Origin: Squalus acanthias | Lineage: Eukaryota | Assembly: GCA_030390025.1 (NCBI GenBank) | Contig: JASTWF010000048.1 | Coordinates: forward strand, 1,550,001-1,614,000 | Direction: 5' to 3' | DNA: 64,000 nt | Part shown: positions 1-64,000 of the stretch, piece after piece | Layout of the letters: each line of letters begins with the position of its first letter | How positions within the stretch are numbered: the stretch's first letter is position 1 | Translations under genes and position numbers: made by a program | The notes under the pieces: generated by a model | Database searches by the model: none | What the model was told of the DNA's origin: nothing | The model's input: only the letters and a program-made list of their open reading frames with translations

Positions 1-495
1 CTGAGAGATAGAGAGGACAGAGGGAAAGACGGAGGGAGAGCTTCCNNNNNNNNNNNNNNNNNNNNNNNNNNNNNNNNNNNNNNNNNNNNNNNNNNNNNNN
101 NNNNNNNNNNNNNNNNNNNNNNNNNNNNNNNNNNNNNNNNNNNNNNNNNNNNNNNNNNNNNNNNNNNNNNNNNNNNNNNNNNNNNNNNNNNNNNNAAAAT
201 CACTCACTGGTTTAAACAATACAGGAATAACCCTGTTCTCTATATGTCCATCCCGACTGTATTTAACACAATTTGTCTTCTTTATTTGTCACTGATCAGA
301 TACAGTCTATTTATTCCCACAACGCTGTTCTCTCATTAACTTTCTTTTTTTCTCTCTTTTCTTCATTTTTTTTTCTTTCCTTCTTTCTTTCACCTTTTCC
401 TTCTTTCTTTCTTTCTGTAATTATTGAACAATTGTTTTGTAGGATTTTAATACATGCCTGCGCCAGACCTGAGGCCTCTATGGGAAACCGGCCTC

Positions 496-1810
496 AGAAA
501 GAGATATTCAAGGCAAAAGTGGATGGTAATGGGACAGGTTAAGAAACAAAGGATGGCTCTAGATGACGTGTAAATGGCACTGGCAGAAAGAAAAACAGCT
601 GCCATGTGGGAGAGAAGAACAGAACAAAAGTGTGGATAAAAAATATATATATGTGTTGGGGCTGGGGTTATGATCTGAAATTGTTGAACTCTATGTTGAG
701 TTCAGAAGGCTAAAAAGTGCCTTATCGAAAGATGAGGTGCTGTTCCTCGAGCTTACTCTGAGCTTCCGTGGAACAATGCAAGAGGACAAGGACGGTGAGG
801 TCTGAGTGGGAGTGGAGCGGTGAATTAAAGTGACAGCGACTAGAAGCTCGGGGTCTCCCTTACGTACAGAACGGAGGTGTTCCCCAAAGCCGTCACCCAA
901 TCTGCGTTAGGTCTCCCCAGTGTAGAGGAGATCACATCGTAAGCAATGAATACAGTATACTAAATTGCAAGAAGTACAAGTAAATCGCTGTTTCACCTGG
1001 AAGGTGTGTTTGGGGCCCTGGACAGTGGGAAGTGGGGAAGTATAAGTGCATGTTTTGCATCTCCTGCGCTTGCAAGGGAAGGTGCGGGACGAAGGGGAAC
1101 GGGTGTTTGGGGCGAAAGAGGAGTGGGCTAGGGTGTCGCGGAGGGAGCAGTCCCTATGGAATGCTGAAAGGGGAGGTGAAGGGAAGATGCGTTTGGTGGT
1201 GGGATCACGCTGGAGGTGACGGAAATGGCGGAGGATGATCCATTGAAACTGTAGGCTGGTGGTGTGAAAGGTGAGGACAAAGGGAACTCTATCATGGTTC
1301 CGGGAGGATGGGGCAGTGGTGAGGGCAGAAGTGCGGGAGATAGAAGGTACACGGTTAAGGGCCGTGTCAAACAGTGTAGAGGGGAATCCACGGTTGAGGA
1401 AAAAGGAAGACATGTCGGAAGCACTTATATGGAAGGTGGCATCGTCAGTGCAGATGCGGTGGAGACGAAGAAACTGGGAGAATGGAATAGAGTCCTGACA
1501 GGAGTCGGGGTGGGAGTGATTATAGTCCAGGTAGCTGTGGGAGTCAGTGGGCTTGTAGTAAATGTTTGTCAATAACCTATCCCCAGAGATGGAGATGGAG
1601 AGGTCGAGGAAGGGAAGGGAAGAGTCGGAGATGGACCATGTGAAGGTGAGGGAAGTGTGGAAATTGGAAGCTAAGTGAATGAAATTATCTAGTTCAGGGC
1701 GAGAGCAGGAAATTACACCGATACAGTCATCAATGTACTGGATAAAGAGGTGAGGGAGGGGACCTGAGTAGGACTGGAAAAAATAGTGTTCCACATATCT
1801 CACAGAGATA
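496..1810 (-). mobile_element. Penelope-like retroelement fragment (RT + GIY-YIG endonuclease), 5'-truncated
   Basis: ORF 1857-907 has YIDD, LPFLDL and YYKPTDSHSYL RT motifs, followed by GIY-YIG-type NLVYCIxCxxCxxLYxGET and EHLRS. Contains stops. Confidence 0.88.
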
Positions 1811-3849
1811 CTGCGAGGACCAAGGAACAGACTTAAGATGACGTCATCTGTGGCCAAGCGGTTCCAAAGACCAAGGGCCGCGAGAAACTCGTTAAAACTA
1901 TCGCCTAATGTTCAGTATTCATGACGCTGTAAGCTTAATAAATCTTGATCTATCGCTCAAACGTACTGGCTGCTGCCTATTGGTGTCATGTCCAAGAACT
2001 CAGTGATCGTTTAAGATCTTACAAGGGAATTGGACATAAACTTGAAGAGGAAAAAAACGGGGCTGTGGGGAATGAGCAGGGGTGTGGGAATAATTGGATA
2101 GGAGAGGCCAAAACTAGGGACCATAAGTATAAGATCGATACTAATAAATCCAATAGGGATCTCAGGAGAAACCTCTTTACCCAGAGAGTGGTGAGAATGT
2201 GGAACTCGCTACCACAAGGCGTGGTTGAGGGAAGTAATATAGATGCGTTTAAGGGGAAGCGAGATAAACACATGAGGGAGAAAGGAATACAAGGATATGT
2301 TGACAGGGTGAGATGAAGGAGGTTGGGAGATGTCTCGTGGGGGACTAATTGGATCGCTCTTTCAAAAAGTCGGCACGGACTGGACTGACTGAGTAGCCTC
2401 CCTCTGTGCTGTACGATTCCATGATTCTGTAAAATCGGATCATTTTTGGGTCAAGGTTCAGCTTTCAGTTCCCATCTTCATAACGAGAATTAAAGGGTTA
2501 AGTTCTTCGCTGGGCTGAACTTCAAGTTTCTTTGAAAAAAACACTTCAAAAGGCGCCAAGATGCTGACAGAGAAGTGGGTAAACGGTTTTCAACAGATGT
2601 TGTACCCGCCGTCAGGGGGCAGGTGTCTCAGTGAAAAACATATCTGGGGAGGCATCTCGCCTTTGTACAGCATGAAACATTCGTGACACGTTTAAGGGTT
2701 CGAAGATGAATTACATCCTATGTGTATGGGGCTGTTCGCCTCAGTGAAGGCTGAGAGGAGATTTACCAGAATGGTACCAGGGATGAGGGACGTCAGTTAT
2801 GAGAGACTAGGGAAGCTGGGATTGTTCTCCTTAAAGCAGAGAAGGTGATTGGAGATAATATTGAGATTTGTTTTTAATTTATGGGATGTTGCCGTCGCCG
2901 GCAAGGTCGGTATTTATTGCTCATCCATAATTGACATTGAGAAGGTGGTGGCGAGAAGCATTCTTGAACCGCAAGAGGGCAGGTAAGTGAACCAGATGTT
3001 TTTTTTCGACAGTCCGGTAGTTTCATGGTCATTATCACTGACTCTAGCTTATTAATTCTAGATTTACTCAATTAACTGGAATTAACTTCCCCAGCTGCCG
3101 TGGTGGGATTTGAATTCATGCGTCTGCAACATTCTCTATCCCTCGCTCCCTCTCTCGATCCCTCTTCTTCTCTTTTCCTCGCTCCCAATCCCTCCCGCTA
3201 TTTATCCTTCACGCTCCCGCTATCTGGTAAGCAGATGTAAAATGACTAGTAATCTCTGACAACTCCTCAAACCCTCTGATTGCCAGCGCCACCCCTCACT
3301 CTCTGATTGCGAGCCCTTCCGCGCCGTCTCTGATTGACAGGTCCGCCCCGCCCTTCTCTGATTGACAGCTTCAGCCGACCTATCTGATTGAAAGCTCCAC
3401 CCTCGCTCTCTGATTGACAGCCCAGCAACGCGCTCTCTGATTCGCAGCCCTGACTCTCTCTCGCTGTTTGACAGTCCCACCCATCCCTCTCTGGTTGGCA
3501 GTGAGTAGCGCAGACGAGGACAGGAAGTTGCAAAGGGGACAGAGAGAGATTAATTGAGTGAGCAAAACAGTGACAGATGGATTCATAGTGGGAAAGAGTG
3601 TCGTCATCCACCTGGGACCGAATAAGGATAAATCAGATTATTTCTATACGGAGAGGAACTTGAAACGGAGGTATTTTAGCAATTTCATAGACTGATGAGG
3701 GACGTCAGTTATCAGAGATTAGGGAAGTTGGGATTGTTGCCCGTAAAGCAGAGAATGTTAATGGGACATTTTCTCATTTTACATCTGCTTACCAGATATC
3801 GGGAGCGTGAAGGATAAATAGCGGGAGGGATTGGGAGCGAGGAAAATAG

Positions 3850-4230
3850 AAGAAGAGGGATCGAGAGAGAGAGTGAGGGATAGAGAGAAGAAGAGGGATA
3901 GTGAGAGGGAGCTAGGGAGAGAGAGAAGAAGAGGGATAGAGAGGGAGCGAGGGAGAGAGAGAAGAAGAGGGATAGAGAGAGGGAGAGAGGGAGAAGAGGG
4001 ATAGAGAGGAAGTGAGGGAGAGAGAAGAAGAGGATAGAAAGAGGGAGCGACAGAGAGAGAAGGAGACGGAGTGACAGAGAGGAAAGGCGTTGAGGGTGAG
4101 AGACGGAAGAGAGGCAGAGAGATAGGGAGAGATGTGACGCGAAAGCGAGAGCAGGCAGGTTTAGAGAGTGACTGGGAAAGAGAGCGACTGAGAGATAGAA
4201 TTGACGAAGGGAGAGACGGAGTGAGAGATT
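3850..4230. repeat. AG-rich simple repeat (others at 11740-12060, 20250-20660, 56480-56860; (GATA)n at 9115-9260 and 23675-23735)
   Basis: Low-complexity purine tracts. Confidence 0.9.
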
Positions 4231-4364
4231 TACAACGATTTATGCATGTATCTATCTATCAAGCTATCTATCTCTCTTTCGATCTTTCAGTAGAACTAGT
4301 TGGGGTTTGGTGTCTGAGACGGGTTGGTTTTTGTCGCACGGTTCAGTCTGAGTGTGTCTCTGTG

Positions 4365-5687
4365 CATCACTGCAGGCGCAGAAATACCTCGCCGTGTCGT
4401 TCGGCCGCACCATCGATATCTTCAGATCGAAGGAGTTATCTGCAGTTTTCTTGGCCCAAAATCGATCCGGGATCCCGTCGGACCTGCTCGGGTCACTTCT
4501 CTCCAACGCCTGCAGGATGTGCTGGAGTCCCAGGCCCGGGAGCTGACGGTACCAATACATGTAAGAATCAGTGCCGCGTTGGGTACACGGGATAGTCACA
4601 GAGTCGCCCTCTCTCACCGTCAGAAACTCCCGGGACTGCAATATCTTCTGAGACTCGCCAACACCTCGAAGCAAAACAGGAATGAACAGCAAAGAGAGAC
4701 AGTTATTTCCCCAGAAATAAGACACATTAACCTGGTTATTTATTTACTGTCCCGTGACTGCTATTCCTCTGTCTCTCACTCGCTTACTTTTGATTTAAAT
4801 CGATTTATTTTCTGTATTTTTCACCTATATCTAATTGAACTGATTAAAGGAGTGGACAGGGCAGATAGAGAGAACTAATTTCCTCTGGTGGGGGGAGAAC
4901 GGAACAAGGGGAGAATAACATTACAGATAGAGATAGGCCGGTTAGGGGTGATGCGATGCAGCACTTCTTCACACAAAGGGTAGTGGAAATCAGCAACTCT
5001 CTCCCCAAAGAGCTGTTGAGGCTGGGGGTCAACTGAAAATTTCAAAACAGAGCTTGAAAGATTTTTGTTCGGTAAGGTTATTAAAGGTTACGGAACCAAG
5101 GCGGGTAACTTGAATTAAGAAACAGATCAGCCGTGATCCAATTGAATGGCTCGAGGGCCTGAATGGCCTCCTCCTGTCCCTATGTTCCTTAACATACACT
5201 TTTATCTATTCGACCGCGCGCCATTCTGCTTTTAGTCGATTTGTCAAAACCAGATTATTATTCTAAACCTGCAGGCGCTTGTAGTTATTTGGGAGCCCGT
5301 TGTTTTAGCGGAGCTCTCTTTTTAAAAGGGGCAATTGTCAGGGATTGACGTGGAAAAATCACTCACTGGTTTAAACAATACAGGAATAACCCTGTTCTCT
5401 ATATGTCCATCCCGACTGTATTTAACACAATTTGACTTCATTATTTGTCACTGATCAGATACAGTCTATTTATTGCCACAACGCAGTTCTCTCATTAACT
5501 TTCTGTCTTTCTAGCATTCTTTCTTGCATTCCTTCTTTCTTTCCCTAATTATTGAACTCTTGATTGCTAGGATTTTAAAACATTCCTGCACCAGACCCAA
5601 AGGCCTCCTATGGGACACCGGCCTCTCGCTTTACTTACCCGCCAATAGGAATAGCGGCAAAGTGCAGGACAGGAGGCAAGTCCGCAT
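4365..5687 (-). CDS. TRBV: TCR beta-type V segment V1 (leader 5687-5639, V exon 4664-4365), apparently intact
   Basis: Leader MRTCLLSCTLPLFLLAG|GTAAGT. V exon has C23, WYRQ and DTARYFCACSD. 23-RSS CACAGAG-23-ACAAAAACC at 4364-4326. Acceptor is an atypical GAG. Confidence 0.9.
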
Positions 5688-5849
5688 GGTCCGTGACAGA
5701 GGGTCTGAGAGCGGGACTCTCACGGCCAATAAGCAGCCCAGAAACCAGAGCTATGAGACTGTTGTTTGCAAGCCGTGACTGCCCCGTGAAAGTGCCTCAA
5801 TCTCTATCATTCATAAGAAAAAACTGAATATACACTACCCCGCCCATCA

Positions 5850-6600
5850 CTGTCTGATTGACAGCCCTGTCCCGCCCTCTCTGATTGACAGCCCTGCCCC
5901 GCCCTCTCTGATTGACAGCCCTGCCCCCGCCCTCTCCTACTGACAGCACCGCCCCTGCCCTCTCTGATTCCACAGGGAATGGTTTAAGCGAATAGCATGG
6001 ATACATTTAAGGGGAGGCAAGGCAAGCATATGAGGGAAAAGGAAATAGAGGGTTATGATGATAGATTTAGATGAGGAAAGACGGGAGGAGGCTCGTGTGG
6101 ATTAAAAACGCCAGCATGGACTGGTTGGACCGAATGGCCTGTTTCTGTGCCGTATATCCTATGTAATCCTATGTAATGATTCAGAGCTTTTCCACTCCCC
6201 TCTCTGATTTACAGCAGTGCCCGACACCACTCTGATTGACAGCTCAGCGCCTCCCCTCCCTGAGTGACATCACCACCCCTCCCTTCTCTGAAAACTCGTC
6301 ACCGACTCTGATTGATAGCGCCACGCCTCAATCTCTGATAGCGAATCCTGCCTCGCCCTCTCTGATTGACTGTTCCGCCCTGCCATTCTCTGAATGACAG
6401 CTCCGCCCCTCCACTCTCTGATTGACAACTCCGCCCCTCCCCTCTCTGATTGTCAGCTTCGCCGCGCCCTCTCTGCTTGAAAGCTCCGCCCCTCCCATCT
6501 CTGAATGACAGCTCTGCAACGCGCTCTCTGATTCGCAGCCCTGACTCTCTCTCCCTTATTGACAGACCCACCCATCTCTCTCTGATTGGCAGTGAGCAGA
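5850..6600. repeat. TGATTGACAG/GC-box minisatellite (~26-28-bp units), split by a CR1 fragment; related arrays at 3270-3500 and 38480-39860
   Basis: Repeated CTCTGATTGACAGCCCCGCCC-like units. Confidence 0.85.
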
Positions 6601-9257
6601 TCAGACTTAGGTAGTTGAGGCCAAGTGATTAAATATATTCACGAATGAGTTAGAAATATTTTTTAAAGCTAAAGGGATCAAGGGATATGGGGAGAATGCA
6701 GGGACAGGGTACTGAGTGTGGATGACCAGCCATGATCTCATCGAATGGCAGAGCAGGCTCGAGGAGCCGAATGGCCTACTCCTGCTCCTATCTTCTATGT
6801 TTCTATGTTTCCTCCCTGTTTGACAGTCCGACCCATCTCTCTGATTCGCAGTCCTGACTCTCTCTCCCTGGTTCACAGTCCCACCCATCTCTCTCTGATT
6901 GGCAGTGAGCAGTGCAGACTGGGACAGTCTGCTTCAAAGGGGACAGAGAGACATTAAGTGAGTGAGCAAAACAGTGACAGTGGGATTCATTGTGTGCAAG
7001 TGTGACGTCATCCACTTGGAATCGAAGAAGGATATATCATAGTATTTCTATCTGGTGAGAAGTAGTTTAGCAATTTCATAAAATTATACATCACAGACGA
7101 TATGGGGAGAGTTAATAGAGTTGTTAAAATTTCAGAGCGGTTGTGATAGAATAGACAAGGAGTAATTGATTCCTCTGCCAGCAGGGCCGGTGACCAAAAG
7201 GCACAGAATTAAAATAATTGGCAAACTATCCAACAGGTAGATGAGGAGACAGTTTTTCAAGCAGCAAGATTTTATGATCGGGAATGCAGTTCCTGAAATT
7301 GTGCTGGAGACAGATTCATTGGTAAATTTCACAAGGGAATTGGACATAAACTAGAAGAGGATAAAAACAGGGCTGTGGGGAATGAACAGGTCGGTGGGAA
7401 TAATTGGATAGGAGAGTCCAAAACTAGTGGCCATAAGTATAAGATAGACACTTAGAAGTCCAATAGCGAATTCAGGAGAAACCACTTTACCCAGAGAGTG
7501 GTGAGAATATGGAACTCGCTACCACAAGGCGTGGTTTAGGGAAATAACATAGATGCATTTAAGGGGAAGCGAGATAAATACACGAGGGAGAAAGGAACAG
7601 AAGGATATGTTGACAGGGTGAGATTAAGGTTGGTGGGAGGAGACCCGTGTGGGACTATTTGGATCGCTCTTTCAAAGAGCTGGCACGGACTGGACTGACC
7701 GAGTGGCCTCCTTCTGTGCTTTAGGATTCTATGATTCTGTAAAACACGGATCATTGTTGGGTCAAAGTTCACTCTTGTTTCAGGCAGTGCAGCTTTCAGT
7801 TCCAATGTGCTCAACGAGAATTAAAGGGTTAAATTCTTTGCTGGGCTGAACTTCTAGTTTCTTTGAAAAAACACATCAAAAGGCTCCTAGATAGAAGAGG
7901 ATAAACGGTTTTCAACGGATTTTGTACCCGCCGTCAAGAGGCAGATGTCTCAGTGAAAAGCATGTCTGGGGAGGCATCTCGCTTTTGCACAGTGTGAAAC
8001 ATTCGAGACATATTTAAGGGTTCTAAGATGAATTATCTCCTCTGTGTATGGGGTTGTTCGGCTTCGTGATGATTTACCAGAATGGTACCAGGGACGTCAG
8101 TTCTGAGAGACAAGAGAAGCTGGTATTGCTCTCCTTAAAGCAGAGATTATTAATGGGAGATGTAACAGAGATTTTTTTGTTATTCATGGGATGTGGGCGT
8201 CGCTGGCAAGGCCGGCATTTATTACTCATCCCGAATTGCACTTGAGAATGGTGTTTGTGAGATGCATTCTTGAACCGCAAGTGGCAAGTTAATTGAACCA
8301 GATGGGTTTCATTATTGCCAATACTAGCTTTTTAATTCCAGATGCATTTAAATTTACTGAATTTAAATTCTCCAACTGCCGTGGTGAGATTTGAACTCAT
8401 GTCTACACATTATTCGTCCAGAACTATTGGATTATGAACTCAGTAACATCACCACTATGCTTCCGTAGCCTTTATTCAAGATAGTAAAGGGTTTTGTTCA
8501 GGTAAACAAGGAGAAATTGCTCCACTCGCAGGAGAGTCTATATCCAGAGTACACAGATATAAGAAGTTGGTACAAGAGCCAGTGCCGACATGCGGCGATT
8601 TATTTTACAAAACGGTTTGTTATGATCTCAAATGCTCATCCTGAAAGGGTGGTGGAAGCATACTCAATAGTAACTTTCGAAAGGGAAATGGATAAATATT
8701 TCATGTGGGACAATTTGCCAGTCTGTAGGGGATAGGGCAGGGGAATGGACCTAATTTGACAGCTTTTCACAGAGCCGGCACAGGCGCGATGGGTCGAATG
8801 GACTCCTTCTGTGAAGTATCATTCCATGATGCTGTGATAAGGAGCGCGTCTCCCGTCGCTATTGCAATAGGGGAAATAACAGGAATAATTCACTGACATA
8901 TGGAAAGCTACGTGTATATACTGCACATACTCCACCATCCAATCTTTCACCACTGACGATAACCGATTTACGGTACCACATAATCTGCTGTTTGAATGCA
9001 GATAATTTGTTAAAAAAGGGAATTGGAAACACCGATATAGCATTTCATAATTAATTAATAATAATTTGTAATTAGCCAAAGATAAACAGGTAAAAAGATG
9101 AGCAGATAGAAAGACTGACAGACAGACTGATAGACAGAGAGATCGTCAGATAGACAGAGAGATAGCCAGATAGATTAACAGTTAGATAGATAGGTAGATA
9201 GATAGATGGATAGATAGATAGATAGACAGATAGACAGATAGATAAATAGACAGATAG

Positions 9258-10135
9258 ACTGTATCTAATCAGTGAGTGAGGGTCTTTGCTGTGTATCTAA
9301 TCAGTGTGTGAGGGTCTTTACTCTGTATCTAATCAGTGAGTGAGGGTCTTTACTGTGTATCTAATCAGTGTGTGAGGGTCTTTACTCTGTGTCTAATCAG
9401 TGAGTGAGGGTCTTTACTCTGTATCTAATCAGTCAGTGAGGGTCTTTACTGTGTATCTAATCAGTGTGTGAGGGTCTTTACGCCGTATCTAATCAGTGAG
9501 TGAGGGTCTTTACTCTGTATCTAATCAGTGTGTGAGGGTCTTTACTCTGTATCTAATCAGTGAGTGAGGGTCTTTACTCCGTATCTAATCAGTGAGTGAG
9601 GGTCTTTACTCTGTATCTAATCAGAGTGAGTGTCTTTACTCTGTATCTAATCAGTCAGTGAGGGTCTTTACGCTGTATCTAATCAGTGAGTGAGCGTCGT
9701 TACTCTGTATCTAATCAGTGTGTGAGGGTCTTTACTCTGTATCTAATTAGTCAGTGAGGGTCTTTACTCTGTATCTAATCAGTGAGTGAGGATCTTTACT
9801 CCGTATCTAATCAGTGAGTGAGGGTCTATACTCTGTATCTAATCAGTGTGTGAGGGTCTTTACTCTGTATCTAATCAGTGAGTGAGGGTCTTTACTCCGT
9901 ATCTAATCAGTGAGTGAGGGTCTTTACTCTGTATCTAATCAGAGTGAGTGTCTTTACTCTGTATCTAATCAGTCAGTGAGGGTCTTTACTGTGTATCTAA
10001 TCAGTGAGTGAGGATCTTTACTCCGTATCTAATCAGTGAGTGAGGGTCTTTACTCTGTATCTAATCAGTGTGTGAGGGTCTTTACTCTGTATCTAATCAG
10101 TGAGTGAGGGTCTTTACCCTGTATCTAATCATTGA
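9258..10135. repeat. 32-bp minisatellite, ~27 units
   Basis: Unit AGTGAGTGAGGGTCTTTACTCTGTATCTAATC, no unique spacers. Confidence 0.95.
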
Positions 10136-10344
10136 GGGAGGATCTTCATTATGTATCACAACAGTGTATGATGGGCTTTACACTGTATCTAACCTATGCT
10201 GCCGCAACTCAACTACCCACCCCACCTCTCCACCCCTCGGGCTGAACACCGCACCCAGCAATGCAGCGACTGGTGCGGTCCTCAGGCTCGTTCTCTGCTG
10301 CACCGCGTTTTTGTTTCACCACCCCGCCTCCTTGTGTCACTGTG

Positions 10345-10772
10345 GAGTCGCCAGGCGCAGTGATACACCCCCGAGTGGTTCGCTCGCAGGCTGGCCGTTT
10401 GCAGGTGGAAGGTGGAGCCGTCGGGTCGAGAGGCGGTGAAGCCGTCCAGCTCTCCCGCCGTGTCGATGCGCACGGTATTTCGAGAGTTGAAGAGTAACAA
10501 CAGCTCTCCGTCTGGGAGCTGGCGGTACCAGGAAAACACTGTACCGACGGAGCCCTCTGCATAACAGCGGATCTGCAATGGGGATTGCAGGGATTTGGAG
10601 ATTACAGGCGGAATTTGCTGAACATTACCGCTAGCTACACCTGCGAATAGGAGAAAAATTGGATTAAACTATAGGAGGCGCTCACATTCGGAACCCGACT
10701 GAGCATTGGCATTGCAGAGGCTGAATTACTGTGCAGCAGCAGCGCAGACACCAGACACCAGATTACATGCAT
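10345..10772 (-). CDS. TRBV: TCR beta-type V segment V2, TRBV30-like CAW family (leader 10772-10730, V exon 10640-10345)
   Basis: Leader MHVIWCLVSALLLH|GTAATT, 89-nt intron. Open V exon ...IRCYAEG...WYRQ...HSGVYHCAWRL. RSS CACAGTG-23-ACAAAAACG at 10344-10306. Confidence 0.85.
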
Positions 10773-12395
10773 TGTGCTTAATAGTTTGCACAAGAGAAAT
10801 GAGCTAGATTTTGTAACAAGAATCTGCTCTCCCGGCAGCTGCGTCGCAGTTTTTTCGAAATGCAGTTCTGTTTGATTGACAGCTGCAGCCCGCTCACTAC
10901 AAGCCCCTGCTCCTTGCAGTCTGATAGACAGCTGATGATCCCTCGACTCCACCCCGACCCTCCCGGTTTCTCTTCTCTAACGAGGTCGCTCAACCCTGGT
11001 AACATTCTGATAAATCTCCCCTTCGCCTCCTCTGCTCAACGGAGAACAATCCCAGCTTCTCTGCTCTCGCCGCACAACTGATATCCCTCGATCCTGGTAA
11101 CATTCCGGAACATCTCTTCGGAACCCTCTTTGAGGCCTTGACATCCTTTCTAAACTGTGTTTGGATACAACACTTCATCTGGGTTTGGGGGAAATTGTTT
11201 CTCAATGCTTAATCATTAAAACAAATCGAACGTTGTTGTCAGAACGTTGTTGCTGAATTAAATTCTTGCACAGCACCAGAAATAAAGCAGCAAGTTGGAT
11301 AATGTTGTAAAGCATTGTGGCGGTGTGATGCACTCCGGAAATCTGAATGATTATTTAAAAAACAATAAGGCTGATCGATCGTAACAGGACAATAGGGGGT
11401 GGCAGGCAGTATGAAAGGGACTGAGGCAGGAGCAGAAGAGAGAGAAAAGGAAAAAAAACAAATTACTTTCCACATGTTGCGGTGCTAACTTCTCGCTTAT
11501 ATTTACTCTACAGGTTAAGTCCAATTATACGTCGGGTTTATTGAACTGATAATATTATAATGGCGTCAAACTAATAAGGGAAAACGAGAAATACGTGCTA
11601 ACTGAGTCTGGATCTGAAATATCTTAGAAGGAAACTAATGAATGTAAGGTTCTAGAGACCGTAATATAACCGCTGCTACCGTGAGGTGATCGAGGTTCAG
11701 AACGAAAAGTGAAATGAGGCAGAGAAAGGGAGAGAATGTGAGAGAGTGGGTGATAGAGGCAGAGAGAGAGGCAGGGAGAGACAGACAGAGAGAGACAGAT
11801 AGACAGACACAGCGATAAACATAGATAGAAACACAGAGAGAGAATGAGAGAGAGAGACGAGACACACAGAAGTGGACGTAGAAAAAATGAGAGCGACAGA
11901 AAGACAATGAGTGAGTGGGAGAGACAGACTGAGCATGACAGCTAGAGAGACAAAATAGAGAGAAAGAGAGAAATACAGACAGAGGTAAGGCAGAGATAAA
12001 GAGAGAGAGAGCGAGAGAGAGATGGTTAGAGAGAGAAACAAAGGCAAGAGAGAGAGAGAGAAAGCAATTTTAAAAACAAAATGAAAGCTAACTATTTTTA
12101 AAATATCGATCAATTCTCGGCTACAATGGAAATATTGGAAGTTAGAGCAGAAGCGTTTTCTCCACCTAACAACATCGAGATTCTCACAATGTTTACGTGA
12201 AGTTAGCATCTAGTGGATCAAATGGGAAACATCCCGTTCTGCGCGGTATGAATGAGCGGTCGGGAGGAAATTTCCGGGTGTTCGCGGGTGTCGCAGGGCC
12301 ACAGCGACACCATCTGGCTGTTGAAACCATAGCATGCCGTTGGTTCTGGTTCAGGGAGTTTTTGTCACAGAGAGGCGGTGTTTTCACTCGCCGTG

Positions 12396-13465
12396 CATCA
12401 CTGCACGCGCAGAAGTAGACGGCGGTGTCGGACTGAGAGTCTCCGGTGAGTTCCAGAGTAAACTCGGTGTCGCTGTGTCTCAGGGCTTTAAACGCTCCGG
12501 AGGTGTAATTTGAAACGTGGTCGGTCCCAGCTGAATGGAATAGAGCAACGAGTTCCCGGCTTGTCCCTTGTCGGTACCAGTACATGTCGCGATAGTTACT
12601 GTTCCTCAGGATACATCTCATTCCGACCGATTTTCCTGAGGCAACGGACACAGTTTGCGGGGACTGGTCAACGAACGAAGCAGACACTTCTGTCAAATGG
12701 AGGAAAGAGTCAGATTTGTTTTGATAGAATGATACAGTACAGAAGAAGGCCATTTTATCCATATTGCCTGTACCGGCTCTTTCAAAGAGCTTTCCATTAG
12801 ACCCACTTCCAATAACTTCTTTCCTCATAGTACAGCAATGTTTACCATCTTAGGTATGTACCCAATTCCCTATTGAATCTCCTACCACCACACTTTCAGG
12901 CTGTGCATTCCAAAAAACAACTCGCTGTGCAAAAGAAATTCTCCTCATCTCCCGACTGGTTCTTTTGCCAGACACCTATAATCTGTGTCCTCTGGTTACC
13001 GACACTCCTGCCAGTGGAAACATTATCTCCTTATTTACTCCATAGAAAGCCCTCATAATTTTGAACACCTCTATTAAATCTCCCCTTAATCTTCTCTTCT
13101 CCAAGGAGAAAAAATCCAGCTTCTCCAGTCTCTCCGTGTAACTGAACTCTCTCATTCCTGGTACCATTCCAGTAAATCTGATTTCATTGCCTCCAAGGCC
13201 TTGACATCCTTCGCCTGTGTGATGCCCAGAACTGAACACATTAGTTGATCTGATGCATCACCAGTGTTTTATAAAGGTTTAGCATAACTTCATTGCTTCT
13301 GTACTCTATAAAAGTAGGAATTATAGTTTCGTGGATTAAACCAGCCTAATCATAGAAACTATTGTTAAATATGCATTGTGTTTCGACGTTCTGATTGGCG
13401 CATTGTTTAAACTTACCTGAAATTAAAGCAAGCGACAAAATTAAATATGACACTTCAGGAAACAT
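12396..13465 (-). CDS. TRBV: TCR beta-type V segment V3 (leader 13465-13417, V exon 12689-12396)
   Basis: Leader MFPEVSYLILSLALIS|GTAAGT. V exon ...MRCIL...MYWYRQ...DTAVYFCACSD. RSS CACGGCG-23-ACAAAAACT at 12395-12357. Confidence 0.88.
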
Positions 13466-13549
13466 GTTTAGTTCTGCTACAAGGACAGAATGGTCCTTTC
13501 TCCGCCGGAGTGTCGGATTATATTTGAAGCGTCATATACTGATGTCACG

Positions 13550-15215
13550 TGTCAGCCGTGGCTCAGATAGTGCTGTCGACACTGAATCAGAAGGCTGGGG
13601 GTTCGAGCCCCACACAAGAGACACAAACACATAATTCAGGTCGACACTGCGCGCACCCGTACTGAGGGAGCTCAGCATTGTCAGAGGGGCAGTACTAAGG
13701 ATGCGCGGCACTGTCAGAGGGGCAGTACTGAGGTAAGGCTGCACTGTCAGAGGGGAAGTACTGAGGAAACGCTGCACTGTCAGAGGGGCAGTAATGAGGG
13801 AGCTCTGCACTGTCAGAGGGGCAGTACTGAGGGAGCGCTGCACTGTCAGAGGGGCAGGACTGAGGGCACGCTGTACTGTCAGAGGGGCAATACTGAGGGA
13901 GCGCTGCACTGTCAGATGGGCTGTACTGAGGCAGCGCTGCGCTGTCAGACGGGCAGTACTGAGGGAGCGCTACACAGTCGGAGGGGCACTACTGAGGGAT
14001 TGCTGCACCGTTGGAGGGGCATTACAGAGGGAGCGCTACACTGTCGGAGGGGCAGTAGTCAGGGAGCACTGCACAGTCAGAGGGGCATTACTGAGTGCAC
14101 GCTGCACTGTCAGAAGGGCAATACTGCGGGAGCGCTGCACTATCAGACGGGCTGTACTGAGGGAGCGCTGCACTGTCGCAGGGGAAGTACTGAGGGAGCA
14201 TTACACTGATGGAGGGGCAGTACTGTGGGAGCTTTGCACTCTCTGAGATGCAGGACTGAGGGAGCGCTGCACTGTCGGAGGTGCATTAATGAGCGAGCAC
14301 TGTACTGTCGGTGGGGCAGTACTGAGGGAGCGCTGCACTGTAGGAGGGGCAGTACTGAGGGAGTGCTGCATTGTGGAAGCGGCAATACTGAGTGAGCGTT
14401 TCACGGTCGGAGGAGCAGTACTGAGGGAGCGCTACACTGTCGGAGGGGCAGTTCTGCGGGATCGCTTTACTATCGAAGGGGCAGCACTCCGGGAGCGTTG
14501 CACCGTCGGCCGGGCAGTACTGAGGGAGCGCTGCACTGTCACAGGAGAGGACTGAGCGAGTGCTGCACTGTCAGAAGGGCAGTAGCGAGGGTGCGCTGCA
14601 CTGTCGGAGGGGCAGTTCTGAGGGAGCATTGCACTGTCGGAGGCGCATTATTGAGTTTGCGTGCACTGTCAGATGGGTAGTACTGAGGGAGCGCTGCACT
14701 GTCGGAGGGGCAGTATTGAGTGTGCGTGCACTGTCAGATGGGTAGTACTGAGGGAGCGCTGCACTGTCGGAGGGGCAGTCTTGAGTGTGCGTGCACTGTC
14801 AGATGGGAAGTACTGAGGGAGCGCTGCACTGTCGGAGGGGCTGTTGTGAGGGAGTGCTGCACTGTCGGAGGCGCAGTATTGAGTGTGCATGCACTGTCAG
14901 ATGGGTAGTGCTGAGGGAGCGATGTACGGTTGGAGGTGCCTTCTTTCGAAAGAGACGTAAAACAAGGCCCCGTCTGCCCACGGACACTATTGGAAGATGT
15001 GCAGGGGCATTCTCCCCGATTTCGTTGGACAATATATTGACTAATCATGTATCTTATTGCTGTTTGTGGGAGCTTGCTTTGCAAAAAATTTCTGCAAAGT
15101 GTCCTACGTTACAACAGACTATACTTCAAATGTTTTTCTTTGGCCGTAATGCGCTTTCGGACTTGCTGTCGTCTTGAACAGTGCAATAGAAATGCAAGTC
15201 TTTCTTTCATTCTTC
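13550..15215 (+). mobile_element. tRNA-derived DeuSINE-type SINE with an internally expanded 33-bp tandem repeat (13659-14935)
   Basis: A/B-box-like head (TGGCTCAG...GGTTCGAGCCC), unit GTACTGAGGGAGCGCTGCACTGTCGGAGGGGCA, Deu-domain-like body and tail. Confidence 0.75.
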
Positions 15216-15576
15216 TTTTTTGTTCACCCAAGAGGGCAGATGATTTTAAGATGGCTCCTCCGACCGTGCAACACTCCTTCAGTACTGCCCTTCCGACAGT
15301 GCGACACAGCCTTACTACAGGCACTGAAGTGTCAACCTGAATGATTGGCTCAAGCCGATGGCGTTTAACTTCAAGCCACGACCTTCTAACTCAGGGAGGA
15401 AAGTGCTACCCTCTGAGCCAACGCTGATACTGTGCAACGTGAGCTGACTCTTGCTCTGTATTGAAACCTGTTCTGCCTCAATCCCTCCAGCCAATGACGC
15501 CGATTAAAAAGGCCGCGAGCGTCCATACAGAAGGGTCGACCGTGTAACAACTTTGTCAAGTTGCGCATGACACAAG

Positions 15577-16285
15577 TGCTGCCAACTAGTGCCGTAAATA
15601 AGCACTGAACATCTATCTCGAGCTGGCACCTGCTGGCGAAACTTCAGCACTGAAGTTCCATATCGAGCTGTCAATTTGCAATTTAATCTAAATGGAACAA
15701 AGTTAATGTCAAGTCCTCAGAGAGGGCGCAGAAGAGATTCACTCAACTGCCACCAGGAATGCAGTGGTTAAGTTACGTGGAGAGAGTGGATAAGTTGAGT
15801 TTGTTCTCCTTAGAGCAGAGAACCATGCGCGAAAATTTGACAGAGGTGTTCAAAATCATATAAGCTTTGATTAGATTAAATAAGGAGAAACTGTTTGCAG
15901 TGGCAGAAGGGACGGTAAACAAAGGGCACAGATTTAAAGTAATTGGCAAACGAATCAGAGGGGAAGATGAGGAGATGTTTTATTTATGCAGCGAGTTGTT
16001 ATAATCGTGAATACATTGTCTGAAAGAGCGTTGGAAACAGATTCAAAAATAACTTCCAAAGCGTATTGAATATATACGTAAAGGGGAAGAATTTGCTATA
16101 TGGGGAAAGAGCAGGGGGGAGTAGTACTAATTGGATAGCTCTTTCAAAGAGCCGGTACAGGCACGGTGGTCCGAATGGCCTCCTTCCGTACTGGATCATT
16201 CTGTGGTGCTATGATCTGGTCGGCAGAAACTTTGCACTGAACTTTCATCTAGTGCTGCCACCTGGTGGCGGAAAATGATCACTGA
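15577..16285 (-). promoter_or_regulatory. Paralogous tandem CTCF-motif array downstream of the V4 RSS
   Basis: Cores at 15578, 15622, 15667 (decayed), ~16208 and 16254-16270 (CGCCACCAGGTGGCAGC). Confidence 0.7.
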
Positions 16286-16344
16286 ACTCCCATTCATCCG
16301 CTGCAGGTTTTTGTAGCTGGGGAGCCGCTTTCTCAAACGCTGTG

Positions 16345-17354
16345 CGATACTACAGCACAGTAATAGACAGCGGTGTGAGACGGAGAGGCGGTGCTCAGTT
16401 CCAAAGTAAACAGCGTATTGCTGATTCTTTTGGCCGTAAAAGACTCGGACGTGTATTTCCTAGTATCACCTTCGCCAGCAGAAGAGAAAAGAGCTTCTAA
16501 TGGCCGGTCGGGTTGTTGTCTGTACCAGAACATGGTATAGCCAGTATTCGTCAACGTGCATCTGAGTGTGGTCGACTCTCCTGCTCCAATCGATAGGATA
16601 GTTGGCGACTGCTCCACGTACGAGGCGAGTATTCCTGTAGAAAGGAACATCGATTAGATTCTTATTCCCATCAATGATTGAACAGGGCAGGGATTACATG
16701 TAAAAAATAACTTGCATTTCTACAGTCCGTTTCGCGACGCCAGGACGTCCCAAAGCGCTTCAAACCAAGGAAGAACTTTTAGAAGTGTGGTCACTGTTGT
16801 AATGTAGTCATCGCTGTCGCCAAATTTCCCACAGCAAGATCCCACACTGAGCAAGATGAATACTTGGTGTTTATAGGTGCTCGATGCGGGATAAATATTG
16901 TATAATCTACGTCCACCTGAGAGGGCAGCTTTAATTAATTTTCGAAAGATGCCGCCTCCGACGGTGCAGCACACCGTCAGTACTGCTCATCCGACACTCC
17001 AGCGCTGCCTCAGTACTGCCCCCTACGAGATTGCAGCGCTCCCTCAGTACTGCCCCCTCCGACATTGCAGCGCTCTCTCAGAACTGCCCCCTCCGATGGT
17101 GCAGCGCTCCCTCAGTATTGTCCAGTCCGACAGTGCAGAACTCCCTTATTACTGGCACTGGTAGCGTCAGCCTTGATTTTGTGCTCAAGTTTCTGTAATG
17201 AGACGCGATCCCGCGACCTTCTGACTCGGTAACAAGAAGGCAATCATCTGAACTACAGCTGACATTATAGTACATTATTCGATAAAGTTTGTTACTTTGA
17301 CTTACGTGGGATCAATGCAGCGATCAAGATTAGATAATGAGTTTTAAGAAACAT
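16345..17354 (-). CDS. TRBV: TCR beta-type V segment V4 (leader 17354-17306, V exon 16634-16345)
   Basis: Leader MFLKTHYLILIAALIP|GTAAGT. V exon YVEQSP...RCTL...WYRQ...HTAVYYCAVVS. RSS CACAGCG-23-ACAAAAACC at 16344-16306. Confidence 0.9.
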
Positions 17355-17473
17355 GATTTATTCATTCGACGCTGGCTCGCTGTGTGAACGAGTGCACCTC
17401 TATACCACGTCTAAAAGCCGTTTCTCTGTTGCATCTGTTTAAGTAAGGAGCATCCGGTTATTATTGTTATATC

Positions 17474-17487
17474 GACGTCACTTCCTG
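17474..17487. promoter_or_regulatory. CRE/ATF-Ets composite motif in the V4 promoter (also V17 61346-61358)
   Basis: GACGTCACTTCCTG ~120 bp upstream of the ATG, retained in the paralog as TACGTCACTTCCG. Confidence 0.6.
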
Positions 17488-18544
17488 CGAAACCCACTCT
17501 CCATCCCATTACTTCGGTCGTTTAGCATCTTCATAGAATGATACAGCAAAGATGACAACGATAGATTTAATCGAGGTGTTCAAATTTCAGAGCGGTTTTG
17601 ATACAGTAGACTGGACAAATTGATTCCTCTGCGGGCAGGCTCGGTGACCAGAGGGCACAGATTTAAGGTAATTGGGGAAAATTCAACTGGTAGTTGAGGA
17701 GACAGTTTTTTACGCAGCAAGATTTTATGATCGGGAATGCACTTCCTGAAATGGTGCTGCAGACAGATTAATTGGTACCTTTCGCAAGGGCATTGGACAT
17801 AAACTTGAAGAGGATAAAAACAGGACTGTGGGGAATGAGCAGGGGTGTGGGAATAATTGGATAGGAGAGGCCAAAACCAGGGGCCATAAGTATAAGATAG
17901 ACGTTAATAAATCCAATAGGGAATCAGGAAAAAATTATTTACCCAGAGAGTGGTGAGAATGTGGAACTCGCTACCACAGGGAGTGGTTGAGGGAAATAAC
18001 ACAGCTGCATTTAACGGGTAGATCGATAAGCACATGAGGGTGAGATGAAGGAGAGAGGGAGGAGACTCGTGGGAGGCTAATTGGATCGCTCTTTCAAAGA
18101 GCTGGCACAGACTGGACTGACCGAGTGGCCTCCTTCTGTGCTGTAGGATTCTATGATTCTATAAAACGCGGATCATTGTTGAGTCAAAGTTCTCTCTTGT
18201 TTCTTCGCTGGACTGAAATTCTAGTTTCTTTGAAAAAACACTTCAAAAGGCGCCTAGAGTCTGATAGAGAAGTGGGTTAACGGTATTCAACAGATTTTGT
18301 ACCCGCCGTTAGGAGGCAGGTGTCACAGTGAAAAACATAACTGGGGAGCATCTCGCCTTTGCACAGTATGAAACATTCATGACACGTTTAAGGGTTCTAA
18401 GATGAATTATTTGCTATGTGTATGGGGCTGTTCGCCTTAGTGAAGGTTAAGAAGGGTTTTACCGGAATGGTACCAGGGATGTGGGACGTCATGTTTGAGT
18501 AGAATTTTTTTTTCGCAGCGAGTTGTTTTGACATGGAATGCACT

Positions 18545-19300
18545 ACAACAACAACAACTTGTATTTATAGAGCGCCTTTAACGTAGTAAAACATCCCAAG
18601 GCGCTGCACAGGAGTATTTTAAGACAATGAATTTGACACCGAGCCACATAAGAATAAATTAGGGTAGGTGAACAAAGAGGTATTAAGGATCGTCTTAAAG
18701 GAGGGAAGAGAGGTAGCGAGGCCGAGAGGTTTAGCGAGTGAATTCCAGAGCTTAGGGCCCAGGCAGCTGAAGGCACGGCCACCAATGGTGCAGCGATTAT
18801 AATCAGGGATGCTCAAGAGGGCAGAATTAGAGAAGTGCAGATATCTCTGGGGCGTTCTGGGGCTGAAGGATATTACCGAGATAGGAAGGGGCGAGGCCAT
18901 GGAGGGATTTGAAAACAAGGATGGGAATTTTGAAATTGAGGTGCTGATTAACCGGGAGCTAATGTCGGTCAGCGAGCACAGGTGAGATGGGCGAACGGGA
19001 CTTGGTGCGAGTTAGGAAACGGGCAGCCGAGTTTTGGATGACCTTAAGTTTACGTAGGGTTGAATGTGGGAGGCCAGCCACGAGTGCATGGGAATATTGA
19101 AGTCCAGAGGTAATAAAGGCATGGATGAGGGTTTCAGCAACGGATGAGCTGAGGCAAGGACGGAGACGGGCGATGTAACGGAGGGGGAAATAGCAAGTCT
19201 TTGTTAAGCTGCGGTATTGTGGTCGGAAGTTGATTTCAGGGTCAAATATGACAACAATGTCGCAAAAAATCTGGTTCAGCCACAGACAGATGTTAGACAG
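18545..19300 (-). mobile_element. L2-clade LINE 3' fragment
   Basis: AETLIHAFITS...IQNSAAR...GGRAFSxxGPKLWNSL C-terminal motifs and short-repeat tail. Confidence 0.75.
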
Positions 19301-19945
19301 ACTACCTGAAAGGGTGGTGGAAGCAGATTCAATAGTAACTTTCAAAAGGGTAATCGTATAAATATTTGAAGGGGAAGGAATTGCAGGGTTATTAAGAATT
19401 AGAATAATTCGAGAGGCCTTTCAGAGAGCCGGCACAGGCTAGATGGCCCACCTCTGTGCTTCATCATTCTATGATTAGATGATAATCAGCGCATCTCTCG
19501 TCACTATTGCGATAGCGCAATTAAGAGGAGTGTTGTGCATCTCCTCTGTTGGCCTGAGCTTGGAAATTATTCACTGTTATAATTGGGAGGTGTGTGTAAC
19601 TCTTTCCCATATTCCTCCGTTCGAACTTTCCACTCTACCAGCAACCCATTTCCCTCACCAAGTAAACGGCTTGTNNNNNNNNNNNNNNNNNNNNNNNNNN
19701 NNNNNNNNNNNNNNNNNNNNNNNNNNNNNNNNNNNNNNNNNNNNNNNNNNNNNNNNNNNNNNNNNNNNNNNNNNNNNNNNNNNNNNNNNNNNNNNNNNNN
19801 NNNNNNNNNNNNNNNNNNNNNNNNNNNNNNNNNNNNNNNNNNNNNNNNNNNNNNNNNNNNNNNNNNNNNNNNNACATCTCCCATGGTTGTTTCCTGTTCC
19901 TTTTGGGGTTTTTGTTGAGATCCTCCATCGCTCTGAGTCCCTGTG

Positions 19946-20815
19946 CAGACTCCAGGCTCAGCAAAACACGGCCGAGTGATTTGCCGACTGGCTGGTGGAC
20001 TCCAGGTAAAAGTGGGTGTCGTCGGGTCTCCTGGCGTTAAAACCGTCCACCTGACTGGAGGGAGTGACCATTTGTTTGAAGCTGGAGTAGAAAAGGTTCT
20101 GAGGCTCGCGGTCAGGAAGCCACCGGTATCAGTAGAAATATGAGTTCGCTGCTGCTTCTGTGTTAAGGCACTCGATGCTAACTTGTGTGCCCGGGGAACT
20201 GGATATGGAAGCGGCGATCTGTTGGATCAGCACGGCCCCCGTATCTGTAAATACCGAGAAAGAGAGAGAGAGAGAGAAACCCAGGGGAAATCTAAACATC
20301 GACACACGCCATGAATAGGCAATGTAAGGAAGAGAGAGAGGGGGAGAGAGGGAGTGAGTGAGAGAGAAGCAGAGAGAGAGCGAGAGACAGAGAAAGAGAG
20401 CGATAACACTAGGGACAATTCACAAATTGACAGCCGACGTGAAGGAGGGCACGGGGAAATAGAGAGAGACAGAGAGAGATACAGAGAGATACAGAGAGAG
20501 GGTCAAGGGAGAGACAATTTGACAGGCAGGTAGAGAGACCGAAAGACAGAAACACGGCGAGAAACTGACAGACAGAGATACAGACACAGAGAGTGTGTGA
20601 GAGTGTGTGAGAGAGACAGAAAGAGAGAGAGAGTGAGAGAAAAATTATAGAGATAGAGAATCGACACCAAACCGGGGACTGAATGTGACCACGAGGCGAT
20701 TAGTACCCAATTGGACACACGGGGTAATAACAGTAAGGATCACTGAAAGCTCACAGCCCAGCTACACCTTACCCGTTAACATCAACAACATAACCCAGAG
20801 ATGCGACACAGCCAT
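19946..20815 (-). pseudogene. TRBV: V5 pseudogene, paralog of V6 (leader 20815-20773, V exon 20244-19946)
   Basis: Leader MAVSHLWVMLLMLT intact. Conserved Trp and second Cys codons are both TGA. RSS CACAGGG-23-ACAAAAACC at 19945-19907. Confidence 0.88.
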
Positions 20816-23679
20816 CTCTGGAGGGAGAAAGATCCGGGTGATTACTGTGTGAAATCACTGAGCCGATTTATTGTAGAATATCTCCCAGTTCTGAGCACTG
20901 AGTGGAATTTACTGTCACCTCCTCTCCAAGATTAAATGGGCGGGGCCAATCTCTCTTTGCAAGTTCATTGGCTCCTACATCAGGGGCACATAAATTGGTG
21001 ATCTTACGGAGTTTCAACTAGGCGATCTTAGTGATGGCGCGAAGTTATCGCAGTGGAGTTCCTCAACAGTCAGTTTTGGATCCATTAACCTTTGCAATTT
21101 TTAGAACGGACCTAGACTCGGGTGCAGGGAGCAACACTACAAAGTTTGCAGATGATACGAAACTTTGCAAACCCGGATATCATGGGTTAAGTTACGAGGA
21201 GTGATTACACAAATTAGGGTTGTCTTCCCTCGAATTTAGAAGGCTGGGGTGACCTGATCGAAATTTTCATTATATTAAGGGGATCAGCTAGGGTTCATCG
21301 AGAGAAATTATTTCCGCTGGTTGAGGATTGCAGGACATGGGGACATAGTGTAAAAATTAGAGCCAGACCTTTGAGAAGTGAAATGAGGGAACTCTTCGAA
21401 CACAAGGAGTGGTAGAAGTTTGGAACTCATTCCGCAAGTGGAAGGAGAAGCGTGCCAGGCGCATGGGAACACCACCACCTCCAATTTCCCCTCCAAGTCA
21501 CATACAATCGTGACATAGAAGTATATCGCCGATTCTTCATTGTCGCTGGTTCAAAATCCTGGAACTCGCTCCCTAAAAGCACAGTGGGAGCACCTTCACC
21601 ACACGGACTGCAGCGGTTCAAGAAGACGGCTCACCACCACCTTTCCAAGGGCAATTAGGGATAGGCAATAAATGCCGGCCTTGCAAGGGACGCCCACATC
21701 CCATTTAAAAAACGAATATAAAACCAAAATTGATGCTGGAGCAATTGTTAATTTTAAATCGGGGATTGATAGCTTTTTGTTAACCAGAGGTGTTAAGTTA
21801 TATGGGGCACAGGCGGGTATATGGAGTTAGGTCGCAGATCAGCCATGATCTCACTGAATGGTGGAACAGGCTCGAGCGGCTGAATGGCCTACCCTTGTAC
21901 CTATGTTCCTGTGTTCCTAAAGTAGTAGATATTGATGAGGATAGTTTTTAGGCTTCAGGATGACATAGGCAGGACGGTGAAATCGGCAGAAGCATGGCAG
22001 ATGGAGTTCAACGCGGAGAAGGGTGAAGTGATGCACTTTGGGAGGACTAATATGGACGAACAGGATACTATAAATGGCACGATTTCGAAACTTGTCGAGA
22101 AGCAGAGGGACCTTGATGTCCACATACACAAATCGTAAATGTGGCAAGGCAATTTGATAAGGTGTTTGAAAAGCATATGCTTTACTAAATGGAGGCATAG
22201 AACTTAAAATCAAATCGATCAGGCTAAAATGATTAACATCGCGAGGTAGGCCTCAGCTGGAGTGTTGGAGCGGCAGTACTGTGGGAGCGCTGCCCTGTCG
22301 GCGCGGCAGTACTGAGGCAGTGCTGCACTCTCGCTGAACAATCATAGAGCCCTAGAAAGTTACAGCACAGAAAAAGGCTATTCTGGGCACCACATTTCAG
22401 GAAAGATGTAAAGACCTCAGAAAGGAGGTTTGCCAGGTGGTTACCAGGGATGAGGGATTTCAGTGAAGTGGAGAGGTTGGAAAAGTTGGAATATAAGTTT
22501 TCCAGGCAATGAGAGGTTTTAATAGAGTAGATAGAGCAAACTTACTCCCTCTGGCGAGTGGATCAAAAACCAGAGGTGGACCTGATGTAGCACCTACCCA
22601 TTCAGACGAGGAAGACTCCAAGATCAACTTCGGCCTGTCCTGGCCCAATATTTATCCCTCAACCACTGATACTGGTCGTTATCACAAACAGCAGTGGTCC
22701 TAGTACTGAACCTTGGTAAACAACAATGTATACCTCCCTCCACAACTCTCTGTTTTATATCCACATGCCAATTTTGTATCCGTACTGGTCCTTCCCCTTT
22801 TATCGCATGGGATTCAAACATCAGTCAATTAGTTGGGTCAAAGTGCTCGCTTGTTCCAGTTAGTGCAGGTTTCAGTACACTTATGGTAAACAGAAACTAA
22901 AGGGTTAAATACTTCGCTGCCCTAAACTGCATTCTTGGAAAAGACTTCAAAAGGCCCCGAGAGTCTTATACAGAAGTAGGCTAACGGTTTTCAACAGATT
23001 CTCAAACTGCCTTCAGCAAGCAGGTGTTGCGACGAGAAAAGCATCTTGGGAGGCGTCTCGTCTTTGCACAGTATGAAACATCGGTGACACGTTTAAGTGT
23101 TCAAAGATTCACCATTTACTAATTTGTATGGGGTGTTGCCCCTTATGGCAGTGAAGGGCAAGGGGAGATTTGAAAGAGCTGTTCAAAATCACGAACGGTT
23201 TTGATAAACTAAATAAGGAGCAACTTGTATCTAACGGCAGCAGGGTCGGTAACCAGAGGAGACAAGTTTAAGGTAATTGGCAAAAGAACAAGATGAGTAG
23301 AATTGTTCTTTCAGCGAGTTGTCTGGAATTCACTGCCTCAAAGGGTGGAGGAAGCAGATACAGGAGTATCTTTCAAAAGGGAATTGGATAAACACTTCAA
23401 GGAGAACATTTTTCAGGGCTGTGGGGAACGGGGCAGGAGAATGAAACTATCTGTATTCATATTTCAAGGAGCCAGAACCATTAACCCCACCTTGTAATCT
23501 GCTTGTGAAAATGTACAGGATGATTGAATGAGAAATTACTCCAAAACATTCATACATCAATTTTAATAATTAATAATGTAATGAAATAATCTAAAGAGAA
23601 CGAGAATATGAATCAATAACAACAATATCAAACTATGAATTGTCATTTGTTTAAAGGGCATTATCTAAGGAACAGATAA

Positions 23680-23710
<31 letters not shown>

Positions 23711-24170
23711 TATAGATGGATCGATAGATCGATGNNNNNNNNNNNNNNNNNNNNNNNNNNNNNNNNNNNNNNNNNNNNNNNNNNNNNNNNNNNNNNNNNN
23801 NNNNNNNNNNNNNNNNNNNNNNNNNNNNNNNNNNNNNNNNNNNNNNNNNNNNNNNNNNNNNNNNNNNNNNNNNNNNNNNNNNNNNNNNNNNNNNNNNNNN
23901 NNNNNNNNNNNNNNNNNNNNNNNNNNNNNNNNNNNNNNNNNNNNNNNNNNNNNNNNNNNNNNNNNNNNNNNNNNNNNNNNNNNNNNNNNNNNNNNNNNNN
24001 NNNNNNNNNNNNNNNNNNNNNNNNNNNNNNNNNNNNNNCACAAACAGGCACAAAGACCCACAGACAGACAGAGACGCAGATCAATCTCCCACAGTTATTT
24101 GTCTCTAACAGCAGCTTCCTGCCCCCTTTGGGGTTTTTGTTGAGCTCCCCCAACCCACCGAATCACTGTG

Positions 24171-25203
24171 CAGTCTCCAAGTGCAGTAATACACGGCCGA
24201 GTGACTTGCCCGCAGGCTGGATGATTCCAGGTAGAAATGGGTTTCGTCGGTTCTCCTGGCGGTGAAACCGTCCACCTGACCGGAGGGAGCCACCGACCAA
24301 CGGACGTTGGAATGGAAAAGTTTCTGAGGCTCCCGGTTGTGATGCCAGCGGTACCAGTAGACAGAGGAGCTAATAGTTGCATCTGTGTAAAGGCATTCGA
24401 TGCTAAGCGGAGTGCCCGGGGAATTGGATATGGAAGCGGGGGTCTGTTTGACCAGCACGGCCCCCACATCTGTAGAACAGAGAGAGGTGTAAACGCAAGA
24501 AAAATCTACAGATTGACAGAGTGACACGAAGAAGGACACGAGGGGGGAGGAGAGAGGGAGAGAGAGGGGGAGTTATTGTGATTCGCAGTGCTACAGAGAG
24601 AAATATGGAGAGCGAGAGACAGAGTGTGAGGGTGATACAGATTTCGAGAGAGAAGGAAAGAGACAGATACGGATAGAGAGAGGAGCATAGAGAGACACAG
24701 ATCAAACTACGGCAATCTATATATAGCCGCCGGGAAGGAGCACAAGAGGAGAGAGAGAGAGACAGAGCGCGCTAATAAATAGAAAGCGAGAGAAAGACAG
24801 AGCGCGTAAGAGAAAGAGAGACAGACAGACAGAGAGGCACCCAGAAAGAGAGACCGACAGACAGAGAGACTGGCAGACANNNNNNNNNNNNNNNNNNNNN
24901 NNNNNNNNNNNNNNNNNNNNNNNNNNNNNNNNNNNNNNNNNNNNNNNNNNNNNNNNNNNNNNNNNNNNNNNNNNNNNNNNNNNNNNNNNNNNNNNNNNNN
25001 NNNNNNNNNNNNNNNNNNNNNNNNNNNNNNNNNNNNNCGGAGGAAGCGTGAATCTACACCAACAGGTGAAAGAGAACAGGATGGGATTAAATCCAAAGGG
25101 GGACATGCGGGGTAATAACACTGAGGATTACTGAAACCTCACAGTCCATCTATATCTTACCTGCTAACACCAGCAACGCAACACAGAGCTGAGACACAGC
25201 CAT
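24171..25203 (-). CDS. TRBV: TCR beta-type V segment V6, TRBV30-like (leader 25203-25161, V exon 24469-24171)
   Basis: Leader MAVSQLCVALLVLA|GTAAGA. V exon ...PLSIECL...VYWYRW...HSAVYYCTWRL. Perfect RSS CACAGTG-23-ACAAAAACC at 24170-24132. Intron contains an N gap. Confidence 0.9.
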
Positions 25204-25564
25204 CTCTGGAGGGAGAAAGATCCGGGTGTTTATGTTGTGAAATCACTGAGCCGTTTTATTGTAGAATATCTCAAATTCTGGGCACTGAGTGAAATCTACT
25301 GAGACCTCTTCTACAATGCGAAGTGTTCGGATGGGCGGGTCCATTCTCTCTTTAATTGTTCATTGGCTGCCACATCGGGACTTTTCATTTCCTGGGCAGG
25401 GCTGCTGAGGTCGCCGGGTAATCGGCGGTCTGTTTTTTCCCTTTGGTGCCGGAGTCTGGAGTTCTTTAAACCTGCAACAACCCAAAGGCTCCAGCTGAGA
25501 TAGCGATGATGGTGAGGTTTGAGAAAATGGAGTTATACTGTCTGTCTGATTCATTCAATGCATA

Positions 25565-26720
25565 ACCACTGAGTGAGGGTCTTTACTCTGTATCTAATCA
25601 GTGAGTGAGGATCTGTACTCTGTAACTTATCAGTGAGTGAGGGTCTTTACTCTGTATCTAATCATTGATTGAGGGACTTTACTCTGTATCTAATCATTGA
25701 TTGAGGGACTTTACTCTGTATCTAATCATTGATTGAGGGACTTTACTCTGTATCTAATCAGTGATTGAGGGACTTTACTCTGTATCTAATCAATGAGTGA
25801 GGGTCTTTACTCTGTAGCTAATCAGTGAGTGAGGGTCGTTACTCTGTGTCTAATCAGTGAGTGAGGGTCTTTACTCTATCCAATCAGTGAGTGAGGATCT
25901 TTACTCTGTATCAAATCAGTGAGTGAGGGTCTTTGCTGTGTATTTAATCAGTGAGTGAGGGTCTTTACAGTGTATCTAATCAGTGAGTAAAGGTATTTAC
26001 TCTGTGTCTAATCAGTGAGTGAGGGTCTTTACTCTGTATCTAATCAGTGAGTGAGGGTATTTACTCTGTATGTAATCAGTGAGTGAGAGTCTTTGCACTG
26101 TATCTAATCAGTGAGTGAGGGTCTTTACTCTGTATCTAATCAGTGAGTGAGGGTATTTACTCTGTGTCTAATCAGTGAGTGAGGGTCTTTACTCTGTATC
26201 TAATCCGTGAGTGAGGGTCTTTGCTGTGTATCTAATCAGTGAGTGAGGGTCTTTGCTGTGTATCTAATCAGTGAGTGAGAGTCTTTACTCTGTATCTAAT
26301 CAGTGAGTGAGGGTATTTACTCTGTATGTAATCAGTGAGTGAGAGTCTTTGCACTGTATCTATTCAGTGAGTGAGAGTCTTTACTCTGTATCTAATCAGT
26401 GAGTGAGGGTCTTTGCTGTGTATCTAATCAGTGAGTGAGGGTCTTTACTCTGTATCTAATCAGTGAGTGAGGGTATTTACTCTGTATGTAATCAGTGAGT
26501 GAGAGTCTTTGCACTGTATCTATTCAGTGAGTGAGGGTCTTTACTCTGTATCTAATCAGTGAGTGAGGGTCTTTACTCTGTATCTAATCAGTGAGTGAGG
26601 GTATTTACTCTGTATCAAATCAGTGCGTGCGGTTCTTTACTCTGTATCTAATCACTGAGTAAGGCTCTTTACTCTGTATCTAATCAGTGAGTGAGGATCT
26701 TCATTCTGTATCAAAACAGT
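25565..26720. repeat. 32-bp minisatellite, ~36 units (paralog of 9258-10135)
   Basis: Same unit, same position relative to the paralogous V. Confidence 0.95.
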
Positions 26721-26899
26721 GTATGATGGGCTTTACTCTGCAGCTAAGCTATGCTGTCGCGTCTCGACCACCCCACCCCCGCCCCACGCCCTCGGGGATA
26801 ACACCTTCGCCAGCAATCCTGCGACTGGATCGGTCCTGAACCCCGTTCTCTGCTGGACCGGGCTTTTGATGCACCGCCCCGGCTCCTTGTGTCACTGTG

Positions 26900-27305
26900 A
26901 AGACTCCAGCTGCAGTAATACACCCCCGAGTGGTTCGCTCGCAGGCGGGCCGTTTGCAGGTGGAAGGTGGAGCCGTCCAGTTCTCCCGCCGTGTCGATGC
27001 GCCCGGTATTCGGAGGGAAGAAAAACAGCGACAGCTCTCCGTCTGGGAGCTGGCGTTACCAGGAAAGCACTGTGTCGATGGAGCCCTCTGCATAACATCG
27101 GATCTGCAATGAGGAGTGCCGGGGTTAGGAGATTACAGGCGGAATTTGCGGAACATTGCCGCAAGCCACACCGGCTAATATGAGGAAAGTTATGTGGTTA
27201 AAATACAGTGGGCGCTCACATTCGGAGCCGAACTGAGCCGTGGCATTGCAGAGGGTGACTTACTGTGAAACAGCAGCGCAAACACCAGACAGCGGATTGA
27301 TGTAT
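26900..27305 (-). pseudogene. TRBV: V7 pseudogene, paralog of V2 (V exon 27171-26900, leader relic 27305-27264)
   Basis: ATG>ATA, acceptor AG lost, two in-frame TAA stops, 24-bp deletion. Heptamer CACAGTG at 26899-26893 with a degraded nonamer. Confidence 0.9.
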
Positions 27306-29078
27306 TGCGATTAATGGTTCGCACAAGAGAGACGAGCGAAGTTTTGTAAAACGATTCTGCTCTCCCGCCAGCTGCGTGGCGGCTTTATCGAACTCCTGTT
27401 CTGTTTGGCTGACAGCTGCAGCCCGCTCACTCCAAGCCCCTTCTCCTTGCAGTCTGATTGACAGCTAATGATCCCTCGCCCCTGCCCCGCCCCTCCCGGC
27501 TTCTCTTCTCTAACGAGGTCGCTCAACCCTGGTAACATGCTGATAAACCGCCCCTTCACCTCCTCTGCTCAAAGGAGAACAATCCCAGTTTCTCTGGTCT
27601 CGCCACACAACTGATGTCACTCGATGCTGGTAACATTCTGGTACAACTCCTCGGAACCCTCTTTGAGGCCTTGACAGCTTTTCTAAAAGGTGTTTGGATA
27701 CAACACTCCATCTGGAGTTGAGGAAAGTTGTTTCTCAATGTTTAATCATGAAAACAAATCGAACGTTGTTGTCAGAAAGTTGTTGCTCAATTAAATTCTT
27801 GCACAGCACCAGAAATAAAGCAGCAAGTTGGAGAATGTTGTAAAGCATTGTGGCGGTGAGATGCACTCTGGTGGGTGCTGCTTTTTCAAATAAAGTATCA
27901 CAAATTATTTACAGAGGACATTCTGCAAACATGTCCATACCGGTGTTTATGATGCACACGAGCCTCCTCCAAACCCCATTCATTTAAACCCATCAACATA
28001 CCGTTCTATTCATAAAAACATAAGAAATAGGAGCAGGAGTCGGCCATTTGGTCCTTCGAGCCTACTCCGCCATTCAATAAGATCATGGCTGATCTTCTAC
28101 CTCATCCCCACTTTCCTGCACTATCCCCATATCCCTTGATTCCCTTAATATTCAAAAATCTATGGATCTCTGTCTTGAATATACTCAACAACTGAGCCTC
28201 CACAGCCCTCTGGGGTAGATAATTCCAAAAATTCAACAACCTCTGAGTGAAGAAATGTCTCCTCATCTCTGTTCTAAAAGGCCGAAGCCTTATTCTGAGA
28301 CTGTGACCCCTTAGTTCAAACTTCCATGCCAGGGTAAACATCCTCCCTGCATTTAACCTGTTAAGCCCTGAAAGAATGTTGTATGTTTAAAATCCTTCTC
28401 CTTGTGCTTATCTTGTTTCCCCTAAAAAGTGTCTACGCGATTCAACTCGATTATTCCCTGTGGCAGCGAATTCCACATTCTAACCACTCTCTGGCTAAAT
28501 ATGTTTCTCCTGCATTTCCTATTGGATCGATTAGCGACTATCATATATTTATGGGCCCTAATGCTGGTCTCCTCTGCAAGTGCAAACATCTTCTCTATCT
28601 CTACCCCATCAAACCCTTTCATAATCTTAACAATCTCTATCGAGTAAACCCTCAGTATTTTCGTTTCTAGAGAAAAGAGACACAACATGTCCAATCTTTT
28701 CTGATAGTTATAAGCTCTCAGTTCTGATATCATTCTAATAAATATATTTTGCACCTTCTCCAGTGTCTCTATATTCTTTATATAACACAGAGACCAGAAC
28801 TGTTCACAGTATTCCAAGTGTGGTCTAACCAAAGTTCTATACAATTTTAACATAACTTCTCTGTTTTTAAATTCTATCCCTGTAGAAATGAACCCCCGTG
28901 CTTTGTTTGCATTTTTTATGAGCTTATTAACCTGTGTCGCTACTTTTAGTGATCTGTGTATCTTTTCCACCAGATCCCTCTGTTCCTCTGCCCTAATTAG
29001 ACACTTATTTTCTCAGGAGTGTGTGGCTTCCTTATTCTTCCTACCAAAATGTATTACCTCGAACCATTCTATATTGAA

Positions 29079-29854
29079 ATAACAACAGAAAACGCTGGAA
29101 AAACTCAGCAGGCCAGGCAGCATCCGTGGAGAGAGAAAGAGAGTTAACGTTTCAGGTCGATGACCTTTCATCAGAACTGGGAAGAGCCGGAAATCAAATA
29201 GATTTAAGGCCAGGGTAAAGCTGGGAAAAGGGGGAGGGGATAAAGGAACAAAGGGGGAGATGAAGAGACATTAAGAGACATTAAGAGATATGCAAGGCTA
29301 GATGTGGTGTTAATGTGACAGATTAAGGCTGAAAGAAGCGTGAAATCCACTGGCAGAATGAAGGACAGCTGCCAGCTTCTAGGAGGAAAAAAAGGTGTGG
29401 GGGGTGGCAAATAAAAGGGTGGAAAAAATAAAATATAAATGTGATTGGAGCTGAGGTTATGATCTAAAATTGTTGAACTCGTTATTGAGTCCAGAGGGCT
29501 GTAGCGTGCCTAAACGAAAGATGAGGTGCTGTTCCTCGAGCTTACGCTGCGCTTCCGTGGAACAGTGTAATAGGCCGAGGACGGTGAGGTCAGAGTGGGA
29601 GTGAAGCGGTGAATTAAAGTGACAGGCGACCGGGAGCTCGGGGTCCCCCTTACGGACTGAACGGAGGTGTTCCGCAAAGCGTTCACCCAATCTGAGTTTG
29701 GTCTCCCCAATGTAGAGGAGACCACATCGTGTGCAGCGAATACAGTATACTAAATTGCAGGAAGTACAAGAACATCGCTGTTTCACCTGGAAGGGGTGTT
29801 TGGGTCCCTGGACAGTGGGAAGAGAGGAGGTATATGGGCATGTGTTGCATATAT
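29079..29854 (-). mobile_element. Penelope-like element 3' fragment nested in a CR1 LINE
   Basis: GIY-YIG ORF (NLVYCIRCTRCGLLYIGET...EHLRS). 13-bp duplication ATTCTATATTGAA at 29066-29078 and 29855-29867. Confidence 0.88.
29142..29178 (-). ncRNA. Minimal hammerhead ribozyme motif in Penelope-like terminus
   Basis: AGUU-CUGAUGA-A-AGGUC(AUC)GACCU-GAAA-CG-UU-AACU: catalytic core, stems I and II, palindromic ACGU stem III. Confidence 0.75.
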
Positions 29855-31779
29855 ATTCTATATTGAAGTTCATTTGTCAATTACGAGCCCATTCTGACAG
29901 TGTATTAATGTCTGCCTATATTTGCTGCAGTCCACCTCTGTATTAACTACATCCCCCAATTTGGTGTCATTCGCAAATTTTAAAATTGGACTTCCGATTC
30001 CCGAGTCAAAATCGTTTATGTAAATGTTGAAAAATTGTGGTCCCAGCACCGATCCTTGCGGAACACCACTTCTCGCTATTTGTCATTCTGAGTAACTACC
30101 TATAACCCCAACGCTCTGTTCCTGTTTGTAGCAAGCTTGCTCTCCATTCTGCTACTTGAATTCTGACTCCAAATGTTCTGATCTTAGTCATGAGTCTGAT
30201 ATGAGATTCATAGTCGAAGGCTGTTTGGAAATCCAAATAGCTTACATCTACATCATGACCCATATCTACCCTTTCAGTTACGTATTCAAAGAATTCAATA
30301 AGGTTGGTCAAGCATGACCTTCCCTTTTGTAATCTTCTTTATCATAGACTCTTAGCTGCTCTTTCTTATTTTTTCTGTTTCTAGATTTTTTATGAGACCT
30401 TTGAGCAAGGATTCCATTATCTTACCTGTCACCGACGTTAGGCTAATTGAGCTGTAGTTCCCTGGACTTGTTCTGTCTCCCTTTCTAAATAAAGCAATTA
30501 CATTGTCTGCCCGCCAGTCCTCTGGCACTATTCTAATGAATTTATATATATGTAATAGTAACTTCTTTATGTTTGCGCAGATGTAATCCATCCGGACCAA
30601 AGGTTTTATCCTCTCTAAGTTCGAATAGTTTGTAAGTATCTCCCCCCTTTCTATCTTAAATGTATTTATATCCTTTTTGATATCATCTTCTAATGTCATG
30701 AGCAGCAGGTTAGTTTCCCTGGTAATTACGGGCCAGACCAGGTTCAGTCTTAAATTCAGGTCAGTTTCATTCGCACAGCGTCAGAGCCGGAAGTCGCATC
30801 AAACAGTTGCAATCGCTTCCATATTAACTCAACACAATTCACAGCAAAAGTTAATACTGGGCCAAAGAATTTAGCATCTGATTTCGATGGCATTTGTATT
30901 AAAATAAAGTAAAACGCCTGTCTTTCTTTTTTACTTTATTTCTTACTTTCTTTCTTTTTTTTTTTACTTCTTTGTTTTTTCTCTCTTTCTTTCCTGCTTC
31001 CTCTCCTTCTCTCTCTCTCTCATTCTTTCTCTCTTTCTTTCTTTCTCTCTCACGTTTATTTCTGTCATTGTCGGGAATTGGAAAGGATATCGAATCTGCG
31101 GGTTGGAACATTAAGGGGAATTTTAGTTCTGCTGCGGCATTGCTCATTCGGTGACAAATCAGAATGTGGCGTTGGCTTCAATGGAGCAACATCGCCAGGT
31201 AGAGGCCAGAACGTGCAACTACAAGCAACTAGGACTTGGTGATTTTTCCCAGTGCAACCAAGTACGTAAGTCTTTTCAAGATTAATCTTGAAATAGATCC
31301 GCCTTCCAACTTTTTCCTCTGCTTCAGATACTTACATTTGCTACATTGATTAAAATAGAATGTCCAGTACACAGTCAGGCATTCGGCCGAATTCATCTGT
31401 GCAGGTGTTTATGCTCCACACGACCCTTCTCCCACCTCTCTTCATCTCACCCTTTCAGCATATCCTTGTTTTCCTTTCTCCCTCGTATGTTTATCAAGCT
31501 TGCCCTTAGAGCATCTTTGCTATTGACCTCAACCATTCACTGCGGTACCGAGTTCCACACACTCTGTGGAAAGAAGTATCTCCTGAATTCCTTTTTGGAT
31601 GTATTCTTGACTATTATATTAAACTTGATTTGGTCTCCCCCACAAGTGAAAACATCTTCTCCTGGTCTAACCTTTCAAACAGTTCATAATTGTAAAGCCC
31701 TTTATTAATCATCCTTCAGTCTTCTCATTCTAGAGTCTTTGCTGGTAGGTATAATCACACCGTACTCTTAAAGTGAGGT

Positions 31780-32525
31780 GCAACCAAGGTATATGGAGAC
31801 CAGTACTGTGTACAATGCTCCATGTGCAGTCGAACCAAGGTATATGGAGACCAGAACTGTGCACAGTGCTCCAAGGGTGGTCTACGAAGGTGTATGGAGA
31901 CCGGAAGTGTACACAGTGCTCCAAGTGTGATGTAACCAAGGTATATGGAGACCAGAACTGTGCACAGTACTCTAAGTGTGTTCTAACCAAGGTATATGGA
32001 GACCAAAACTGTGCACAGTGCTCCATGTGTGGTCTAACCAAGGTATATGGAGACCAGAACTGTGCACAGTACTCTAAGTCTGGTCTAACCATGGTATATG
32101 GAGACCAGAACTGTGCACAGTGCTCCAAGTGTTGTCTAACCAAGGTATATGGAGACCAGTTCTGAGGACAGTGCTCCACGTGTGGTCTAACTGTGGTATA
32201 TGGAGATCATAACCGTGCACCGTGCACCAAGTGTAGTCTACAAAGGTATATGGAGACCGTAACTGTACACAGCGCTCCATATGTGTTCTAACCAAGGTAT
32301 ATGGTTACCAGAACTTTGCACAGTGCTCCTAATGTGCTCTAACCAAGCTATATGGAGACCAGAACTGTGCACAGTGCTCCAAGTGTGACCTAACCAAGGT
32401 ATATGGAGACCATAACTGTGCACAGAGCGCCAAGTGTGATCTAACTAAGGTATATGGAGACCAGAACTTTGCACAGTGCTCCAAGAGTGAACTAACCAAG
32501 TTATATGGTGTCCAGAACTGTGCAC
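31780..32525. repeat. 51-bp tandem repeat derived from CR1 ORF2, ~14-15 units
   Basis: Minus strand reads TLVRPHLEYCAQFWSPY per unit; lies within a CR1 3' fragment. Confidence 0.92.
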
Positions 32526-32615
32526 GGGGCGCTGTTCCCTGTAAATTTAAAGGAGTTTGAGAGCATGTTGTGTGAGGTCATTTGTCTGAGTGCCACGTGA
32601 CTCTGAAGCACGATA

Positions 32616-33339
32616 TCCCATCAGCAGCTGCACAGAAATACACCACCCCATCTGTGCCTTTAATGCTTTCGATCATCAGGGAGGATTTCCTATTCTCTCT
32701 CGTCCTCGTAGTAGCAAACCCGCTCTTAAAACACTGAAGATACTGAGCTTCACTTCATCAATGAATGGATCTGAGTAACACTTATCGCCGGCGGGCTGAC
32801 GATAACACAGCATGTTATTGCGAAGCGTTCTGTTCTGCTCACAGTTCAGTTCGGTGCATCCTCGCTCGATGAGTCTTTGATGCATCACATCGGCCGGTGA
32901 ACCAACTGGAAACAGGAATGACTGGGAAAGAATTAGGACGGTTTGCGTTACACTTGCGACGGTAGATGCCAGAGTTGCGCTAAATTACCGATGGAAATTA
33001 AGGCTCGCTCCTAATTTCCTACAAGCACCTGGGCAAACGCAGCTGTAAAATACAACGTCAAACTCTGCAAACGCGCATCTGGGTGAGAATATTAAAAGGT
33101 TAGACTAATAGTAATGACATTTGTGGTCCAAAAAATGAACATATTTTAGAGCCAACTATCTTATATTAAATCATTGACTGCCTGTATATCACTTCATCGC
33201 GGTGACATTAACGAACTGCATTATTTAGATCGTCATTTATCGGTTTTAGTTGATCAAGTCTAAAACATTGAGAGCGAGTGAATTTTACCATCCTCATTGC
33301 CAGTAAGAAAAGAGCGCAGACAAGGATATTGACTCGCGT
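32616..33339 (-). pseudogene. TRBV: V8 degenerate V relic (V exon ~32905-32616, leader relic ~33339-33289)
   Basis: ELNCEQN...MLCYRQ (Trp>Cys), frameshifts, ...DGVVYFCAAAD. Decayed RSS TATCGTG-23-ACAAATGAC. Leader start is ACG. Confidence 0.8.
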
Positions 33340-33681
33340 ATTTCAGGAGATCTAAGACACATTTTTTTCTTTATTTATTTCCTTTCTTCCTTCTGTCCTT
33401 CTTTCCTTCCTTCTTTCCTTCTGTCATTCTTACCTTCTATCTTTCCTTCTTTCTTTCCTCCTTTCGTTGATTATTTCTTTCTGTCTGTCATTTCCTCGCA
33501 CCTTCTCTTATTTCCTGTCATTCTGCCCTTGTTGAACGTGCAAGAATCGTGTGTAACCCGCTGGAAATAGCCGGTGAAGCGTGCAGACATTAGCCATTGT
33601 CACAGCTCTTGATGTTCAGGGAGTTGGGTTGCTCAATCTGCTGTGTTTTGTACTGGCACTCGCGCAGTCTGCAGCGCTGTG

Positions 33682-34621
33682 CTCACTGGCTGCACAGTAA
33701 TACACGGCTGTATCCGCAGCCTTCACCTTGAAGATCCTCAGGGTGCACTTTTTATCCTCGGGTCTTATAATCTCGACCTCCTTCTCAAAGTTTTCTTCAA
33801 AAGTGGCTGGAATTCCAGTACGAGAATAGCCTATTAGGTTAAGGCTCTGACCGGTGTACTGCCGATACCACAGCATGACGCTCCTGCTGCTGTCGTTCTG
33901 GTAACAGTTTAATTCTGCTGGTTCACCTTTATTCATTGTTACTGTACTTGGCCATTGGTGTATCACCTCTGCTAATGTTTTACCTTAAACAATAAGGAGA
34001 ACGTTTAAGTAGTTCAGTGCATCATGTAACNNNNNNNNNNNNNNNNNNNNNNNNNNNNNNNNNNNNNNNNNNNNNNNNNNNNNNNNNNNNNNNNNNNNNN
34101 NNNNNNNNNNNNNNNNNNNNNNNNNNNNNNNNNNNNNNNNNNNNNNNNNNNNNNNNNNNNNNNNNNNNNNNNNNNNNNNNNNNNNNNNNNNNNNNNNNNN
34201 NNNNNNNNNNNNNNNNNNNNNNNNNNNNNNNNNNNNNNNNNNNNNNNNNNNNNNNNNNNNNNNNNNNNNNNNNNNNNNNNNNNNNNNNNNNNNNNNNNNN
34301 NGACCACGAATTAGGGGAAATTTATTATTAAAAAGACAATTTTCTATTCGATTTACGAAAATATAGTTAAGAAAACGATTTAATATTAAATTTCATTAAG
34401 CCAAAATTATTCACAAACATATTCCGTTCAATTATCAAGTTAAATTACACAGGTTACGCAACAGTTAATAAGTTATGTTACGGCATGGGTATACCATTGG
34501 CAGAAAGAGTTAATAGTGAATGAAAACACAAATAACATTTCAGCGCATGTATCGTTATAAACGAAGAATACTTACATGGAAACAGCGGCCAGAGGATAAT
34601 GAAGAGAATGTCTAACTGCAT
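33682..34621 (-). CDS. TRBV: TCR beta V segment V9 (leader 34621-34576, V exon 33983-33682)
   Basis: Leader MQLDILFIILWPLFP|GTAAGT. V exon VIHQWP...LNCYQND...WYRQ...DTAVYYCAASE. RSS CACAGCG-23-ACAAAACAC at 33681-33643. Confidence 0.92.
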
Positions 34622-35833
34622 CCTACAGGCTGGGGACTGAATCCACTACTGGACAAATTGCAGGCAGCAGAAGTTAAAACTGTCAGCCGAAAATGACATC
34701 ACGAGAAGTTATGTTCCCTTTCGACTCGTCACTTCCTGCATGACATAATATTCAGACGACCTGGTCGAAAGCAGAATGAGAGAGCAACGAGTTCCGGTCC
34801 CTGCGGTTGACATTGTATGTGTCTGACTGATGTTGGATGGGGCGAGTTGGGCAACTGGCTCAGTTGCCTAGACGATTGGATTGCTTTAAGGTCGAGGTCG
34901 AGCGGCACAAGAGAAGGCCCACCACCACCTTTTCAAGGGACAACTCGGGATGGGCTATCAATCTCGGTCTTGCCAGCGACGTCCACATCCCGAGAATGAA
35001 TACAAAGAAAATAATCTTTATTTATCTCACACTTTCTCATATTTTTTGATACTAGTGCTGTTCTGCACTTCAACCCTTGCACCTTTACTTAAATTTCGCA
35101 TAAAAAGGTGAGGTGTTTATGTTTGATAAAAAGGATTTGATAGGGTAGATGGAGAGAAATTATTTGCTCCGATGGGAAATTCCAGAAAAATGGAAAATAA
35201 ACTTAGAGCTCTGCTCTCCTGGGATGATGTCAGGAAGCACTTATTCAGACAAAGTTAGGTGGAAATCAGAAACGGTCTCCCCAAACAGCTGTTGAGGCTG
35301 GGGGTAAATTGAAAAATGTCAAAACTGATACGAATAGATTTTTGTTAGGCAAAGGTATTAAGGATTTTGAAACCAAGCCGAGGAGATGCAGTTAAGATAC
35401 AGATCAGCCATGATCGAATTGAATGGAGGAACAGACTCGAGGGGCCACTGGTCTACTCCTATTCCTATGTAACAGGCTCGAGGGGCCAACTGGTCTACTC
35501 CTATTCCTATATTGTTATGAGTCTGCAAGTTTTAATGTAGGCTTCCTCTTGTTATACCAGAGCTCCCCCTAGCGGTGCCTGATAGAAGTTGATTACATTG
35601 AAATGACAGCCGCGTTGAACAGGGCAAACTCGTATCCCCCAAGTATAATGATAACCCAACGTCTGTTTTCAGGAAGGAATTAACTGGTTCAACACAAATG
35701 AATATTATAACAGCGGATAGAGGAATGTCGTGCGCGTTAAGCGAGCGACGGTAGGTCTGAGATTTCCGGCATCTTTCTGTTCGATGTTATATTGAGTTTT
35801 TGAACCGGCTCTGCGCTTGTTTGCATCGCTGTG

Positions 35834-36751
35834 CTGTGTAGTAGCGCAGTAATAGGCCGCCGTGTCAGTCGGCTCAGCGCTCAGTATTTTCAGCCTGCAG
35901 GACTTAGTATCAGGTCTCTTTACTTCAAACCTCTCCTTGAATCCATCCTCATGTGTTGGCTCGCTGCCGGATACCGAGGCCGCCATGAGCTGCAACCCTG
36001 CCCCGCTGTACTGCCGGTACCAGTACATCCTTGCATTGCTGGTGTCGTTCTGGTAACAGTGCATTTCCACCTGTTGACCCATTCCAACGGACAACCATCT
36101 CCCCCACTGGTGGACGATGGAACATCTAGATGGGGCTGAAGAACAACAATGAAAGGGGATAGAAAGAGGTGCCAAATTGAAATTAGAAATGTGGGACAAG
36201 TGTTTCATCAAATCCGAGAAAAGCTGACTGAACGATGGGTGTTGGATTAAATACATGGCCCGATGTAGCACCGACCCATTCAGACCAGGAAAACTCCAGG
36301 ATCAACTTCGGCCTGTCCTGGGCCAATATTTATCCCTCAAAAACTATCACTCAACAAAAACAGATGATCTGGTCATTATCATATTGCTATTTGTGTGAGC
36401 TTGCTGTGCGCAAATTGCTGGCAGCGTTTCCTATATTATAACAGTGACAACACTTTAAAAGTTGTAAAACACTTTGGAACATCCTGAGCTCGTGATGGGC
36501 GCTACAGAAGTGCAATTTGCTTCTTTCTTTTATACCGGTCTGTCCTGAGTTAGAGGTGGCACTGGGGCGTGAGGCTCCCTGTTCTTATTAGAATCTGGAC
36601 TGCTATCAAACTAAAGCAGAGCCATCTCGTTAGGAACAACCACAATTTGAGATATCACAAGTAAGTTGACAACTGAAAAAATTCCAACACAGCGAAAATA
36701 CTTACATAAGAGAAACAGGAAAAGGGAACACACCAAATTGGTAGAGGTCAT
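35834..36751 (-). CDS. TRBV: TCR beta V segment V10 (leader 36751-36706, V exon 36135-35834)
   Basis: Leader MTSTNLVCSLFLFLL|GTAAGT. V exon IVHQW...MHCYQND...MYWYRQ...DTAAYYCATTQ. RSS CACAGCG-23-TCAAAAACT at 35833-35795. Confidence 0.92.
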
Positions 36752-37234
36752 GCTGTTAGGCGTTCAGCAGATGACGTGTCCTCGTATTCACTCACCTGGC
36801 ATCTACCCCAAGATGCTACTCCGCTTCCGTTTCTTTTGTCTGGTAATCAGGAAGCGACATCACCGTCCAGGGGAAGGAACTATATTTGTCCTTGCGTGTT
36901 TTTTAGCGGCTCGATGCGGTAACTGTAGACAACGGAATGTATCTAAGATTTAACAATTCGCTCTCAGTCGCGGTGCACTTTATACATCAGTGAAATAGTT
37001 TCATTTCCTATGTTTCAACCGGACGATTGCGTTGACAAAATAAAGCAGTAAAAATACAATTGAGATAAAATTGATATTTTTATAATTATATTATTATATA
37101 TATATCAAAAATTCTGCCTGACATGTTAAGGGTTTTGTTTTGACAACAAAAAATTGCTACTGACTCTGCAAAGAATTACATAGTATTTGGCAATGGGACA
37201 AAAAATCAAGTCTTTCGGCAATTCAGAACCTCGC

Positions 37235-37915
37235 TGACAGTACAGCACTCCCTCAGTACTGCATCCGCTTCACTGCAGCGCTCCCTCATTACTGCCCCTA
37301 CGACACTGCAGTGCTCCCTCAGTACTGCTCCCTCCAACATTACAGCACTAACTCAGTACTACCCCTCCCACAGTGCAGCCCTCCTCAGTACTACCTCTCT
37401 GACAGTACAGCACTCCTTCAGTACTGCACTTCCAACAGTGCAGCCCTCCATCATTACTGTCCCTACGACAGTGCAGCGCTCCCGCAGTTCTGCCCCTCCA
37501 ACAGTGCAACGCTCTCTCAGTACAGCCCTTCCGAGAGTGTAGTGCTCCCTCAGTACTGTCCCTCCGACAGTGCAGCACTCCATCAGTACTGCCCCCTGAG
37601 ATTGCAGCGCTCCCTCAGTACTGCCCCTCCAACAGTGCGGCGCTCCCTCAGTACTGCCCTCCGATAGTGCAGCGCTCCCTCAGTACTGTCCTCCGACAGT
37701 GCCGTCGCTCCCTCAGTACTGCCCCTCCGACAGTGCAGGCGCTCCCACAGTACTGTCCCTCCGACAGTGCGGCGCTCCCTCAGTACTGCCCCTCCGACAG
37801 TCTGGCGCTCCCTCAGTACTGCCCCTCCGACAGTGCGGCGCCTCCTCAGTACTGCCCCTCCGACAGTGCCGCGCTCCCTCAGTACTACCCCTCCCACAGT
37901 GCAACCTTCTCTCAG
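37235..37915 (-). repeat. 33-bp SINE-derived minisatellite, inverted orientation
   Basis: CAGTACTGCCCCTCCGACAGTGCAGCGCTCCCT units. Confidence 0.9.
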
Positions 37916-38958
37916 TGTTGGCATCGAGCGAGTGTCAGCTGGATGCTGGGGCATACGTTACGGGAGTGGATTTTGACCCACGACCGAGAGAATCAGAGGC
38001 CGAGCATGGTATTCTGATTGGTGCCTGCAGCTCATCAAAAAAGACACATACCCCAGCAAGCATCTGATCTGCATTCTTTGACCTTTTCTAAGCTTTGGTC
38101 AAATGCCTAAGATGTTATCAGTCCACCAATCTTTAAATGAGAACAGTTGCACTGTTTACTGTTTCTTGTGCAACTATTGGTACGTTCACCAGGACTTGAG
38201 GACACAAATTGAAGGATTGAAGAAAAGGTCCGCTTTTTCCTGCAAAACTTTTCACGTCTAGACATCTCGACACGTGATGTCGTTCCATGGATCCCACGGC
38301 GATTAATGGAAATAGAGCAGAGGAGTTCTCCCCAATGTCCTGGTCAATATTTAACTGTCAACCAACTTCATCGAAAAAACAGATTATCTGGTCATTCATC
38401 TCATTGCTGTTTGTTGGATCTTGCTGTGCGCTGATTGGCTGTTGCCCCATCCTAGTATGATTGCTGCCTACTCCATCCCGGTGATTGACTGCCTGCCTCC
38501 TCAAAGTCTGATTGACAGCCCCGCCTCCTCACATCTGATTGACAGCCCCGCCTCATCACAGTCTGATGGACATCCCCGCCTCCTCGCAGTCTGATTCCCA
38601 GCACAGCCTCCTCACATCTGATTGATAGCTCCTCCTCCACAGAGTTTGATTGACAGCCCCGCCTCCTCACAGTCTGATTGACAGCCCCGCTTCCTCTCAA
38701 TCTGATTGACAGCCCCACCTCCTCACATGCTGATTGACAGCCCCGCCTCATCACAGTCTGATGGACAGCCCCGCTTCCTCACAGTCTGATTCACAGCCCC
38801 GCCTCCTCACATCTGATTGATAGCTTTACCTCCACAGAGTTTGATTGACAGCCCCGCCTCCTCACAGTCTGATTGACAGCCCCGCTTCCTCTCAATCTGA
38901 TTGACAGCCCCACCTCCTCACATGCTGATTGACAGCCCCGCCTCCTCACAGTATAATT

Positions 38959-39427
38959 AAAAATCACAAGCTTTCGGAGCGCTGCTCCTTCGTCAGGTGA
39001 AGTGAAGAGATACATATAGGCACAGCATATATAGTCAGAGAACACGGCCATGTGACTACAGTTAATCTTTCCAACTGCCCTTTATCACACCTCGGCAGAG
39101 AGATAATCACGGCAATCAAAGGTGTGGATGGTGTCCAAACAGGTCAGTTAGGGAAACATTACATCAAAGACAATGTGGCAGATGCTGGGGTCTTTTTTTT
39201 GCTGGAAATCACAGCAGGACCGGTGGCATCTGTGTAGAGAGAACCAGCCAACGATGGCTGTGTTCTCTGACTATTTATGCTGTGCCTATATGTATCTCTT
39301 CGCCTAAACCTGACGAAGCAGCAGCGCTCCGAAAGCTTGTGATTTCAAATAAACCTGTTAGATTATAACCTGCTGCTTTGCGACTTCTCACATTTGTCCA
39401 CCCCAGTCCAACACCGGCATCTCCACA
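38959..39427. mobile_element. Non-autonomous Penelope-like insertion with inverted ~95-bp pseudo-LTR copies
   Basis: 38959-39051 is inverted relative to ~39254-39350. 13-bp flanking duplication TCACAGTATAATT at 38946-38958 and 39428-39440. Confidence 0.75.
38964..39000 (-). ncRNA. Minimal hammerhead ribozyme motif (inverted degenerate copy ~39310-39342, mutated copy ~56982-57018)
   Basis: UCAC-CUGACGA-A-GGAGC(AGC)GCUCC-GAAA-GC-UU-GUGA. Confidence 0.7.
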
Positions 39428-39869
39428 TCACAGTATAATTGACAGCCCCACCTGCTCAATGTTTGTTGTACAGCCCCAGCTCCTCAAAGTCTGATTGAAC
39501 CCCTGGGCTGCCTCACAATCTGATGGTCAGCCCGTCCCGCACCCTTAGATTCGGACCTACAGGACCGCTCTCCCTGACAGTATGCTTCACAGCCCCGCCC
39601 CACACAATCTGATTGAATGCCCGACCCCTCAGACTGAAGACAGCCCAGTCACCTCAGCCTGATTGGCAGATCCGCCCACTCACAGTCTGATTGACATCTT
39701 CGGTTACATCACAGTCTAACTGATTGCCTTGAGCCTCAGACTGTGAGGGGCCGGGGCAGTCAATTGGACTTTGAGGGAGCCAAAGCTGTCAATCAGGCTG
39801 TGAGGGACGCTGCAGTCGATTAGACTGTGAGGGACATCTTCGGCTCCCTCACAGTCTAATGGAAGATGG

Positions 39870-40860
39870 ATGTGGTGGTTTAAGGTCCTTCATCACAACC
39901 CCAGGACGTCGCTGCAGGAGTTATCCGTGCAGTGTTCTAGGCCCAAACATCTTCAGCTACTTCACCAATGACCTTCCCTCCAACATAATGTCAGAAATGG
40001 AGATGTTAGCTAATGACTGCACATGTTTAGTGCCATTCACAACTCCTCAGATAAAGAAGCAGTCCATGCTCGCATGCAACATGAGCTGGACAACGTTCAG
40101 ATTTGGGCTGATAAGTGGCAGGTAACACTCGCGCCACAGAAGTGCCAGGCTGTGACTATCAAAAACAAGCGAGTGTCTAACCACCGTACTGTGACATTGA
40201 ACGGCATCGCCGAATCACCCACCATCAACATCCTGGGGGTCATCATTGATCAGAAAGCTATTTGGATCAACCACATAAATATTGTGGAAACATGGTCAGA
40301 CGCTGGGCATTCTGCGGCGAGTGACTCACGTCCTGACCCCCCAAAGCCTTTCCACCATCTACAAGGCACAAGTCAGGAATGTGATGGAATACACTCCACT
40401 TGCCTGGATGAGTGCAGCTCCAACAACATTCAAGAAGCTCGACCTCATCCAGGAAAAGGCAGCCGACCTGATTCACCACCTTAAACATTCACTCCCTCCA
40501 ACACCGGCGTACCGTGGCTGCAGTGTGTACCATCTACAAGATGCACTGCAGCAACTCGCCAAGGCTTTAACGGCAGCACCTCCCAAGACCGCGAGATCTT
40601 CCATCCAGAAGAGCAAGGGCAGCAGGCTCATGGGAACACCTCCACCTCCAAGTTCCTCTCCAAGTCACACACCATCCTGACTTTGAAGAACATCGCCGAT
40701 CCTTCTGGAACACCCTACCTAACAGCACTATGGGAATACTTTCACCACACGGACTGCAGCTGTTCAAAAAGCAGGCTCACCAGCACCTTCTCAAGGGCAA
40801 CTAGGGATGGGCAATAAATGCTGGCCTTGCCATCGACGCACAGATCCCAGAAGCGAATTA
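39870..40860 (+). mobile_element. CR1/L2-superfamily LINE 3' fragment (further copies near 42840-43340 and 46800-47310 on the - strand)
   Basis: SVLGPxIF...ADKWQV...YKAQVRNVMEYTPLAW motifs and a shared 3' tail. Confidence 0.75.
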
Positions 40861-41368
40861 AAATAAAAGACCTCTCACCTCTGAGTCAGAGCGTTGTGTG
40901 TTCAAGTCCCACTCCAGAGACAGGAGCAGACATATCTAAGCTGAGGCAGTGTTGCACTTTCGGAGGGGCCGATCTGAAGGAGTGCTGTACTGTCAGAGGG
41001 GCCACTCTAAGGTGCACTACCGAAGCTTCAGTTCTGGCCAATGTTTATCCCTCAACCAACATCACTAAGCATAACTGATGATCTGGTCATTATCATATTG
41101 GCTGTTTGTGGGAGCTTGCCTTGCATGGATTTGCTGCGGTGTTTCCTACATTACCGCAGTAACTAGACTTAAAAATCTGGCGTCATTGGCGTTTAAGCTT
41201 TTCAGCACGCCCCGAGGCCGTGACACGCGCCATAGAAATGCAAACTCGTTCCATCCTTTAGTAATGATGTCGACTAGAGGGGACCCCTTCACAGGTGGTG
41301 ATGAGCGCACGGTAGGAGGCGACGGAGAAGGTTTTTGTATCAGTCTGCGGCAGTTTTGTACCGCTGTG

Positions 41369-41814
41369 CGTTACTCGCCGCGCAGTAATAGATCGCAGAG
41401 TCTGACTGTTCGGAGCCGTTCAGGTGCAGAGTGAACTGGTTGTTGGCAGCCTCGAGATGCACTGCGAATCGCTTCTCGAAATCGGGCCCACAGCTGCCGT
41501 ACTCACTGCACATCCACTCTAGCGCGCCGCCCTTTTGCCTGTACCAGAACATGTTGTAGCTGCTCATGCCACCTCCCTCCAAACTGCAGCCGAGAGTGAT
41601 CGTCTGTCCCGGTGGAATAGCGGCCGCGGCTGGAGACTGGACCACAGTGGGTGCCGCCGGACCACTAGATTAGATATTCAAAAAAAAGGCCTGTAAATGC
41701 AAGCTCTTCCTTTCTATTTTACTGTTGGCAAAGTATAGTTTAATGCTTACCACAGATCGGCAGAACGAGTGTCAACGTGACCAAGGTTGGGAGCAGTGTA
41801 GACGAGAAACACAT
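41369..41814 (-). pseudogene. TRBV: V11, short-CDR2 family; V domain open but 1 nt out of phase with its leader (leader 41814-41751, V exon 41664-41369)
   Basis: Leader MCFSSTLLPTLVTLTLVLPIC|GTAAGC (phase 1). The 5' end of the V exon is 1 nt shorter than in V12/V13. RSS CACAGCG-23-ACAAAAACC at 41368-41330. V identity is secure; pseudogene status depends on one base. Confidence 0.7.
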
Positions 41815-44800
41815 TGTCCTTCTCACGCAGTGAAACAGAGCCTTTGCGACAGCAGGCCACACATCAAATTTATCTCCTCGAAGGCAATGCCACCGCTGGT
41901 GACGAATTATGCGGGAGGGTCGAGCAGCCAATCGTGTGTTTGGGCCACGCAAGATTGAACATATGAGACGCGGTTCCTTTGATGACGTGGTGTTTGCAAA
42001 ATCGCAAGCTAAGAAGCAAGATCATACCATACAATCGTCGAATCTTGAAGCGCAGAAGGAGACCATTCGGCCCATCGAGCCTCTGCTGGCTCTTTGAGAG
42101 AGCTATCAAATTGGATCCACTCCTCTGCTCTTTCCGGATACCCCTGCAAATTGCATGTTTGGTACATCTTTCTTTCTAGCCTACTTTTTTTTCTTGCTGT
42201 CTTTCGTTGCTTGTTTCCATGTTGTTTTCCCTTTCTCTCCCTTTCTCTCATTTTTTTCTTGTGTTCCTCATTACTTTGCTTCTTTCTTTCTGCCCAGCCT
42301 TCATACATTGATTTATGTCTTCCGTCCTTTCAAGCCAATTTGCATTCTCTTCCATTGATAAGAAGTGAAATTATTTGGACTGCAGTGCACCAGAGTTGAG
42401 GTCGAAGATCAGCCATGCTCATGTCGAAAGGCGGAGCAGGCTCGAGGGCCGATTGGCCTATTCTTGCTCCTATTGCTTCTGTTCTCATCAAATGATGACA
42501 TTCTAGTGAGAATGGAGTATATGTGGTGCAGCAGTGCCATCTAGTGGTGTAGTAGTATATGACACTTAAGGAGTACATGACAATAATAAAGAAGGCAAGA
42601 TTGACTTGCATTTATATAGCGCCTTTCACGAACACCGGACGTCTATAGCGCTTTACAGAATACAAAGTAATTTTGAAGTGGAGTCACTGTTGTAATGTGG
42701 GGACCTCTGCAGCCAATTTGTGCACAGCGAGCTCCCACATACAGCAATGTGATACTCTCCAGATAATCTGTTTCTGACCTGTTGGCTGATAGTCTCGAAA
42801 TTAATAGGTTCAGAGCGTTTAAATATATATTTTATTCTTTTGAGGGATGTGGGCTTCGCTGACAAGGCCAGCATTTATGGCCCATCCATAACTGCCCTTC
42901 AGATGGTGGTGGGGAGCCGCCGTTTTGAACCGCTGCAGTCCGTGTTGTGAAGGTAATACTACAATGCAGTTACGAAGAGAGTTCCAGGATTTTGACCCTG
43001 CGACGATGAAGTATCGGCAATGTACTTCTAAGTCAGGATGGGGTGTGACTGGGAGGGGAACTTGGAGTTGGTGGTGTTTCCATGTGCCTGCTGCCCTTGT
43101 CCTTCTCGGTGGAATAGGTCGTTGGGAGGTGCTGCCGAAGAAGCCTTGGCGAGTTGCTGCAGTGCATCTTGTAGATGGTACACACTGCAGCCACGGTACG
43201 CCGGTGGTGGAGGGAGTGCATGTTTAAGATGTGGATGGGGTGGCAATCAAGCGGGCTGCTTTTCCCTGGATGTTGTCGAGCTTCTTGAGTGTTGTTGGAG
43301 CTGCAATCATCCAGGCAAGTGTATTCCATCACACTCCTTACTTGTGCCTCTATCGCGACATTGAGGTAGTAAAACGTCACAAAGCGCTTCGCAGATGCGT
43401 AAATCAGGCTGAAAGTGACACCGAACCACATAAGGAGATATTAGGGCAGCTGATCAAAAGCTCAGTCGAAGAGGTAGGTTTTCGGTGTGTTTAACAGAAG
43501 GAGAGAGATGCGGAGAGATTTAGGGAGGGAATTCCAGACCCTAGGGCCCAGACAGCTGAAGGCAAGGCATTCAATGGCAGTTGAAAATAGGATATCTGGA
43601 AGGGTCCGAATTTGGAGGAGTGCAGAGATCTCGGAGGGTTCTGTGGCTGGAGGAGTTAGGGATGTGGCGAGGCCACGGAGGGATTTGACACCAAGGATGA
43701 TAATTCTAACATCGCGAGACGTTGCTGATTGATATGTGAACTGGAATTGGTGCGAGTTTGGAAAATGGCAGGAGAGTTTCGGATGAGCTGAAGTTTAGGC
43801 GCAGGCAAGGTGAGTGGTCTTCCAGGAGATCATGGGAATAATCTGTAGCAGAATTTGTCCACAACGAAATTAGTCCACTCCAAACCCAGATATGAGGTGA
43901 GGAAATCGCCATTAGTGCAGTTCAAATACATCTGTTCATTCTAAGCTTGCTGCACTTACCTTATAGAATCATAGAATGGTTACAGCACAGAAGGAGGCCA
44001 TTCAGTCCTTCGTGCCCGTACCGGCTCTCTGCAAAAACACTTCAGCTAGTCCCACTCCACCGCCCTTTCCCCGTAGCCCTGCATTTCTTCCCCTTCAGGA
44101 ACTTATCCAATTCACTTTCGAAAGCCACGATTGCATTTGCCTCCACCACCTCCTCAGGCAGAGCATTCCGTATCCTAACCACTCGCTGCATAAAAAAAGT
44201 TTTTCCTCATGTCGCCTTTGGTTCTTTTGCCAATCAGCTTGAACCTGTGTCCTTTGGTTCTTGACCCTTCCGCCAATGGGAATTGTTTCTCTTTATCTAC
44301 TATGCCTATACCCCTCATGATTTTGAACACCTCTGTCAAATCTCCTCTCAACCTTTCCTGCTCTAAGGTGAACAACACTAGACTCTCGAGTCTATCCACG
44401 TAACTGAAGTCCGTTATCCCTGGAACCATTATTGTAAATGTTTTCTGCAGCTTCTCGAAGGCATTCAAATCCTTCGTAAAGTGCGGTGGTCAGAATTGGA
44501 CACAATATTCCAGTTCAGGCCGGACCAGTGTTTTATACAGATTCATCATAACGTCCTTGCTTTTGAATACTATGCCTCTATTTATGAAGTCCAGGATGTC
44601 ATGACTCTATTCCAAAATTTTATTTGGAATGGTGCACGTTTTGACAGCCGTGGCTCGTTTAGTAGACCTCTCGCCACTGAGTCAGAGGGTCGTGTGTTCA
44701 AGTCCCGAGTCCAGAGTCATGGTCAGACATATCTAAACTGAGGCATTGTTGCACTTTCGGAGGGGCAGTGCCGAAGGAGTGCTGCACTGTCAGAGGAGCC

Positions 44801-45171
44801 ACACTAAGGGAGTGTTGCACTGTCAAAAGTTAAGTTCTGGTCAATGTTTATCCCTCAACCAACATCACTAAGGAAAACTGATGATCTGCTTATTATCATA
44901 TTGGCTTTTTGTGGGAGCTTGCTGTGCATGTATTGGCTGCGGCGTTTCCTAAATTACAGCAGCGAATAGACTTAAAAATACGACGTCATTTGCGGTTACG
45001 CTTTTTAGCATGCCCAGAGGCCATGACCCGCGCCATACAAATGCAAACTCGTTCCTTCCTTTAGTAATTAAATTGTCCAGAGGGGACCCCTTCACAGGTG
45101 GCATAGAGTGCACGGTGGGAGGCGGGGGAGAAGGTTTTTGTATCAGTCTGCAGCAGTTTTGTACCGCTGTG

Positions 45172-45618
45172 CGATACTCGCCGCACAGTAGTAGGTCGCA
45201 GAGTCTGACTGTTCGGCGCCGTTCAGGTGCAGAGTGAACTGGTTATTGGCAGCCTCGAGTTGCTTTGCGAATCGCTTCTCGAAATCGGGCCCACAGCTGC
45301 CGAAGGCACTGCACATCCACTCGAGCGCGCCGCCCTTTTGCCTGTACCAGAACATGGTATAGCTGCTCATGCTCGCTCCCTCCAAACTGCAGCCGAGAGT
45401 GATCGTCTGTCCCTGTATAATAGCCGCCGCGGATGGAGACTGGACCACAGTGGGTGCTGCCCCGATCCCTAGATTAGATATTCAACAGAAAAAGGGCTGT
45501 AAGTGCAATTTCTTCATTTTTTTTACTGTTGGCAATGGATAGTTTAATGCTTACCACAGATCTGTAGAACGACCGTCAACGTGACCAAGGTTGGGAGCAT
45601 TGGAGAGGAGAAACCCAT
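45172..45618 (-). CDS. TRBV: V12, short-CDR2 TCR V segment (leader 45618-45555, V exon 45468-45172)
   Basis: Leader MGFSSPMLPTLVTLTVVLQIC|GTAAGC. V exon ...LGCSL...MFWYRQKGGALEWMCSAFGSC...DSATYYCAASI. RSS CACAGCG-23-ACAAAAACC at 45171-45133. Confidence 0.88.
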
Positions 45619-46757
45619 GGCCCTGCTCAAGCACTGAAAGAGAACCTTAGCGACAACAGTTTACCACTAAAATTGCTCTCCTCGATTGTAATGCCACCGT
45701 TGCTTACGAACTCTGAGGGAAAGTCGAGCAGCCAATCGTGTTGTACCACCGGAAGATTGAAGACGTGTGTCGCATTTCCTTTGATGACGTGGTGTTTGCA
45801 AAATCGCAAACAAAGAAGCAAGATCATATCATACAATCGTGGAGTCATAAAGCGCAGAAGCAGGGCATTCGGCCCATCGAGACTGTGCTGGCTCTTTGAG
45901 AGAGAGATGAAATTGATTCCACTCCTCTGATCTTTCCGGATAGCCCTGCAAATTGCATGTTCGGTACATCTGGCCAATCCGCCTTGGTTATGCGATCCAT
46001 CTTTTTTTCTTTCCTACTTTGTTTTCTTTCGTTATTTCTTTGCTTCCTTCCTTGTTTATTTACATTTCTCTCCCTTTCTGCCCTTTATTTTCTTTTGCTT
46101 CTCATTACTTCCCTTCTTTCTTTCTGTCCTGCCTACATTCATTGCTTTATCTCTTAGGTCCTTCGAAATCAATTTGCCTTCTCTTCCAATGATAACAAGT
46201 GAAATATTGCGCTTCACTTCACAAGAGGGCTATGGATGCTCAGCCGCTGAGCATTTTCAAGACTGATAGCGATACATTTTTGGACACTGTGGGAATCAAG
46301 CAATGTGGGGATAATGCGGGAAAGTGGAGTTGAGATCGAAGATCAGCCATTCTCTTATTGAATGGTGGAGCAGGCTCGACGGGCCGTGTGGCCTACTTCT
46401 GCACCTATTGATTATGTTCTCATGAAATGATTAAATTCCAGTGAGAATGGAGTATATGTGGTGCAGCAATGGCATCTAGTGGTGTAGTAATATATGACAC
46501 TTAAGGAGCACGTGACAATAATAAGGAAAGCAAGAACAACTTGCATTTATACAGCGCCTTTCACGACCACCGGATGTCTCAACGCGCTTTACAGCCAACG
46601 AATTACTTTTGAAGTGGTGTCACTGTTGTAATGTGGGAAAAGCGGCAGTCAATTTGCGCACAGAAAGCTCCCACAAACAGCAATGTGAAAATGACCAGAT
46701 CGTCTGTTTTTGTCATGTTGGTTGCTAGTCTCGAAATTGACAGGTGCAGACCATTTA

Positions 46758-46790
<33 letters not shown>

Positions 46791-49126
46791 TATTCGTTTA
46801 TGGGATGTGTGCGTCGCTGGCAAGGCCAGAATTTATTGCCTATCCCTAATTGACCTTTAGAAGAAGGTGGTGAACCGCCGTCTTGACCGCTGCAGTCCGT
46901 GTGGTGAAGGAACACCTACATTGCTATTTGAGAGTGAGTTCCAGGATTTTGAACCAGCGACGATGAACGATACGCGATATACTTCTAAGTCAGGATGGTG
47001 TGTGACTTGGAGGGGAACTTGGAGGTGGTGGTCTCCCCATGCGCCTGCTGCCCTTGTCCTTCTCGGGGGAAGAGGTCACGGGTTTGGGAGGAGCTGCCGA
47101 AAAAGAGCCGAGATGCTGCAGTGCATCTTGTAGATGGTAGACACTGCAGCGACGGTACGCCGGTGATGGAGGGAGTGAATGTTTAAGGTGGTGGATGGGG
47201 TGCCAATCAAGCGAGCTGCTTTGTCTTCGATGGAGTCGAGCTTCTCGAGTGTTGCTGGAGCTGCACTCATCCAGGTATTTGGAGAGCATTCCATCACACT
47301 CCTTACTTTTTCCTCTATAGCGTCTGTGACGTTGGAAAACGTCACAAAGCGATTTGCAGGAGCGTAAGTCAGGCCGAATGTGACACCGAGCCACCTAAGG
47401 AGATAAAAGGACAGCTGACCAAAAGCTCAGCCGAAGAGCTAGGTTTTAGGAGCGTTTAAAAGAAGGAGAGGCCGAGAGGTTTAGGGAGGGAATTCCAGAC
47501 CCTGGGTCCCAGACAGTTGAGGGCACGGCCGCCAATGGTGGAGTTGAAATTCGGGGATGCGGAAGGGGCCGGAATTAGAAGAGTGCTGAGATCTCAGAGG
47601 GTTGTGGGGCTGGAGGAGATAGGGAGGGGGCGAGGCCACGGATGGATTTGAAACCAAGGAAGATAATTCTAAATTCGCGACGTTGCTGATTGATGTGTGA
47701 ACGGGAAGTGGTGCGGGGTTTGATACCGGGAGCAGAGTTTCGGATGAGCTGAAGTTTAGGATCGGGCAAGGTGGGAGGTCTTCCAAGAGATCACTGGAAT
47801 AGTCTGCAGCAGAATTCGGCTACAACGAAAATAGTCCACTCCAAACGCAGATATGAGGTGAGGAAAACCCCATTTGTGCGGTCCAAATTCAGCTGTTCAT
47901 TCTAAGCTTGCTGCACTTACATTATCGAATCATAGAATGGTTACAGCACAGAAGGAGGCCATTCGCTCCGTCGAGCCCGTGCCGGCTCTCTGCAAAAACA
48001 CTTCACCTAGTCCCACTCCCCCGCCATTTCCCCGTAGCCCTGCATTATTTTCCCGTTTAGGTACTTATCCAAGTCCCTTTCGAAAGCCACGATAGAATCT
48101 GCCTCCACCACCCTCTCAGGCAGTGCATTCCAGATCCTAACCACTCGCTGCATAAAAAAAGTTTTTCCTCATGTCTCCTTTGGTTCTTTTGCCAATCACC
48201 TTGAATCTGTGTCCTTTGGTTCTCGACCCTTCCGCCAATGGGAACAGTTTCTCTCTATCTACTCTGTCTAGACCCCTCACGATTTAAATACCTCTATCAG
48301 ATCTCCTCTCAACCTTCTCTGCTCTAAGGAGAACAACCCCAGCTTCTCCAGTCTACCAAGTAACTGACGTCCCTCATCTCTAGAACCATTCTTGTAAATC
48401 TTTTCTGCACCTTCTCTAAGGGCTCCAAATCCTTCCTAAAGTGCGGTGGTCAGAATTGGACACAATACTCCAGTTGATGCCGGAACAATGCTTTAGAAAT
48501 GTTCCTAATAACTTCCTTGCTTTTGCACTCAATATCTGTATTTATCAAGCCAAGGATGCCATGACTCTATCCCAAAATGTAATTTGGAATGCTGCAAGTT
48601 TTAGCAAGCATGGCTCGTTTGGTAGAACTCTCGCCACTGAGTCAGATGGTCGTGTGTTCAAGTCCCACTCCAGAGTCATGGTCAGACATATCTAAGCTGA
48701 GTCAGTGTTGCACTTCGGAGGGGCAGTGCTGAAAGAGTGTTGCACTGTCAGAGGGGTCACACTAAGGGAGTGCTGCACTGTCGAATGTGCAGTTCTGGAC
48801 AATGCTTATCCCTCAACCAACATCACTAAGCAAAACTGATGATCTGCTCATTGACACATTGGCTGTTTGTGGGAGCTTGTTCTGCATGGATTGGCTGCGG
48901 CGTTTCCTACATTACGGCAGCGACTAGACTTTACAATATAGCGTCATTGGCGGTTAAGCTTTTCAGCACGCCCCGAGGTCGTGACCCGCGCCATGGAAAT
49001 GCAATCTCGTTCCTTCCTTTAGTCATTAATTTGTCCAGAGGGGACCCCTTCACAGGTGGCGATGAGCGTACGGTGGGCGGGACAGGAGGTTTTTGTATCA
49101 GCCTGCTGCAGTTTTATGTCGCTGTG

Positions 49127-49583
49127 CGAGACTCGCCGCACAGTAGTAGGTCGCAGAGTCTGTCTGTTCGGAGCCTTCCAGGTGCAGAGTGAACTGGTTA
49201 TTGTCAGCCTCGAGTTGCACTGCGAATCGCTTCTCGAAATCGGGCCCACAGCTGCCGTAGGCACTGCACATCCACTCAAGCGCGCCGCCCTTTTGCCTAT
49301 ACCAGAACATGCTGTAGCTGCTCATGCTCGCTCCCTCCAAACTGCAGCCGAGAGTGATCTTCTGTCCCTTTGGAATAGCGGCCGCGGATGGAGACTGGAC
49401 CACAGTGGGTGCTGCCCGGACCCCTAGATTAGATATTCAACAGAAAAAAAGCCCTGTAAATGCAAGCAAATCCTTTTTTGTAACCGTTGGCAATGGATAG
49501 TTAAATGCTTACCGCTTACCACAGACCACTAGCACGAACGTTAACGTGACCAAGGTTGGGAACATTGTAGACGAGAAACACAT
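49127..49583 (-). CDS. TRBV: V13, short-CDR2 TCR V segment (leader 49583-49520, V exon 49423-49127)
   Basis: Leader MCFSSTMFPTLVTLTFVLVVC|GTAAGC. Open V exon ending YYCAASL. RSS CACAGCG-23-ACAAAAACC at 49126-49088. Confidence 0.88.
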
Positions 49584-50852
49584 CGCCCTTCTCACGCAGT
49601 GAAACAGAGCTTTTGCGACAGCAGGCCACACACTAAATTGATCTCCTCGAATGGCAATGCCACCGCTGGTGACGAACTATGCGGGAAGGTCGAGCAGCCA
49701 ATCGTGTGATTGGAACACGCAAGATTGAACACATGAGACGCGTTTCCTTTGATGACGTGGAGTTTGCAAAATCGCAAACAAAGAAGAAAGATCATACCAT
49801 ACAATCGTCGAAACATGAAGCTCAGAAGGAGGACATTCGGCCCAGCGAGCCTGTGCTGGCTCTTTGAGAGAGCTCTCACACTGGTTCCACACCTCTGCTC
49901 TTTCCGGACACCTCTGCAAATTGTATGTTCGGTACATGTAGCGAAAACGCCTGGGTTAAGCTATCCATTTTTCTTTCTTTCCTACTTTTTTTATTCCTTT
50001 CTTCCTCTGCTTCATTCCTTGTTTATTTCCCTTTCTCTCCCTTTCTCTCCTTTGTTCGTTTGTTCCTGATTACTTTCCTTCTTTCTTTCTGCCCTGCCTC
50101 CATTCATTGCTTTTTTCCGTCGTTCCTTCCAAGCCTAGTTGCCTTCTCTTCCATTGATAAGAACTGAAATTATTTGGGCTTCACTACAACAGACGGTTGT
50201 GGATGCTCAGTCGCTGAGCATTTTCAAGACTGATAGTGATAGATTTTTGGAGACGAAGGGAATCAAGGGATATGTGGGATAATGCGGGAAAGTGGAGTTG
50301 AAGTCGAAGATCAGCCATGCTCATATTGAATGGTGGAGATGGCTCGAAGGGCAGTATGCCCTACTTCAGCTCCGAATGATTGTGTACTCATGAAATGACT
50401 AAATTCCAGTGAGAATGGGGTATATGTGGTGCAGCAGTGCCATCTAGTGGTGTAGTTGTATATGACACTTAAGGAGCACATGACAATAATGAAGAAAGAA
50501 AGACTTGCCTTTACAAAATGCCTTTCACGACCACTGGACGTCTCAAAGAGCTTTACAGCCAACAAAGCACCTTTGAAGTGGAGTCACTGTTGTAATGTGG
50601 GAAACGCGGCAGCCAATTTGCGCACAGCAAGCTCCCACAAACAGCGATGTGAAAATAACCCGATCGTCTGCTTTTGTCATGTTAATGGTCACTATCGAAA
50701 TTGATAGGCTCAGAGCATTTACATATATATATTATTATTCGTTTATGGGATTTGGCCGTCGCTGGCAAGGCCAGCATTTATTACCCATCCCTAATTGCCC
50801 TTCAGAAGATCGTGGTGAGCCGTCATTTGATAGTTTTGATTTGGCTAAATCG

Positions 50853-53205
50853 TGGGGCAGTACTGAAGGTGTTCTCCAATGTCGGAGGGGTTGACCTGGG
50901 GGAGCACTGCTGTATCGGAGTGGCAGTACTGAGGGATGGCTGCACTCTCGAAGAGGCAGTATTGAGGGTGCGCTGTACTGTCGGAGGGGCAGTACTGAGG
51001 GTGCGCTGCACTGTCGGAGGGGAAGTACTGAGTGATCGCTGCACTGAGTGAGGGGCAGTACTGAGGGGTCCGCTTCACTGTCGGAGGGGCAGTACTTAGG
51101 AGCGCCGCACTGTCGGAGGGGCACTACTGAGGGAGCGCTGCACTTTCGGGGAGGCAGTACTGAGGGAGTGCTGCATTGTCGGAAGGGCTGTACTGAGGGA
51201 GCGCTGCACCGTCGGAGGGGCTGCAATAAGGGGGCGCTGCAATGTTGGAGGGGCAGTACTGAGGGAGCGTTGCACTATTGGAGGGTCAGTACTGGGGTTC
51301 CGCTGCACTGTCGGAGGTGTAGTACTGAGGGAGCGCCGCACTGTCGGAGAGGCAGTACTGAGGGAGCGCTGCAATGTACGAGAGGCAGTCTTGAGGGAGC
51401 GCTGCACTGTCGGAGGGGCGTTACTGAGGGAGCGCTGCAGCGATGGAGTGGCAGCTCTGAGGGGCCGGTGCAATATCGGACGGGCAGTACTTAGCAGCGC
51501 CGCTCTGTCTGAGGGGCAGTAATGAGGGAGGGCTGCAATGTGGGAGGGGCAATATTGAGGGAGCACTGCATTGTCGGAGGGGCATTACTGAGTGAACTCC
51601 ACAGTTGGATAGGCAGTACTGAGGGAGATCTGCACTATCGCAGGTGCAGTACCGGGGGCGCGCTCCATTGTCCGAGACGCAGTACTGAGGGAGCGCTGCG
51701 CTGTGTGGAAGGCAGTACTTAGGGAGTGCCACACTGTGGGAGGGGCAGTATTGCGGGAACGTCGCACCGTGGGAGGGGCAAAACTGAAAGATTGCTGCAC
51801 TGTAGGAGGGGAAGTACTGAGGGTGTGCTGCACTGTGGGATGGTCGGTACTGAGGGTGCGCTACACTGTCGGAAGGGCAGTACTCAGGTGGCGCTGCAAT
51901 GTGGGAGGTGCAGTATTGAGGGAGTGCGGCACTGTCGGAGAGGCGCTACTGAGGGATCAGTACACCATCGGAGGGGCGATACTGGAGGGGCGCTGCACTG
52001 TCGGTGGGGCAGTACTGAGGAGCACCGTGCTGTCGGGGGGGGCAGTAATGAGGGAGCGCTCCAATGTGGAAGCGGCAGCTCTGATGGAGCGCTGGACTGT
52101 CAGAGGGGCAGTACTTTGGGAGCGTTGCAGTGTCGGAGGGGCAGTATTTGGGGAGTGCTGCACTCTCGGAGGGTCAATACTGAAAGTGCGCTGCACTGTC
52201 GGAAGGGCAGTACTGAGGGAGTGCTGCACTGTAGGAGGTCATCACTGAGGGAGTGCTGCACTGTAGGAGGGCAGTACTGAGGGATGGCTGCAATTTCGGA
52301 GGTGCAGGACTGAGGGAGCGCTACACTGTCGGATGGACAGTACTAAGACAGCGTTCCACTTTCGGAGGGGCAGTATTGAGGGATGGCTCCACTGTCGGAG
52401 AGGCAGTACTGAAGGAACGCTGCACTGTTGGGGGGACAGTACTGTGGGTGCACGACACTGTCGGAGGGTCAGTACTGAGGGAGTGCTGCACCGTCGGAGG
52501 GGCATTACCGAAGTGGCACTGCACTATCAGAGGGGCAATACTGGGGGTGCGCTGCACTGTCGGACGGGCAGTACTGAGGGAGCACTGCACTGTCGGAGGG
52601 GCAGTACTGACGGAGCACTGCAATGTGGGAGGGGCAGTATTGAGGGAGCACTGCAGAGTCGCTGATGCACTACTGAGGGAGAGCAGCATTTTATGCTGGG
52701 CTGTACTGAGGGACCACTGCAATGTCGGAGGGGATGTACTGAGGGTGCTCTGCACTGTCGGAGGGGCAGTATTGAGGGAGTGCTGCACTGTGGGAGGGGC
52801 AGTACTGAGCAAGTGCTGCAATGTGGAAGGGGCAGTACTGAGGGAGCGCCGCACTCTCGGAGGGGTGGCACCGAGAGAGCTCTGCGCAGTGGGAGGGGCA
52901 GTATTGCGGTAGTGCTGCACTGTGGGAGTTGCTGTCTGAAGGAGTGCTGCACTTTCGGAAGGGCAGCACTGAGGGAGGACTGCCCTGTCGGTGGGGCAGA
53001 GCTGAGGGTGTGCCGCACTGTCAGAAGCGCAGTACTGAGGGAGCGCTGCACTGTCGGAAGCGCAGTACTGAGGGAGCGCTGCACTGTCGGAGGCGCAGTA
53101 CTGAGGGAGTGCTGCATTGTCGGAGGTGCAGTACTGAGGGTGTGCCGCACTGTCGGAGGGGCAGTACTGAGTGAGCTCCGCACTGTAGGAGGAGCAGTCC
53201 TTAGC
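50853..53205 (+). repeat. 33-bp SINE-derived minisatellite, ~70 degenerate units
   Basis: Same 33-bp unit; produces spurious 11-aa repeat ORFs. Confidence 0.92.
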
Positions 53206-53432
53206 AATGTTTATCTCTCTGCCAACATCACTAAAAAAAAACAGATACTCTGGTCATTACGGGGACAATTTGTAGGAGTTTACTATGTAGAAATTGGCTG
53301 CTGCGTTTAGCACGGCTTAGTAATGCAAATTGATTCGCTAGATTACTGAGTTGTCTCGAAGGCACCGATGAGCGCACGGTGGGAGGGTGAGAAGGTTTTT
53401 GTATCAGTCTGCGGCAGGTTTGTGTCGCTGTG

Positions 53433-54098
53433 CGAGACTCGCCGCACAGTAATAGGTCGCAGATTCTGTCAGCTCGGAGCCTTCCAGTTGCAGAGTCAAC
53501 TGGTTGTCTGCTGCCTCGAGTTTCACTTTGAATCGCTCCTCGAAACCGGGCCCATAGCTGCCGAACTCATTGCACACCCATTCTATGGCGCCTCCCTTTT
53601 GCCTGTACCAGTGCATTCTGAAGCTGCTTATGCTTGCTCCCTCCAAACTGCAGCCAAGAGTGAGGGGCTGTTGCCGTCGAATAGCGGCCGCGGCGGGAGT
53701 CTAGACCGCAGTAGGAGCAGCCCGAATACCTAGTTTAGATTTAAACAAAGAAAGCGGTTTAGAATCATGGAAGGAAGATCTTAGCATAAAACCGTAGAAT
53801 CGTGAAGCACAGAAGTAGGCTATTCGGCCCATAATGCCCGTGCCGGCACTGTGAAAGAACTATTTTGCGAGTGGCTTTTTCCCCTGCTCTTATCCCGTAG
53901 TAATTCAAATCCCCCATTCAAGTATTGATCCAAATTCCATTTTGGAACTTATTATTGGATTTACTTTCACTTGCATAACAACGCAATTTCTTTCGTTTAC
54001 TCTGCCAAAGGATATTTCAATGCATTGCACTGACAACAGAACCAATGTCCGAGCGATAAGGCGACAAAGATTAACAACATTCGAGATGAGAAACACAT
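53433..54098 (-). pseudogene. TRBV: V14 pseudogene, short-CDR2 family (V exon 53729-53433, leader relic from 54098)
   Basis: FR1 Gln CAG>TAG stop. Leader splice donor lost. RSS CACAGCG-23-ACAAAAACC at 53432-53394. Confidence 0.85.
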
Positions 54099-55331
54099 CG
54101 CCCCTTCTCAGGAAGTGAGAGTCAGGGTTACTCAGCAACAACCTGTCGCCTGTAAAATTGCTCTCCTCAACGGAAATGCCACCGGTTGTGACGAACTGCA
54201 CGTACGTATTGAGCAGCTCATCTTGTGATTGGACCGCACAAGTCAGCAGATTGAACAAATGAGAAGCAGTTCCTTTACTAGCATTGTTTTTGCGAATACA
54301 TCAAAGTAGAAGGAACATTATAGCACGGAATCATAGAATTATACAGTGGCGAAGGAGAGCTGCCCAAGTAGTCCCAATAACCCTGCTCTTTCCCCATATT
54401 TCTGCATATTGTATGTTCGCTATTTCTAGCAAAATAAACCGGGNNNNNNNNNNNNNNNNNNNNNNNNNNNNNNNNNNNNNNNNNNNNNNNNNNNNNNNNN
54501 NNNNNNNNNNNNNNNNNNNNNNNNNNNNNNNNNNNNNNNNNNNNNNNNNNNNNNNNNNNNNNNNNNNNNNNNCCTCATTTCTTCTTTCCTTCTTTCATTC
54601 CTATTTTTCCTCCTTTCTTCCATGCAAAATTGCTTTATCTTCTGCTGATTAGAAATTAGATGCTTTGTGTTCCAGTGAGAATTGTTTACATGTGATGCAA
54701 CATTGTCATCGGGTGGTGCAGTGGCATCTGACACTCAAGAAACACATGAAAATAATCTCGCAATTAACAGGTTAAGAGGAAGTCATCCGACATTGCTAAC
54801 CAACTTTCTTTAAGAAGAATACATTTTGGCACTATTTTCAGCAAATATTTGTGCTTCTGAGCTGAGAAATGACATGAATTGTTAAGGCGCACTGTGGCTG
54901 CATTGTGTACCAGCTACAAGATGCAACTCGCCAAGGCTTCTTCGACAGCACCTCTACCATGTAGAACAACAAGGGCCAAAGGTGCAGAGGAACACCATCG
55001 CCTCCAATTCCCCTCCAAGTCACACACTATCCTGACTTGGAAATAAATCACCGTTCCTTCATTATCGCTGGGTGAAAATCCTGGAACTTCGTCCTAAACA
55101 GCACCGTGGGAGTACCTTCACCAGACCTACTGCAGCGATTCAAGAAGGTGGCTCACCACCACCTTCTCAAGGGCAGTTAGGAATGGGCAATAAACACGGG
55201 CATTGCCAACGAAATCCACATCCCGTGAAAGAATTTAAAAAATTCGGTTCCTTTATATCGCCGCTGGCGAGAGGTGCCTTTCTTCCTCAGTGAGTTTTTG
55301 TCACGACGCCCTGCATTCTTAGAACACTGTG

Positions 55332-56147
55332 CGCGCCCCTGTACTCTTTGTGCGCCACACAGTAATAAATGCCGCTGTCTTGGGCCCGGGTATTAGTCAG
55401 GGAGACCCTGTAAGTGTTGTTTTCAGGGGCAAATTGGACGTCAATCCTATTTCTGTAGTTAGGTGAAGAAAAGACACCCAATCTGACGGAATCCAGGCGG
55501 TCCCCGATCTGCACGTACCAGTCGAGCCAATAGTTACTCATGTTGCCCGGCCCGATACTGCAGTCGAACACGGCTTCCTCCCCTGGAACATGGACGGTGG
55601 CCGACGGGAACTGGACGACTAGTCGTTGGGAACGAACATCTGAAAGATTATGTAAAAAAACAGTCAGGCAGATCGATCGTAAATGGACAATAGCGGGTGG
55701 CAGGGAGTATGAAAGGGACACAGGCTGGAGCAGAAGAAAGAGAAAAGGAAAGAAACAAATTAGTTTTTCTGAAATCGCGGTGTTATCTCCTCGCTTCTAT
55801 TTGCTCTACAGGTTATACGTCGGGTTTATTGAACTGATGCAAGTATAAACGCGCGAAACTCGGAAGTGGAAAGGACAAAGACAAACGGGCTCAGTCTGGA
55901 TCTGAAAGAGGGCATTTAAATATTTTTCCGATGATCTGCTATCAAAATAAGTATAACTTTTACTCGGATCAAAGAACAGCAAAGTATTTGAATTTGGTTA
56001 ACGAAGTACAATATATCAATACATAACGTCATCAATACGAACATTAATTGTCGTTAACCCGATAGCAATGTTACGAAATGGACGAATAGGGTTTACTGTC
56101 TCATACATACAAGAATTGGACAGCAGAAATATGGAAAGCCAATACAT
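55332..56147 (-). CDS. V15, divergent V segment with long germline CDR3 tail (putative leader 56147-56111, V exon 55639-55332)
   Basis: Open exon ...VVQFP...FDCSI...WLDWYVQ...DSGIYYCVAHKEYRGA. RSS CACAGTG-23-ACAAAAACT at 55331-55293. Short phase-1 leader MYWLSIFLLSNS|GTATGT (less certain). Confidence 0.85.
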
Positions 56148-57283
56148 AACGAGAATTGTCTTCCGGTAATAGTTCAGCCTCCTTTGCAAACTGATGTCAA
56201 ACTACTTTCAGGTCGTTTTCAGAGGAGGATGGTCTCGATAAAGATTGTACTCGCGCCACAATGACCGTTGCGTAGACGACTGGTAAATAAATGAACTGCT
56301 TCTGCACTTGGAGCGAGCGCTGGGAACGCCCACCGCAAAACTGCGCACGCAACGCCTCCAATCATATGTTCGATGCAATGCGCTGCCAACAGCGCACCAA
56401 TGGAACCATTGATGGGAAGAGAGATGTAAACCCGGAGACCGTCCCAGGTTCCCGCCCACAGATGGAGAAAATGGTTGAAAGAGAGAGACTGGACGAGAGA
56501 GGGACCGAGAGAGGCAGAAAGAGAAAGAGACTGACAGACTGACAAAGACGTATGGAGATTCAAAAGAAACGAGGTGATACAGAGAATGAGAGAGACTGGA
56601 CGAGAGAGAGAGTGAGAGGGTGAGATAGACAGGGGCAGAGGGCGAGCACATGAGGGAGGGAGAGAGACTCAGAAATGGAGGGAGAGAAAATGATAGCGAC
56701 AGAGAGAGAATGAGACAGGGACAGACAAAGAGAGAGAGGGAGCAGAGAGAGAGCGAGAGAGAGATAGCAAGAAAGAGAGGAAATAAGCGAGTAAAAGAGT
56801 GCCAGAGAGAGATTGAGAGAGAGAGAGCAACAGAGAGACAGAGGGACAGAGAGGAAGAAAGCGATTTTGCAAAAAAAAAGAATGAATACTACGTTTATAA
56901 AAAATCGGGCAAGACTCGGTTGGAATGCAATTGTGAGAAGTCGCACGACACCAGGACATCGTCCAACAGTTTTATTTGAAATCACAAGCCTTCGGAGCGC
57001 TGCTCCTTCGTCAGGTGAAGTGAAATTGTTAGAGGTTAGACGGCGAGCGTCGAGTCCAATGAAACAGTTCATAGATTCGCGCAATGTTTTCATGAAGTTA
57101 GAATCTACTGGATCAAATGGGAGTCATCCCGATATTTGTGGATCGAATGAGCGGTCGGGAGACTTCCGGTGTTCGTGGTGTCGCGGTGTCACCGTCTGAC
57201 AGTTGAGACGATCGCATTGATCATGCTTTGGGTCTGACTGAGGGTCTTTTTGTCAAAGAGAGGCGGTGTTTTCACACGCCGTG

Positions 57284-58010
57284 CATGACAGCGCGCAGAA
57301 GTAGGCCGCGGTGTCCGACTGAAAGGCTCCGGTTGGTTCCAGATTAAACTCGGTGTCGCTAGGTCTCTGGGCTTTAAAGGGTCCGGACGTGTAATCGGAA
57401 TCGTGGTCGGTCCCGGCGGATTGGAACAGAGCCTCGAGTTCCCGGTTTGCCCCTTGTCGGTACCAGTACTAGGTGCGATAGTTAGTGTTCCTCAGGATAC
57501 ATCTCATTACGGCCGAATTTCCTTCGGGAACGGACACAGTAGGCGGCGACTGGTCAATGAACGAAAACTGTTTCTCACTCCCTACTCTATCAAAACCCGA
57601 CAGATCTTTCAACACCTCTAATAAATCTCCCGCTACTCTTCTCCCCAGTCCAAGTTTCTCCAGTCTCTCCACATAACTCAAGATGCCCATCCCTGGTACC
57701 ATTCTTGTAAACCTCTTCTGCACCCTTTGAAAGGTCTTTAAATCTTTCCTAAAGTGTGGTTCCCAAAAATGGACACAAAACATCAGATGCAGTCTAATTA
57801 GTGATTTATAAATGATTCCCGTAACTTCCTTGCTTTTGTACTCTATGCAAGTGCGAATCTATGCTTTCGTTGCGTGTTGCAGCCGAATCTCAACAGATAT
57901 TGTTATATATACATATATATATATTCCCACTTTTAGATCGGTGCATTAAAGGGAATTAGCTTGAATTAATGCCATCGAAAAGACTAAATATGATACTTCC
58001 CCAAATATGT
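57284..58010 (-). pseudogene. TRBV: V16 pseudogene, paralog of V3 (V exon ~57564-57284, leader relic ~58008-57960)
   Basis: TAG stop just before YWYRQ. Acceptor deleted, so the exon is fused to CR1. Leader ATG>ATA and donor GT>CT. RSS CACGGCG-23-ACAAAAAGA at 57283-57245. Confidence 0.88.
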
Positions 58011-58124
58011 TCAGTTCCTTGGACAAGGGCAGTCTGGGGGCGCCAGTCTGCAAAGATAGACTCTGGGCTTTACCCCACGGCAGAGTTGGAAAAGCTTTGA
58101 AGCCGCGAGTTGCGGAATGACGTT

Positions 58125-58965
58125 TCAGCTTGACACATTTGGTTGCACGCTCGCCTCTGAGTCAGAAGATCGTGGGTTGAATTCCTGCTCCAGGGACTTG
58201 TGCACAAAATTGAAGGAGACGCTCTTTGAGGGAGCGCTGCACTATCGGAGGGGCAGTACTGAAGTAGCACTGCACTGTCGGAGGGGCAGTATTGAGGCAG
58301 CGTTAAACTGTCGGAGGGTCAGTACTGAGGGAACGCTGCCCTGTCGGAGGGGCAGTACTGAGGGAGTGCTGCACTGTCGGTGGAGCAGTACTGAGAGTTT
58401 GCCACACTGTCGAAGCGGCAGTACTGAGGGTGTGCTGCACTGTCGGAGGAGCAGTAGTGAGAGTTTGCCACACTGTCGGAGGGGCAGTACTGAGGGAGCG
58501 CTGAAATCTCGGAAGGGCACGAATGAGCGTTTGCAGCATTGTTGTTGGAGCAGTACTGAGGAGTGGCATTGTAGGAGGAGCAGGACTAAAGTAGTGCTGC
58601 ACTACCGGACATGTGAACGCTCTACTGCTGGAGGTGGCGTCTTTCGGATGAGAGGTTAAACCGAGGCCCCGTCTGCCCTCTGAGGTGGACTGAAAAGTTT
58701 CCATGGGTGCTATCGGAAGAAGCGCAGCAGCGATCTCGCCGGTGCCCTGGGCCAATATTTATCGCACAACCAATATTACTAAAACAGATTAACTGGTAAT
58801 TTTTGTAATTTCTGTTTGAGGGATCTTGCTGTGCGTAATTCGGCTATCGCTTTTGCTGCATTACAACAGTGACTACACTGTAAAAGTACTCCAATCGCTG
58901 AAACCTCTTCTGGAAGTCCCGGGGTCGTAAAAGGCGCTATATAAATACAATTATTCCTTTCTTTC
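58125..58965 (+). mobile_element. DeuSINE-type SINE with 33-bp internal repeat (other copies near 16710-17260, 40870-41250, 44640-45060, 48600-49020, 60660-61115)
   Basis: tRNA-like head, repeat, and TTTCGGATGAGA..AAACCGAGGCCCCGTCTGCCCTCT core. Confidence 0.75.
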
Positions 58966-59295
58966 TTTATGTCCAACTCAGGGGGCAGATGGCAAAATTA
59001 GTTTTAAAGTGACACCTCCGATAGTGCAGCACTCGCTCAGTACTGGCACTGTAGTGTCAGCCTGGATTATATGCTTAGGCCTCCAGAGATGGGTGCGCGG
59101 TTGAAACCTTCACCGTCTGACTCGGACGGGAGAGGGCTATCCTCTGAGCCAAAGCTGACACCGAGTATTGAAAGCTGAGACTTGTGCTGTATTTGAGCTC
59201 GTCCCTACAGCCAGTGGCGCTGAATGAAAAGGCAGCAAGGGCTCTGTCAGTCGGTCCGAGTGTGCAACAGCTTTTTAAATCTGTGCATGACACAA

Positions 59296-60245
59296 GTGCT
59301 GTCAGTTAGTGGTGGAATGTTAGCACTGACCTTCCATCCAGGCTGCCACCTTGTGGTGAGATGTAAACACTGAACTTCCGATCAGTGCTGCCATCTGGTG
59401 GCGGATAGTAGGCACTGAATTGCAATCCAATGCTGCCACCTGGCGACATAAACTTAACGGTACAACGTTGACGGGGGGCGGAACACAGAGACCTGCGGGC
59501 AGAAGTATACAAGTCTTCTAAATCCGGAGGGTCAGTTGAGAAGGTTATTAAAAAAAGAAAGCGGAATCCTTGGCTTCATAAACAAAGGCATAGAGTATTA
59601 AAGCAAGGAAGTTGGGCTTAAACTTTATAAATCACTATTTATACCCCAGCTGGAGTTTTGTGTCAAATGCTGGGTTCCCCGCTTTCGGAGGGGTATCAAG
59701 TCCTTACAGTGAGTGCACAGGAGATTTACTAGAAAAGTAGCAGGGATAAGGGACTTCACTTATGTAGAGAGACTAGAGAAGCTGAGGTTGCTCTGCTCAG
59801 ATCAGAGACGAATAAGGTGGGGACTTAATGGAAGTGTTCATAATCATGAAGGGTTTTGATAGAGTAAATAAGGAGAAACCGGTTCCAGTGGCAGAAGGGT
59901 CTGTAACCAGAGGACATACATTTAAGGACCAGATAGGGATATGATGAGTTGTTTTTTTGTAGAGCGAGCTGTTATGCTTTGGAATGCACTGCCTGAATAG
60001 GTTGTGGAAGCAGATTCAATAAGAAATTTCCAAAGGGAATTAGATACACACCTGAAACGGGCGTTCACTGGGCTATGGGGAAAGGCACGGGATTGGGCCC
60101 CTTTGAAAGCAACGGTATATGCACGTGGGGCAGAATGAACTCCTTCCGTGCTGTATCATTCTTGTAATTCTATGCCGTGGTGGCAGAATAGTTGCACTCA
60201 AATCAAATATAATGCTGCCACCTGGTGGCGTACAATGTGCACTAC
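59296..60245 (-). promoter_or_regulatory. Tandem CTCF-motif array downstream of the V17 RSS, split by a CR1 fragment
   Basis: Cores start at 59298, 59342, 59387, 59432, ~60170 and 60214, e.g. CGCCACCAGGTGGCAGC and CGCCACCAGATGGCAGC. Confidence 0.7.
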
Positions 60246-60304
60246 TCTCCCATTCAGCCGCTGCAGGATTTTGTAGCTGGGGAGCCGCTTTCTCAAACGC
60301 TGTG

Positions 60305-61226
60305 CGATACTACAAGCACAGTAATAGACAGCGGTGTGAGACGGAGAGGCGACGCTCAGTTCCAAAGTAAACAGCGTACTGCTGGTTCTGTCGGCCTTAA
60401 AAGACTCGGTCGTGTACTTCGTAACATCACCTGCTAGAGCAGAATAGAAAAGAGCTTCTAATGCCCGGTCGGGTTGTTGTCTGTACCAGTACATATAGGG
60501 ATAGCCAGTATTCGTCAGCGTGCATCTGATCGTCGTCGACTCTCCTGCTCCAATCGATAGGACAGAAGGCGACTGCTCCACGTACAAGGCGAGTATTCCT
60601 GTCGAAAGCAACATCGATTAGTTTCTTATTTTTGTCAATAATTGATTTAAGCACGGACTACAGAGAAAATGACCTTCCATTCATAAAGCGCATTCACAAC
60701 CTCAGAAATTCATAAAGCTCTTTACAGCCAATGAAGTGCTGATTAAAGTGTAGTCATTGTTGTAACGTAGGAAAGGAGACAGCCAATTTGAGCACAGTAA
60801 GCTCCCACATATTACATTGAAATAAATTACATGTACTTCTGCTTTTTTGGTGTTTGTAGTGGGATTCATGTTGGCCCAGGACACCGGCGACAGCTTCGCT
60901 GCTCTTCTTCTAATAGTGCCCTGGGATCATTTACGTCCACCTGAGAGGGCAGCTCGGTTTAACGCCTTATCTGAAACATGGCCCCTCCGAAATTACAGCA
61001 CTCCCTCTGTGCTGGTCTCGGGAGTGTCAGCATAGATTTTGTGCTCAAGTCTCAGGAGCAAAACTCGAACCTAAAACGTTTGATTCAGAGGCAAGGATTC
61101 TACCAGCTGAACAACAACTGACATTATAATACATCATTCTACAAAGACCTCTGTAAAAGTTTGTTACTTTGACTTACGTGGGATCAGTGTCACCATCAAC
61201 GTTAGATAATAAACTTCATGAAACAT
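60305..61226 (-). CDS. TRBV: TCR beta-type V segment V17, paralog of V4 (leader 61226-61178, V exon 60598-60305)
   Basis: Leader MFHEVYYLTLMVTLIP|GTAAGT. V exon ends HTAVYYCACSI. RSS CACAGCG-23-ACAAAATCC at 60304-60266. Confidence 0.9.
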
Positions 61227-62904
61227 GATTTATTCATTCGACAATGGATCACTGTGCGAACTAGAGCAGCTGAACACAAAGTTTAAAAGCAGTTTGTCGA
61301 TTGTATCTGATTAAATATGAAGCATCCGGTTGTAATTGTCACTCTTACGTCACTTCCGTTGCAAGCCACGCCCCATCCCACTCCTTCGCTAGTTTCGTAA
61401 CTTCACAGAACCGTACAGCACAGAACGTTAAGGAAAGGACAAATAGACGTGTTAAATATTACGAATGGTTTCGATAGAGTTGAAAGGGAGAATCTAAATC
61501 CACTGGCAGGAGGGTCGTTAACCAGAGGGCAGAAGCTTAAGATGATAGGCAAAAGGACCAGCGGGGAGATGAGGAGACGTAAATTTTATTGCAGAGAGTA
61601 GTCATGATCTGGAATGCATTTCCTGAGATGGCGATGGAAGCAGATTCAATAATAACTTATTCAAGGGAATTGGATATAAACTTGATAAGAGAGAAACAGG
61701 GCTATGCAGAAGCAGCAGGGGAGAGGGACTAAATTGAAAATCGTGCCCAAAACTAAAGGCCTTATAAGATATACACTCATTAATCCAGGAGGGAATTCAG
61801 GAGTAACCTCTTCACCCAAAGTGTGGTGAGAATCTGAAACTTGCTACCACATGGGGTGTTTGGGTCAAATAGCATAGTTGCATTTAAGGGGATGCTAGAT
61901 AAGTACATGAGAGTGAAAGGAAGAGAAGGATATGCTAATGCGTGTACTTGAAGAGGGGTAGGACGAAGCCGGTGGGGGTCAAATTGGATAGGTCTTTCAA
62001 AGAGCCGCATCAGACCAGACGGGCCGAATGGCCTCCTTCAGTGCTGCAGGATTCTATGATTCTTGGAAAAACGGAACGTTGCTGGGAAAAATGCTCTCCT
62101 GTTTCAGGCAGTGCAGGTTTGAGTTCCTATGTGCTGAGCGAGAATTCAAGGGTTAAATACTTTGCAGAAATGAATTCGCAGATTCTTTGAAAAACACATC
62201 AAAAGGCGCCTAGAGTATGTTAGAGAAGTGGGTAAACGGTTTTCAACAGATTCTGAAACCGCAGTTAGGATGCAGGTGTCCGGGAGACAAACATATCTGA
62301 AGATGCCTCTCGCCTTCGCACAGTGTGAACCATCTGTTAGAATTGCAAGGTTTCTAACATTAACTATTTCCTAATTGTATGCGGTCTTCTCCTTAGAGCA
62401 GAGAATGTAAGGCGCAGCTTTACCAGAATGGCACCAGGAATGAGCGACTCCAGTTTACTGGAGACGCGGGAGAAGCTGGTGTTGTTCTGTCTGCAGCACG
62501 CAATCTGGTTCTTAAATGAAGATAATGTCTTAAAAGAACGACATTCAGTCCGTTGATACATCAAATTTTAATTAATTAAAATCAATTTGNNNNNNNNNNN
62601 NNNNNNNNNNNNNNNNNNNNNNNNNNNNNNNNNNNNNNNNNNNNNNNNNNNNNNNNNNNNNNNNNNNNNNNNNNNNNNNNNNNNNNNNNNNNNNNNNNNN
62701 NNNNNNNNNNNNNNNNNNNNNNNNNNNNNNNNNNNNNNNNNNNNNNNNNNNNNNNNNNNNNNNNNNNNNNNNNNNNNNNNNNNNNNNNNNNNNNNNNNNN
62801 NNNNNNNNNNNNNNNNNNTCTATCTATCATTAGAACTGGTTAGGCGGTAGTGTCTGAGACGGGCGGGTTTTTGTAGCACGGTTCAGTCTGAATGTGTCTC
62901 TGTG

Positions 62905-64000
62905 CATCACTGCAGGCACAGAAATACCGCGCCGTGTCGTTCGGCCGCACCATCGATATCTTCAGATCGAAGGAGTTATCTGCAGTTTTCTTGGCCCAAA
63001 ATCTCTCCGTGATGCCCTCCGACCTGGTCGGGTCACCTCCATGCACCGCATACAAGAGGTCCTGGAGACCCAGGCCCGGGAGCTGACGGTACCAGTACAT
63101 ATAAGCATCAGTGCCGCGTTGGGTACACGGGATAGTTACAGACTCGCCCTCTCTCACCGACACATACTCCCGGGACTGCACTATCTTCTGAGACCCGCCA
63201 ACTCCTGGAAGGAAAAAAGAAGTGAACAGCCAAGAAAGACAGTTATTTCCCCCGAAATTATACCCACTAACCTGTTTAATTATTAGCTGTTATTTGACTG
63301 ATGTTCCCTATTGCCGCGCACTCTAGCTTTTCATTTCAATCGATGTACTTTCTGTATTTTCACATTAATCTAATTGAGCTGACCAAAGGATTGGATAGGC
63401 TAGATAGGGAGAAATGATTTCCTCTATCTACCCTATGAGCCCCCTGTTCCTATGCTCCTTAACAGACACATTCTACCGGTTCGACCGCACGACATTCTTG
63501 TTTTAGACGATTTGGCAAAACAAAATTAATAGTCAAAAGCCGCAGGCACTTGTAGTTAGACAGGAGCCAATAGGTTTAGTGGGGCTGTCCTTATAATATG
63601 GATTGGCGTGGAAATGTCACTCACTGGTTCAACTATTATAGAAGAATCCCTGTTAACTAAATGTCTATGCCGACCTTATTTAACACAATTGATCTCCTTT
63701 AAGTGTCACTAAACAGATATAGTCTACTTGCTCCAACAATCCTGTTCTCTTCCTTTCCTTTGTTCTTTCTTTCGTTTCAGCTATTTTTTTCGGTCTTTCT
63801 TTTTTCTTTCTATCTTTCTATCCATCTTTTTATCTCATCCATCCATTCATTCTTTATCTTTTTGTTGAAAATTAAAAATAGTTTTGTATGCTCTTTAATA
63901 CATTCTTATTCCGAAAGCTAAAGGCCTCCATGTGACACCGGGCTTTCGCTTTACTTACCCGCCAATAGGAACAGCGGCAACGTGATGGACAGGAAGCAAG
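62905..64000 (-). CDS. TRBV: TCR beta-type V segment V18, paralog of V1 (V exon 63204-62905; leader from 63959, cut by the window edge)
   Basis: Open exon ending DTARYFCACSD. RSS CACAGAG-23-ACAAAAACC at 62904-62866. Partial leader CFLSITLPLFLLAG|GTAAGT. Confidence 0.9.

Follow-up and report, generated by a model that had tools for sequence, protein, structure and literature searches.

Why does a V segment of Squalus acanthias carry 27 germline nucleotides between its second Cys and its recombination signal, and where could this tail have come from? The segment, V15, lies on the minus strand of the window, i.e., of the whole 64,000-nt stretch of DNA that was analysed (C3311:1550001-1614000 of the 3.7-Gb genome; features are given in window positions unless C3311 is indicated). 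Its leader exon (56111..56147) consists of MYWLSIFLLSNS plus 1 nt, is followed by a GT donor and, once spliced across the phase 1 GT..AG leader intron (55640..56110) to the V exon, reads open through the tail; V15 retains this intron and is therefore not a retrocopy. The V exon (55332..55639, with Cys23, Trp41, Cys104, and a short CDR2) is identified by a V-set profile (PF07686, 32.2 bits against a cut-off of 26), by the predicted fold, and by structure superposition. The model computed with a 27-row alignment has a pLDDT of 87, falling below 50 at the final tail residues, and superposes on antibody V domains with a TM-score of about 0.8; it supersedes the poor single-sequence fold (pLDDT 50). 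The family-specific 23-RSS (55293..55331) comprises the heptamer 55331-55325, the spacer 55324-55302, and the nonamer 55301-55293. An earlier note on this DNA described it as perfect; the heptamer is indeed consensus and the spacer is 23 nt long, but the nonamer has one mismatch, hence near-perfect is the better term. A high-copy repeat (54886..55243) lies 3' of the RSS, outside the gene. With the leader, splice sites, ORF, and RSS all intact, V15 is probably a functional TRBV gene.

The assignment to the TCR beta locus depends on the contig. C3311 carries two opposed D-J-C clusters with two C1-set C exons: cluster A on the plus strand, with D-A at C3311:960540-960552 (13 nt, G-rich), 35 J segments by motif, and C at 1014591; and cluster B on the minus strand, with D-B at C3311:1098948-1098961 (14 nt, A/C-rich in its 3' half), 4 J segments, and C at 1073406. 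A genome-wide D pattern gives 37 matches, and those on C3311 are exactly D-A and D-B; strict D patterns yielded nothing useful. The core of D-A is the same as that of the tetrapod D quoted in the available part of PMC11754216, and from such GGGACAG-type Ds we infer that the locus is TCR beta. V15 shows the features of a TRBV gene: position in this locus, a V-set fold with open exons, and a 3' RSS with a 23-nt spacer. The two C exons (C3311:1014591-1014878, plus strand, and 1073406-1073699, minus strand) face each other and are just 37% identical; two beta C regions so dissimilar may deserve a study of their own.

The surrounding V array shows several further features. Four tandem Vs ending in CAAS and having a short CDR2 occupy 41368-53730 on the minus strand; three of them have two additional Cys residues around CDR2, which may form an intra-loop disulfide, likewise seen in a catshark relative, and the copy at 53432 (53394..53730, minus strand, 1.9 kb downstream of V15) has a stop in FR1. 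Other damaged Vs of the window have stops at 57283, 26899, and 19945, while the tail at 16344 is one base below the length of its family. Two 23-RSS-like sites with related spacers (18330-18292 and 7955-7917, minus strand) are preceded by decayed V-like sequence with no intact YYC. The sole 12-RSS-like match of the window falls in a tandem repeat of about 30 nt at about 9260-9450 and is attributed to chance. Elsewhere, at G000:C911:385-495 kb, IgH-like Vs with 9-nt tails and 23-RSSs stand in tandem at intervals of about 4 kb, and no D was seen in between; this array may be TAILV-like.

How unusual is V15 among V genes? Its identity to the other V families of the genome does not exceed about 35%. 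Maximum-likelihood trees pair V15 with a paralogue on a long stem (branch of about 1.8 changes per site), within a poorly resolved short-CDR2 group that also takes in the CAAS Vs together with Vs of gar, teleosts, and amniotes; the support for this group is 94/84 in the tree of 44 rows and 88/87 after removal of one long-branch row, an unassigned V from C23. The sister relation of V15 to the CAAS Vs is weakly supported (60/7). In both trees V15 falls outside the IgH-like (TAILV-type), IgL, and TRA-like clades, where the class labels for rows from C29, C911, C130, C449, C3553, and C24 are assigned from motifs; the trees contained no verified NAR-TCR or TRG rows. Of the descriptions offered earlier, the atypical V stands, V15 being a subgroup on a long branch for which the collections searched gave no close protein match, and the new V class falls, given the V-set fold and the moderately supported grouping with adjacent short-CDR2 Vs. 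Word-indexed searches returned no V15 orthologue at E <= 0.001; HMMER against 1.84 billion representatives gave 142 matches, all of them generic Ig domains with 22-44% identity; the Atlas search with V15 gave generic V-set clusters only, and the metagenome scan for V15 gave 0/125. None of these negatives proves that other sharks lack V15.

Residues Tyr, Gln, Leu, and Trp of FR2 have known roles in the interface between paired chains. V15 retains the interface Tyr, Gln, and Leu; the Trp of the CAAS family and of the paralogues is replaced by Ser, and the usual Arg by Val. The earlier note considered this FR2 unusually polar, which is not the case: its 12-mer is the most hydrophobic among 36 distinct FR2 12-mers. 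The short CDR2 is real (53 residues from Trp to Cys, compared to 56-59 in most Vs) but was overstated as a peculiarity of V15, since the four neighbouring CAAS-ending Vs have 54. The chain pairing of V15 may be changed, a suggestion that hangs on the single Trp-to-Ser replacement; its polar-FR2 premise has failed. The same Ser enters a broader alternative, by which V15 would belong to another chain type (delta-, gamma-, or light-chain-like, or unpaired), reside in the TRB array, and be used without a D or with another C. V-J loci typically show long tails without a D, e.g., zebrafish TRGV (PMC10322711, in its available part); V15 groups with amniote Vs that seem TRDV-like, labelled Ig-like or hypothetical by their sources; and the two C exons of the locus are dissimilar. 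However, V15 lies outside the three clades of other chain types in both trees, its near relatives occur on C3311 exclusively, the interface Tyr, Gln, and Leu are kept, and its clade includes the CAAS Vs of this locus as well as teleost Vs that gene models appear to join to C-beta-like sequence. We regard the other-chain explanation as very unlikely.

The tail (55332..55358) encodes VAHKEYRGA and separates Cys104 (55361-55359) from the heptamer, which begins at 55331, in agreement with the 27 nt initially reported. Also in agreement, the other Vs have shorter tails: 84 of 86 RSS-bearing V ends have 11-16 nt, the remaining two being V15 and its twin, and all 19 further V ends examined have 12-16 nt; the counts cover about 460 kb plus these 19 ends, a part of the V array, which extends over at least 0.40-2.21 Mb of C3311. 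V15 represents a highly divergent subgroup of TRBV, and its germline CDR3 end is exceptionally long, about twice the usual length. The heptamer-like CACAAAG pointed out near the place where the V would normally end is present (55352-55346), but has no nonamer at a distance of 12 or 23 (2/9 and 4/9 matches, respectively) and is thereby ruled out as a working RSS; a 7-mer of this kind is contained in 236 of 2312 window 27-mers.

Thirteen related stretches were found, every one on C3311 (13/13 DNA matches). The twin, at about C3311:1899762, is 97.75% identical over 1200 nt; in the V exon it shows six differences, four synonymous and two replacement (codons classed by hand), and none in the leader (0/37), the tail, or the RSS. 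The V order of the window repeats about 294 kb away (C3311:1.84-1.95 Mb) with about 98% identity, as a segmental duplication or as two haplotypes. Eleven paralogues, 75-81% identical to V15, are pseudogenes. All have a common 1-nt frameshift, an 18-nt tail of the G-A-S/G-E-D-A type, and a repeat of 560-590 nt inserted at the start of the spacer; since one frameshift and one insertion are common to all, the eleven count as one lineage. The insertion inactivates the RSS and shows an apparent target-site duplication at the heptamer-spacer boundary; the copies carrying it were amplified to eleven and are located on both sides of the D-J-C region. A CAAS-family V follows 1.9-5.2 kb downstream in 10 of 13 family members and lies about 50 kb away in two, and none is listed for one. 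Past the repeat, a remnant of the paralogue RSS matches the V15 spacer in register at 14-16 of 23 positions, compared to 6-8 of 23 for D-A. The RSSs of V15 and the paralogues are homologous, and therefore the RSS dates from the common ancestor of the family. Upstream of the RSS, the tail of V15 has a net 9 nt more than those of the paralogues.

The tail of V15 most likely goes back to a tandem duplication of its own RSS, one copy of which decayed and now serves as CDR3 codons; we consider this probable on sequence comparison. Tail positions 55355-55337 (V end, heptamer, and spacer of the likely first copy, including CACAAAG) match the last codon, heptamer, and spacer at 55334-55309 in 17 of 19 positions with one 7-nt gap. 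The score is equalled by 69 of 100,000 shuffles and 70 of 62,226 window 24-mers (p about 0.001, which becomes about 0.006 after correction, as the match was found post hoc among about six sources: D-A, D-B, two IgH D1, FR3, and the spacer). Among 89 distinct V ends, V15 has the top self-match (22, compared to 17 for the next). A 13-nt block of the tail (55348-55336) matches the V15 spacer at 10/13 and the paralogue spacers, which belong to a separate lineage, at 11/13 in seven of eleven copies and 10/13 in four; with one remnant tested, the background is 5/15,551, and 11/10,000 for shuffles. The extra bases of V15 do repeat the adjacent sequence, in degenerate rather than exact form. The presumed course would be that about 28 nt, comprising the last codon, the heptamer, and the first two thirds of the spacer, were duplicated in tandem; the first copy would then have lost 7 nt, which killed its heptamer and left CACAAAG; 12 nt of older tail codons, still present in the paralogues, would have been lost from V15; and the first copy would have decayed to coding sequence, with the second remaining as the working 23-RSS. 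The duplication and the two losses would sum to a net +9 nt, equal to the difference between V15 and the paralogues. Duplication of the RSS, a single mechanism, explains the length of the tail, CACAAAG, and most of the D-like G-run; its case comes from one genome.

Against an RSS origin counts a tail 7-mer that also recurs in FR3 of V15, and the course above requires three events where a plain indel requires one. Could the V end, then, have simply drifted, with a 9-nt indel of other origin (e.g., FR3 slippage) and substitutions, the likeness to the RSS and to D being accidental? A single 9-nt gap does align the V15 and paralogue tails (11/18), and germline tails vary elsewhere: the RSS starts at positions 22-34 in zebrafish TRGV, and at 27-29 in six sturgeon TRBV rows, classed ORF, in the available part of PMC10322711. 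Nevertheless, plain drift explains neither the collinear 17/19 self-match nor the 11/13 match to paralogue spacers, and seems rather improbable to us.

The D-like motif in the tail was the basis for the earlier proposal of a germline-joined V-D, and the motif is real: at 55345-55333, 9 of 13 nt agree with D-A, one base away from being flush. In this account, germ-cell RAG activity created an old germline join of the V to D-A, or a piece of D-A was captured between the V end and the RSS; the paralogues later lost the 9-nt D core, and V15 is a pre-joined VD able to go directly to J. Germ-cell rearrangement has been reported in sharks, for light chains (PMC2193156, in the part available), and a V-D join persists in the translocon of opossum as VH3.1 (PMC12269197 and PMC3454362, likewise). 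Taken alone, the match to D-A is nominally significant: it is the best of 50 V ends, and 0.3% of the 15-mers from V exons or the window, 1.5% of the G-matched ones, and 8% of shuffles do as well. In a joint alignment, D-A with its RSS takes rank 2 of 99 when compared to the final 14 nt of V15 with the RSS. The tail splits neatly into 13 V-like nt, which is the tail length of the sister family, 13 D-like nt, and 1 nt; the 9 nt by which the paralogue tails are shorter may be assigned to the D-like core (our own placement). A paralogue tail match of 10/13 to D-A is rare (0 of 4095 V-exon 18-mers) and is readable as a second trace of D, at the cost of two further indels.

The native D and its surroundings do not extend this likeness. 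The V15 spacer matches that of D-A at 7/23 (rank 21 of 67, V spacers scoring above) and that of D-B at 6/23 (rank 23 of 67), and the 3' flank shows no similarity to that of D-A (best E 0.56); a very old join could have erased the trace in both spacer and flank. All eleven paralogues with 18-nt tails carry the homologous RSS and not a different V-type one. Their tails reach 9-10/13 to D-A straight after Cys, where they can also be taken for ordinary tails of the A-S-E type, and 8/13 occurs in three ordinary V ends; hence, the low-complexity D-A is easy to match. When the V15 peptide is kept and the codons are randomised, at least 9/13 to D-A is obtained in 13% of trials. In one scoring scheme, p for D-A is 0.18 (shuffle) or 0.013 (window), compared to 0.0007 for the own RSS (shuffle). 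Furthermore, V15 sits among unjoined Vs with no J adjoining; its distance is about 506 kb to D-B and 645 kb to D-A. The germline join is therefore possible but not favoured, and we consider it unlikely; the likelihoods attached to all four explanations of the tail and its gene are judgements rather than computed values.

Other donors were rejected as well. The match of the tail to D-B is at chance level. IgH D1 has a 7-nt word in common with the tail (p 0.004-0.03 per test, 0.02-0.06 for any of five Ds), and the comparison of its spacer gives p of about 0.08; the same genome holds IgH-type clusters with their own Ds. The available parts of PMC5931798, PMC12227049, and PMC13433984 contain nothing on shark TRB D or V15.

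If the tail is a decayed RSS copy followed by a working one, how would V15 be used? Like its neighbours, it would be cut by RAG in thymocytes via the intact 23-RSS. Without trimming, joining to D and J would give a CDR3 about 14 nt above the usual length, while joining straight to a J with a 12-RSS would give a CDR3 of normal length with a fixed HKEYRG core: the computed untrimmed junctions are 55-63 nt for V15-D-J via D-A, 42-50 nt for V15-to-J, and 41-49 nt for the usual V-D-J. Direct V-beta-to-J-beta joining obeys the 12/23 rule, yet is restricted in mammals ('beyond 12/23'). The latter rule is named in the available part of PMC11520388. For V15, ordinary V-D-J joining with heavy trimming appears somewhat more likely than direct joining to J. 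Some T cells using V15 would carry a binding loop that is long or partly fixed. We doubt the boldest interpretation, that V15 is a D-independent TCR-beta V: its tail, derived from its own RSS by exaptation or from an ancient germline V-D join, would replace D, and V15 would join J directly and mark an innate-like subset of shark T cells whose CDR3 is semi-invariant (HKEYRG) and whose pairing surface is changed. Three small same-species runs cover just the repeat beside V15 and, their TCR-beta content not being established, are neutral on expression.

So far, V15 is a curiosity of one V subgroup. Should the duplication of the RSS be correct, a recombination signal has become antigen-binding codons, which constitutes a route to a long germline CDR3, and a shark V gene may have come by a D-like tail otherwise than through a germline join; our literature search found no report of such a route among the 20 papers listed of 189. 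V15 could further serve to find out whether direct V-beta-to-J-beta joining is barred in sharks, as 'beyond 12/23' demands.

Several known systems resemble V15 in part. In shark IgH VD-J clusters, V and D are joined in the germline. These clusters and opossum VH3.1 have, like V15, a long germline tail before an RSS able to reach J; however, VH3.1 is diagnosed by its D-type 12-bp RSS (PMC12269197 and PMC3454362, available parts), whereas the 3' RSSs of TRB V and D both have 23-bp spacers, and the spacer and flank of V15 are not those of a D. A precedent for a germline V lengthened by duplication at its 3' end is bovine IGHV1-7 (PMC5994613, available part), where, as probably in V15, a short duplication extends the contribution to CDR3; there, the duplication covers 8 nt of coding sequence in an antibody V that is linked to a single long D, whereas in V15 the duplicated piece is apparently the RSS itself, in a TCR V. 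The CAAS-ending Vs, catshark GCB66420.1, and the gar, teleost, and amniote relatives have a short CDR2 and a similar CDR1, and V15 differs from this clade by its long stem branch and long tail. Finally, the TRB locus of Chiloscyllium punctatum, according to the available part of PMC10322711, has two opposed D-J-C clusters, as here, Ds of 13-14 nt, and TRBVs with the same leader-intron-V-23RSS layout as V15; in all 35 TRBVs listed there, the RSS begins between +14 and +20 relative to the Cys codon, while that of V15 would be at +31.
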